From Octopus bimaculoides (Eukaryota), in assembly GCF_001194135.2 (NCBI RefSeq), contig NC_068983.1:138170261-138231427 (forward strand): a stretch of 61,167 nt of DNA. Direction: 5' to 3'. A program made the translations under genes and the position numbers. Numbering within the stretch: the first letter of the stretch is position 1; each line of letters starts with the position of its first letter. Under the pieces are notes generated by a model, which was not told the origin of the DNA, did not search any database, and worked only from the letters and a program-made list of their open reading frames with translations. Shown here one piece after another: positions 1-61,167 of this stretch.

Positions 1-40
1 ATATATATATATATACATAAACACACACAAACACACACAA

Positions 41-80
<40 letters not shown>

Positions 81-345
81 GCATATATTTACATAGGTAA
101 ATATACGTAATGTATATATTTATAGGTTATGTAAATGTATGTACATATATATACATATATTTATACATACATAAATATGTGTAGAAATGTATATATATAT
201 ATATAATATATATATATGCATATATATATATTATATATATACATATGTATATGTATATGTTTGTATATATATACGTGTGTGTGTATATAAATATACGCAT
301 ACATACATACATACATACATGCATACATAATCATATACATAAATG
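1..345. repeat. Compound microsatellite (AT)n/(CA)n/(TACA)n
   Basis: Directly visible dinucleotide and tetranucleotide runs; source of the spurious I/Y-rich ORF 127..324. Confidence 0.95.
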
Positions 346-1592
346 TACTACATTTCTACTAATAATATTACTGTTTATCTGATCACCGTGATACGGATGT
401 GCAAAATCACGAAGAGAACTTAAAACAAAATGGAAAAATAGAAAAAAAAAGAAGAAAAAGAAACGGAAAACAAAGAACAGTATAAATGAAGAACAGCATC
501 AAACCAAAACATCTCTATTTCCTGAATGTTTCATTTGAAACAATTCGACGAAGATTGCGATAATTGATTCATGTAAGTTTCCAAGTATGGAGAGGAGTAA
601 ACAAATAAAATACTTAAGCACTCTTCACAGCTGTGTAAGCCTTGCAAATCCTGTTTTTGTCTTCAAAGAGTATAATGTATTTTAAATCTGATGTAACCTA
701 TCTTCTGTATACGTATTCGGAACACTAAAACCTTTCTCCATACAGCAAATCATTGAACAGTCTCGTAACTCTAGACGCAGAAAACTAAGGCAGAGAATAT
801 TTATACATACATAAATATGTACATATAAACACAGACACAGTCATATACATATAAATATACATACATACATGCATACATACATAAAATCATACATACATAC
901 ATACATACATACATACATAGTCACACATACATACATACATATACGAGATGCATAACATATTCTAAGAGTACAGAAGCAAATATTTTATTCGCTCCTGAGC
1001 TATATATGAAGAATTGGGTTACATTAGCATTATATTTGTTACAGTAATGATAGAGATATAATGAAAAAGCGATCAATAGGGAAAACATTCCAAACAATAC
1101 ACACACACACACTCTTACATATTTGTCTATCTTTAAATCTATATAACGAAGGTATATATTTGTATAGATATTAATATGCATGTGTACGATTGTGCAGATA
1201 TACAGATAGACGGAGAGACAGATGGAAAAATTACCTNNNNNNNNNNNNNNNNNNNNNNNNNNNNNNNNNNNNNNNNNNNNNNNNNNNNNNNNNNNNNNNN
1301 NNNNNNNNNNNNNNNNNNNNNNNNNNNNNNNNNNNNNNNNNNNNNNNNNNNNNNNNNNNNNNNNNNNNNNNNNNNNNNNNNNNNNNNNNNNNNNNNNNNN
1401 NNNNNNNNNNNNNNNNNNNNNNNNNNNNNNNNNNNNNNNNNNNNNNNNNNNNNNNNNNNNNNNNNNNNNNNNNNNNNNNNNNNNNNNNNNNNNNNNNNNN
1501 NNNNNNNNNNNNNNNNNNNNNNNNNNNNNNNNNNNNNNNNNNNNNNNNNNNNNNNNNNNNNNNNNNNNNNNNNNNNNNNNNNNNNNNNNNNN

Positions 1593-1635
<43 letters not shown>

Positions 1636-3704
1636 CATATATATACAGATACATATATACATACATATACATATATACATATATATATTTATATATATTG
1701 AAAGAGAGGAAGAGAGAGGAGGAGGGAGAAAAAAGAGGGAATGAGAGGAGGGAAAGAGAAATAGATAGACAGGCAGAGAACGAGGAAGTGAGTGAAAGTG
1801 TAATCGACGTCCCACGGTTCCGCTATTGAGCACTCTACTACATGTATAAACTTTGCTGTTTGTATTGAGTTCTATATGATATACAGACTGTTATTTAGAG
1901 AATAATAATATTTCTCTTTCGCAGTAAAGTGACTGTTTAATAGGATTAAACATCGTATGTCTGTATTATGTTCTTCGTACAATATATCAGATCGCACCCT
2001 ATAATATTCTTTCTTAGGAGATTACGAAGTCCAACAATAAAGTGCCTTTTAATAACTTTAATTTTTGTTTGAAAACGTTGTTGTAGTATAGGGTGACCTT
2101 ATGGAATGCATGTTTATCTGAAATTTATTGGGATGTGTCAGTTACGTTATACTTAATGATTGTGAGTGGGGTCTTTATACATATATTCTCCTCTTTCGGT
2201 TTATGGGATATCGGGTTATTTTACTACTTTTAATTAGCGTTAACAGTTATTTTAAGATTCAATTATTGTTTTATAAGAAAATCCATCTCGTAGCCATTCC
2301 TCTTCTATGCTACAAATAGTCTGTCTTCTCTATATAATCCAATACTTTGCTTCATTTCTAATTACATGATTGATATGAAGGTCCAGGAGAAGCTATATTT
2401 CCCCCTCCCACCACTCTTTGAAGCTAAATATATAAAAAAAACCCCACTGACCCCCCTCCCCCACCGACTCTGTAGGGATCGTAAAATACAAGCAATTTGC
2501 GGTTGTTCATAATTCTACTAATTTCAGCTTATGCTATAGAGGTAAATATTTTGTTGAATTTAGTAGATTTCTAGAGATCGACGGATAAAAATTCCACTTA
2601 ATCGAACTCGATTAAGTTTAATCAGTTGGTTTAACCATCGATATATTCAAACCTTTTTACAGAAGCACTGCCACCCTTCCACTGCATTAATTTTATAACT
2701 CATCTTATTCTTAATTTGATACTATGATATATGTGTTTCATGGCTATACCTAATACAGTTTGTATGAGATTTATGTCTACATTTAAAGTTGTTAGTGGAA
2801 TTTTGTTTATGATCCTTATATGTAAGATGCAGGTTATCTTTGAATGTAACACTGCACATTTAGGTACTTTGCTCCATCGTTAACTACATTATTTATTCTA
2901 GGAATACTTATTATGTATGTCTTACTTATATTTTCTAATAATCTATCGTATGTGTTTTTGTCAGTCACGTATACAATATTTGATTTTATCAGCTCTCACA
3001 AATACGATGCTGAAACTTTGATGCGGTTGTAGATATTGTTTTAATGTAATATGAAATCTATAAGCTTGGTTGCTAAACGTGGCATTACTATCAGACTAAT
3101 CACATCTTATAATCTAAATCTTTCCATGTCTTTAACGTAAAAGAGATTTCTGTTTAGCTTTAAAACAAATTTCTTATCTCTAAGCCTGCTGAATCTAACG
3201 TTACAAAAAAGAAAAAAAGATCGCCTTTCGTTCCATTACTGTTAGTACGCTCTAGGTTTTCTCTATAAATTGCTTGACGTAGAATTATATTCCGGAGATA
3301 GCAATATTTTGCCGAGAATGTATGCTTCTCCACATTTCAGTGTCTGATTCCCTTTTCTTTTGCCTTATTACTTTTGATTTATTTGTTTTGATTTGCTTTT
3401 GTTCTTATTAATTTTATTTATTTTACCGTGTCGAACCGCCACCTACGTGTCGGTGATTGTATGCAATACAATCGGCATCTTGGCACTCTTAATGCAGGAT
3501 GAAGAATGCAAGCAAGGTTCTTACTCTAGCACATGCATGGACACTTGACCAGGCTGTTGAAGTCACGTAGTAAGAAAAACTATGTTCGCATATGCTTACT
3601 TATGGAGCACAGAAGAAATACGTATGTTTATTCGTTGTACGAGATTATGATCAATAAGCAAGTATACAAGTGTGAGTCATATATAAGAGCACATGCCACT
3701 CTGT

Positions 3705-3705
<1 letters not shown>

Positions 3706-3787
<82 letters not shown>

Positions 3788-3827
3788 GAAAGAGAGAGAG
3801 GGAGAGAGAGAAAGAAAGAGAGAGAGA
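3706..3827. repeat. (GA)n microsatellite
   Basis: Direct observation. Confidence 0.97.
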
Positions 3828-4037
3828 ATGTTCAACTAATCTAAGATATTAATTGGAAGATGCGTGGAACGGTGTTACGAAGCCGTGTATAATTTTTGAT
3901 TTATCTCTCCATATTATTTATTTTATAAATCATTTTCAATAACTGTTCCATGTATCCACAAAATTGCGATTGCAGACAAAAGTTACACATCAAATAATGC
4001 ATGACACAACATACAAATGGCATACATATACACACCC

Positions 4038-4039
4038 TA

Positions 4040-4103
<64 letters not shown>

Positions 4104-4131
4104 AGTCTCTCTCTCTCTCTCTCCCTCTCTC

Positions 4132-4171
<40 letters not shown>

Positions 4172-4180
4172 CCTATCTAG
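4038..4180. repeat. Compound (TATC)n/(TC)n microsatellite
   Basis: Direct observation. Confidence 0.97.
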
Positions 4181-4184
4181 CTAT

Positions 4185-4714
4185 AGCAGAACTCACCATC
4201 GTCTAGTGCGTGGAAAAATGAATTTTTCGAAAATGCCTAAAAGTTGATAGTCTGGTCCTAAGGTACCAAAGCAGTTAAATGTTGCTAACTTCAGATTGCC
4301 AAGCAACTTGCAAAGATTCCACGATGATATAGAATGTATCAATCTTAATTCAAACAATCTATGGGAAGATTTCAAAACAAAAGTATTTACGGCTGCAAAT
4401 TCAATGGGACTTAAATCGCATAAGTCCAGTGACTTGTTTTCAGACAAATCACCAAAAATTCATGATCTACTTTTAGAAAGACAAAAACTTAGGCAATACA
4501 CTTCTTTCTCAGTCCTTGAACCCCAACTCAAACGAAGCTTACAGAAAGCTGAAAGGGAAAGTGCAGTCTGCTCCAAGGAAAATTAAATAGGAATGGTGGA
4601 ATGACAGAGCAAAAGTGGTGCAAAAAGCAGCTGATAGAAATGATGCCAAGGATTCGTACTCTTATGTAAAGGAAGTATATGGCCCCAAATCTTCAATAGC
4701 TCCATTGAGAACAA
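4185..4714 (+). mobile_element. RTE/BovB-like LINE fragment (end of APE endonuclease plus linker), decayed
   Basis: Translates as THHRLVRGKM (endonuclease-terminal DHRLV motif) ... WEDFKTKVFTAA..MGLKSHKSSDLFSDKSPKIHDLL ... AADRNDAKDSYSYVKEVYGPKSSIAPL, matching the RTE linker pattern (W..FK....A...LG....DWF.E....I..LL; AD..D.K.FY..LK.VYGP). Contains stops and frameshifts. Confidence 0.8.
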
Positions 4715-4800
4715 CAATACATACATATATATGTATATAATACATACATACATATATATATATGTATATANNNNNNNNNNNNNNNNNNNTATATATGCAT

Positions 4801-5097
4801 TCTTTTCTTTTATTTGTTTCAGTCATTTGACTTCAGCCATCGAACAAATCGACCCCAGGACTTATTCTTTGTCAGCCTAGTACTTATTCCATCGGGGTCT
4901 TTTGCCGAACCGCTAAGTTCCTGGGATGTAAACACATCAATATCGTTTGATAGGCAATGGTGGTGGTGTGGGGGGGGGACAAAGACAGACACATACATAT
5001 ATGACGGGCTTCTTCCAGTTTCCGTCTACCAAATCCACTCATATGGCTTTGGACGGCCCAGGGTTATAGTAGAAGACACTTACCCAAGGTGCCAGGC
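4801..5097 (-). mobile_element. tRNA-derived SINE, family B, 5'-truncated
   Basis: Reverse complement is homologous to the copies at 18097-18462 and 20537-20706 (GGCACCTTGGGTAAGTGTCTTCTACTATA...GGTAGACGGAAACTG..GAAGCCCGTC...TTAGCGGTTCGGCAAAA...ATGACTGAAACAAATAAAAG). Confidence 0.85.
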
Positions 5098-5295
5098 ATA
5101 TATATAATGAAGAGTTTTGGTCTAGGTAACCCAAACCAATAGGTATCCAATTTGAGTGCTCCAATCGACAAGCCACTAGGATCCCAGTTCAAACAGGCGT
5201 TGGAGTTGTGGTGGCACAACTGTCCAGTCGGCAGAGAACCGGCAATCGGTAGCTTACCTTTGAATCAACAGGTATATGTTAAAGAAGAGTCAAAC

Positions 5296-5957
5296 AATTA
5301 ATGAAGGTAGGACTATGTCATTTAAATTTATTTAGTTTAGTTTAATTTAAAAGAGTTAATGCTAATGCAATGCAGGTATAATTAACAGATATAGTCTCTA
5401 ACAGCTTTTTCTGGGATATTCCAGGTACTGGATTATCCTATTGATCCAAGGTTGCAGATATATACGGAGGAAATTATTGGCAGAAAATTTTTTTGTAGGA
5501 AAATGTAGAAAAATGTGTTCACACCGACTTTCAAATTGCTAGCACTTTTGTTTCCCTTTCCTCCAATAGATATATTACTCGGCCTTTATTTTGAACAATG
5601 AACTTATCTATGAATGTACGCAAGGAAGAACCCTTTCATATGGGTCGGAATGAACTACTATACCCTCGATAATCTATAACCTATAACGAACCATGAACGT
5701 TCTACCGTGCTACGCATTTTCCTACAACAAATGTTCCTGCCTATAATTTCCTGCTTATATTTCTTATATGTCTCCGATGATGGAATGTCCAGTATATGGA
5801 ACCTTGGATCAATAAAATAATCGAGTAGTTGGGATATCCCAGAAACAGCTGTTACAGACTGTATCTATTAATTCTACTTGCATTGCATTAGCATAAAATC
5901 TTTTAAATTAAACTAAACGAAATAAATTTAAATGCTTTAGTCCTGCCTTGAATAATT
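5296..5957. mobile_element. Foldback/MITE-like non-autonomous element with long terminal inverted repeats
   Basis: 5296-~5506 is the reverse complement of ~5714-5957 (about 85% identity by eye, with one ~35-nt indel). The interior is non-coding. Confidence 0.7.
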
Positions 5958-5959
5958 AT

Positions 5960-6590
5960 TTTCCTCTTCTTACTTGCACGACTCTATTCTTTGTTTCTTT
6001 GTTTGTTTGTTTCTTTCATGCTCGATTCCCTCCTCTTTTCCCTTCACTGTGTCCCTGTCATTTTTTCTCGTCCATCCTTAATTCTTCTGTCCCTCTCTCT
6101 CTTCTCTCCCCATGTGACCGGTGTTCGGCCAAGCCTGGCCCTTCTTTCTTGGTTGGGCCTCTGTCCGTGCAACATATATATTCCTCCCCGTGCCTGTAAA
6201 ATTTTGTATCCCTGCCGTAAAGCTTTATTTCCACACACGCCAGCTTAATTTAATTCGTCCATAGTCGAAAGACACCTGTTGTTATGTCCTGTATTTGTGT
6301 AACATTCTCCGTTTTTTTTCGTCCTTGTTTTCGTATGCATTCGCTGCTTTCTTCCAAGGAATCTAATGCTCTTAGCATAGTTTTTCTTTGGGTCTGGTCA
6401 GATTAAAGCATTCTCAAGTATAACCAGCCGAAATTGCAAAGATAATCTGGAACTCGACTGAGGAAAGAAAACTCCGAATGACCCGTCCTTGTTTTCTTTG
6501 TATCGTCTATCTGGATGTTTTGTTGTCCCCTTTTTGTGTCACCTGTCTGGATGTTTTGCGTTCTTGTCCTATTTTGTAACAACAGACGAG
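5960..6590. repeat. Unclassified interspersed repeat
   Basis: 6224-6356 has an inverted homologue at 48029-48180 (TTCCACACACGCCAGCTTAATTTAATTCG...CGTCCTTGTTTTCGTAT..ATTCGCTGCTTTCTTCCA). Internal direct repeat TCTGGATGTTTTG occurs twice near 6510-6560. Confidence 0.7.
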
Positions 6591-6599
6591 GACAGGTGG

Positions 6600-6720
6600 T
6601 GTAAATAACAAAAGTATATATTAGTATGACGCTCGGGAATACGGAAAGTCTTTGACGTTTCGAGCTACGCTCTTCAACAGAAAGAATACGGAGACAAGGA
6701 GAAAAACACGGAGAAAAAAA
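6600..6720 (-). repeat. Interspersed repeat, Penelope pseudo-LTR-like, with degenerate hammerhead-like motif
   Basis: Second copy at 46900-47043 (ATAACAAA...ATTAGT.T.ACGCTCGGGAA...ACGTTT.GAGC.TACGCTCTTC.ACAGAAAG). The minus strand reads CTGTTGAAGAGCGTAGCTCGAAACGTC. Confidence 0.55.
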
Positions 6721-7279
6721 ATTGAAACATGATTTTAAAAGTCAATAAATGTTCAGTAAGTCACAACATTACGGTAAGATGCAGTTGCGTGTTGCTAAGC
6801 ATATCTCGTCCCTCTTCACCGTGTTTGGCATTACGAATTACCCCCAAATGAGAGCTATATGTTTCTCTTTAGGATCACATCTGGAGAAAGGACATCGAAA
6901 CAGATCCCATTATCACAGTGTCTGCTGATCGAACTCTGTCATACAGACGCTCTATCAACTCTGGCACACATTTAAGACTCAGCATTGTTTCTCATACTCC
7001 TCTTTGTTACTGTTTCTAAGACAGCCTGTGAGGGAATTTTTTAAGATCATTTCATAAGATCTTTGCTGTTTACATTTTTCTAAAGTGTATCATTACTGTC
7101 AGTGGGAGAAACTGGTGGCCTATTAAGAAATAGAATCGAAATAACGTATCACTTCTGTAAAATGCTCACCGTATATATTTCAAAACTAAAAAGTTTCCTG
7201 TCCAAATGCTGCAAACCATTTTCGTCGTAGTTAACTTTCAGTCTAAGGCTAAACTGATTTTCGAATATTGATTTCAAAT

Positions 7280-7483
7280 TTTAGCACAAGTCTAGCCATT
7301 TTGTGGTAGAAGGCAAGTCGATGAAATCGACCCCAGTGCTCGACTGATACTGATTTTATCGACACTGAAATGAGGAAAGGCAAATTCGACCTCGGAGAAT
7401 TTGAATGCAGAGCAGGAAGACGGACGAAATGCTACAAAGCATTTCGCCCGGCGTGCTAACGATTGTGCCATCTCGCTACCTTA
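7280..7483 (-). mobile_element. tRNA-derived SINE, family A
   Basis: Reverse complement is homologous to 52657-52880 and 36023-36250, with a recognisable A-box-like head and B-box-like ATTCAAATTC. Confidence 0.85.
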
Positions 7484-9744
7484 TGGTTTTCGAATATTAA
7501 TTCTTAATTAAAGATGTGCAATATAATTCATCCAGTATTGTAGATTTCTAAACAGAGATCTCTCAATTGTAGAAATTATATATCGCTTAATGTTTTCTAG
7601 AAACTAATTAAAATGTAATTGCAATCATAGGAGAAGAATTGCGAAAACTGAAGAACGAGGCAAGGTCACACGATCATTTGATCTTATTTAGAACGGTTAG
7701 AAAATTTGGAAAGAGATTTCTGTTAATGAGAATTTCCTCGGATGACAGTAAATTAAGTCGAAGATAATCAGAAAATAAGGTTTTTTCTGTAATAAAGGCG
7801 GGTTATAATTTATTGAGCTACTTGAGAATTTATCGAAAGTTTTTTGTGTTCTGTTTGCAAAGCACGTTCCCTCTTTTACTCAATGGGTTTCTCTGAAGAA
7901 CATGAATTATCTTTGATGATGTGGATGGAGTAAGGTGATTATTTAAAAGTATAACTATAAAGATTGCTTTTTGATTAACGAATTGCAAACGTGAAAGATC
8001 TTTACCGAAAATATTTATTTATATTATTTTTGTTACTCTTCCCATAACTACTGTTGTAATATGATCCTTTTTGATAAGGAGAAAAAAACTCAACAGCCAT
8101 ACGGAACAATAAATTCTCTGCTCAAATGTTCGTATTCCAGGTTAGGTGTTGCACCATGTTCTCTAAAATGTGGTAATTTACTTTGAAATTGTATATGAGG
8201 AGATTTTCAGCTCAGTTATTTAAAACTGAATTATAGGACGAGTTTCAGGAGAGTAAAAAGACAAATGGTACAACATGTTGTCACCATACGCACAATCAGT
8301 GCCAATAAAATAAAGCACACAAATACGTACTCGAGTGCATGCACATATATGCAAACAAGTACGTAACTCGGAATCCCATACACGTATATATTAAACTGCA
8401 TCAATTGTGTCGGTTTTAGAAAGCTTGAAGATGGCAGGGCAAGACTATTTAATCTAGACCGAACTAATAGACACGCGCGCACGCACACGCACACAGATTT
8501 GTATGTTACACTTAAATACTTCGAATATGTAAAGTTTCTTGCATAGAGATGATATCTATAGGATATACCTGTCTGGTCTTCGTTAATGTCTAGTAAATGA
8601 AAATATAAACAACTACGTCTACCAAGTGAAATTATATAAAGAATGAGTATCTATTCGATAAATTTTCGATTAGGCTGTAATGCTGACATGTAGAAATCGC
8701 TTGTGTTTTGTGAGTTTCTATAAATTCAATGTATATATGTTGTACATTTAAAGAATTAGTATTTATCTCTTTCGTTATCTATATCTTATTTAGGCCGTTG
8801 TCTTTAATTTGTGTATGCATAAAAGACACATAAAGATATCAGTCTATTCGAGGAATAATTTTCACACCAAGATTATTAATTTGCTTTATGACAGCTGTAT
8901 AAATTATTGTTAAGCAAATTAAAATGTAATATTTCTTCGCCACTCAATATCAATGAGATAATAAAGAAAGAAAGAAAGAAAAAAGGAAAGCACAACGACA
9001 AAATCTAACAACGTTAAACATTAGAAGAACATTAGAGGAAAAAATATGAATAAACAAAGCCGTTTTATTTTCGATTCTATTTCTTAATTCATTAAAATAA
9101 CATATAAAAAAAGAACTAAAACACACTTTCTACACCAAATAAATAAATAAATAAATAACTGCATCCATAAATAAAAGTTGTGTACGTCAAGGAAATGAAA
9201 CATGAAAATAAATAGCTCTTAATAAATTGTATCGCGAAGTGAGTTATTCTTTCTAATCATGTAATTTCTAATCCAAGCAGGTAGGCTCCGCTAGAAAGTA
9301 ATGGCCTTTTCTTCGAAGAATGAAAAGCAAAACAAGAAAAACAAAACAAGAAGATAAAAACAAAACAAAACAAATAAATAAAAGCGACCATCTCACTAAC
9401 TAATACACAATCAACAAAGAAACCAAAGAGATGAAAAAAAAATAACTATCATTTATAGTGTTAAATGAAGCTAAATTCAAAATACGACAAATCAATAGAA
9501 TGTGCTGTGTCTTCTTGCTTTTGATATTTAATTTATGTTAAAACAGACATTCGGAGCCAAACGAATAAACTTTAGTGGAAATTGCTGTGATGTAAACAAG
9601 ATTAAAACAAAAAATTAAAGGACGAAACAAAAACTTTTACACAAATACTTGACGATCACAATTCAAAATCAACAAAAGAAAACCAAGGAAAATAACAAAC
9701 ACATTAACAGTATCAAGAATGACCGGGAACATAACAAGAACAAG

Positions 9745-9886
<142 letters not shown>

Positions 9887-10429
9887 AAGATCAATAATTA
9901 AAACAGCACTAAACTATAACAATTACAACCACACAGGAAATAACCAATCTTGAGCAGTATGTCTGTGCTAATGGATATTACTTTTGTAGATTATTATAAT
10001 TTGATAAAAGATCTACCAAGAAACGAAAAGAAATTAAGAAAATAAAAAAAAAAAACATAAAAGGATAAAAAGAGAAAAACAGCCACACGCGTACACATGT
10101 CCGCGCATGCGCACATGCACGCACACGTGTACGCACAAGCACACGCGCACACACGCTCACTCTCAATCATACATACACACACAGAGACACGCACACACAC
10201 ACACACACACACACGCATGCATATACAAAACTGAATGAATAAAATAAAAATAATGAGTAAAGAAGGTATGGAGAAAAAATATGAAAGACAATTGAAAGTT
10301 CTGAATAAGAAAGTTATTTTAAATATTCGTTGCTAATTTGATTTCGTGATGTGATTAAAAGTCCACTGAGTTAAAAAGAAAAATGTACAATAAACGGACA
10401 TCAACAATCACTCCGTTTAAAATGTTCAA

Positions 10430-10790
10430 GAATTATTGAATATTCATTTGTTCGTCAAGTCATTCATGTTCCTGGGACAAGTTGCGATCTTCTTACCGAA
10501 ATTTACTGAACTATTTACTACAATAAATATTGAGTTTCATTTAATCGTTCTCTGTATTGCTTATAGCTGTATGGAGGTCACATTATCAACTTCCCTATTG
10601 TCCATGTACGGAAACCACATGTGTAAAGTTTTCCGTCTCAATACAAATAGCACGCTGTTTTGCATGTGGCACTCAACAACTCTTTATGAAGTTTTAGGAG
10701 CGCCATCATGATATACAACATGACTCGGACCTCAGGCATATTTAGAGATTTTAGGACTATTCCTCTTCAGGTCATATTTCCTTGAGAAGA
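10430..10790 (-). mobile_element. Possible very old Tc1/mariner-superfamily transposase remnant
   Basis: Minus-strand pieces GPSHVVYHDGAP (resembles the FQQDGAP second catalytic Asp) and ATCPRNMNDLTNK (resembles the P.NI.DLK C-terminus). Weak and fragmentary. Confidence 0.3.
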
Positions 10791-12549
10791 AAGAAAAAGA
10801 GATAGGAAAGCATAAAAAGAAGAGTGAAATCTTCACTAGATCATGTGTGAATTAGCTCAGATGGAAGAACACTTTCGGTAACACAGTCTAATATACGCTG
10901 TTTACAAAAAAGGGGGAAAAAGTAAAGACAAAATGATTGAAATGATTTTGGTCATAAGTCTACATTGGAGGATAAACAAATACAGCAATACAAACAACCG
11001 AAATCACCACAACTATCCCCGTCGTCAGTACTTTAGTGTTCTCGACTCGCTATTTCTAGTAGTGAAAGATCATTTGTCGATTCGCTCTGCAGTTTTATAA
11101 ACTAAGTAATTTACTTACGCAATATTTAAAAAGCAAGCATTTTAGTTACTTTGTAAGTAGAGGCGGGCTGTTTTGATGTTATTTTGTAGATGAATAGCTT
11201 TAGTATTCGATCTCTCTGTCCGTTAAATTGTTATTTGAGAGTAGAACACTGTATCCAGTCGGTTAGCATAAAATGTTGTTGAAGAAGGTATGTTGTTGCG
11301 AAAACTCCTGCATTATATTTTAATTATTTATTTTGATTTATTACACAGAGTAAAAAGAGAGAGAAGGACTAGAAAGAGAAATGGTGATGAGGAAGAGAAA
11401 GAATAGTCGAAAGAGATAAAAAATGAGAGATAGGGATAGATAGCTACAGAGAGGGGGAGTAAGAAAGCAAAAGAGACAAAGAGACACAAATCCTTCGAAT
11501 CCGAGGGAAATGAGACTGCATGATGTTTGCACATTCCTTTACAACATTAACTACGTAAGCGGAAATCGGAGTTGATTTGCCTGGAGCGTACATGTATTCA
11601 ACAGAGACTTCCATTACCTGAAATGTTTATGGCTTTCCTTTTGACTACGCATACAGATAGGAAAGTAGAATATTGCGAAAGATATTAGCGGAATAGGAGA
11701 AGGGTACGAAGATGGCAACTGCCAGGAAATTTATTCTGTCTAGGTGGCATTTCTGAAATTTCATATATTTATTGCGAAAATTAATGAGAGATAAGCGTGC
11801 TACATTGCATACATTGTGGCATTTAGCTCCATATCTCACGTTTCTAAGTCCCAATCCTAATGGTAAAGCTGTTTGTGTTTTATTTACATGCTGGGTAACA
11901 CTGAGAAATTATAGAATACGCATACATAAATGTACAACTATAAAAATGTCACCTTCATATGTATGCATGTATGTATGTACGTATGTATGTATGTATTCAC
12001 ATATATGTATGCATGTGTGCATATATATNNNNNNNNNNNNNNNNNNNNNNNNNNNNNNNNNNNNNNNNNNNNNNNNNNNNNNNNNNNNNNNNNNNNNNNN
12101 NNNNNNNNNNNNNNNNNNNNNNNNNNNNNNNNNNNNNNNNNNNNNNNNNNNNNNNNNNNNNNNNNNNNNNNNNNNNNNNNNNNNNNNNNNNNNNNNNNNN
12201 NNNNNNNNNNNNNNNNNNNNNNNNNNNNNNNNNNNNNNNNNNNNNNNNNNNNNNNNNNNNNNNNNNNNNNNNNNNNNNNNNNNNNNNNNNNNNNNNNNNN
12301 NNNNNNNNNNNNNNNNNNNNNNNNNNNNNNNNNNNNNNNNNNNNNNNNNNNNNNNNNNNNNNNATAGATTATAGATAAATAGATGGATATAGATATAGAT
12401 ATAGATATAGATATAGATATATACCACCATGATGAAAATTTGAAACCATCATAAATTTTCAGTAAAACTGCTGATTTTGTTCTGCAAATATCTTTTGAGA
12501 AATCTCGACAAAGTTAACTTTTGTCTTTCATCCTATCGTGGTAGATAAC

Positions 12550-12640
12550 TTAAAGTATCAGACAAATACCGGGGTCGATGTAATCGACTTGCCCCGTCCA
12601 ACAAGAAATTAGTGGCCTTGTGCCAAAATTTGAGACAATT
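12550..12640 (+). mobile_element. SINE family A, 3' fragment
   Basis: GGGGTCGATGTAATCGACTTGCCCC...GGCCTTGTGCCAAAATTTGA matches the 3' part of the other family A copies. Confidence 0.75.
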
Positions 12641-13049
12641 TTTATTTGTAACGAGTGCTGTGTATGTATTTTAGTATTATGTGCTTCTTATACTAATTTA
12701 CTACACAACAGACGGATTGTTTATTACTGTTTACTATGCGATGTTTGATGTAATGCATTGCGATTGCTCCTTGCTATACGAGGCTGCAGGAAAAGTCGGA
12801 AACAATTTATCTGTTACAATATTTATTTTGGCAATCAAATTTGTAAATTACATTGATCAGTAGCAGCTTTTCTCTTGTAGTTTGTTATTCATAACATGGC
12901 CTTTAATTTTCCTGTTTTTGTAATATATTATTACTGCCAATTTATGGTTTGGAGTAAGGCATCTTGTGATCCGTTTTATGAGACTTTTTTAATGTGTTCA
13001 TCTATCGCATAGTTAATATGCATTTGATTTATGTAATATATTTTACCTG

Positions 13050-13830
13050 TGGTTTATTTTATTTATAGGTGTTTCTGAAGTATTTATTACGTTGTATAAA
13101 TAACTCTTTCTCCAACGACTTGGTCTACTAGTTTGTATGCTGTCGTTGTATGTTGTTTCGTCCTGTATGTTTCTGTACTCAGTACTTCTTTTGTGGAGGA
13201 CAATCTAAATGCTCTTCTCAAGAGGATTTTATCATTGACGTCTTATATCCGTATAGAATTCCATGTAACAACAAACATAAATTTGTGGCTTTAGTGCAGA
13301 CGGATGTGAGATATCTATTTTTATCTAAATAAAAATGTCTAGGAATAGAGTTATTTTATTCATAGGAGTTTTACACTGTTCTGTATATTGAAGTTAAGTA
13401 CAGCATTGTTGTTGGTCTTAAATCTCTCAACATTCTATAATGCGTCTGTTACTACGAGCGTTTACTTCGCGTTATTATTACTATTCTGTATTCTATTGTA
13501 ACCATACCGAACCTCGCAGATCCCTGGGTGGAGAGCCTACTTATACTTCATCTTTCTTTATTCCTGACTTCCCTTGAGAATAGCAAACGTTATTCAGTTG
13601 CAATTTTGTGCTGTATCCCAGCTGGTATTGTGTATGGTTTTATAACTGGATGTTTATATACATTATTTAATACAATATTTATTGTTTTGGTCACTGAGAC
13701 ATTAGTAAACAGATATTCGTCGTCTGAGGTGGAAAAGTCGGCAATTTGGTTATTCTTTTCCTGAGATCTCTTGGAACTATTTGGATGATTGTTTGCTCCA
13801 GTATATATTGTTTGGTAATGTTATCGATTT
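13050..13830 (-). mobile_element. Penelope-like element reverse transcriptase relic
   Basis: Minus strand: SDDEYLFTNVSVTKTINIVLNNVYKHP (cf. SLDVESLFTNVP..ETI.I) and DKNRYLTSVCTKATN...LLRRAFRLSSTKE (Penelope RT thumb, cf. T.VY.K.T...LL.RA..ISS). Heavily frameshifted. Confidence 0.7.
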
Positions 13831-14048
13831 TTTATCGATCATGTGTGTTGGTGTATTTATTTGAGAAATAATGGGTCAGATAAAATTGTTCTGTTGTTGC
13901 TGGTTCATAGTTATATGTTGCGGTGAATTCTCGTTCTGCGTAGAAAATATGAAAAACATAAAACTAGAACACGACAGAATCGGAGTTTTAATACATCTAA
14001 AGACAGCTATTTCCCATATACATACAAACGCACATGCACATACACAAA

Positions 14049-14596
14049 TACGAAGGAGTACACAAAAGTAACTGAAAACGTTCCCTGAGAGACAAACCCG
14101 TTATAGTTCGGGCTTCTGCCACAAGAAGTCACTTGATGCAACCCTCAGGCATCAGTCTGACGACCGGCGTCGGCCAGTGGGGTCGTGCTGCCACGTGGTA
14201 CGTCTTTGTTTTCCAGTGCTTTTCCCCTGTTCGTTGATTTTTACGATGGCTGAAACAAAGGAACAGCGTACTTCCGTGACTGAATGCGTGTCGAGAAATG
14301 AAAGAACAGTTGGAAGTTGATCTGGACGTTTTTTCGAAGGCTATCACTAGTGATGAAAGTTGATGCTACGGAATTTGCAGATGTGGAAGTAGTGAAGAAA
14401 AAAAAAACGACGCAGACATTAAAAGACATCACTTCGCAAAAATTCTAACACTGCCTCGAATAGTGGAAAACGTGCCTAGACCGATGCATTGCTTCAAATG
14501 GAGAATACTTTGAAGGCAATAAAAATGTAAATATGTAAATCTAAGTGAATAAAATAACATTTCAAAATTCCGCTTTCTTTTGGTTACGTCCTCGTA
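14049..14596 (+). mobile_element. Internally deleted non-autonomous mariner element with TIRs
   Basis: The ends TACGAAGGAGTACACAAAAGTAACTGAAA and TTCCGCTTTCTTTTTGGTTACGTCCTCGTA are degenerate inverted repeats bounded by TA. Inside are MAETKEQRTSV | CREMKEQLEVDLDVFSKAITSDES*CYG (ITGDESW-like) | FADVEVVKKKTTQTLKDIT...WKTCLDRCIASNGEYFEGNK. Confidence 0.85.
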
Positions 14597-15199
14597 CTTA
14601 TTCGTACACCCACACATTCACGCACGCACAGACTCAAATAAATACAAACACACACATATAAATGTTTCGACACGGATTTGGAAGTCTTATTTGAGAAGGA
14701 TATAGGCTAATGTTCACAACGTTTCCCCAAAGCCCATCCCTAATGTAGCAACTAGAGAGATCGCTACAAGCTGTTTCTAAAACAAGCAGAGTACATACCT
14801 TATCTAGCGAGAATGACTTTGCGCATTACATTTCTACTATTTGAACGCTGATGGGCGTTGTTCCAAATAGTGAAATCACTTAGAAATGACTGTAAAAAGA
14901 AAAAACAAAAAAACAAGTACTAGGAAAGCGAATTCAAGAGAACTGGTTTTCTAAGAAAGAAGAACCTGCCGTCGTGGATAGAACGTGGCATGACGGTGGA
15001 TACTAAATGGGTAAAAACAGAAAGAGAGTCAAGTGAATTGGAAGCACAAGAAAGATGATGACGCGAGACCAGGCTGTTCTGAGGTGCAGAAATCTCTGTA
15101 ATAGAAGTTTAATAACAACTACTTCTCCGTGGTTACTGTAGCGCAATTTGTTGTATTGCAATGAACCGAACCAGACTACCGGGGATATGGTGATATTAC

Positions 15200-15790
15200 A
15201 GCACAGCGAAACTTCTACAATTTCCTACATGCCAATATCTTATAGGGATGTCACTGGATACTCCTCATCTCTAATATCACTAATATCAGTGACTTCATTT
15301 CTAACCTAGATTACACATACCCCTTTCCCAACATACAGATCATGATCACTATTGCTCACTGACACACAAACGTCCCCTTATCGACCTATTGCACTCACTT
15401 CCTATATATCAGACCGTTATAGAAAAACCATTAAGAACAACTTTCTTCACCACTTTGAACCTCTTTTCTTCTGTAAAGAACACTAATAAAGAAGAATCTA
15501 TCAGAGTCTAACCCTAGAATGCGAGTGCTCCACTTGTGGTTACTCACTTTTAAATAATTTCCTAAAATTCAAAATAAAGTCCTACTTCCACATCAATGGT
15601 GGTGCCACTGTATTCAGGATAAGGGCAACATCAGGTTGTTCACATACGGTTGTTCACTTCTAGATCACATTCGTGCTATTTTCTCTATGCCTGTCGTCTA
15701 GATAAGCATTCTTGGAAGGTTTCTCTCCTATTACCACCATTCAAGCAAACCTTTTTCACTCGGTCTTTCCATTCTAGTCATTCATATTGA
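15200..15790 (+). mobile_element. CR1-like LINE relic (endonuclease end and linker)
   Basis: Pieces resembling the SDH endonuclease end (TDHDH) and the DKANLF.SVF linker motif (IQANLFHSVF). Many disablements. Confidence 0.45.
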
Positions 15791-15833
15791 GAATTTACTT
15801 CTTGCTACGTACACTAAACACTATACACAGGTC

Positions 15834-15912
15834 CTTCCTTCCTTCCTTCCTTCCTTCCTTCCTTCCTTCCTTCCTTCCTTCATTCATTCATTCCTTCCTT
15901 CCTTCCTTCCTT
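15834..15912. repeat. (TTCC)n microsatellite
   Basis: Direct observation. Confidence 0.95.
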
Positions 15913-16796
15913 AAATGTGCACCACAGTAATTCTCTCTGTGTATCTGTGCTTCATGAATCCGGTGACTTCGAAAGGAATGTTACCTGTTTTGACATACCA
16001 GCTGTATATTAGGGTCTACGGATGCCATAAGCACATCTCCTTTAACTACTTACATATTAATGGAATTCATGCAATCAATTTGAACTCCAGATCTATGAGT
16101 TCGTTATCCATTTCCCTACCTACTCGATAATTTCACTTGTATTATAATATTCATGTATGTTTTATGTACATAACCATTATTAGCCATGTTGAGAATATTG
16201 GTTTTGGTTAAAAGCCAAAGTAATGAAAACACAGCATCAGCAACTAATTATTCTAAGGCGGTTCACAGCAATACTAAGCTTGTTTATATACAAAACAGAA
16301 AAATGATTAGCAAGCTATGTGGTGTGCTGAATAATATATACCTCTACCTTCTGTCTTTGTTATATTGTTCTCAGGGCAATAAAAAATGCAAATTACATGT
16401 TATCATGAATTGAATGTAGAAGAGGAGGTGGAAGAGGGGGAGGAAGAGAGAACGTAAAGAGAGAGGATACTAAGGAAAGATATACGTCATGTCAAACCCA
16501 GAATGTTGAAGAGCAAAGTTAACCCCAACGGAGTTTGAAGTCATAAAACCACATATCTAAACAATCGCTAAAATGTTTTCTTATGCTTTATCAGTTCAGC
16601 ATTTCATCACCCTCCTAATCCATATAAAAAGGAATTCCGGTGATTTATAACAAAAGTGTTGAGCATATTTTGAAGGATAGTAAAGGGGATATTCTGACCT
16701 TCATGCATTTCCGAACAGAATAAATGAAGTGGTATGTTACTTTACAATGCAATGTGGGCCAGAATTTTCACAAGTTATCTTGTTCCGTAACCCGTG

Positions 16797-17090
16797 AAGA
16801 CGATGTCTATGAGGACGATGATGATAATGATGATGATGATGATGATGAAAACGACTCCATGATGGTAGCGATGGTTGTGATGACAATCATTGTTATCACC
16901 GATATCTTTATTATTGTCATCATTACTATCATTATTTTTCACACTCATTTTCTCTTTATGATGATCATAAGAACATCGTCATAGTAGCCGTGATGTTGAT
17001 GATGATGATGATAACAACAACAACAACAAGAAGAATAATAGTAATAATAATAATAACAGTAACCTTCATCATAATCATCATGATTGACAA
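16797..17090. repeat. Degenerate (GAT)n/(CAA)n/(TAA)n low-complexity tract
   Basis: Direct observation; source of the poly-D, poly-M and poly-I ORFs. Confidence 0.9.
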
Positions 17091-17410
17091 GACCCTCGTC
17101 AGCGTTCATGATGTATTTCTTGTCGTTGATGTTGGCAACACATTCAAGCGAAACAATTTTTTTTCACATTCCACCCATTTTAACATTGAGAAAAAAAAAA
17201 GAAAGAAAAAACCCAAGGAAAATGACAAAATAAAATTCATAAAAACAAATAAAAGAAATGATGATGTCAATGCGGGTCAAGAAATCACTCTGTGAGAATC
17301 AGTTCCGCTATTTCAGTTCTTTGATTGTCAGAAGTCCATTACGCATGAAGACACTTGTAAACATGGCATAACTTTCAGACAGAATTAATAGAACTTTAGT
17401 TCACCATTGT

Positions 17411-17441
<31 letters not shown>

Positions 17442-17622
17442 ATNNNNNNNNNNAACTTCTCTATTTCTGCCAGTAATTTTTGGTACGAACTAATAAAATT
17501 TATTCTTTTACTATATTTTTTCAAGTGTCTTAAGTTTTAGCCATACAGTTCAATCTATAATTGTTGTATGCTGCTATCTCATCTTGTCTTTTCTATTTTG
17601 TGTTTTGTTTCATTTCAATACA

Positions 17623-17771
<149 letters not shown>

Positions 17772-18096
17772 GTTTATATCTTTTTCCATTCACTCAATAA
17801 TTCATTTTTCATCCAGTAAAATTGTTTCGTTAGCCTGAAATAATAAATTCAAATCTTAAGTTAGATGTTATAAATTAGCGAATTATTCAGGTTTATATCT
17901 TTTCTCACTCGCTTAATCTTATGGAAACCGGCGAGGAATATCATGTCAGTGGACTGTAGCTGTATGTGAACGAAAATGGGTAGGTAAAAGTTCAATTGAC
18001 TACGCATCTGTTCAAATTGCAATTTACAACGTGAAACCTTGAAGGTCTATTATGAGATTTCGAGTTGCTCAAAGTAATTTTTTGAAATCAGATACA

Positions 18097-18462
18097 AGTG
18101 TTATCGCAGCTGTGTGGTAAGAAGTTTGCTTGCCAACTACATGGCATTGAGTTCACTCCTACTGCGTAGTACTATGGTCGATCAAATCATTATTAGTGAA
18201 TTTGGTTGACGGAAACTGAAAGAAGTCCGTTGTATGTACATACATATATATGTTTGTGTGTGTGCGCGCGCGTTGTCCAGTGCTTGACAAGCGGTGTTGA
18301 TGTGTTTACGTACTTGTAATTTAGTGGTTCGGTAAAAGTTACTACATTAAAAAAAAAAAGAAAAAATAAGTGCTGAGGTTGATTTGTTCGACTAAAGATC
18401 CTTCAAAGTGGTGCCCCAGCATAACTGCAGTTTAATGACTGAAAGAAGTAAAATCGATGAAA
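18097..18462 (+). mobile_element. tRNA-derived SINE, family B, near full length
   Basis: GTGTGGTAAGAAGTTTGCTT (A-box-like), GAGTTCACTCC (B-box-like), central (TA/TG) tract, and 3' ATGACTGAAAGAAGTAAAA. Homologous to 4801-5097 and 20537-20706. Confidence 0.85.
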
Positions 18463-19224
18463 AGAAAATTATGCAGAAATTGTTTGGAAACTCAATCTCG
18501 TCAAATAAATATATGTATATCAATGAGATGCCAGAACCAATATGGCAAACAAAAACAACTTGAAGTATTTGGTCCCGTTACGTTTTATGTTCCATTGTCC
18601 TTAGGTCGTTTTAGATATTCTTCCAGGTAGATAAAATAAATACCAGGAAAAGTACAAGGAGACTATATATTTAAATAAATTACTCGGAGATTATTCTCTA
18701 CCATGCCTGCAATCAATAATTAAAACTAATGCGTGGCGCGCACAACGTCCTGTATTCATTCCTGGACAAATTCTGAGCAAATGCAACTTTCTATAGTTAG
18801 GGTTGACTAATGCTTTGTAAGTAGAATTCTGTAGAAGAAAACTGTGTGCGGGTGTGTGTGTACACGCGTGTGTGTGTACGCGCGCGTGTGTGTGTTAAAC
18901 GAATTGGGCTTTTTGGCGGTGAATCGACTCGTGCTCTCTTTCTCTCTGCCGCTGTTTCCTCCACCTTTGTTCTTCTTCCTTTTTTCCTTCTTCAATGTAG
19001 TGTAATTCTTCATCAGGTTATTTGCAGAGAGAATTTCTTAATTTTGTAAATATACTTTCTTTCGAGGTTAGATTCGTCTATTTCAAAACTGAATTCCGTA
19101 TAAGATATATGCTGTTCTTTTTAAATATGAGATGGTTGTCATGAATTACTTTTCAGCTCGATGTATTTCAGACACCCTAGACTAAAAATGTAAACGTAAC
19201 ACATTATCGTCATACATGTATGGA

Positions 19225-19407
19225 AAGGCGGCACGTTGGCAGAATCCTACAGCGCTGCACAAAATGCTTAGCGTCATTTCTTCCGGTTATATGTTGCCTT
19301 CATTGCCTTTCATTGTTTTGAGATCGATAAAATAAGTACCAATTGAACATTGGGGTCGATGTGCTTAACTACCGCATACCATAAAATATTTCAGGCCTTG
19401 TGGCTAT
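19225..19407 (+). mobile_element. SINE family A, diverged
   Basis: AAGGCGGCACGTTGGCAGAATC...AAATGCTTAGCG...GATCGATAAAATAAGTACC...TGGGGTCGATG...GGCCTTGTG. Confidence 0.8.
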
Positions 19408-20536
19408 AGGAGAAAGAATAATGTTTGTATTCACCAGGATCAATAACAGTTACATTAACATATCAATAAAGACATTAAAAAAATTATCAGACACATTCTG
19501 GCTAAAGAAAACATTATTTATCAAAAGAGAAGTCTCTAACTTTATATTTTTATCTAATATTTTAATTAAATACTCTTACCTCTCTTAATTATGTATAAAA
19601 AGAAATATCACTTTCTGAAAATATTAATCGACATATGGTCTTATAAAAACAACATTCGTGACAAGAAATGCACAAACACGCGACATTGGTGTATAAGATT
19701 AAACGCACATGGATTAAAAATGCATTGAAGAATATATTCTAAAGCTTATATCTAAATGACAGCGAAATCGGTTAGTAAAATGTGATGCACTAAAATCTTC
19801 TCAGTCAAACTGTTTTTATACGAAAACTTATTTTATACTTAAACTTGTTTTATGCGNNNNNNNNNNTAAGAAAAAGGATGGTTCGGAATTTTGGATAATT
19901 ATTTATTTAACGCTTTCATCTCGTTTGAGAGATTGATCACGAATGATATTTTACAGAAAATTTATGCCTTTTATGCATATGTGAGTTGAAAAATCTACAG
20001 CATTTATTCCCGAGATGTGTGTTCGGCGAATTTCAATGATGATATATTACTTCCGTTTAATTTAGTGAATTTTCTAGATTTCATCAAATTCGATTGATTT
20101 CGTTTCGTATTTCTGTTTGCTAGAATTCAGTAGAAGTTATAGATAAGCAATTGAGACAAAACTGTCTTGTCTTTCATTCGAATACAATTGCATTTTTGTT
20201 TTTGTTTTTTTTTATAAGGAAATATTGAACTGTATATTTCAAATCACTGGAAGATATTGCTCCCTATGCACATTTCTCTAGGCACCACATCGTTGAATGA
20301 TGTCCAGTTATGATGTGTGTAGATGTATAGAAGTACATAAATAAATTAATAAATATCTTATCGTAAAATGTTTTAGAAAAAGTAAATGCTGCAGTAATGT
20401 TCATTTTAATACGGAATGATCATGTGTAATGTTGTATGGAGTATCTTAAATCGATTTTCTTAGTAAAAGCATATTTAAATGATTAAACAACGCAGTCATG
20501 AAGAAAATGTGAACACATTATACACAAACCTTGACA

Positions 20537-20706
20537 TAGGCACAGGCATGGTTGTGTGCTTAAGAAACTCACTTTGCAACCCCGTGTTTCGTATTCAGTT
20601 CCACTACGCGCACCTTGGGGAAATGTCTTCAACAATAGCTTGGGACTGACCAAGGCCGTGTGTGTTTGGTAGATAGAAACTGTGTGGAAGCCGGTCGCGT
20701 ATATAT
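20537..20706 (+). mobile_element. SINE family B, 5' half
   Basis: GGCACAGGCATGGTTGTGTG...CACCTTGGGGAAATGTCTTC...GGTAGATAGAAACTG..GAAGCC, homologous to 18097-18240. Confidence 0.8.
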
Positions 20707-21095
20707 GAAGGAGAATTCTCTGAAAAGGAATCTTAAGATTCATTTACTTGGGCGAATGAACCTCAGAAACGATTGCTGGAATACTTTATTTTATTCTAAC
20801 ATGTAATCCAAAACTCTTTTCAATGCCTATTATTTTCTCTATACCATAAAAAAAAAACGTTTTTATCTATATTCCATTATCATTATTTTTATATATCCAT
20901 ATATTTATATGTCTATGTACATTTTTAGTATTCATATATTTTTATATTTTTATATTTTTCTATCTCTAATATATCAATATATGTTTCAGCTTGGACAATT
21001 CATATATTTATCTTAATTAAACCCATATGTATATATGCATTAACCGTAGTTTGCCTGATTTGAACTTTTTCTATTGTATCCATTATACTTATATA

Positions 21096-21730
21096 TATTA
21101 GAGGTATCAAGAAGTAATGTCAAGCAAATAGTCTGTCGTTATATCACAAATAAGTCATAAGCCGATAATGGATATCCTTGCAATCAACCAATGAGTATAG
21201 CGCAAATGACCAAAACGTTTATATGGGCACACATTGTGTGTAATTGCTCTATCTGATGGCTCATGAGAGATAAAGCTTTTAATAAGCTGAGCATTCGTCA
21301 TGGCATGCTTTACAAAATTCGTCAGGGCAGTAATGCAGCATGTGCAAGGTAAATCATAGGCACTGTATATACTGATGGTGTGAGTGTTCGGAAATGCCAA
21401 AGATGGGTCGAATTCAAAAACGGTGATTTTGATCTTTTCAGTGGGTATTGATCAGGATGGGCAGCTGTTTTCAGTAACGACAGTGAAAACAATAGTTGCC
21501 GATCCGCATCTAAGGATCGGTGACGTGTTAAAACTCAGTCCACTGTGCAAAACCATATCAAAGATATTGGAAAAGTGGAAAGAAAAGCGAAGTGGGGGAC
21601 CGCACGACTGTTCCATGAAAATAATGCAGTACGTTCAACGAGATAACCAAAAAGAAAAAAAGAAAGAAAATTAATTCATGAGAATAGGAAGCTCTCCCTC
21701 ATCTTGCATCCTAGAATGTATCTGGTATTC
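21096..21730 (+). mobile_element. Mariner transposase relic (N-terminal HTH plus catalytic fragments)
   Basis: IRHGMLYKIRQGSNAACAR*IIGTVYTDGVSVRKCQRW..FKNGDFDL (mariner HTH), then RLFHENNA (cf. HDNA) and EALPHL (cf. WEVLPHP). Begins with TIR-like TATTAGAGGTATCAAGAAGTAATG. Confidence 0.8.
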
Positions 21731-24303
21731 TTAGTGTAAAATCACGCATTTTAAAATCGAACAGTGACACATAAGTATGAGCGACAATATGGCCTTTTCG
21801 TTAGTAGCGAGACTAGCAACATCGATGACAGAAGTGACCTTTCCACGCACACCTGGACTAATATAGTAACAGGAGAGCTAAATTTACGAAGTAAAGAAAA
21901 CTGCATCTTACACATGTTGATGTTTTACTTCGTCAATTATGATTTACTGGAATATTATAAATGGTGAATATGATCAAATGATCATATATGTAATATTTTA
22001 TACCATGTATATTCTGTCTGTTCAACTTATTGATTTTCATGCTTATCTTAGATCTATATCTTCCTTTTTTTTTCCATCATAAACTATTTATTTTCATTAT
22101 ATCATCTTTGACTACTTTATGTATTTGGTCAAGGATATGCTTAGTGCGATGTATTTCCGATCTACAGATTTCAGGCATTTTATATAACTTTAGAAATATG
22201 GTTTCATTCGATAGCAAGCATTCAGCGTTGCCCATTTGTATTAACTGAATACGCATCTATATGTCTTAACAAATTATGACCATAACGTAGGTTTTAGCAT
22301 ATTTATTTATTTTATTATTACAGCATTCTCTTATATTTACACTCCATGAAATTCTATCCAACTTACTCAGTAAAAACTTGTTTATTGATTTTTCTTCGTT
22401 TTTCTTCAGTAATGGTACAAGGGCGTGAATCCGTTTCCACGAGAGCGAATGTGTTTGCTAAAATGTACCGACAAGTTGCAATGATATTATTACTAAAATT
22501 AAAAAAAAAAAAATTTTAATTACTTTCCTTCATATTACTTGTATATCATTTCTTCGATTTAAAAGCAACAAAACTATACATTTAACAAAAAAAAAAAGAC
22601 AACATTTCTTTATATCAAATGTAGATACACTTAACTCTCTGTATGCATTCGTACCATATTACTGTGTAATTCTATATATAAGTTAATGTTTGTCTATGGC
22701 ACGCTATATTTCCTTAGTGGGATATAAATAACTTTTAGTTGTTTTGATTCTCAGCTTGTATAAAATCTGCATATTTTTTATATGGAATAGAAAAAAAAAA
22801 TATTTGAAAGAGAAATTAAATTATTTTCCATTATCATGATATTTATAACCCCTACAATGCAATGCTTAAACTGAAAAATAGAACTTAATATTATACGTGC
22901 ATATGCATTTGACACAATTGCCCATCTGTTATATAATTTTTTGTTTGTATGTATGAGTACACATCGTTGTGTATGAATGGCTTGCGTGTGTATAATGATA
23001 TACCCTCTCTCAGTGTTTTAACTACATGTGTGATCCCAAAGTTTTTTGTTTAGATATTTAAATTTGAAGATTCCTGTCGAATTAAAACGTTATTAAGTTT
23101 GAAAATATTTCGTTTTAAAAGTATTTGACAAAGGACTTATTACAGCTCAGTTTTAACAATGTGCTAAAAATAAATTATGTCATAAAAAAAAAAAAATTCA
23201 ACAACATGGCTAATCTAGAGATTTAATTTGCAGTAGTTGATATTTTGATGGTTCCATTGCTTCTGTTGTGTGATATTTTCACCTTCCAAGTATTTATCTG
23301 TATACGACTTTGTTAAAAAAATTTCACTTCACAAACATGTGGTTCCTGATCCTAGCATAATGCGCATCATATTAAGCAAATGTTTTGTTCTGTCATGATC
23401 ATGGCTTGGCCGATGCCATGCAAGTGAAATTTGGCCGTCGAAAATTGTAAGAAAACTTGTCACGTGCATGCGCAATGTCTCCTCCTGTCTCTCTCTTTCT
23501 CACACACACACACAGACATATACACACACAAGCACACAGACACGTGCGCGCGCATCTCTATCTCGTTCTCTAATACACACATACACACACGTGCTTCGCT
23601 GTGTCTCTCTTTGATTGTTTGCATACTGGAGTACATTCTTGCAAACATATTGTCATATTTAAGTCCACAAGGAATATAGACTAGTAAACTCAGGTAAAAC
23701 AAAAAAGTTCGATAAAATTCTACCTCGATATAAGTACCCCATAAAGGCTGTAGTGCAGCGGCTAAAGCTGGCAAAAAAGTGAAGTGGTATATATATATAT
23801 ATATATATNNNNNNNNNNNNNNNNNNNNNNNNNNNNNNNNNNNNNNNNNNNNNNNNNNNNNNNNNNNNNNNNNNNNNNNNNNNNNNNNNNNNNNNNNNNN
23901 NNNNNNNNNNNNNNNNNNNNNNNNNNNNNNNNNNNNNNNNNNNNNNNNNNNNNNNNNNNNNNNNNNNNNNNNNNNNNNNNNNNNNNNNNNNNNNNNNNNN
24001 NNNNNNNNNNNNNNNNNNNNNNNNNNNNNNNNNNNNNNNNNNNNNNNNNNNNNNNNNNNNNNNNNNNNNNNNNNNNNNNNNNNNNNNNNNNNNNNNNNNN
24101 NNNNNNNNNNNNNNNNNNNNNNNNNNNNNNNNNNNNNNNNNNNNNNNNNNNNNNNNNNNNNNNNNNNNNNNNNNNNNNNNNNNNNNNNNNNNNNNNNNNN
24201 NNNNNNNNNNNNNNNNNNNNNNNNNNNNNNNNNNNNNNNNNNNNNNNNNNNNNNNNNNNNNNNNNNNNNNNNNNNNNNNNNNNNNNNNNNNNNNNNNNNN
24301 NNN

Positions 24304-24612
24304 CAATAAATGTCCACATAGCACAAGGAGCGAAGACGAAAACAAATAAACCAGTAAAAATAACAAGATAATTCCAGATCCTGGATTTCTGGCTTTGCAT
24401 AAATAATGCTTTGCCTTCATCGGTGGAATATACTCAAGCACATAAATACAAATATATGTATATAAACAGTATACTTATATATACGGACGTATACACACAT
24501 ATATATGCACGTATGTACACGACTAGCTTAAATAGCCCGCCTAATCCAGGATCTGGAATTATCTTGTTATTTGTTTTCGTCTTCGCTCCTTGTGCTATGT
24601 GGACATTTATTG
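24304..24612. repeat. Inverted repeat pair, 24304-24387 and 24543-24612
   Basis: The arms are identical apart from a 14-nt segment missing from the right arm. Spacer is 155 nt, and the left arm abuts a gap. Confidence 0.9.
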
Positions 24613-24747
24613 TGGTTTAGAGTCAAGATTTGACTGCTATTTTTCAGCGTGGCGGTATCTCTTAGATACCCTGTATTATAATTTTATATATATATGTATA
24701 TATACATGTATGTGTGTGTGTGTGTGTACATGCGTGCGTGTGCGTGG

Positions 24748-24781
<34 letters not shown>

Positions 24782-27194
24782 TTTATTAAATGAAGCAGAA
24801 ATATCACAAAAACTGTTACTGGAATAGAATCAAATATAAAACTAGTGAAAATAGCTTTGTTTCATTGGTCCTTTCAACTAATGGTCTTAAGCATGCAGTG
24901 AACAAAATATATTCAGTATAAATTCCTCTTGTAAAATTGAAGAAAACCTTAAATCGAAGTACAGATTCTAAATACATCTGGTAAATAATTATATACAAAA
25001 TATAAATAAATTAATACATTAAAATTAAAATTAAAAATTTTCATGCTGTATTACATAAATATTTTTTCAGCAGCATACTAAGCCAGCTATAATACACATA
25101 TGTACACTAAAATATACACAGATGCATGTACATAGTTATATACATATATAGACATAAATATATACACACACATATACATATATGTACGCACACATTGCTC
25201 GCGCACAAAATCTCTTGGTGTATACATATGCAGGTCATTTATTATAGAAATAGGAAGTATACACTAAGTGTAGGGAGGAGGGAGAGAAAAGGAAAAGAAA
25301 AGCTAGCGAGAGAAAAGAGAAAAAGAGTATACTGTATGAAGACGCTATGCTTTAAGTAAGAAAAAAAAAAGGAAAAAAAAGAAAGAAGCTATCTCTCTTT
25401 TCTTTTCTTAATCGAAGTATCATTTCTGTTCCATTCTAACAAAACTGTCAGACGAAAGAGAACGTGAAACTCTGAGTAACAATTTTTGTGATATTTCTGC
25501 TGCTTTTAATACACTTTTTTCCACCTTGTTTCACATTTATGTGCTTACTCCGTTATATATATATATATATATNNNNNNNNNNNNNNNNNNNNNNNNNNNN
25601 NNNNNNNNNNNNNNNNNNNNNNNNNNNNNNNNNNNNNNNNNNNNNNNNNNNNNNNNNNNNNNNNNNNNNNNNNNNNNNNNNNNNNNNNNNNNNNNNNNNN
25701 NNNNNNNNNNNNNNNNNNNNNNNNNNNNNNNNNNNNNNNNNNNNNNNNNNNNNNNNNNNNNNNNNNNNNNNNNNNNNNNNNNNNNNNNNNNNNNNNNNNN
25801 NNNNNNNNNNNNNNNNNNNNNNNNNNNNNNNNNNNNNNNNNNNNNNNNNNNNNNNNNNNNNNNNNNNNNNNNNNNNNNNNNNNNNNNNNNNNNNNNNNNN
25901 NNNNNNNNNNNNNNNNNNNNNNNNNNNNNNNNNNNNNNNNNNNNNNNNNNNNNNNNNNNNNNNNNNNNNNNNNNNNNNNNNNNNNNNNNNNNNNNNNNNN
26001 NNNNNNNNNNNNNNNNNNNNNNNNNNNNNNNNNNNNNNNNNNNNNNNNNNNNNNNNNNNNNNNNNNNNNNNNNNNNNNNNNNNNNNNNNNNNNNNNNNNN
26101 NNNNNNNNNNNNNNNNNNNNNNNNNNNNNNNNNNNNNNNNNNNNNNNNNNNNNNNNNNNNNNNNNNNNNNNNNNNNNNNNNNNNNNNNNNNNNNNNNNNN
26201 NNNNNNNNNNNNNNNNNNNNNNNNNNNNNNNNNNNNNNNNNNNNNNNNNNNNNNNNNNNNNNNNNNNNNNNNNNNNNNNNNNNNNNNNNNNNNNNNNNNN
26301 NNNNNNNNNNNNNNNNNNNNNNNNNNNNNNNNNNNNNNNNNNNNNNNNNNNNNNNNNNNNNNNNNNNNNNNNNNNNNNNNNNNNNNNNNNNNNNNNNNNN
26401 NNNAAGAATGTACATATAAATATATGCTGTAGGTACGCATGCACATAAATATTTAGGTAGGTATGTGTAATTAAATGACGGGGACAAAATAATTTAGACA
26501 TTTACTTATGACAATATTCAATTGAAAAGCCTAGGAGCATTTTTGGCAAATAGAACAATTTGCATATATGCAGAGTTGGTTATATCAATTTTGTATTACT
26601 TATTACGTTATTTCTGTGACGCTGATAGATTTTTGGCACCATCGAAACTACCATATTATTTTTATTTCCTTCGTTCATTAGATTGATGACAATCATATGA
26701 ACGCTGGTTCTAGGAGCTTCTCTAAAATATTCAGTGAAAACAGACCCGATTTTGGCAGCTAGCGGAAATGCAAACTCTAGCCGTAGGCGTATATTATGTA
26801 AAAGTTACGTGCATGTGTACAAGTACGAATGCATATATACACATATACATGCATATAATTATATATACGTGTATACACATACATGTATATACTTGGATTC
26901 AGAGAATCAAGGAGAACTCACAGTAAGCACTCTCACGAGGAATCGGCTGTCTATTCCTAGATTATTTAAATTACATTATAATTTCATTTATCGATACAAC
27001 CGAAAACCAAGAATAGAAAGCAGCAAATGTCCTCATAAGCAGTAAAAATAATCATGAAATCAGAAGGTACGAGAAATGAATACAGACTTATTATTTTCAT
27101 ATGATTTCCATACGATCACAGCCGTTTCGTAATCTTCTCATTGTAGTATTATTAATTTTAATGCTCACATTCCAAAACAACACAGACATTTTAT

Positions 27195-27657
27195 ATCAAT
27201 ATCTTCTGAGATTTTTCAATCCAAACAAATCAGGTACATAACAGACTGGACATAGTGGTGGTGGATAAGGTTCACCACCTATGCTATATAGTTGGTGGTG
27301 CATGCCCCGTTTGACCCACGAATAATCAAGAACTGTAGGCGAAAAGGTAGATAGGTACCACCCTCTTAAGTACGGAATAGCTCGGTTAATAAAAATGAAG
27401 AATGTGAAGATAGTGCCAACTGTTATTGTATCTTTGGGAACTGTATCAGAAGGCATCAAAGGGAATATAAAGGAAATTGGAATACAGTACCCAGTAGAAC
27501 TGTTACAAAAGGTTCGCCTCCTTAGCACGGCCAGAATAAGCAGGAAAGTATTAAATAGCTGAAAAGGACGAATAGCATGGTACCGTAGGCTGCAGGTAGT
27601 AAGCCCGCTACACATGCTATACTCCAAGAATTCCAACAAAACCCGTGATAAGGAGAA

Positions 27658-27740
<83 letters not shown>
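27195..27740 (+). mobile_element. R4/Dong-like (REL endonuclease) LINE 3' end with (AAT)n tail, copy A
   Basis: IF*DFSIQTNQ..NRLDIVVVDKVHHLCYIV..ACPFDPRII...KVDRYHPLKYGIARL.KMKNVKIVP.VI.SLGTV...ELLQKVRLLSTARISRKVLNS*: the PD..D/E-K REL nuclease C-terminus, followed by a 3' UTR and (AAT)n from 27658. Confidence 0.85.
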
Positions 27741-27741
<1 letters not shown>

Positions 27742-27867
27742 TATTATTATTATTATTATTTGCATATATATTCTTTTACCTTCTGTGGTTTTTTTGTAAG
27801 CGTATTCTCTGTATGTTGAAAGGGCATGGTCATATATAAATATAAATGAGTATATATAAATATACTC

Positions 27868-28150
27868 AAACAATTCCTATCATAGTAGGTGCCTTAGGTA
27901 TAATAAAAAAATATTCAGACAAATACATAACAAAAACACCAGGACTTACAAATATATATAACATACAGAAAATTGCACTACTGGGTACTGCACACATTCT
28001 ACGCAAAACACTTTCAATACAGTAAACATAAGAGCACCACAGCAAACCACAGCACATACCCAAGGCGCACAGAGCTGCGCTCGGTAGTGAAGTGAAAGCA
28101 CGTTATAAAAATAAAACTACTGAATAATAATAATAATAATAACAATAATA
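27868..28150 (+). mobile_element. R4/Dong-like LINE 3' end with (AAT)n tail, copy B
   Basis: TIPIIVGALGIIKKYSDKYITKTPGLTNIYNIQKIALLGTAHILRKTLSIQ*, the typical REL-LINE terminus, then a 3' UTR and (AAT)n at 28123-28150. Confidence 0.85.
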
Positions 28151-28154
28151 TTAA

Positions 28155-28380
28155 TAGCATGATAGCATGGTAGATTCCCAAAGATAGTTGCAGCCAATAG
28201 TAGTACTGAGACATAGCTGTGGTTGCAGAAAGGAAGACTGAAAAGCGAGACAGAAAGTTTGTTACTAGCAGCGTAAGATCAAGCATTAAGGATTAATTGG
28301 ATAAAAGCCAATATAGACAAAAAACTAGTGGATTCCCAATGTAGGTTATGCGAATCAGAAGAGGAATGTGTTACTCACAC
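28155..28380 (+). mobile_element. R4/Dong-like LINE internal fragment (pre-CCHC region), copy C
   Basis: HGRFPKIV...WLQKGRLK.ETESLLLAA*DQALR.NWIKANIDK...DSQCRLCESEEECVTH. The DNA is homologous to the minus strand of 57830-57975. Confidence 0.8.
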
Positions 28381-28439
28381 TGATACAGGAGGACCTTTAG
28401 AGATAATCAAGAAACCCCACCGTCCAAGATCTCCCTGAA

Positions 28440-28830
28440 CACCAAAGGCAAGTGCCTTCCCTAATTCCCTTTCTCCGACTCACAAGTCTACACTTAGAGA
28501 AGTACCATCCACTCTTGTCATTATCACAGCTTTCACTCGGCTTTCAAAAATCTCACTCGAGGACAGTACTTTCTTCTCCACCCTTAATTTACTTCGATGA
28601 AGCCTCTACCAAAGAGAAATGTATCAGTCCTCATGCCTTTCAACCAAATCCACCAGACAGCCTCTTTCGCCACAGTCACCAGGCAAAGGAAAACTGCCTT
28701 ACCTGCCCGATTAAAAGAGGACGGCGGGGCAATCATTACTATGGACCCGGCCGATAGACGGATCTGTCCCACACGTGACAACATAACCCCACAAGTCAAC
28801 AATGCCCTGGACGCTGAGCGAGTGCGAGAA
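28440..28830 (+). mobile_element. Penelope-like RT N-terminal relic
   Basis: SLSPTHKSTL (cf. LS..EKSVLSKG) and KTAL..RL...DGGAIITMDPAD (cf. PADKGGAIV.MD..DY). Frameshifted. Confidence 0.5.
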
Positions 28831-29507
28831 ATGTAAATTGATTCCTCATTCCTTAAGTCTACATCATTTTAATTTAGTAGCTTACACTATTGGCTTGTTT
28901 TGGTATATCATGGTGATGAGGGAACAAAATAACATCCTTACTGGCAGATAGCTTGCATACCATTTCGAGGTGGGAGACTTCTATGAATTAATTCTGGGTA
29001 AAGCGGTATCAGATTACATACCGAAGACTAGACTGTTGTAGTCAGACGACCTAATGATCTTAGAGAAGATACCATCAATTAAGAGACAAAGAACTTTGCA
29101 GACACAAAGGTAAGTTATATTATATATTATTTATTTATTTAGTTAATTGATTATGTCCCCTTTTATTCTATTGTTCTCTTCAGTACCCTTGTGTCGGCCA
29201 GTTTGAATTTATGGTTTACAATGTGCTCGTACTTATATTTTGATTTAAGTGTGAAATGATTATAACATCATCAACACACGGAATATATTCTGTGAAATAA
29301 AGTTCGATTTAGCAAATCATTCGTATATGTACTTGACACTTATCAGTATTACTGAGATAATACTGATATGATGTATTGCTTCATAAATTATGTAATATTT
29401 CACCAATAATCTTCTGGTAACGTGGCAATTGTAGCATTATGCAATAAAACGTGTTTCTCAATCCATATATGTATGTGTGTATGTTTATATGTATGTGTGT
29501 GTATGTA

Positions 29508-29600
<93 letters not shown>
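29508..29600. repeat. (TATC)n/(TC)n microsatellite
   Basis: Direct observation; runs into a gap. Confidence 0.95.
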
Positions 29601-30120
29601 NNNNNNNNNNNNNNNNNNNNNNNNNNNNNNNNNNNNNNNNNNNNNNNNNNNNNNNNNNNNNNNNNNNNNNNNNNNNNNNNNNNNNNNNNNNNNNNNNNNN
29701 NNNNNNNNNNNNNNNNNNNNNNNNNNNNNNNNNNNNNNNNNNNNNNNNNNNNNNNNNNNNNNNNNNNNNNNNNNNNNNNNNNNNNNNNNNNNNNNNNNNN
29801 NNNNNNNNNNNNNNNNNNNNNNNNNNNNNNNNNNNNNNNNNNNNNNNNNNNNNNNNNNNNNNNNNNNNNNNNNNNNNNNNNNNNNNNNNNNNNNNNNNNN
29901 NNNNNNNNNNNNNNNNNNNNNNNNNNNNNNNNNNNNNNNNNNNNNNNNNNNNNNNNNNNNNNNNNNNNNNNNNNNNNNNNNNNNNNNNNNNNNNNNNNNN
30001 NNNNNNNNNNNNNNNNNNNNNNNNNNNNNNNNNNNNNNNNNNNNNNNNNNNNNNNNNNNNNNNNNNNNNNNNNNNNNNNNNNNNNNNNNNNNNNNNTATA
30101 TATATATATAATATATATAT

Positions 30121-31120
30121 ATAACAATTTTGTACATTGCGCAAATCGTATTTACTCACCTTTAAAATATTCCCCTTGGGAGTTCAGACGCTTCTTCCAG
30201 TGGTTCTGATACTGCTGGTGACACCTTTAGAACGTTTTCTCTGGAATGCTATGGAACTCCACCGTCGATTTTTTTACAATTTTTTCTCACGATTCAAACA
30301 AATCGCTTCCCTTTCAGCGTGATTTTCAATTTTGGGAAGAGTCAGAAGTTCCCCGGTGTTACGTCGGGTGACTAAGGAGCCTGTCGAAGAAGTGGTGTAT
30401 TGTTCTTGACCAGGAAAGCCTAGATTGCGAGGTGCGTTGAAATAGCATCCGATTTTATTTTTCGCTGATACTCTCCGTTAAAATGGAATGCACTGACTCT
30501 GCAGAAACTATAAACCCATGTCTCATCAACAATGATGATAGTCTTCATAAACTCTGGGTTGTGGATTGCACAGTTCAGCATGTCTTCAACGATTTCTATG
30601 CGTATTTGCTTCTACTGCTCCGCCAGCATATGGGGACCGCTTTTGCCGACACTTCCCACATACAGAAATCCTCCTTTAAAATGAAATGCACTGATCTTAT
30701 GCATATTCCCACTTAACGAGAAATTTCCTGGATTGTTACAATAAGGTCTTCCATGACTTCTCACCGAACCTTCTCGATTAGCTCCTCGTTTCGCCTTGTA
30801 GACGGCCTGCCTGAGTGTGTCACGCCTTCAACTGAAGTGCGGTCATATTTGAAACGGTTGTACCACTCCTTTGATCCGAGTTTGTTTCAAGCATCATCAC
30901 CAAAAAACCTGCGGAATCTTCTGGATTGTTTGAGCTTGAGCATCACGAAGCTTTTGGGAAAACTTGATGCAATATTTTTGCTCGATTCGTTCGGCGGGAG
31001 AGAAAATCCGACGAGCGCGCACTACTTGTCTGTACCCTAAGAGTAGGGAACTGACGCTGCCTATCGGTGGGAAAATTTACCTCTTCAGGATATTACCGTG
31101 AATTTTTTTAGAGACACTTT
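30121..31120 (-). mobile_element. Mariner element, internally deleted
   Basis: Minus strand: RIEQKYCIKFSQKL...KEWYNRFKYDRTSVEGVTHSGRPSTRRNEELIEKVR.EVMEDLIVTIQEIS...VSAKAVP and AP*SPDVTPGNF*LFPKLKITLKGKRF...NHWKKRLNSQGEYFKGE* (YSPDLAP.DF.LFPKLK motif). TIR-like sequence at ~31091-31120. Confidence 0.9.
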
Positions 31121-31646
31121 CAAATTTATCAGAATATCGGACTGATGATTTTGGAATAGGGATTTTTCATTCTCTTAACCATGAAACGATCGTATCCGAT
31201 TAACTAAAGACTTGTTTTGTTTATGCTTTCCCCTCCGGTTTTTTGTTCTATGTGTGCCATAAATATCGCCATCCATTTAGAGAAAAAATTGTAGTTTAGA
31301 ATCAGTAGTTCTTTGACTGCTATTTCTAAATTTTCAGTATGTTGGAGAAGCAACTCAATGCTAATCCCCGTATATTTATGATGATANNNNNNNNNNNNNN
31401 NNNNNNNNNNNNNNNNNNNNNNNNNNNNNNNNNNNNNNNNNNNNNNNNNNNNNNNNNNNNNNNNNNNNNNNNNNNNNNNNNNNNNNNNNNNNNNNNNNNN
31501 NNNNNNNNNNNNNNNNNNNNNNNNNNNNNNNNNNNNNNNNNNNNNNNNNNNNNNNNNNNNNNNNNNNNNNNNNNNNNNNNNNNNNNNNNNNNNNNNNNNN
31601 NNNNNNNNNNNNNNNNNNNNNNNNNNNNNNNNNNNNNNNNNNNNNN

Positions 31647-31695
<49 letters not shown>

Positions 31696-31769
31696 CGTAT
31701 ATGTATAAAAATTCATATCAACGCAGACATAAATATATAATTGTTTCATTAGAAATACACTATATCAAC

Positions 31770-32600
31770 TCTGGTGTAACCCAGGGGTAACTTCTTTCTT
31801 ACCCCACTATTTCTGTATAACAATAACCTACTTGCTGTCATATTCAAAACTCCCATTCTTACGTAAATGACACCGTTCTTTATCCGAAACTAAACTTTTG
31901 TTCTAAGCTTCATCCAAATGCAATATCAACTCTTCCCGCCAAATATACACTGACTCCATGAGCACGGCTCTTGAAAACATCCTCCAATGGGGTCAAGTCA
32001 ATAATGTTTCTTTGTAAACGAAATCCAAATTCAAATACTTCTCATATCAAGAAGACATCATTACACCTCAATCACCCTTAAAATATGAACAGCGCACAAC
32101 TATTGCCCTTATTTCAAATACTAGCTTTAATAATCACTGATGATCTCTTACAATTGACGTGCTTCCTTAACTGCATCGTAAACACTAGTATTTGTCTTCA
32201 AAGCTAGATAATACACAAACACTAACATCTATAAAGCTCACAATAAAGTATTTTTACGATGGTGCTGCTTCTGCATACCGGGACAGTCAAAATTGCATCC
32301 GGAGAAAGGCCACAAGAATGCAGAGAACTACAATTACAATCCTGCGTCTGGTCAGCAGGTATACTGTCTCCTCTCTACGTTTGTTTCTTGTATTGTTATA
32401 TTATGGTCACTATTCCTCGGAGGTGGCTCTTCAGGTGTCATCGCTAATCACACATTCTAATACGTCACCTCCCGTAGAAATTCCTTCTCTCTACATTTAT
32501 TCCGTAGTCGACTTGCAACAGTTTAAAAGCAAGACCCTAACACAATTAATCTCACAGACAGCCTTCGGAGTGTCTGTAAATTTCATGGGCTCTGAACCTT
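31770..32600 (+). mobile_element. CR1-like LINE RT C-terminal half and 3' end
   Basis: SGVTQG (cf. SGVPQGSVL) ... LTSIKLT..Y..DGAASAY..LNCIRRKATRM...RYTVSSLRLF..YYGHYSSE...DLQQFKS. Decayed. Confidence 0.75.
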
Positions 32601-32833
32601 CCTCCCAGACGTCACAAATAATAAAAATCAGTCTTTTGCACAGTTTTCTTCCCACTCCAGTCAAATTTTTCACCCGCTCGTAGTCTTTTAAGACTAGCCC
32701 TTTTGGTCTATTTGATACTGAACCGATAATTTTGTTCATAACCAATGATTTAATTCCAAACTGTCACATCAGCCATCTCTCTTCTGTCTGAGACAGATTA
32801 TATATTTTAGTAGAATAATATACTAAAGCTATG

Positions 32834-32898
32834 CACATACATACATACATACATACATTCATACATACATACATACATACATACATACATACATACAT
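32834..32898. repeat. (TACA)n microsatellite
   Basis: Direct observation. Confidence 0.95.
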
Positions 32899-33344
32899 CT
32901 AAGCGATAACTTTCCCATTTCTGCTACATCCACCACTATTAAGCTTTTCTCTGTTATCAATGTTATTATTAGACATGTTTTTCACAAACATACATTTTAC
33001 TTTATATCACTGTCATCTTCGTATTTGATTACACATTATAATAAAATTATTGCTTATATTTCATGACGATAGCTTTAATTACATATACGCATGAATCCTA
33101 TATAGACATATACAAAGACACGTAAGCGCACGTAGAATGTAAAATGCAGATAAATAACTTACTTTAAAGGTGCACACATGCAAGCACAACACATATACGG
33201 AAACATACAAACACAAACACACAAATAGGCATTTAGACAAACGGATATTCACAGAGATTTATATATACACACACACGCACACACACATTCACACACGCAT
33301 ACATATATTGAGAGAGTTAAATAGAAAGATGTGGGTAGACACAC

Positions 33345-33397
<53 letters not shown>

Positions 33398-33499
33398 CAT
33401 ACATACACAGAAGTTCTTCCACCAGTGATGCAATATTGGGTATAACCTTCTAATAACTGATATAGGTTTTTCCAGTCGCACTTTTAACACACCTTTCAT

Positions 33500-34510
33500 A
33501 CAAAGATACTACACAACATGGTTTCTATAACAAGTGATGCATTACCGCCATCATTGAGCCCAACTCTCGAATTCTCTTCGAAACTCTTCAGGTGGAACTG
33601 TTGTAACCTCTTCTTCACTCCCAACGCTTCTTCATACACAACATACCCAACTCGTCCATACCATCAAAACTTTGTCCTCGAAAACTCTCCTCCGTTGGAA
33701 GGAACAACAACTGGATGTTTGGGAGGGTACTAGATCCGAAGAGTGTCCCAGTTTGTCAATTGCCTCATTTGTTGCCAAAACGCGTGTGCATGCTCGTAGT
33801 GATGATGATTGTGGATCGTTTTCAGATGCTTTTTCGGTCTCATCACCCTAACTAAAAGCTTCTCTAAACATATTTTAGTGCATCAACGCAGAGGATAGTG
33901 ATCACTTTATCATCCGCCAAAGCAATTACCATGTATTTCTCTGCTGCTTGCAGACGTTTGAACGTCTCAGTCCTTGGAGCAGAAGTATGACGTCATTACA
34001 TGGACTGAGTCTTTAGTTGTGGATCCTAAACATATGCCCACATTTCATCTTCTGCAATCAGATCAGAAAACAAACATGTTTTAATTAACTCCAAACACTT
34101 CCAGCAGATCAGAGCAGACTTCCACCCTTTTCTCCTCCAAATCGGGAGTTAGCTGCAGAAGTGCTTATTTGCACAAATTATCCTGTACCCTAAGTCTTTC
34201 ACCATACACTACAATGCATTGTAATCTCATTCAACTTGTGCAATAAGCTCATGGATTGTGAGTCATCTGTCCGCACGAATCAATTCGTTTACTCGCTGGG
34301 GGTTTGTATCAATAGTTGCAATTAATTATCTCCCACGGAGCGGTTTGTCTTCAATGTTGCTTCACCCAGCATAAACCTTCGTCATCCATCTGGAACAGAG
34401 ATTTTGGTCCATGGTGTCATGTCCGTGAATACTTTTTAAGCTTCTGTAGATGTCGGACAATCAGGGCCACTTCATAATCAAGCATACAAAGCACCCTGAG
34501 CTCTTGACGG
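33500..34510 (-). mobile_element. Mariner transposase relic, nearly full coding span
   Basis: Minus strand: NIEDKPLRGR...QRVNELIRADR*LTIHEL...KDLGYRIICA...LTPDLEEKRVEVCSDLL...IAEDEMWAYV*DPQLKTQSM*.RHTSAPRT..FKRLQAA.KYMV (ITGDE.W and P..K.QS.EW motifs). Many stops. Confidence 0.85.
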
Positions 34511-34858
34511 TACGTTGTTGGGATTGAAACCAATTATTTCACGGCAATGAAGAACAGAATAAAGAGTTTCTACAAAGGAAGATTTACGCTATTAGCGTGC
34601 TATTTCAACCATCTACATGAGAAACTAAAAATGTTAAACGGGTCGATGCGGAAACAGCATCGGCCCGTTTAGAAATAGTAGCTAAATCCCTAATATACAA
34701 CTGCGAAAAGGCACCAAATAACAGAAAAACAACAGTAGGCGAGGAAACGGTAAAAGAATCAAGACATCATCGAACCATACCTTTAACGAATATGCCTTTC
34801 AGATACTCATATACCTGGTTTCGTGAATCTCAACCTTCATCAGTATGAGTCACTGGTG

Positions 34859-34926
34859 AAAATACTCAGTGGTGCAAATACTCAGTGGTGCAAATACTCA
34901 GTGGTGCAAAATACTCAGTGGTGCAA
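34859..34926. repeat. Minisatellite: four copies of the 16-bp unit AAATACTCAGTGGTGC
   Basis: Direct observation; one unit has an extra A. Confidence 0.95.
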
Positions 34927-35136
34927 TATATATATATATATAAGCAAAAAACATTCAGGCATTTACGCTCGAAATAAGATGTCACTACTTTTAATATCAT
35001 CTACGGTAAATATTTTTAAATGATATTAACAGTAATAACATAAGCGGTTGAACAGGTCAAATAGCATTAAATAGCTATAAAATTTGAAATTAGCACGAGA
35101 CACAAGGATTCGGAAGCAGCATATACACATATACAT

Positions 35137-35370
35137 ACGTGGAGGCGCCTGGCTTAGTGGCTAGACTGCACTCATGATCGTAAGATTGTAGTTTCGATTC
35201 CTTGACTGGGCGATGCATTGTCTTCATTTCATGTTGCTGAAGTCCATTCAGCTGGCAAAAATGAATAATCCTGCAACGGACTGTTGTCTCAACTAGGAGG
35301 CGAATATATACAACACATAATCCAAGAAACCGGCCATATACGCCTGTTGTTCGAGAATGACCTTTGATGC
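35137..35370 (+). mobile_element. tRNA-derived SINE, family C
   Basis: GAGGCGCCTGGCTTAGTGGCTAG (A-box), GTTTCGATTCC (B-box), then TTTCATGTTGCTGAAGTCCATTCAGCTGGCAAAAATGA. A diverged inverted homologue lies at ~38400-38560. Confidence 0.8.
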
Positions 35371-35397
35371 TTTTGATACATATGTACACAGACACGC

Positions 35398-35398
<1 letters not shown>

Positions 35399-35461
<63 letters not shown>

Positions 35462-35596
35462 NNNNNNNNNNNNNNNNNNNNNNNNNNNNNNNNNNNNNNN
35501 NNNNNNNNNNNNNNNNNNNNNNNNNNNNNNNNNNNNNNNNNNNNNNNNNNNNNNNNNNNNNNNNNNNNNNNACACACACACACACACACACACACG
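35399..35596. repeat. (CA)n microsatellite spanning a gap
   Basis: Direct observation. Confidence 0.95.
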
Positions 35597-36022
35597 TATA
35601 TACACACAGAAGCGTAGACACATGTACATGCATACAATCTTGAGAGATTAGCTTTTTCAAAATCAGAAAGGAGAAAGCAAATTCGAAGACTACAGATAAA
35701 AATGTGTAAAACTTTCCAGAAGTTTATCATTTAATTATATATGAGCATGTCTAGATATGCAATTATATGCACGAGAATACATACATAAAATAAAACATAC
35801 AAATCTGGACAGATAGATAGATAGATAGATACATACAAACATACATACATACATATATACAAAAATACCTTGTTGATATTTTCTGTTCACTGAAAATGGC
35901 AGCCGAAACAGTTGTCATGCTTCAAACGGCTTACAAGGGCGCTGCCGTGAGCAAAAAACACAAGTTTACAAGTTTATGATATTTAAATAATGGTCACCTG
36001 CCGCTTGAAGACCAACCTTGTT

Positions 36023-36250
36023 TTTTTATTGCCCACAAGACGCTAAACATAGAGGGGACAGACAAGGACAGACAAACGGATTAAGTCGATTATATCGACC
36101 CCAGTGCGTAGCTGGTACTTAATTTATCGACCTCAAAAGGATGAAAGGCGAAGTCGACCTCGGCGGAATTTGAACTCAGAACGTAACGGCAGACGAAATA
36201 CCGTTAAGCATTTCGCCCGGCGCGCTAACGACTCTGCCAGATCTCCACCT
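36023..36250 (-). mobile_element. SINE family A, full length with target-site duplication
   Basis: Minus-strand head GGTGGAGATCTGGCAGAGTCGTTAGCGCGCCGGGCGAAATGC, B-box GAGTTCAAATTCC and an A-rich tail. Flanked by the direct repeat GAAGACCAACCTTGTT at 36007-36022 and 36252-36267. Confidence 0.92.
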
Positions 36251-36612
36251 GGAAGACCAACCTTGTTCAGGGCCATTGGTGATCTCCCGAACGAATGATA
36301 ACAACGCGAGAGTTCATGAACTGATCTTGGAGGACCTTCGCCGAATAATTGAGGAACTTGTTGATATGATTGGTGTATACTGAAAATCCTGTTAACAAAG
36401 CGTTGTTTTCATTCGTTCGGGAGATCACCAATGGCCCTGAACAAGGTTGGTCTTCAAGGTGGAGATCTGGCAGAGTCGTTAGCGCGCCGGGCGAAATGCT
36501 TAACGGTATTTCGTCTGCCGTTACGTTCTGAGTTCAAATTCCGCCGAGGTCGACTTCGCCTTTCATCCTTTTGAGGTCGATAAATTAAGTACCAGCTACG
36601 CACTGGGGTCGA
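36095..36612. repeat. 213-bp near-perfect inverted duplication (arms 36095-36307 and 36400-36612)
   Basis: Base-by-base comparison shows 2 mismatches (at 36251 and 36299). Spacer is 92 nt. Confidence 0.97.
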
Positions 36613-36856
36613 GGAATTGCGAATGAAAAGTGTTGTGCCTCGTTTGCTAACGGAAGATCAAAAGCAGTTGCAACTGAATGTGTGTTGTGAACTGAAAGAA
36701 CAACTGGAACAACTGAAACAACCCTCCTTGTTCACCCAATTTCCCTCCTTGCGACTTTTTTCCCCCTAAATGAAAAAGGTCCTTAAAGGAAAACGTTTTG
36801 CAGATGTGGAAGAGGTGAAGAAAAAACGACGGAAGTGTTAAGAGGCGGAAAATGTA

Positions 36857-36875
36857 TACATACATGCATACATAC

Positions 36876-36906
<31 letters not shown>

Positions 36907-36909
36907 CAT

Positions 36910-36946
<37 letters not shown>
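36857..36946. repeat. (TACA)n/(GACA)n microsatellite
   Basis: Direct observation. Confidence 0.95.
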
Positions 36947-37849
36947 GTGGAATTTCTATTTGACTCCATGTGAATTGCTATGAATATATCGTTGTAATAT
37001 TAGACGAAAAAGCTTCCTTTATTGTTTATATTCGGATATATTTCATATTAGCTGATACTCATTCATTCTTATAAATGTATCAGCCATTTGTGCATCATCA
37101 ACTTATTCGAAGTATAATATATTTAAAATCTCCGGCAATATATGTACAGTCTTTGATCTGTGATCGCTATAATCTGTTTGTATACAATTAAATAAGTGCT
37201 ACCTTTGCACCAGAGAGAATGTGTGAATGGGGACGAGTGTGAATATGTGTGAATGGGGACGAGTGAGTTTGACGTGTGTGCGTGTGTCTGTTGTGTGTAG
37301 CAGTTGATGTGTGCTTTTTCAAGTGGTATGTGCACATGTGTATGTGTATGTGTGTGCGTGTCTTTGACCAAATCATGTGCATGTAAATGTTGGTGGGCGA
37401 AAGTAATCTTTGTGTATGCATGTTGCGTGTGTTTATGCGTGTTGCGTGTGTGTGTGTGTGTGTATATTGTCAGTGTTCAGGTATTACGTACTTGTGTGGA
37501 TGTAGGAGGATGTATTGTTTGTGTTCAGATATTATGTGCTTGTGTGTGTGTGTTAGTGTGCATGAGGGTATGTAGTGTCTGCACTGAATTAAACAGTGTC
37601 TGTCTGCTCGTATAGTAGTATGTGTGGTGATGCTATTGAAGACTGTGTCTGAGTATGTGGATAATGGTGTGTGATGTGGGTGCTGATAAGTGGTCGGTGC
37701 TAAAGTGTGTGGAGAGGGAAGGTGTTGTGGGAGTGTGTGTTATGGTGTGTGAAGTGAGTGATGAGTTGAACAGTGTGTATGGTTGTTTGTATAGTGCGTT
37801 TGTGGTGAGGGTACCCAGGTAGGTGGCATGCACATGTGCAGGTGAGGGG

Positions 37850-38045
37850 GCAGTTAAATGTGGGAGGTGTGTAAGAATCCGTGTGGGGTTGGAGTCAGAT
37901 GAAGAGAGGAGATTAGTTCCTGTTCATGGTGAAGGCGGGAGTCCGGGTGGCCCTTGTGCGGAGACAATCTGAGCACAGACAAATGTTTTATCGAATGACC
38001 GGTAGAGCAGATGTAGTGCAAGACCGGAGTGTCATAGCGGACCCC
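37850..38045 (-). mobile_element. Penelope-like GIY-YIG endonuclease C-terminal fragment
   Basis: TPVLHYICSTGHSIKHLSVLRLSPHKGHPDSRLHHEQELISSL. Homologous to 56770-56930 (PVLYHFCST...QHLFVFGLVLHKGRSDYSLGLEQ). Confidence 0.75.
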
Positions 38046-38399
38046 CCCCCCCAAAAAAAGATAATCACAAACGCAAAATCCATCACAAAATTGGGTATCG
38101 CTATTTCTAGTATTGCATTCTGTCTACCAGAGGCACCTGTGTAATATTAAAATATTTTAAAGATGGATCTTACAGCATTTTGATTTGAAATCTTGTAGTA
38201 ACATCGAAATTGGTTTTGAGATTAGTGATAACTTTTTCACAGATATATAAACTGAAAATATAGTATGTAATTGTAGTAGTCAGTCGCAAGTGATTATAAC
38301 TTGATAGCATTTACTATGCTTTCGCTAATTGTTTTACATCCCCATGTAGCTGAGAGAAAACATGCACTCCCCTCAGGTATATCACCATTGACCAAGCAG

Positions 38400-38560
38400 A
38401 ACAACCGTGTAAAGACAGAAACGGGCTGCACTATCGCTAAGCTAATTCTTACTTTCAGTTAAGTGGACTGGAATAACATCAAATAACGTACACAAGAACA
38501 CAGCATGATACTCGGTCCAGTAATCGAAACTGTAAAATTATGACCGATAGCCCATACTAA
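38400..38560 (-). mobile_element. SINE family C, diverged
   Basis: TTTCAGTTAAGTGGACTGGAATAACATCAAATAA...CACAAGAACACAGC is the reverse complement of the family C body at 35137-35370. Confidence 0.6.
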
Positions 38561-38899
38561 TACAAATAATTATTCTCTAAAATAAAGATATTATATCTAA
38601 ATTACGTTAATGCAATCAACCCTTGTCCACTTATATTCATTAATAACACTATGACCAATTATGTAGTAAATTATAACATCAGTTCAATATTTAAACTATT
38701 GCAAATGTATGAAGTAGGCTTGAAATATACGCAAATCAGATAGACACATCATCATTAATGCTTGCAAGATTATGGGAGGTAAAATAGCAAATTAAATATA
38801 CATTAACATTTCCTCTCCTCTCAGTAGATTAAATATCATGGCTCGTTCAATTGAAAAAAGGTTTTAAGCATTTCTTTGACGGAAAAATTAAAGCAAAGA

Positions 38900-39065
38900 A
38901 TCTTGTCCGACTCCCTTGCAATTTCGCTGAGGCTTTATAGAATCTGAAAGGATGTAAAATAAAGTTGATCTTGGCGGGATTCAAACTCACAAATTTAAGA
39001 ACCAGAATATATACGATATGATATTTCTTACAACGTTATAACGCTTTTACCAATTCGACGCCATT
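38900..39065 (-). mobile_element. SINE family A, old and diverged
   Basis: GAAAGGATGTAAAATAAAGTTGATCTTGGCGGGATTCAAACTCAC...ACCAATTCGACGCC resembles the inverted family A head. Confidence 0.6.
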
Positions 39066-40149
39066 TTCAATACACACTAGCATAATTGGAAGATGCTACA
39101 AGCTGTTAAATATCCTAAATAATTACATTACTATAAAACTCTTACGTTTCAACACTATTACCTTTAGGTGGATCAAGTTATGTAATTCTTTTAATCATGA
39201 AACTGTAGCTCATGATGAAAATGTCACTTGAGCTAACGCTTCACAGTGTCCGTGACGATTCATTATTAGCAAGCTACAACCAAATAGACAACAGTATAAG
39301 TTAACTTGCTGGAACACTAATTGCTAACAGATATAAACGAGTATTGTAAAAGCAGAAATAGAAGGACTAAACAAAAGATAAGTGGTGCTGCATTGTGAAC
39401 ACAATAACATTATCTTTAGTTCGCAATATTACATATATGACAACTTACAGTATATAATTCTGTAGATAGCACTCATAGATACCACCTCTATATCCATTTT
39501 CATATACACCCTTTTTCTCTCTTTAATATGCACACATTTACTCATACATAGACGAGAAAATAAGAACGGATAAAGACTTCCTCTTTGGAGAAAATGTTAA
39601 TAAATTGCAAATTTATTTGCTCTGAATATCTTCACAAACTTGCAGCTTTAGTTATCAAACTATGACCTTAACTCTCTGGTGGTTTCGTAACAGCTTACAT
39701 AAGAAGTTCGACATAGGGCTTCGCATTAGTCTCTACTTCATCCTATGACTGACCAACATATACCACTTTTGCTTTTATATTTAATCTGCTTCACTTTGAT
39801 GCAGATAATCACACATTTCCAATTCTAGTGTTTCTCCTTATACATAATACACATTAATTAGTTTTTCTTTTCCTCCCATTCTAGATGCAACAAATCACAT
39901 GTTTTCTCTCTCCCGTTATCTTCTCTGTGAGATTTTGAGTTGATCGATTCAAGAGTCATTGGTTGCTACCGTGTTATAGGTTCACTTTTTGTTCTAATAT
40001 ATTTAATTCTAATGGGCCACTTAACTGTAAAGAGGTATACCACAACAATATATTTCACAGCTGCGTAATATATGTGTGTATTCTTGTTACCATGTAGTGA
40101 AGATTGCAATTCATTCTATATGTATAGCTTGAAGAGAGATGGGTTTACT

Positions 40150-40600
40150 CTAGTAAGAATGCTGAATTATTTCTGCTTGTATGACCAAAGCTTATAGAAC
40201 CGAATACTATGCTGTTACTAATTTCATTATTTGTTCTCATTCCCTTGATATTCGATACAAGCAGAGATGGTATTAAGAAGATCAAGCATTTGTGGTATAA
40301 ACACTTCAAGCTAAAATAAATACTACAAGCAGTAGTGCAGCTTAATGATGTCTGCAGAGAATCTGCAGAACTGATGGATCTCTTGTTAGCGTGCAGTACT
40401 AAACCCCAAATCACCAAAAGATACAGAACAACAAAATCAATTACAGAACATGATGGAGAAATCTCTTAGTAGTCACTCTACATGCTAGACATAGCGGCCA
40501 AATCTCACTTAAGTCACATCTAACTGATTCGAAACAGGAACCTGGATGCATTTTAAGAAGTTACGAGATGATGACCTGAATGATTTTGAAAATGTACAAT
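40150..40600 (+). mobile_element. Possible RTE-like LINE linker/RT-start relic
   Basis: Weak: LWYKHFKL (cf. RW.EHF..LLN) and RHSGQISL (cf. K.GG..L). Heavily decayed. Confidence 0.3.
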
Positions 40601-41819
40601 CTGGGCTACAAAATCCAACAACAATCACCTCCCTCACATAACTCAGAAGCGTCTACAATCCCTAAAATTTGTATTTTACAAACTAAAACACCTACTTAGT
40701 TAAATAGAAACAGTAATAATACTATGATTAAATGAACAATAAATTTATAAATAGAAGCAAACTGTTGCTGTGTTCGAAATGTTTTCACCTAGCGCACCTT
40801 CACTGTCGCGCTGGCCAATTGCTAAAGACATACATATCAGTGTAAATTCGAAAAAAATTGCAGCGTGATGCACTGCTCAATAAATCGTTGCATATGAAGT
40901 GCATAATGTGAACATCAATTTGTTGCATTGGGGATGGATGGCATTTTTCGGTTGACCAACTAGCTATTGGCATAGCCTTGCTCAGTCAGCGTTGATATTG
41001 AGCTAAACAACAATTGTTAAAATATCAGCAGAAACAAAAATATATGACGACCCTATTTATGCGCTGACTTTTAAGAGTCAAATTCATTATGTGAATAGTG
41101 CTACTGCTCTATTTTAGTGGTATGTTTACGGAAGCCGTATCTGTTATGCAGATTCCTTTACCTGTTGAAATATTTTTTATCTTGCTTTAGTCCCTATACA
41201 TTATGGTCGATGTGGTTTACAAGTGAGGGAGTCGATATTTGGCCTGTTAAAATTAACATGAATATCTCAAATTATATCTCATCGACTTAGAAAAACACAT
41301 TAGAAAATGGTGCACTTTCTCTTGCGGTAAAAAAAGACTTGAAGCTACACCATAACAAAAATCCCGCCACAGAAAGACACCAAGCCAACAAATTTGATAA
41401 AATAGTCTATTAAGAGTTTGAGAACTGTTTATTATCATTATATACATAATTTGTAAATTAATTAATTGCCTAAATAGTTTACAGAAAACGGTAACTGCAT
41501 TGCTTATCCTTGTGGAATTTAAAGATTAGTTAAATTAAAAAGAGAATGCAATGTAGCTGTAGTTTTCGAAACTATATTATCGGTAAATATGAAATTCAGC
41601 GCTCGTCCCTCTGCGGCAGTTTGACCTTCCATCCAAACAATATACTTATAGACACAGGTGAACTATTTAGATAAGAATGAATTTAATAGATTCTAAGTGA
41701 TAAATATAAGATGAAGTGGGAAAAGAAGCAGAGATATGAAAGCAAACAGACAAGACCAATAATGATGGAAGAACAGGGGAAAAATATACAGATGAATGAG
41801 CTGAAGATTAATGTAGTAG

Positions 41820-42170
41820 TGTTAGTGATAATGATGATGATAATAATGGAGATGATGGTGATGATGGTGATGATAAGATGATAGTGATGATAGAAACAAG
41901 GACAAAAAGAAAGATATGTTAATTATGATTCCAAAGTGAGGAAAAAATGACATTATAATGATTATGATTATGATAATCAGAAGGATGATAAGGATGGTAA
42001 CAGTAAGGAAGATTATGAGGAGGTGGATTAATGCCGAACTAGTGATAAAAAAAGGAGAAAATATGAGGAAACAAATTATGAAAATATAAAATAAAAATAC
42101 TATTTTGTAGAGAGAATACAAATACAACCTTGAGGTTGGGTGCCTTCTCTTATTTGTTAAGAGGTTTTAG

Positions 42171-42235
<65 letters not shown>

Positions 42236-42580
42236 AAGTAGTTGTAATAGTAAATTATTGGGGCAATATAAAGAGTAGCAACATCACAAACATCAAGAAA
42301 AATAAATATATGCATATGATGAATATGAATATGATGGTGATGATGATGAATATGATGATGATGATGATGAGAAAGAAAAGAATGGAGATTTAAAAGAACG
42401 AAAAGAGGAAGAAGAAGAAGAAGAAGAAGAAGAAGAAGAAGAAGAAGAAGAAGAAGAAGAAGAAGAAGAAGAAGAAGAAGAAGAAGAAGAAGAAGAAGAA
42501 GGAGAACAACAGAAGCAGCTGCAGCAACAACAACAAACACAACAAAAGCACCGTCGACAACAATCAAGAAAATGGAAAGA
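41820..42580. repeat. Trinucleotide low-complexity cluster: (GAT)n, (CTA)n 42170-42236, (GAA)n 42409-42500, (CAA/CAG)n
   Basis: Direct observation; explains the poly-L, poly-H and poly-M ORFs. Confidence 0.95.
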
Positions 42581-43049
42581 AAATTAAAAAAAAAAATAAT
42601 GCAGAACTTCTGCTTGGGTAAGCCATTAATATGGGCCACTCAACAACGATCGTCCATTTTACTTTAGTCTGTTAAAGGCGGCCATTTATCAGACATATGT
42701 GTAGTCACGTGTTAAACAGATAATGAGCTGTGGATCGAATTGCTAGTGCAGCTATTGTTTTGTTTCTTCAGTTTTTTTTTGTATTATTTTTGTAGTTGTT
42801 GCCCTTCTCTGCAAATTTGTCTTTAATGCTGGTTGTTATTGAAGTCGACGGTGTTCTTTTTGTCGGTTGTTGTCATTGTTGTTCATCTTCCCATCATGGT
42901 TCTTATGTTATTACTTGTGCAACTTCTTGACTTACCACAGTAGTAGTAGTAATATTAGCAGAAGTACCAACACCAACAATAGTAGTAGTAATAGTTGTAG
43001 TTTTTTGATTACCTGTATTCACTATTGAACAGAGTGCAGTTCTACATCT

Positions 43050-43350
43050 GCGGTACTTGCAATGTTTTTTTTTAAGTGCTATTGTTTTGCGAACAGCCTG
43101 TAGTGTATGCGTTGGGCCTAGTAATACAATTAAAGTAGGTATGAAAGTTCTTGTGTTTTGGTTATATTTTCGCAGGTTACTTATTTTTATGGGGATTAAG
43201 TATACTTTCGACTCCTCACACCTTGTTTCCATCTATTGCGGTACCCTTATTTTTTTAAAAATAGTTTCTACATTTTGCTTTATAGATGTAATGTCGTTCG
43301 TTCGAGTTGAAACTTGCTTTCGTAGACATTTCCTTTCCTAATGGTCAAGA
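43050..43350 (-). mobile_element. Penelope-like RT fragment
   Basis: Minus-strand AAGGGTACCGCAATAGATGGAAACAAGGTGT reads KGTA(M)GTRC with a small indel, matching the PLE motif KGTAMGT..AP.YANL. Confidence 0.45.
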
Positions 43351-44149
43351 GAATGATTTCCCTTGTCTCGCTATTTGCATCATATGTCCCAGAATGACAA
43401 AAATATGGTGATTTTGATGCCGTTTATTTACTCTGAGACATATAAAATATAACCATATTTTCTAGTGTATAAAAGCGCCCAATCTGCCACTGACATGATC
43501 CTTATATATACTTCGCGCTGACTAAATCGAGCAGCAAGAAACAATGTGACTGATTACTTCTTCGTAGCATTTACATATCCAACTTATACTATTTGCTTTC
43601 CTTTCTACTGCATAGCTTTTTCAGTTTCTGGTGGGAAGGGTTTCGTTAAGTGCCATGATTTAAAAATAGTTCCATCTAATTCTGCTCAGCCGCTGCTGAG
43701 TTCTCTTCATTTAGTTCTTCTTCATCTTCTCGAGTATTGTCCATGTAAAATATTTTCCATGTTAAATATGGTAATTTATAATTCCATTATCCATTTATTT
43801 GCTTTCAATACTTTTTCTATACTTCGCATATGTGTTTGTTAACTTCGTCGCTGTTACCTTATAACTTTTGGCTTTCACTTTTGTTGATGTAGTATAACTA
43901 TTTGTATAACTTTCCCTTTATTCATTACAGTATACATTTTATAAAAATTTTGTAATTTCTTAAAACCTGTATCTCACATATAATTTTTAGTATCGAATTT
44001 TGGGCGATACATCTAAAAGCATTATTATTTTCTTGGCTTTACTATTTAACCTTGGTTACTCATTTAATTTCTTTTTCATTCCAACTATCAATTTTATTAG
44101 ATCAGTTATTGTATTAATATATATTCGTATTTTGTGTTTGGATAACATT

Positions 44150-44420
44150 TGACTGTTAAATTAATGAGTATATAATATTCCTTCATAACCCTCATTTCAT
44201 TAAAGTATGTGTTTGAGTATTCCAAAGACATTTGTACACTTAATGCAATACTGAGGCTGAATAATAGGCATGCACTGTGTGACATACCCCCCCACTCCAG
44301 TTAGTATTATTGATACAAACATTCGATAAACTTCTACACAGCTGCTAAATAACAAGTTTCTCTCACAAGTTTGGGTTGATCCGCTGCCACGATAGGAAAC
44401 ACTTGTCACAAACGCGGCAT
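44150..44420 (-). mobile_element. Possible Penelope GIY-YIG fragment
   Basis: TQTCERNLLF.SC...QPQYCIK resembles F.C.S.NLIY.I.C..C...YIG...H...I..PQY. Decayed. Confidence 0.35.
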
Positions 44421-45571
44421 AGTGAGATGGAATCCAAGATACTACGAAAGCCTAAGGAACCTCTTTATCTTTCAGTTAAGCTTAGTATATGTAATTATCA
44501 AGAACATTATTAATTTTTCTTCCTTGGTAGTTTCATGCGTGTCTTTATTGCATCACTTGGTGTACTTCGTGCTCCTGAGGTGTGTGTAGCATTGTGTTCA
44601 TATTTTTCTGAGAATTGGGGGGAGTGTAGACTTTTATCATCCTCCTTCTCCTCTTCCTATTCCTCCTCCTTCTGCCTCCTTCTCATAATTTTTGAATTTC
44701 ATTGCAACAAGGCATGTTTCACGTCCTTCCCTTTAGATTTAATATTTGTCATTTTCTATTATGTAGTTTAGTCTTGTATATTTTTTCTAGTTTTGTTAAC
44801 ATACACAACGCGAGAGTTAAAAAAAATTGTTGACAATATTTTACCCTAAGAAGGGGACATATTGTCCTCGCTATTCTGCTTCTATTTTGCTAGTCTGTTT
44901 CTGATTTGACGTTGTGTATATTGTGGAGATGTGGGTGATGATTTTGAATACAATGGCGGCCATCTTGTTTCTTCAGAGGAAGGGAATGTTTTAATGTCTT
45001 TAACGTTACAGACAAATTTGAAAATTTGGAAAATAACACAAACATATTTATCACGGACTTTAGAAATACAAACAAAATCGAAAATAACACATTGGACAAG
45101 AGTGCCAGCAGCGTGTCTTGTAACAACAAAGACGGTAGTTTTTCTTTCCACTAGAATATAATGATAACAGGTGACTATTGTAGGATGTAAAATCTGTTAA
45201 TAGAAACGCGTTGGCGAATGTGGTGGTTTCATGCATACGGTTAGACAACATTTAATGGAAGACAACATTCTAGAAAGTCAAGTGTGCCAGTTGGTACATA
45301 GACAAAAGACATTAAATAAATGAAAAATAAATGAAAAAATAAATGAAAAGACATTAAATAAATGAAAATGAAGGAAAAATTTATAGAGTACATAATTTTA
45401 TATGTATAGTTATAAAACTATATTAAGGGAAACTAGCGAGTATTTCAACAGGCCAAGCCATACGCTAAAAGAAGACGTCAAATGATGCTAAACTACCTTA
45501 AGTATCACATTAACACGTGCTGAAAGCGAGAGAAAAAACGAAGATTCATGAAGAGGTTCAGTTATGTATCA

Positions 45572-45572
<1 letters not shown>

Positions 45573-45635
<63 letters not shown>

Positions 45636-45680
45636 ACGCACACACACACACACATACACACGTACATATATATATATATC
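45573..45680. repeat. (CA)n/(TA)n microsatellite
   Basis: Direct observation. Confidence 0.95.
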
Positions 45681-45789
45681 CCATGTGAAAACGAACATTG
45701 GTGGGTTCTAAGAAATAATAAAATAGATAAGATCAGGCACCAACTATGTGGGAAGTAGTTTCTCATGTAGATTAACAAATATACTATTC

Positions 45790-46180
45790 CATTGAACGTG
45801 ATGTCAAAAAACCTCCACTGTTACAAATGTCCAAAAATATACACCTCTTTCCCTTTATGGGAGAATACTATTTATTAAGGTAAAGGCAAGAACATAGTCA
45901 AGACTAATAGAAATTAACGTTTCGGCTTTGGTTTTCTTCATAAAAGACTTATAGGGAGAATCGAAAAGCTTGTTGCTGTAATTATGGATGAATTTGAAGA
46001 CTAACCCGAAGTGAGCCTGGGTATTAGGCTAATAGAAGCTGATAACCGAGAAATACAAAACCGTCCCCGATAAAATTTTCATAAAGAACCTAAAAGTAAG
46101 TATTTAGCAGAGTACAGAAAATTCAGTTGTTTCAAGTGCTGTAATGCCCCTTCTCCTTCCTTAAACAACAGCAATATCAA
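45790..46180 (+). mobile_element. Possible L1/Tx1-type LINE ORF1 relic
   Basis: With one frameshift it reads TVPDKIFIKNLKVSILAEYRKFSCFKC, resembling the IP..I....V..EGR...C.KC start of a gag-like zinc knuckle. Upstream is KLVAVIMDEFED. Confidence 0.3.
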
Positions 46181-46899
46181 GAAAAAAATTGTAATATAAC
46201 CATGGAAACTGTTGTTGTTACCTAAGCGATCTGTGTCTTAAAAAACAGTAATGTCTTGAGCTACAGGGATAACATTCGAAAGAGAAACCTTTCTAACCAC
46301 GCTTTTAACCAAGTTGAAAATGGAAATAATCTTAGTCGAACTTCTCCCTCAAAAATATCTCTAGTAGAAATCCTACTCTCAAATTGCAACATCATATTTC
46401 TAAAGTAAAGAAGATGGAGTCTGAACCAAAATGGCGGATCACAAATAACCATAGAAGCAGAAAAAGAGGGGGAAAAAAAAAAAAAGGCTGCAGAGAATGC
46501 AGATTAAAAAAGGAGGAAAATTTCAGCATGAAGACGGCAACGAATAGTAAACAGCGTTTCATCTTCACATTCAGACTTTCATAATGATTTGGAAGAGAAA
46601 TGCGATGACGTGGTATAAAGGAAAAGATATATTGTGTCAGAGCGGGAAGGAGGATAATAAAAAATGAATACGCAGATAAGTTTCCCATCAAAACTGAGTG
46701 AAACATTTACATTAAAACAAAAGTAAAATTATCTTTTATAAAAATAAGAGTTTTTTGTGAAATCACGAGATTTTACAGAAATCGCGATATGTACGAAATC
46801 GAGAAACGGTGTATTGAGTGAGATAGAGCGTGTCTAGCGTCAGTGTCACCTGCTGAATGAACTCAGGTAATGAGGTCTGGAATATATATATATATATAT

Positions 46900-47043
46900 G
46901 ATAACAAACAGATGTATTAGTTTAACGCTCGGGAAGTGAAAAAGCCTTTAACGTTTGGAGCCTACGCTCTTCCACAGAAAGGAACACAGAATGAAACAAG
47001 GAGAGAATATAAAGAATGTGTAGTGGCTAGCGATCTATCATCG
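46900..47043 (-). repeat. Second copy of the 6600-6720 repeat
   Basis: Same-orientation homology to 6600-6720. Confidence 0.75.
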
Positions 47044-48028
47044 CGGCATGCACACACTCATTCCTGTGCGTGTGTGTTTGTGTTTTTATATCTGTATATG
47101 TGCACGAGTGCTTGGGTGTTGTAATTCTGGTAAAAATCTATTTCCATAATTTATGAAATAAATTAAGCGTATACAGTGTGTTTTATAGATTGGGCACAGA
47201 CACATACACACACACGCACACAAAGTGTGTATATGTGTAAACGGGTAGATAGAGAGAAGGAGAAGGCAGAGAGGAGAAGGGCTAAGGAGAAAAAGATAAT
47301 TATCTGTTACCTGCGACATCTACGAGCATTAATTATCTTTTAAATAGATATTTTAATTAAGCTTTCCTCGCTTATATTTTAGCAATTCAGATTCAATTTC
47401 TGATCGTCAAGAAATTAGTATTTATGTGTAAGATTTAAACTGATAGCGAATTCCTTTGTGTCTGCATCTTAGTAGTCAGTATTCAGTAGCAAGCTACTAT
47501 AACCTATGCTCAGAGCTAACAAGCTGTAATAAATATATTGAACTTAATGATGAGGCTGGTCGAAATAATTTTAAGGCTCAAATCTGATATTTTGTATATT
47601 AAAACAGCTTTCCATTGCTTTCACTTCTTAGCCCAATAACCTGTGTAAATGTATAGAGTAAATAGAACTTAATGCAAATAGTAAATGCGAATGCTGCTTC
47701 GGTACATCTCGGTACAACATAGCAAAAATTCAGCGACATGTTTATGGGCTCACAGTAATGCTGACGATAAGATACGAATCAACGACATCAAGTCCAATGT
47801 CTAATGCTTTAAAACAAGATTAATTTTCACCCACACACATTCGACTACGAAATTCATCGACGAAGAAATGGCTAAAAAAATTATATGTGTGTGTGTATGG
47901 TATATATATACTTTTTTCTAGTGACGAAAGTTACTGATCTCGAAAAAGTGAAAACAAGCAATAATAAATAAATAAGCGAGGTATAAACAGCAGCTGCTCG
48001 ATATCGTGAAGAATATTTGCCACCTAAA

Positions 48029-48180
48029 TGGAAGAAAGCAGCGAATTTATACGAAAACAAGGACGGAAAAACAACGGAGAAATGGTACACAAATACAAAC
48101 GCAAGCAACAGGACATTAAACAACAGGTAACTTTCGATTAAGGCCGAATTAAATTAAGCTGGCGTGTGTGGAAGTGAAAT
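48029..48180. repeat. Partial inverted copy of the repeat at 6224-6356
   Basis: Direct reverse-complement homology. Confidence 0.8.
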
Positions 48181-48191
48181 CTTACTGCAGT

Positions 48192-48265
<74 letters not shown>

Positions 48266-48275
48266 NNNNNNNNNN

Positions 48276-49178
48276 GTCATCCCATAAGTAATGCGGTTTT
48301 ATCAATTTCATGAGCTAAAAGTCGTAAAAGTCGGAGGAATAAACGGAATAAACAATCTGCATCAACTTGCTATAAAAGAAGATTAAAGTTTTACCTTGGA
48401 CTTATGCCTAGTGCAAGTTTTGAAGAGTGCAGTTCTATTTTAACAGTTATTTTTTCAAAGCTATAACGGAAGTGATAGAGGAGCATATTTTACCTCATGA
48501 GTTCAATGAAGGCAACAACGCAATCGGAAAATGTGAGGAATATTAATGCAGTACATGGGTATCGGACAATAAGCGCAAGCTAGCGACAACGGTTGTTCCA
48601 GAAATTCCGAGCCAGAAACTACAGCCTAGAAGACGAGCCTCGTCCTGGAAGATCTGTAGAGCTCGAAGAAGACGTCCTGCACACCCTGGTGGAACCAAAT
48701 ACTAACGTAGCTGTTGAGGAAGGAGCAGAGAAGCTTGGATTTGGTCATTCAACCAGTCATTTAAGTCAGCGCTAGATGAAAAACGACCATATCTAGTTTC
48801 AAGACGAAAGGTGTTTTTCCATCAGGATAATGCTCGGTCACATACAGCGAGAATGACACTCCAAAGGCTGAAGCAGTTTGAATGGGAGACGATGCTCCAC
48901 CCATCATATTCGGCCATCTTATCATTTATTCCGTAGTCTTCAAAATGATATAGACAGAAAATATATCAATTCTATCGACGAGGTCAGAACAGTGCTGGAG
49001 GAGTATTTTTCTTCACGGACAAGTGAATTTTGAAGAGGGGCTTTGCAAGTCTACCAGATAGATGAAAGAGCATTGTAGAAAATGAAGGAGAGTATATTTT
49101 AGATTAAAAAGGAACTTTATTGTAAATTTAATAAATAAAAGAAGCATAAAAAACCACATTATTTGTGGGATGGCCAGC

Positions 49179-49181
<3 letters not shown>
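48276..49181 (+). mobile_element. Mariner element with both TIRs, internally deleted
   Basis: TIRs GTCATCCCATAAGTAATGCGGTTTT and AAACCACATTATTTGTGGGATGGC. Coding: HEFNEGNNA...FQKFRARNYSLEDEPRPGRSVELEEDVL...GFGHST | LDEKRPYLVSRRKVFFHQDNARSHTARMTLQRLKQFEWETMLHPSYS...LPDR*KSIVENEGEYILD*. Confidence 0.92.
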
Positions 49182-49214
<33 letters not shown>

Positions 49215-50383
49215 TTGTTTCTCTGTACAGGTGCATCTTCATATCTTCTTACGCATTTGGGATTTTCCCTTGATACTTTAGAAAGTCCTTACTTCTGNNN
49301 NNNNNNNNNNNNNNNNNNNNNNNNNNNNNNNNNNNNNNNNNNNNNNNNNNNNNNNNNNNNNNNNNNNNNNNNNNNNNNNNNNNNNNNNNNNNNNNNNNNN
49401 NNNNNNNNNNNNNNNNNNNNNNNNNNNNNNNNNNNNNNNNNNNNNNNNNNNNNNNNNNNNNNNNNNNNNNNNNNNNNNNNNNNNNNNNNNNNNNNNNNNN
49501 NNNNNNNNNNNNNNNNNNNNNNNNNNNNNNNNNNNNNNNNNNNNNNNNNNNNNNATATATATATATATATAACATTTATATATGTAACATTTGATGACGA
49601 TAAGCACTCAATAGGTCAGCCAATTTTACTTTGAGCAGCTACAGTACTGTTTCATAGTTCCCTTATCAGCAGTATTATAAATTTTTTTAATTTCCAGCAA
49701 TTTTGACCTTCTTCGATATTGAGTTCAATTCTTTCTGTTGTCATGGTGCTCTGTATCAAAAAAGAGATTTGGGGAAATTTTCTTGTTTTGTTAGAATGAA
49801 ACCATGACCGCAGATATTAAAACGTCTTGGCAACCAGTCACACAAATGATGTCAGGCAATTTCTCCCTGAAGGTGGATGAATGAATGGATGAATAGATAA
49901 ATGATGATAATGACAGCTTCAATACATCCTTTGTGTTTAGTAATGAACATAGAGCAGGACCAGAGAAATTCCAGTAATATAGTGTTACAAGTCTAATTTG
50001 TTATTAGAGGTTTTTGAATGAAGATAATTTACCTAGTTATATAGTAGTCTTACTGGTTTTAATGATCTGGTCTGCTCGCCTCATGGTTCCGATTTAGAGT
50101 TCTACTGAAAAGATGTTTATTGCAGTAGCTGTCCAAAATATATTTAATGAACATAACGTATTTTATACAAACATTATAAAGAATTTTATCGAAGTCACTG
50201 CACAAATTATATTTAATTAGCGCAGAGTATTTATATTTTAGCGTGGCTATTAATGTTATGAATAATGTATAATACACTACTTGTATATAACAATGAAACT
50301 CCACAAACAGAATGCAAAGTTGGCCGTATAATCAAAAAAATTGGCCGTGGAACAAAGGACAGTACAAATACTGCTGCTGCTGT

Positions 50384-50384
50384 G

Positions 50385-50436
<52 letters not shown>
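50384..50436. repeat. (CTA)n microsatellite
   Basis: Direct observation. Confidence 0.95.
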
Positions 50437-50589
50437 AACTGCAGCTATACGGTATTGATGCTGTAGCAGGGTTAATTATGCTGCCTATTGAACCATAATT
50501 CATGGTCTAAGATGAAAAGCATTTCCCTTCCGTCTATAAAAAAATCTCTTGTAATGATGTTTTATGATTTTTCATATCTGATTTTACTT

Positions 50590-50910
50590 CGTATCCAGGA
50601 ATCTCCCGATAATTCGTGCTGAATGAAACAAATAGGTTTTCTGCACTCGCGTCCAGATTAAACTCTAGTTTTCGAAAATTTACACTCAAATTCTTCATCA
50701 CCGTTCCCAAAGCATCAAAGATAACTGGTTGGATCCAACTGCATTTATTCTTTTTCTTTCGGTATCACTCAATTCATTCTTCCTCCATTCAATAATTATT
50801 GTTCCTTACCTTGTCAGTAATAGTATATTAATTTTGATTGCTTGTATGATATTTCCTGCATTCAATTTGATTTTTAAAATCTCCATTCACTGATTAACAA
50901 CTGCAGAGTG
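50590..50910 (-). mobile_element. R4/Dong-like LINE fragment, internally deleted
   Basis: Minus strand: ILKIKLNAGNIIQAI...GTIIIEWRKNELSDTERK (RT thumb) is joined directly to PVIFDALGTVMKNL...SARIIGRFLDT (extreme C-terminus). Confidence 0.7.
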
Positions 50911-52656
50911 GTTAGTTACTTCCAATAACGAGTTGAGAGCAAGCTCTACCTGAAAGTTCGGGCGGTAAAGGGGAAATATATTCATCATCTCCATCACTTA
51001 CTAAGGTGTAAACCGTTGTTTTTCATCAGTTTTCATCTGCCCAGAGCGGAGTTTATAATCTTTCGTGTTTTAAGGAAGGGAAGCAACCAATAGGTCAGAA
51101 TGTCAATCTGCTACCAACACACTTTTGTAATAATGCGTTGGCATATATTTAGGGCGCAGCATCCGCAAAGATTCCCGGGCGAAGTGGTGTGATCGCCACT
51201 TCAGACAAGTCTTTTCACTTTTCTTCATTTTAATGGAGTGGTGTTGTGGGTCAAGTGGAGACTGGGATGTGATTCTGGGCAGTGCATCAGAGGTACGCCA
51301 ATCCTTGAATTCTATAATGGATTAGGGAGAGGAAAGACCAGCAACGCTTTTAGTAAAACTCTGGATATCAATTTAAGCAATTGATTTCTTTATAAATTTT
51401 TAATTTTTTCTCTTTTTTGCGGGGTTATAATTTGTAGTTGATGATTGAATTTTTAAGCTTCCATTATTTGTTGCACAGCGAAATTCGAATTCTGTGCAAA
51501 ACATGAACTAATCATATCCAGTCATGGTTTAGCTTTATTCTAATACACCTTTTCAATTCTTTCGTTTCCATTATCATCTTCAGCGAAACAAATTGATGCA
51601 TCTCTTTTCTACGGGATCAACCCTAATATCAATAATCTCATGATGTGAAAAAGTTTTGGGTAATTCAATATCGTTGTCACCTCAAATCCAGTCATTGATA
51701 ATTTTATCTCGGAGATTATGTAAAGGATTCTCAATGGACGTTGTTTGTACTGTCTGCATTGTTTCCCTACCTAATATTAAAACCATCAGAATCCCCTTCA
51801 TCTTAATCATCAGAAATAATATTGTCAAACATGAAAATAGGCGAAAGCTCTCAAAAGATTGAGTGATTTAGCAGAGGTCCATGCAACAAGAGATGTAAAG
51901 TGCGCATCCTTAATTGAAAATTGGCATTGAAAGTTTCGAATAGAAATTTCGCCGTTGATTAATTATTTCGTAAAATTATTTCTATAATGGCATTTGAAAT
52001 TTTGGGTAATTCCCTGGCTCATTGCTGTATGAGAGGAGTGAGGTTAAGTGGAAATAACACGAAGAAATATCTCCACAATCTGAAACCATCATTGATCCGT
52101 GGGGACGGGCCCTACAGTTATCATGGAGTGAAATATATTTAGTGTCGAAAGGCTTACCACGAATTTGACACTGTCTCACGCTCGCATGTAAAACAATTTT
52201 GAAAAGTTATTTATCTATGCATTCGATTGGACTTTATTGGAAGCTACCATTATTTCATTCAAGGCCGTAAGACGATGGAACTTGTTGCTAACATTTAAAA
52301 CTTTATTCCGTCTTCAGAAGACATATTAGCGGCGCGTGTAACAGCCTATCGTTTTTTATCATATTTGAAATTATAGAAATGTTCCATTCGAACTTGTCAG
52401 TGTTATCGTTTTCTAGAGGCCTGTTTTTCGTATATTTCATTGCCTGAAAGATTATATTCTCGACAAATCAAAAATCATTCGGTTTCCTTTGGGTATCGAT
52501 TTTGAATCTGGTGATCATTTATTATCGACCATGTCTTGTTTGTTTTCTTATCCTTTTATTGTCATATCTCGATTGAAACATACGGTAATTTATTTCAATT
52601 TATTTTAGAATTAATGAAAAATTTAGTAAAATAACTTTGTCATTATTAAGCTGCTG

Positions 52657-52880
52657 TAAGGCGGCGAACTGGCAGAAACGTTAGCACGCCGAGCGAATTG
52701 CTTAGCGGTATTTCGTCTGCCGCTACGTTCTGAGTTCAGATTCTGCCGAGGTCGACTTTGCCTTTCATCATTTCGGAGTCAATAAATTAAGTACCAGTTG
52801 CATACTGTAGTCTATCTAATCGACTTGCCCCCTCCTCAAAAATTTCGGGCCTTGTGCCTAACGTAAAAAAGTTTATTATG
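52657..52880 (+). mobile_element. SINE family A, full length
   Basis: AAGGCGGCGAACTGGCAGAAACGTTAGCACGCCG (A-box region), GAGTTCAGATTC (B-box) and 3' GGCCTTGTGCC. Confidence 0.92.
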
Positions 52881-53039
52881 TTGCTGTTTATGTTTGGCGA
52901 GCTGGAAAAATTGTTAAAGAGTCAGAAAAATGCAGATGAATGGGATCAGCTTTCCTTTCTTTCCTCCAGGATCAATAAAATTTCCATCAATACCCCATCA
53001 AACTCTGTTGTCAATAGTTTCGACTGACATCCTTCCCTC

Positions 53040-54290
53040 GACAAGAAATAGATAACATACTATCAGCGCGTGGCACTCTAGTAGACTTCGACGGAAAACT
53101 ATGGAGCAAGTCGGATAGAGTGGATACCTTCGACATAGCGCCGGGATCCTCCGACTTGGAACAAGTCACAAATTTTGTCAGGGTTTACATCCTATCCCTA
53201 ATTCAATCCTCATTTCCGGAAATCGGTGGAGGTCTGTATAATGATGATGCTCTATTCTTCTTCAATAGATGTAGTAAAGTAGAGATAGGAAGGCTTAAAA
53301 TATATTTTTCAAACATTTTAAAAACTTACGATTGAAAATAATTACCGTAGAGTGAACTTCTTAGATGTTATATTCAGCCTAAAAACTGGGTTGTACGAGC
53401 CTTTTCGTAAGTCCAATGACAACTTAAAGTATATAAACGCGCAATGCAATCACCCACTCCCATTATAAGAGGACTAGTCAATAGTATTTCCGCTAGAATA
53501 TCTAGGTTTGCAAATAAGGAAATTTTCAGTAAGCATGCACCTGCTACAATGACACTTTAGCTAGGGCTCATCACAGGGCGAAAATAGAATGCTCACTTAA
53601 AAATAATATAAACAATATATAATATAACATATAATAATATAAACAATTCCGAGAACCACGCCACCAAAGACAAAACACACCACACAACAAATGAGTACCA
53701 TAAGAAGAACGACTCAAATCGTCGAAATATGCCAACAAAAAGAAGGAATATAAAGACTAATGATTGTAACGAGACTACCTGCGGCATACACCGCTATTAC
53801 AGCAAAACACAACATATCAAAAAGTCGCAATAACACACCTTACGCTAGAACAAATAAGCCAAACAGCAAATATAAAACAAAGCAAGATGCCCTCTGGTAT
53901 AACCCTATCTAGGATCACACATCTATCTTGGATCATAAAAGAGGTCTTCGCCACACTAGATCAATTCTTTCCGAAATCTAATAAATGCAGTAAAATATTT
54001 AATCGGCACACCGTGAAGGTATCGTACGCCAACTCATCCAACTTAGAGCACCACATATATATGATAAACTATAGGAAAATAAATCAGGTTTGGAGTAACC
54101 TAAAGAATAGGTCCTTAACCATGGAAGGCGGTCCATCAAGGGACTCGATAAACAATGTTAATAATAGCCCTGTGAACATCAGAAATGCACTGTGAACATC
54201 AGAAGGGGCCCCTGTGTGTATATCGGCATATCTGTAGACATTTTAAAAACTCGATATAGAAACCACATCACCAGCTTCAAAAAAGTAAAT
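53040..54290 (+). mobile_element. Penelope-like element: RT C-terminal half plus GIY-YIG endonuclease
   Basis: FDIAPGSSDLEQV..FV (cf. FDVTMGS.DGAEVCELVG), GLYNDDAL at 53237-53248 (YRDD catalytic motif), NFLDV...YEPFRKSNDNLKYINAQCNHP, IFNRHTVKVSY, and VYIGIS...KTRYRNHITSFK at ~54216-54285. Confidence 0.9.
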
Positions 54291-54459
54291 AAATGACTAG
54301 GAATCGTTGTTGTTGACCAAGGATAGGATGATTAATGTATTTTCAGAGCGATTGGTAACATGTTTGCACACAAACAAATGTTCATTTTCACAATACAATA
54401 GGAACATTATATAATGAATACAGATTAATTACAGAAAACATAACAATGAAATGACTTAA

Positions 54460-54680
54460 ACTCCCCTACCCCCATTCCAAGTGAAAACATCCTGCGATAC
54501 AACTTTGGAACTTACACCACCAAATAACTCGATGGACCTGCTATACTGTTTAAAGTGAACATTAAAAGTGCTTTTAGATTGTCCTGCATATACGTGTACC
54601 TGTCCTTGAAATTTGATTTTGGTGTTACGAAAAAATACAAACTTACGCATAAAAAAACTGGATAATGATATGTTGTATAT
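54460..54680 (-). mobile_element. Possible Penelope GIY-YIG fragment
   Basis: Minus strand HVYAGQSKSTFNVHFKQY resembles .YIGQT.R....RFKEH. Confidence 0.4.
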
Positions 54681-54895
54681 GTTTATGTTATATGTTATAG
54701 ACCCGAGACCTTTGTATTCCACTAACTCATACTGACAGACAATACAGTCCTAGGCTGTCTATCCAAGTACTACGTACTATCTGTATAATTCCAACATATT
54801 CAATATGTATCGAGATTATTGTCGAATGTACAATTATAGACTGTTTATCCAAGTAGTACATACTATCTAAGTCATTCCAACTAATACAATATTTA

Positions 54896-54985
54896 TTGTA
54901 ATTACTATATGTATTGTAATTATTATATGTATAGTAATTATTATATGCATTGTAATTATTATATGTATTGTAATTATATATGTAA
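54896..54985. repeat. Minisatellite: about five copies of an ~18-bp unit ATTATTATATGTATTGTA
   Basis: Direct observation of degenerate tandem units. Confidence 0.9.
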
Positions 54986-55432
54986 TCCTAGAAATGAGTC
55001 TGCGGGTCCAACTGTCACTAGACACGTATGTGCCCTTGAGATGTACTGGCATATGTAAATACGAAAATATAGCTACGTACATGCTTGTATAAATATGTTT
55101 GTACGGGTGTATGCGAGGAAGAGTAAATATTTAGACATATATATATATATATATATGATGAGTGGGGTTATTCACCTGGAATATAGATGTTTGTATGTGG
55201 GCCCGTATGTGTAAAAAAATATATATGCACATAGATAAATGCATATGAATGTGTCTATGTGCATATGTAAATACTTATATATGTTGCCCTGTATGTGGAT
55301 GTAGAATAAACTTATATATATATATATATATGCATATCAATATATGTATATATATATATATATATGTATATATATNNNNNNNNNNNNNNNNNNNNNNNNN
55401 NNNNNNNNNNNNNNNNNNNNNNNNNNNNNATA

Positions 55433-55467
<35 letters not shown>

Positions 55468-56339
55468 GCATATCAATATATGTATATGTATCAGTACGTG
55501 AATGTATGTAAATACCTGTATATGTCAATTTTCGTGTGTCAAACCACTGTTACATATATGTATGAGTGTGTGTCTATGTATATATACAAATACTTGTATA
55601 TGTTGGCGCTTAATATATCGGCTGAGTCATCATTATCCGACTGTAGACTGGCCCCGCAGCAGGGCGTTAGATACCATTCTTGTTTCCCTCAGATATGACT
55701 ATCTTGGTTGTTTATGACGATATTCAGTGACATTTCCTTATAGCAGCTCTCCATACACCTGCATTATTTTCTAGAAACCGCATAGTTCCCCAAAATAGAT
55801 TATGACACTCACGAAAGTACATTGATTTTTTACTGCCCACTCCAATCACCAACCTCTTGGTTAGGTGTGATTTTGTGCACCCAGCCGTAAAGAACTTTAT
55901 TTTAAATTGGTATTTTTTTCTATTGGCAAGAAGCCTGGACAGACAGTGTTCTTGTATTTTTAGGTCATTGTTATGTATTTCAGAAAAAAGAATCGCTTTG
56001 GTATGATATATAATTAATAGATTTATTATCTATAGGACTAGGATTGATTGAAGAGTGACAGCAATGTTAAAGGCAACCGTGCGTATCTTTCTATATCTAC
56101 ATATCTCCCTACAAGTTGTATACAGACATGGCATGCATACATACAAATACATTTTAGCACATATGCAAACATCCATAGACGTGCAGGAAGACAGATCTAA
56201 AAACATGCAAAAATATACCTCCATACCTACGTACACACATATGTGTCACTGCGTGTATGTGTGTGTGTATGAGTCTGTGCGCGTGCGTGCGTACGTATTG
56301 CCCGTTAGTGAGTTCTGGCCTTACAGTAATTTAGTGAAA

Positions 56340-57140
56340 ACAATGTCCCTTTTCTCCTCACTTACCATCAATCCTCCTCACCCCTCCAACACGCTTTCAT
56401 CCAATTCCTATCCGATCCTTTTTACTCCTCATATTTTCCCTACTCACTCACACTGTCAATCGAGCCCACAACGCATGCAATCTACTGGTTCGCAGCTTCT
56501 TTTCCCCTTTTCCCCTCCTGGCAATCAACCTGACTCCTTCCCTTGCTCTCATCCACGCTGCTGCACCTGCCCCATCTGTTCCAACAGCACCGTCCTAAGC
56601 GATACCCACCACCGACCCTACCACATCTCTGACACGTTCTCTTGGATCACTAGTAATTTGATTTGTGGCAATCTCTGCACTCTTTGCCTCTCCCTGTACA
56701 TTAGACAAACTGGTTAGAACCTAGGTGATCGTTTTGTCGAACATCTTCAGGAATTAGACTCGGCCAAGACATCCCGGTCTTGTACCACTTCTGCTCGACC
56801 GTTTCTTGCCTGCAAACATCTGTTTGTGTTTGGGCTGGTCTTGCATAAAGGCCGCTCGGATTACAGCCTCGGTTTGGAACAGCAAATTCATTTTTTCTCC
56901 ATATTCATAAATCCCTCACGATCTAAATTCTCTAGCCCACTTTATCTAAACCTTTCCTCCACTCGCATTTACGCTATCATAAACCTCTTACTTTTCTACT
57001 ACCTCTTCCTGTGAATCCTTCGCTGAGAACAGAAGCAGTCTCCGTTCGACAGATGATTTTTCCACAGCTCATCTTTGTGCCGCACTGCAGTCCGGTGTAA
57101 AGCAAAGACAGAGATAGGACTCTTGGCTTCAGAGATGCCA
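56340..57140 (+). mobile_element. Penelope-like element 3' part: RT thumb, Cys-rich linker, GIY-YIG and 3' region
   Basis: NVPFLLTYH...NLLVRS, FPCSHPRCCTCPIC (zinc-finger-like linker typical of Neptune-type PLEs), and FSWITSNLICGNLCTLCLSLYIRQTG*NLGDRFVEHL (cf. NLIY.I.C..C...YIGQTGR.L.DRF.EH). Confidence 0.85.
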
Positions 57141-57199
57141 CCGAGCGCTTACAGTACTCAAGCATTTTGGACAATGCTGTAAGTGAAAGTGTTATATTT

Positions 57200-57978
57200 G
57201 TGTTCTATAGAGATTTATTGGTGAGGAAAACCACTGCGTTCTCCGGGAAAGTCAAGGACAACCGCCTAGTCTGTCCTGGATTTCTGGAAATTTGAATATC
57301 AACCGGCTGATCAATCCCTTATAAAATCTTCTGGAGCAGTGCTAAACTGGGTTTCGTGCCCATTTCCTCGATCCATCTATTTAAATCTTTAGGGATAGTT
57401 CCTAATGCACCTATAACTACAGAAATACATTTTACCCGCATTTTCCAAAAAAGTCTCTATAACGCAATGGCTAGATTATGCTACTTTGCTATTTTTGCCA
57501 TACCTCACATATTGACTTTCTAATTATTTGAGATTCTAAAGTCAATTATCTGGCGCTTTCTATTCTCTTTATCTACTACTACTAAATCACGATTTCTAGC
57601 TTTTATTGCTCTGTCAGTCTGAATATTAAAGTCCCACAACATCTTATATTTCTTACTTTCTAATACCTTACTAGGTTCATGTTCATACCATTTCTCAGTA
57701 TGGTCAAATCCTAGCTCTCTCCATAACTCCCAATCGATTACTCTCCCTTGATTGTCATGTCTTTTCTTGTATTCTTTCAGCACAATCATACTACATTGAC
57801 TTACTATATGAATAACACTCTCCTCTTATGATTTGTATAACCTAGATTGGGGATCTACTTGGGTTTTGTCTATATTGGCTTTTATCCAATTAGTACTTAA
57901 TTCTTAATTTGTGCTGCTTCGAACAAAGTTTCTTCTGTCTCCTTTTTCAGCCTTCCTTTCTACAGCCATAAGCATGTC

Positions 57979-57980
<2 letters not shown>
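57200..57980 (-). mobile_element. R4/Dong-like LINE 3' portion (CCHC region plus REL endonuclease)
   Basis: EYKKRHDNQGRVIDWELWRELGFDHTEKWYEHEPSKVLESKKYKMLWDFNIQTDRAIKARNRDLVVVDKENRKRQIIDF...VVIGALGTIPKDL. Confidence 0.9.

Positions 57981-58034
<54 letters not shown>
57981..58034. repeat. (TTA)n microsatellite abutting the 5' end of the R4/Dong-like fragment
   Basis: Direct observation. Confidence 0.95.
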
Positions 58035-58036
<2 letters not shown>

Positions 58037-58526
58037 GTTTTGCCTGCTATTTTATTTCATATTTTATTCATTTAAATACTATCTACTTGGATGCCTTATC
58101 TCTCTACTCTTTCATAACCGACATATGTAACTGCTTATGTTTCTTATATTAAATTGTTCAGCTTCAATTACGTCTAAGCTAAGCTTTCATTTAATATCTT
58201 AACGATTGTCAACGTTCAAGTGTCTCTGTATGTATGTATGTATGTATGTAAGTATGTATGTATATATATACGTATGTAAGTATGTATGTATGTACGTACA
58301 TAACTATGTATGTATATATGTATGCATCTATCTATCCATTTAAATGAGTTACACGTACCACTTGTGAGGTTCTCTCTCTCTCACTTGTATATCAAAATGT
58401 ACGCATTAACAACTGGCGCACACACATATGCGTAAGCGCTTATATGAAGAAAGGCAATTTTCCATCCTTCCATTGAAGGCGTATGGATGTTTCTTGCTGT
58501 ACTTATCTATCTTGCAGTACTTGTCT

Positions 58527-58628
58527 ACTACCTACCTACCTACCTACCTACCTACCTACCTACCTACCTACCTACCTGCCTATCTACCTGCCTACCTACC
58601 TTCCTATCCATCCATCTATCTATCTATG

Positions 58629-58691
<63 letters not shown>

Positions 58692-58700
58692 ATGTCTATC
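58527..58700. repeat. (CTAC)n/(TATC)n microsatellite
   Basis: Direct observation. Confidence 0.95.
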
Positions 58701-59199
58701 TAGCTTTTGTATGTATCCGTGTGTTTAAAGATTTAGTCATACATGCCTTTGGTATGTTATTAACGCAAGTACACACTCTCACTCCAATTAAATGTCTCTT
58801 TACTTTTGCTGTCTCCGAAACGTGTAAGTAAATGTCATTGTATAGTAAGTAGATGGCTAATCTAATTAATACTGTCTTGCATGATAAATAATTACAGCGT
58901 CTTGCTACTAAGGTAACAGAACACAAATTATCCGAAAACATTATCAGCGCCAATGAAATTGCCATTAGAGAAGAAAACTTAAAAACGTGGGGGTGGGGGT
59001 GGGGGTTCAATAGTAACAGCAGCTGTGGCATTAATACTAAGAATAAAAATAAAATAACAGAGGACAATGCCGAAAGGGATAAAGAAATATAAGGAATGAA
59101 CATGAAAGAAAATCGTTTAGTATTGTAAACAAGAATATAAGAATCGAAACTTTTCCTAAACTTTGACACTAAAACAACGGAACGAAGGAAATTGTATCA

Positions 59200-59528
59200 G
59201 TAAAAGCGAATACAATCAGAATAGCATTAATAACATGGAAAGAAAACAAATGATGTAAAACTATGGCATAATAATTAAAAACAATAACAGCAACAACAAC
59301 ATCAACAATGACAAAAAGTAAGAACGGCTTAAAGCTCAGTAGTGTTAATTGTTGAGTTTTTTGTTTCATTTTGTCAGGCATTGAAAAAAATATAACTCTT
59401 TAGACAATAGAACAAGAGCCAAGCCTGGCATTAACAAGAGTAACAGCAACGAGAACACAAATGATGATAACAATAAGAACAAGAACAAGTACAAGCACAA
59501 GCACAACAACAACAATAATAATGATAAC

Positions 59529-59604
<76 letters not shown>

Positions 59605-59960
59605 TTCAACATTGACATTAACAGCAACAGCACCGACGTCATTGAGAAGGATATTAAGAGCACGAATAACATGAAAAATAACAACAGCAAACTGTTGCAT
59701 CAACCAATCTAACACAATTATGTGAAGGAGTAATAGCAGCAACAAAAGAAACAGTTAGAGTTACAATAAGTTATATAAAAAAAAATTGTAATATGCTTAA
59801 AACTAGCAACAACGACAACAGCATTCATCAACAATAACAGTGTGATTTACAAAATGATAAACAACAACAGGAACTAGACTTTCAACCACAGTAACAGTGG
59901 CAATTACAGCTGCAGTAACGATAGCAGATGTAATGACAAGATCAACAACGACAATAGCTG
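59200..59960. repeat. Degenerate (CAA)/(TAA)/(CAG) low-complexity region with pure (TAA)n at ~59530-59602
   Basis: Direct observation. Confidence 0.9.
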
Positions 59961-60106
59961 GCAGTACAAAGAAACAGTCAAAATTCATCAACTAAAGAAC
60001 AAAACCGAGCCAAATGCCACAAACTTAATAAGATACGACATATTTAAAGGATAATGTATTCGTTTATTCCTTTTACACTTAATCTTTTATTAGTGAAGCC
60101 CAATCT

Positions 60107-60108
60107 AC

Positions 60109-60145
<37 letters not shown>

Positions 60146-60146
60146 C

Positions 60147-60203
<57 letters not shown>
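60107..60203. repeat. (CTAT)n microsatellite
   Basis: Direct observation. Confidence 0.95.
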
Positions 60204-60234
60204 GTTACGCTTTTGATTGTATTTGAAGGTAGAG

Positions 60235-60583
60235 AAATGGTTTGCCAGTCTGGATTTCAAAATTGTAGAGGATAGACCTATATAAAAAAGAATTTCTTGT
60301 TACAAGAGGTAACCTTGCATTTTTAATTCGGCAGTTTCCATTAGGATGCAGGTTTTATTGGGGCCACAATTGTAAATGCTGGTTACATTAATGTTATCAT
60401 TTAAGGAGAGATTATCGTTAATATTATTGTTAGTGTTAATAAGTTAACTAGTATTATTAGGAGAGATAGAGTTTGTGAGACCTTGTTGGTGTTAGAGAAA
60501 CCTACTCTGATATGGTGTGTCGTGAAAATCGAGAGGTACCCTGAATTAACAGGGAAGTTTCTTTCTATAGCTTGATTAAATAA
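60235..60583 (-). mobile_element. Penelope-like RT-end/GIY-YIG fragment
   Basis: Minus strand: FNQAIERNFPVNSGYLSIF..HTIRVGFSN...NCGPNKTCIL.GNC..KN...FYIGLSSTILKSRLANH. Same architecture as 53940-54290. Confidence 0.7.
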
Positions 60584-61167
60584 GCCAATATCTAGCCTGG
60601 ACAGTTCGTGAGCAATGAAAGCGAATCAGCTTTCTGGGCGACCTCTGCCTCCTGAGTCAAGAATGTTTCTGACGTTCTAGCATGCGATCTTCAAACCCTT
60701 GGTAACCTTTTGATGGCGTGTGAAATCTTTCTTTCTGGTACTTGTGCAGGATGCCCATTGGCCGCAGTTTTCCAAATGGGTGTGTAGTAGATGAGCTTTC
60801 TTTAGGCCTTCTTTCCTAGGTCACTCTTCGTCTGGAGCAAGCAGTGATCTCCCTAGATAAGACTACTTAGTAGTTCGAAATGCTGCCGAGTGATGTTGTT
60901 GTATCCGGGTCAACACCCATCGACCAATGTTGCGAACCGCCTGCATGCAGGTTGAGAACTGCGGCTTCCAGTGATTTCTTTCACCTGCCGTTTTCACCCC
61001 CGTCCCATCCTTACAGAGATTGGAGAGTTCTGGTCGCGGTCGTGGACGAGGAAAAGCCCTTCGGCCAGTGCGATAGTATTTTATAGTGAAGTGCAGTCTG
61101 CGCAGAACTATACCCGCCATTTACAACTACAGTTCATCTGTCGTGGCCTAGCAAGCTGGAACACAGA
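60584..61167 (-). mobile_element. RTE/BovB-like LINE 5' end (5' UTR and start of APE endonuclease)
   Basis: Minus strand LKIAC*NVRNILDSGGRGRPES*FAFIAHELSRLDIG matches the RTE start (L.IACWNVRT.LD.....RPERR.ALIA.EL.RL.ID). The GC-richer upstream sequence runs to the window end. Confidence 0.85.

What the first reader, a model, noticed from the sequence alone, without database searches (positions are those of the whole stretch)
36095..36612. Young 213-bp inverted duplication copying a SINE-mariner junction: a near-perfect hairpin
Seen: the arms 36095-36307 and 36400-36612 are reverse complements with only 2 mismatches and a 92-nt loop. The duplicated unit is chimeric: about 155 nt of SINE, the target-site duplication, and about 40 nt of mariner. 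It is therefore not a TIR and not two independent SINE insertions. The mariner frame resumes right after the inverted arm (…TCGA|GGAATTGCGAATG = ELRM) with only a few codons apparently lost. Inference: a replication template-switch (fold-back) event after the SINE inserted. Established: long perfect inverted repeats form dsRNA if transcribed, and coleoid cephalopods have extensive ADAR A-to-I editing. This could be a newly born editing or small-RNA substrate.
Basis: partly seen in the sequence, partly recalled or inferred. Interest (0 to 1): 0.7.

Follow-up and report, generated by a model that had tools for sequence, protein, structure and literature searches.

The report
Inverted local copy makes junk-DNA hairpin
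A 213-base stretch spanning the junction of two dead transposons in an octopus-like genome was copied backwards 92 bases downstream, giving a near-perfect hairpin; this is a known kind of one-step mutation, and nothing here shows that it has a function.

Summary
Arms 36095-36307 and 36400-36612 are reverse complements with 2 mismatches in 213 nt and a 92-nt spacer.

Each arm is a chimera of about 155 nt of SINE 5' head, the 14-18 nt target-site duplication and 40 nt of a dead Mos1-type mariner. The spacer and both outer flanks are colinear mariner. The right arm is therefore an inverted, locally templated insertion made after the SINE landed.

At both mismatches the right arm keeps the ancestral base. 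This fits real sequence that has diverged, though two haplotypes could give the same pattern.

The event matches the "3-2-1-4" template-switch class and foldback synthesis at a break. Two junction readings remain open:
- A 213-nt copy replaced about 10 nt, with no priming microhomology.
- 209 nt were primed from a 4-nt inverted microhomology (GCGT/ACGC), with an exact return to the next base.

Arm divergence suggests an age of roughly 1.3 My (0.16-4.7) if no gene conversion occurred.

No gene, transcript, editing or small-RNA evidence could be obtained. The dsRNA-substrate idea remains an untested possibility in a genome already rich in such hairpins. An assembly artefact is unlikely but not excluded. 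I rate it an ordinary new member of a known kind, of low interest.

The parts
35862..36022 (+). 5' part of a dead, end-truncated and internally deleted Mos1-type mariner fragment. It ends in TSD copy 1 (TTGAAGACCAACCTTG[TT], 36005-36020/22).
   Evidence: The translation AETVVMLQTAYK...LEDQPC aligns to P0001, an HTH_48 / Mos1-like protein. The DNA aligns to an O. sinensis copy at 71%.
36021..36249 (-). Full-length SINE of about 229 nt. Its 5' head GGTGGAGATCTGGCAG... starts at 36249 and reads leftwards; the A-tail lies at 36021-36027. An A-box match (TGGCAGAGTCG, 1 mismatch) sits at SINE positions 11-21, and a TTTT run at SINE positions 112-115.
   Evidence: Full-length matches at 83-89% to three copies in O. 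sinensis locus L001. ARAGORN and Rfam call no tRNA here.
36250..36267 (+). TSD copy 2 (TgGAAGACCAACCTTGTT). G36251 is a derived base.
   Evidence: Compared directly with 36005-36022 and with the right-arm copy 36440-36457, which has T.
36095..36307 (+). Left arm, the source segment: SINE head 36095-36249, TSD 36250-36267 and mariner 36268-36307.
   Evidence: It is contiguous with the rest of the SINE and with the spacer, in the mariner frame.
36308..36399 (+). 92-nt spacer. It is mariner sequence colinear with both flanks (RVHELILEDLRRIIEELVDMIGVY*KSC*Q) and is not inverted.
36400..36612 (+). Right arm, the inverted copy: reverse-complemented mariner 36400-36439, reverse-complemented TSD 36440-36457, and SINE head in sense on the + strand 36458-36612. 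The first 4 nt (GCGT, 36400-36403) may be original mariner sequence, that is, the priming microhomology.
36613..36850 (+). 3' part of the mariner fragment (ELRMKSVVPRLLTEDQK ... KKVLKGKRFADVEEVKKK). It carries an internal deletion and lacks the terminal inverted repeat.
   Evidence: Compared with the complete element in L002.

Best explanation
This is a real, lineage-specific, one-step structural mutation in non-coding transposon debris.

Order of events:
1. A Mos1-type mariner copy decayed.
2. A tRNA-promoter-type SINE inserted into it on the minus strand, making a 14-18 nt TSD.
3. Later, a DNA 3' end at about 36399/36403 switched template. This end was either a nascent strand at a fork or the resected end of a double-strand break.
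4. It copied the same strand backwards from 36307 (or 36303) to 36095.
5. It then rejoined the original sequence at G36613.

In the four-point template-switch model this is type 3-2-1-4, with point 3 = 36095, point 2 = 36307, point 1 = 36399 and point 4 = 36613. The outcome is an inverted repeat with an uninverted spacer.

Two point substitutions then accumulated, both in the left (source) arm.

What is shown and what is inferred:
- Shown: the anatomy, the colinearity, the ancestral states and the order SINE-then-copy.
- Inferred: the enzymology (fork switch versus break repair), the exact switch points and the age.

No function is indicated. The hairpin would become double-stranded RNA only if a Pol II transcript reads through the locus.
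For: - The arms and their statistics are confirmed.
- The arm contains the SINE 5' end, defined by full-length O. sinensis copies, then the TSD and 40 nt of mariner.
- The mariner identity is established through relatives. The window translation hits P0001 at E = 1.7e-27, 46% identity over 99% of the query. P0001 carries HTH_48 and matches Mos1 transposase 3hos at E = 3e-20.
- The spacer and both flanks are colinear with the homologous copies.
- At both mismatches the right arm holds the ancestral base. T at 36456 (reverse complement) matches the other TSD copy. A at 36408 (reverse complement) matches GAAAAC in both homologues.
- The SINE copy differs from a three-copy consensus at 14 of 155 arm positions, and all 14 differences are shared by both arms. 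The copy is therefore much younger than the SINE's own divergence.
- There is a possible 4-nt inverted microhomology. GCGT precedes GGAATTG in the O. sinensis copy, and ACGC lies at 36304-36307.
- The mutation class is documented. Type 3-2-1-4 / 1-4-3-2 made up 31% of high-confidence human-chimp template-switch events (PMC5453318). Template switches create whole hairpins in one step (PMC10710096). Foldback inverted insertions of 2 to about 150 bp, with a 41-nt loop, form at yeast breaks (PMC11724301).
Against: - No orthologous empty site or second assembly could be reached, so the pre-event sequence is inferred from paralogues only 71% identical in DNA.
- Under the simplest junction reading there is no inverted microhomology at 36399|36400.
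- At 213 nt the copy is longer than the events in the cited studies: examples of 28 nt or tens of nt in primates, and mostly under 14 bp in yeast.
- The window is a gap-ridden scaffold with 13 N runs.
- Both derived bases sit on one arm, which two haplotypes would also produce.
Confidence: 0.7

Rival explanations
1. Capture by end joining. A displaced local DNA fragment of about 213 nt (Okazaki-fragment size, bottom strand 36307 to 36095) was ligated in inverted orientation into a double-strand break 92 bp away, with a few bases lost. No foldback priming was involved.
For: - There is no inverted microhomology at 36399|36400 under junction reading A.
- Microhomology at the outer junction is 0-3 nt (CGA). 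That matches the 0-5 bp reported for NHEJ capture.
- Capture of genomic fragments at breaks is a documented route (PMC11724301).
Against: - Under reading B, a 4-nt priming microhomology sits exactly at the inner arm end and the return is to the very next base. Random capture would not produce this.
- A source only 92 bp away favours an intramolecular foldback.
Confidence: 0.12
2. Assembly artefact. The right arm was placed during short-read contig extension or gap closing, perhaps from reads of the other haplotype, and does not exist in the animal.
For: - The window has 13 N runs, the nearest at 35462-35571.
- A 156-nt stretch is identical between the arms and cannot be resolved by k-mers alone.
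- One arm carries both derived bases and the other both ancestral ones, as two haplotypes would.
- No independent assembly was found.
Against: - The copy is an internal insertion bounded by two novel junctions (AACAAA|GCGTTG and GGTCGA|GGAATTG). Reads must contain these junctions.
- Colinear mariner sequence resumes within at most 10 nt.
- It lies in a 12.7-kb gap-free stretch (35572-48265).
- It is the only such repeat in the window, so there is no systematic palindrome artefact.
- Missed-adapter or amplification palindromes have no unique spacer with colinear flanks (my own knowledge).
Confidence: 0.1
3. The event is real but not young. An older inverted duplication has had its arms kept 99% alike by intrachromosomal gene conversion.
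For: Nothing in the window tests this. That inverted repeats of this size and spacing can undergo arm-to-arm conversion is my own knowledge. The age estimate rests on only 2 differences.
Against: Conversion would spread derived bases to both arms as often as it erased them. Here both sites still show one ancestral and one derived state, and the outer and inner boundaries are sharp.
Confidence: 0.1
4. The inverted copy arose during SINE integration itself. Reverse transcriptase or second-strand synthesis jumped template, in a process related to twin priming.
For: The right arm's + strand equals the strand that second-strand synthesis would make, running from mariner through the TSD into the SINE head (inference).
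Against: - The copy starts 40 nt beyond the TSD boundary, not at the second-strand nick.
- It is truncated at the 3' side of the SINE and has no A-tail.
- It sits at a separate break 92 nt away.
- The 14 SINE differences from the consensus are all shared by both arms. This suggests time passed between insertion and copying, though the consensus is cross-species and weak.
Confidence: 0.03
5. The arms are terminal inverted repeats of a foldback or MITE-type transposon, or two independent SINE insertions in opposite orientation.
For: The only support is that the region is an inverted repeat built from repeat-derived sequence.
Against: - Each arm carries the unique SINE-TSD-mariner junction.
- There is no direct repeat at the outer flanks (GATTATA ... 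GGAATTG).
- No other copy of the junction or of the mariner part occurs in the window or in L001.
- The mariner flanks are colinear across the structure.
Confidence: 0.01

Closest known systems
Short-range template-switch mutations, four-point model type 3-2-1-4 / 1-4-3-2 (Loytynoja and Goldman 2017, PMC5453318; Monttinen et al. 2023, PMC10710096)
   Same: A single event writes the reverse complement of nearby sequence between colinear flanks. It creates a perfect inverted repeat with an uninverted spacer. Later point mutations then introduce mismatches.
   Different: The copied fragment is 209-213 nt, whereas the primate examples are tens of nt (for instance 28). The stem is far too long for a miRNA precursor. 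The ancestral state is inferred here from paralogues, not from an orthologous outgroup.
Foldback inverted templated insertions at double-strand breaks (Pol delta synthesis plus NHEJ capture, yeast; PMC11724301)
   Same: A local inverted copy is separated from its template by a loop of tens of nt (41 nt in yeast, 92 nt here). Microhomology at the capture junction is 0-5 bp. There is little or no loss at the break.
   Different: The yeast events were 2 to about 150 bp and mostly under 14 bp, and were primed from a 10-bp imperfect inverted microhomology. Here at most 4 nt is available for priming. This is a germline event in an animal, and the enzymes involved are unknown.
Inverted SINE pairs as ADAR substrates (inverted Alu pairs; hyper-edited repeats in Octopus bimaculoides, PMC5625713)
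   Same: Two inverted copies of SINE sequence lie close enough to pair within one transcript, giving a long near-perfect duplex. Octopus has the strongest hyper-editing signal and an unusually high share of loci able to form such duplexes (4.4e-3).
   Different: The pair arose by local copying, not by two insertions, so it is 99% rather than about 85% matched (compare the inverted SINE pairs in L001). Neither transcription nor editing is shown here.
Hairpin-RNA (hpRNA) endo-siRNA loci of Drosophila, and inverted-duplication origin of plant miRNA genes (my own knowledge)
   Same: An inverted duplication of existing sequence yields a long, perfect hairpin.
   Different: Those loci are defined by transcription and Dicer products. 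Nothing of that kind could be tested here.

Membership tests
Template-switch mutation, four-point type 3-2-1-4 | An inserted fragment that is the reverse complement of nearby sequence on the same chromosome | tested here: met
   36400-36612 is the reverse complement of 36095-36307, matching at 211 of 213 positions.
Template-switch mutation, four-point type 3-2-1-4 | Flanking fragments F1 and F3 colinear with the ancestral sequence, spacer not inverted, switch points in the order 3<2<1<4 | tested here: met
   The spacer and both flanks align in order and orientation to mariner copies L001 and L002 and to proteins P0001 and P0002. The switch points are 36095 < 36307 < 36399 < 36613.
Template-switch mutation, four-point type 3-2-1-4 | Ancestral (outgroup or orthologous) sequence lacks the inverted copy | not testable with these tools
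   No orthologous locus could be fetched. Exact-protein look-ups and two metagenome scans found nothing.
Foldback inverted insertion at a double-strand break | Short inverted microhomology next to the break that primes the synthesis | tested here: inconclusive
   There is none at 36399|36308 if 10 nt were replaced. There is a 4-nt GCGT/ACGC match if 36400-36403 are original mariner bases, as in the O. sinensis copy.
Foldback inverted insertion at a double-strand break | Capture junction with 0-5 bp microhomology and little loss | tested here: met
   The outer junction GGTCGA|GGAATTG has 0-3 nt of microhomology (CGA if the ancestor read GAGCGA, as in L002). The loss is 0-10 nt.
Inverted-SINE ADAR substrate / hpRNA locus | Long intramolecular duplex if transcribed | tested here: met
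   The RNA fold is -458 kcal/mol, z = -39, with a 213-bp stem and two mismatches.
Inverted-SINE ADAR substrate / hpRNA locus | Both arms on one transcript; clustered A-to-G changes or 21-22 nt duplex small RNAs | not testable with these tools
   No expression data are available. No Pfam-supported gene was found among 10 selected long ORFs of the window. Any Pol III transcripts from the two SINE heads would diverge, be same-sense and meet TTTT at SINE positions 112-115.
MITE / foldback transposon | Terminal inverted repeats bounded by a target-site duplication; multiple copies | tested here: not met
   There is no direct repeat at the outer flanks. The arms are chimeric. No further copy was found in the window or in L001.
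Inversion by staggered breaks with flanking inverted duplications | The segment between the duplicated arms is inverted relative to the flanks | tested here: not met
   The spacer 36308-36399 continues the mariner reading frame from the left arm and is colinear with 36613 onward.
Mos1-type mariner (host element of the event) | Homology to mariner transposase (HTH_48 and the DDE catalytic domain) | tested here: met
   Pfam finds nothing directly on the decayed translation. However, that translation matches P0001 at E = 1.7e-27. P0001 has HTH_48 at 2e-10 and matches Mos1 3hos at 3e-20 and SETMAR. No terminal inverted repeats are present in the window copy (compare L002).

The most novel reading that the evidence does not exclude
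The locus is read through by Pol II in neural or germline tissue. The 213-bp duplex, about 155 bp of it SINE head, would then be a newborn hairpin-RNA gene. It would either be a hyper-edited ADAR substrate or a source of siRNAs able to act in trans on transcripts of an abundant octopus SINE family. That would be a dated, one-mutation birth of a transposon-silencing or editing locus.
Probability: 0.06. Interest if true: 0.5.

Novelty: new member of a known kind. Interest (0 to 1): 0.22.

Why it matters
If real, this is a clean natural example of one local template switch building a very long (about 210 bp) perfect hairpin from pre-existing junk. The chimeric SINE-TSD-mariner arm fixes the order of events and rules out the usual 'two repeat insertions' origin.

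Such events are one source of the many near-perfect double-stranded RNA structures that underlie hyper-editing in octopus. A genome-wide census of chimeric-arm hairpins would measure how much of that pool comes from template switching rather than from transposition.

As a single locus with no sign of expression, it does not change what is known.

Tried and rejected
- **Pfam and PDB on the window's own mariner translation.** Nothing significant was found. The identity had to be shown through P0001.
- **Rfam and ARAGORN on the SINE head.** No tRNA or SINE family was called, only microsatellite-driven sub-threshold miRNA matches.
- **Independent assemblies.** Four exact-protein look-ups of ORFs in or beside the hairpin found nothing on record. 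These negatives carry little weight. Look-ups need an identical called ORF, and octopus DNA is not expected in those metagenomes.
- **Whole-window inverted-repeat scan with the repeat finder.** It was swamped by N runs, so I redid it with BLAST.
- **Gene context.** 10 ORFs of 90 aa or more gave no Pfam family above its cut-off.
- **Models rejected:**
  - Staggered-break inversion: the spacer is not inverted.
  - MITE or terminal inverted repeats: there is no TSD, the arms are chimeric and the structure is single-copy.
  - Two independent SINE insertions: the arms include mariner sequence and the TSD.
  - Twin-priming-like event at integration: the boundaries are wrong and there is no A-tail.
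- **Direct repeat at the junction.** A 5-nt direct repeat AACAA lies at the inner arm end (36300-36304) and at the spacer end (36393-36397). I could not fit it into any switch model and treat it as chance.

Full report
**1. The observation**

The inverted repeat exists exactly as described.
- The repeat finder reports arms 36095-36307 and 36400-36612: 213 nt, 99% complementary, 92 nt apart.
- A base-by-base comparison finds two mismatches. One is 36251 (G) against 36456 (T when reverse-complemented). The other is 36299 (T) against 36408 (A when reverse-complemented). The match does not extend at either end.
- A self-BLAST of the whole window scores the pair at 383 bits. It is the only near-perfect long inverted repeat in 61 kb.
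- Folded as RNA, 36075-36632 gives one continuous stem at -458 kcal/mol. Shuffled sequences give -163.6 +/- 7.5, so z = -39. Chance is excluded.

**2. What the arms are made of**

*The SINE.*
- Three full-length copies at 83-89% identity lie in a 20-kb Octopus sinensis locus, L001, fetched through a protein hit. They define the element's ends.
- In the window the SINE lies on the minus strand. Its head (GGTGGAGATCTGGCAG...) is at 36249 and its A-tail at 36021-36027.
- It is flanked by TTGAAGACCAACCTTG(TT) at 36005-36020/22 and again at 36250-36265/67. This is a 14-18 nt target-site duplication. The exact length depends on whether the first two bases belong to the SINE and the last two to the tail.
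- An A-box match with one mismatch lies at SINE positions 11-21. ARAGORN and Rfam call no tRNA.

*The mariner.*
- The surrounding sequence translates, with stop codons, to a mariner-like protein.
- Pfam does not recognise this decayed translation.
- However, it matches protein P0001 at E = 1.7e-27, 46% identity over 99% of the query, and an O. sinensis protein P0002.
- P0001 carries the Mos1 HTH_48 domain. It matches Mos1 transposase 3hos at E = 3e-20, and SETMAR.
- The window copy lacks both transposon ends and has an internal deletion, as comparison with the complete element in L002 shows.

*The arm itself.* Each arm is therefore 155 nt of SINE head, plus the TSD, plus 40 nt of mariner.

**3. 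Which arm is the copy**

- The left arm runs on into the remaining 74 nt of the SINE, its tail and the other TSD copy, so it is the original.
- The spacer (36308-36399) continues the mariner frame from the left arm (...SRTNDNNA|RVHELILEDLRR...).
- The sequence after the right arm (36613 onward, ELRMKSVVPRLLTEDQK) continues it again.
- Both stretches align in order and orientation to the O. sinensis and L002 copies.

The right arm is thus an inverted insertion into otherwise colinear sequence.

This rules out three alternatives:
- Terminal inverted repeats. There is also no direct repeat at the outer flanks and no second copy anywhere in the window or L001.
- Two independent SINE insertions.
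- The staggered-break inversion model, which would invert the spacer.

**4. The two mismatches**

- At 36251 the right arm has T. This matches the other TSD copy, or equally the AAGG start of two of the three O. sinensis SINE copies (the third starts TAGG). The left arm has G.
- At 36299 the right arm has A, giving GAAAAC as in both mariner homologues. The left arm has T.

Both substitutions are therefore derived in the source arm after the copy was made, and both are transversions. This is what real, independently evolving copies look like. However, two haplotypes could give the same pattern, so it does not by itself exclude misassembly.

**5. The junctions**

Homologues read ...TGCCAACGAA CTTTGA GCG(T/A) GGAATTGCGAATG. 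The window reads ...TGTTAACAAA, then the arm, then GGAATTGCGAATG.

*Reading A.* The 213-nt copy replaced 10 nt (CTTTGAGCGW).
- There is then no inverted microhomology at the inner junction.
- There is up to 3 nt (CGA) at the outer junction, if the ancestor had A as in L002.

*Reading B.* The first four bases of the 'arm', GCGT at 36400-36403, are original mariner sequence. The O. sinensis copy reads AGCGT|GGAATTGCGAATG.
- A 3' end ...GCGT would then pair with ACGC at 36304-36307, which is exactly the inner end of the left arm.
- 209 nt were synthesised.
- The strand returned to the very next base, with no loss.
- The missing CTTTGA would be a separate 6-nt indel. With it, the protein alignment reads SC*Q--SVELRM against SFCQRTLSVELRM.

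I lean toward reading B. A 3-4 nt coincidence at that exact spot is less likely than one more small indel in a copy that already shows a 12-nt indel nearby. Only the orthologous empty site can decide.

**6. Mechanism and precedent**

With switch points 36095 < 36307 < 36399 < 36613, the event is the 3-2-1-4 type of the four-point template-switch model.
- This type creates an inverted repeat with an uninverted spacer. Together with its mirror case it made up 31% of high-confidence human-chimp events (PMC5453318).
- The same process has been shown to create complete hairpins in one step (PMC10710096).
- A break-repair version is documented in yeast. A resected end folds back, Pol delta extends it, and NHEJ captures the product with 0-5 bp of microhomology. 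Those events have a 41-nt loop and inserts of 2 to about 150 bp (PMC11724301).

The present case is longer (209-213 nt) than those in the cited studies.

The sequence alone cannot separate three routes: a fork switch, a break-primed foldback, or end-joining capture of a displaced local fragment of roughly Okazaki size. I give the templated-switch family 0.7 and pure capture 0.12.

**7. Age**

- The arms differ by JC 0.0094.
- A repeat study of O. vulgaris calibrates JC 0.09 to about 25 My (PMC13282606). On that scale the arm divergence gives about 1.3 My, with a Poisson range of 0.16-4.7.
- This is well after the 13-33 My split of O. vulgaris and O. bimaculoides quoted in the same paper.
- The SINE copy differs from a rough three-copy consensus at 14 of 155 arm positions, and all 14 are shared by the two arms. 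The copy is therefore much younger than the SINE's own divergence.
- Gene conversion between the arms could make the event look younger than it is.

**8. Artefact?**

*For concern:*
- The window has 13 N runs.
- 156 nt of the arms are identical.

*Against:*
- The insertion has two novel junctions that must be present in reads.
- Colinear sequence resumes within at most 10 nt.
- The structure lies in a 12.7-kb gap-free stretch.
- No other such palindrome occurs in the window.

I could not obtain an independent assembly. I put an artefact at about 0.1.

**9. Function**

- Nothing in the window looks like a gene. 10 selected ORFs of 90 aa or more had no Pfam family above its cut-off.
- The two SINE heads face outward. 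Any Pol III transcripts would therefore be divergent and same-sense. Both would also meet TTTT at SINE positions 112-115, a run absent from the O. sinensis copies. The hairpin RNA would need Pol II read-through.
- Octopus does show the strongest hyper-editing signal among the animals surveyed. It also has an unusually high fraction (4.4e-3) of loci able to form long near-perfect duplexes (PMC5625713).
- If transcribed, this locus would therefore probably be edited. It would be one of very many such loci.

The editing or small-RNA idea is reasonable but untested.

**10. Verdict**

- The structural interpretation is supported.
- The mechanism is narrowed to a known class.
- Function is unknown and probably absent.

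This is a new member of a known kind and of low interest. Its main value is as a tidy example whose chimeric arms fix the order of events.

Noticed in passing
window 24304-24384 and 24549-24612: A second fold-back. It has a perfect 46-nt inverted repeat (24304-24349 / 24567-24612), plus a further matching block (gataattccagatcctgg / ccaggatctggaattatc). It starts at the very edge of the N run 23809-24303, so its left arm may be cut off by the gap, or it may be a gap-edge assembly effect.
   Followed up: partly
window 5282-5460 and 5793-5971: A 179-nt inverted repeat at 85% identity with a 333-nt spacer. It may be an older fold-back, a MITE-like element or an inverted repeat pair.
   Followed up: no
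window 35813-35861 and 36856-36944: The mariner fragment lacks both transposon ends (compare the complete element in L002). It is bracketed on both sides by the same ATAC/ACAT-type microsatellite, as if a transposon fragment sits inside, or was captured into, a microsatellite tract.
   Followed up: partly
window 36135-36138 and 36569-36572 (SINE positions 112-115): This SINE copy reads CCTTTTGAGG where the O. sinensis copies read CCTTTCGGGG. The change creates a TTTT run, a likely Pol III stop, inside both arms. The copy is probably transcriptionally crippled.
   Followed up: partly
window 35140-35350: A different SINE-like element has a tRNA-type head (TGGCTTAGTGG ... GTTTCGATTCC). It lies next to an (AC)n tract and the N run 35462-35571. 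ARAGORN does not call it.
   Followed up: no
window 52659-52826 and 7315-7470: Two further, more diverged copies (84.5% and 79%) of the same SINE family as the one in the hairpin.
   Followed up: partly
L002 1461-2386 (ENA ERZ27257291 k141_536920): A contig from a metagenome assembly carries a complete, internally deleted mariner. It has terminal inverted repeats (TACGTGGGGGGACCCAAAAGAAACCGGAA...) and an open 223-aa frame. This looks like animal host DNA in a metagenome, and it is the best intact relative of the window's fragment.
   Followed up: partly
L001 6205-6437, 15279-15500, 15925-16156: In O. sinensis the same SINE family forms ordinary inverted pairs at 84-89% identity, separated by about 9 kb. 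This is the usual two-insertion way of making double-stranded RNA, and it contrasts with the 99% local copy in the window.
   Followed up: partly
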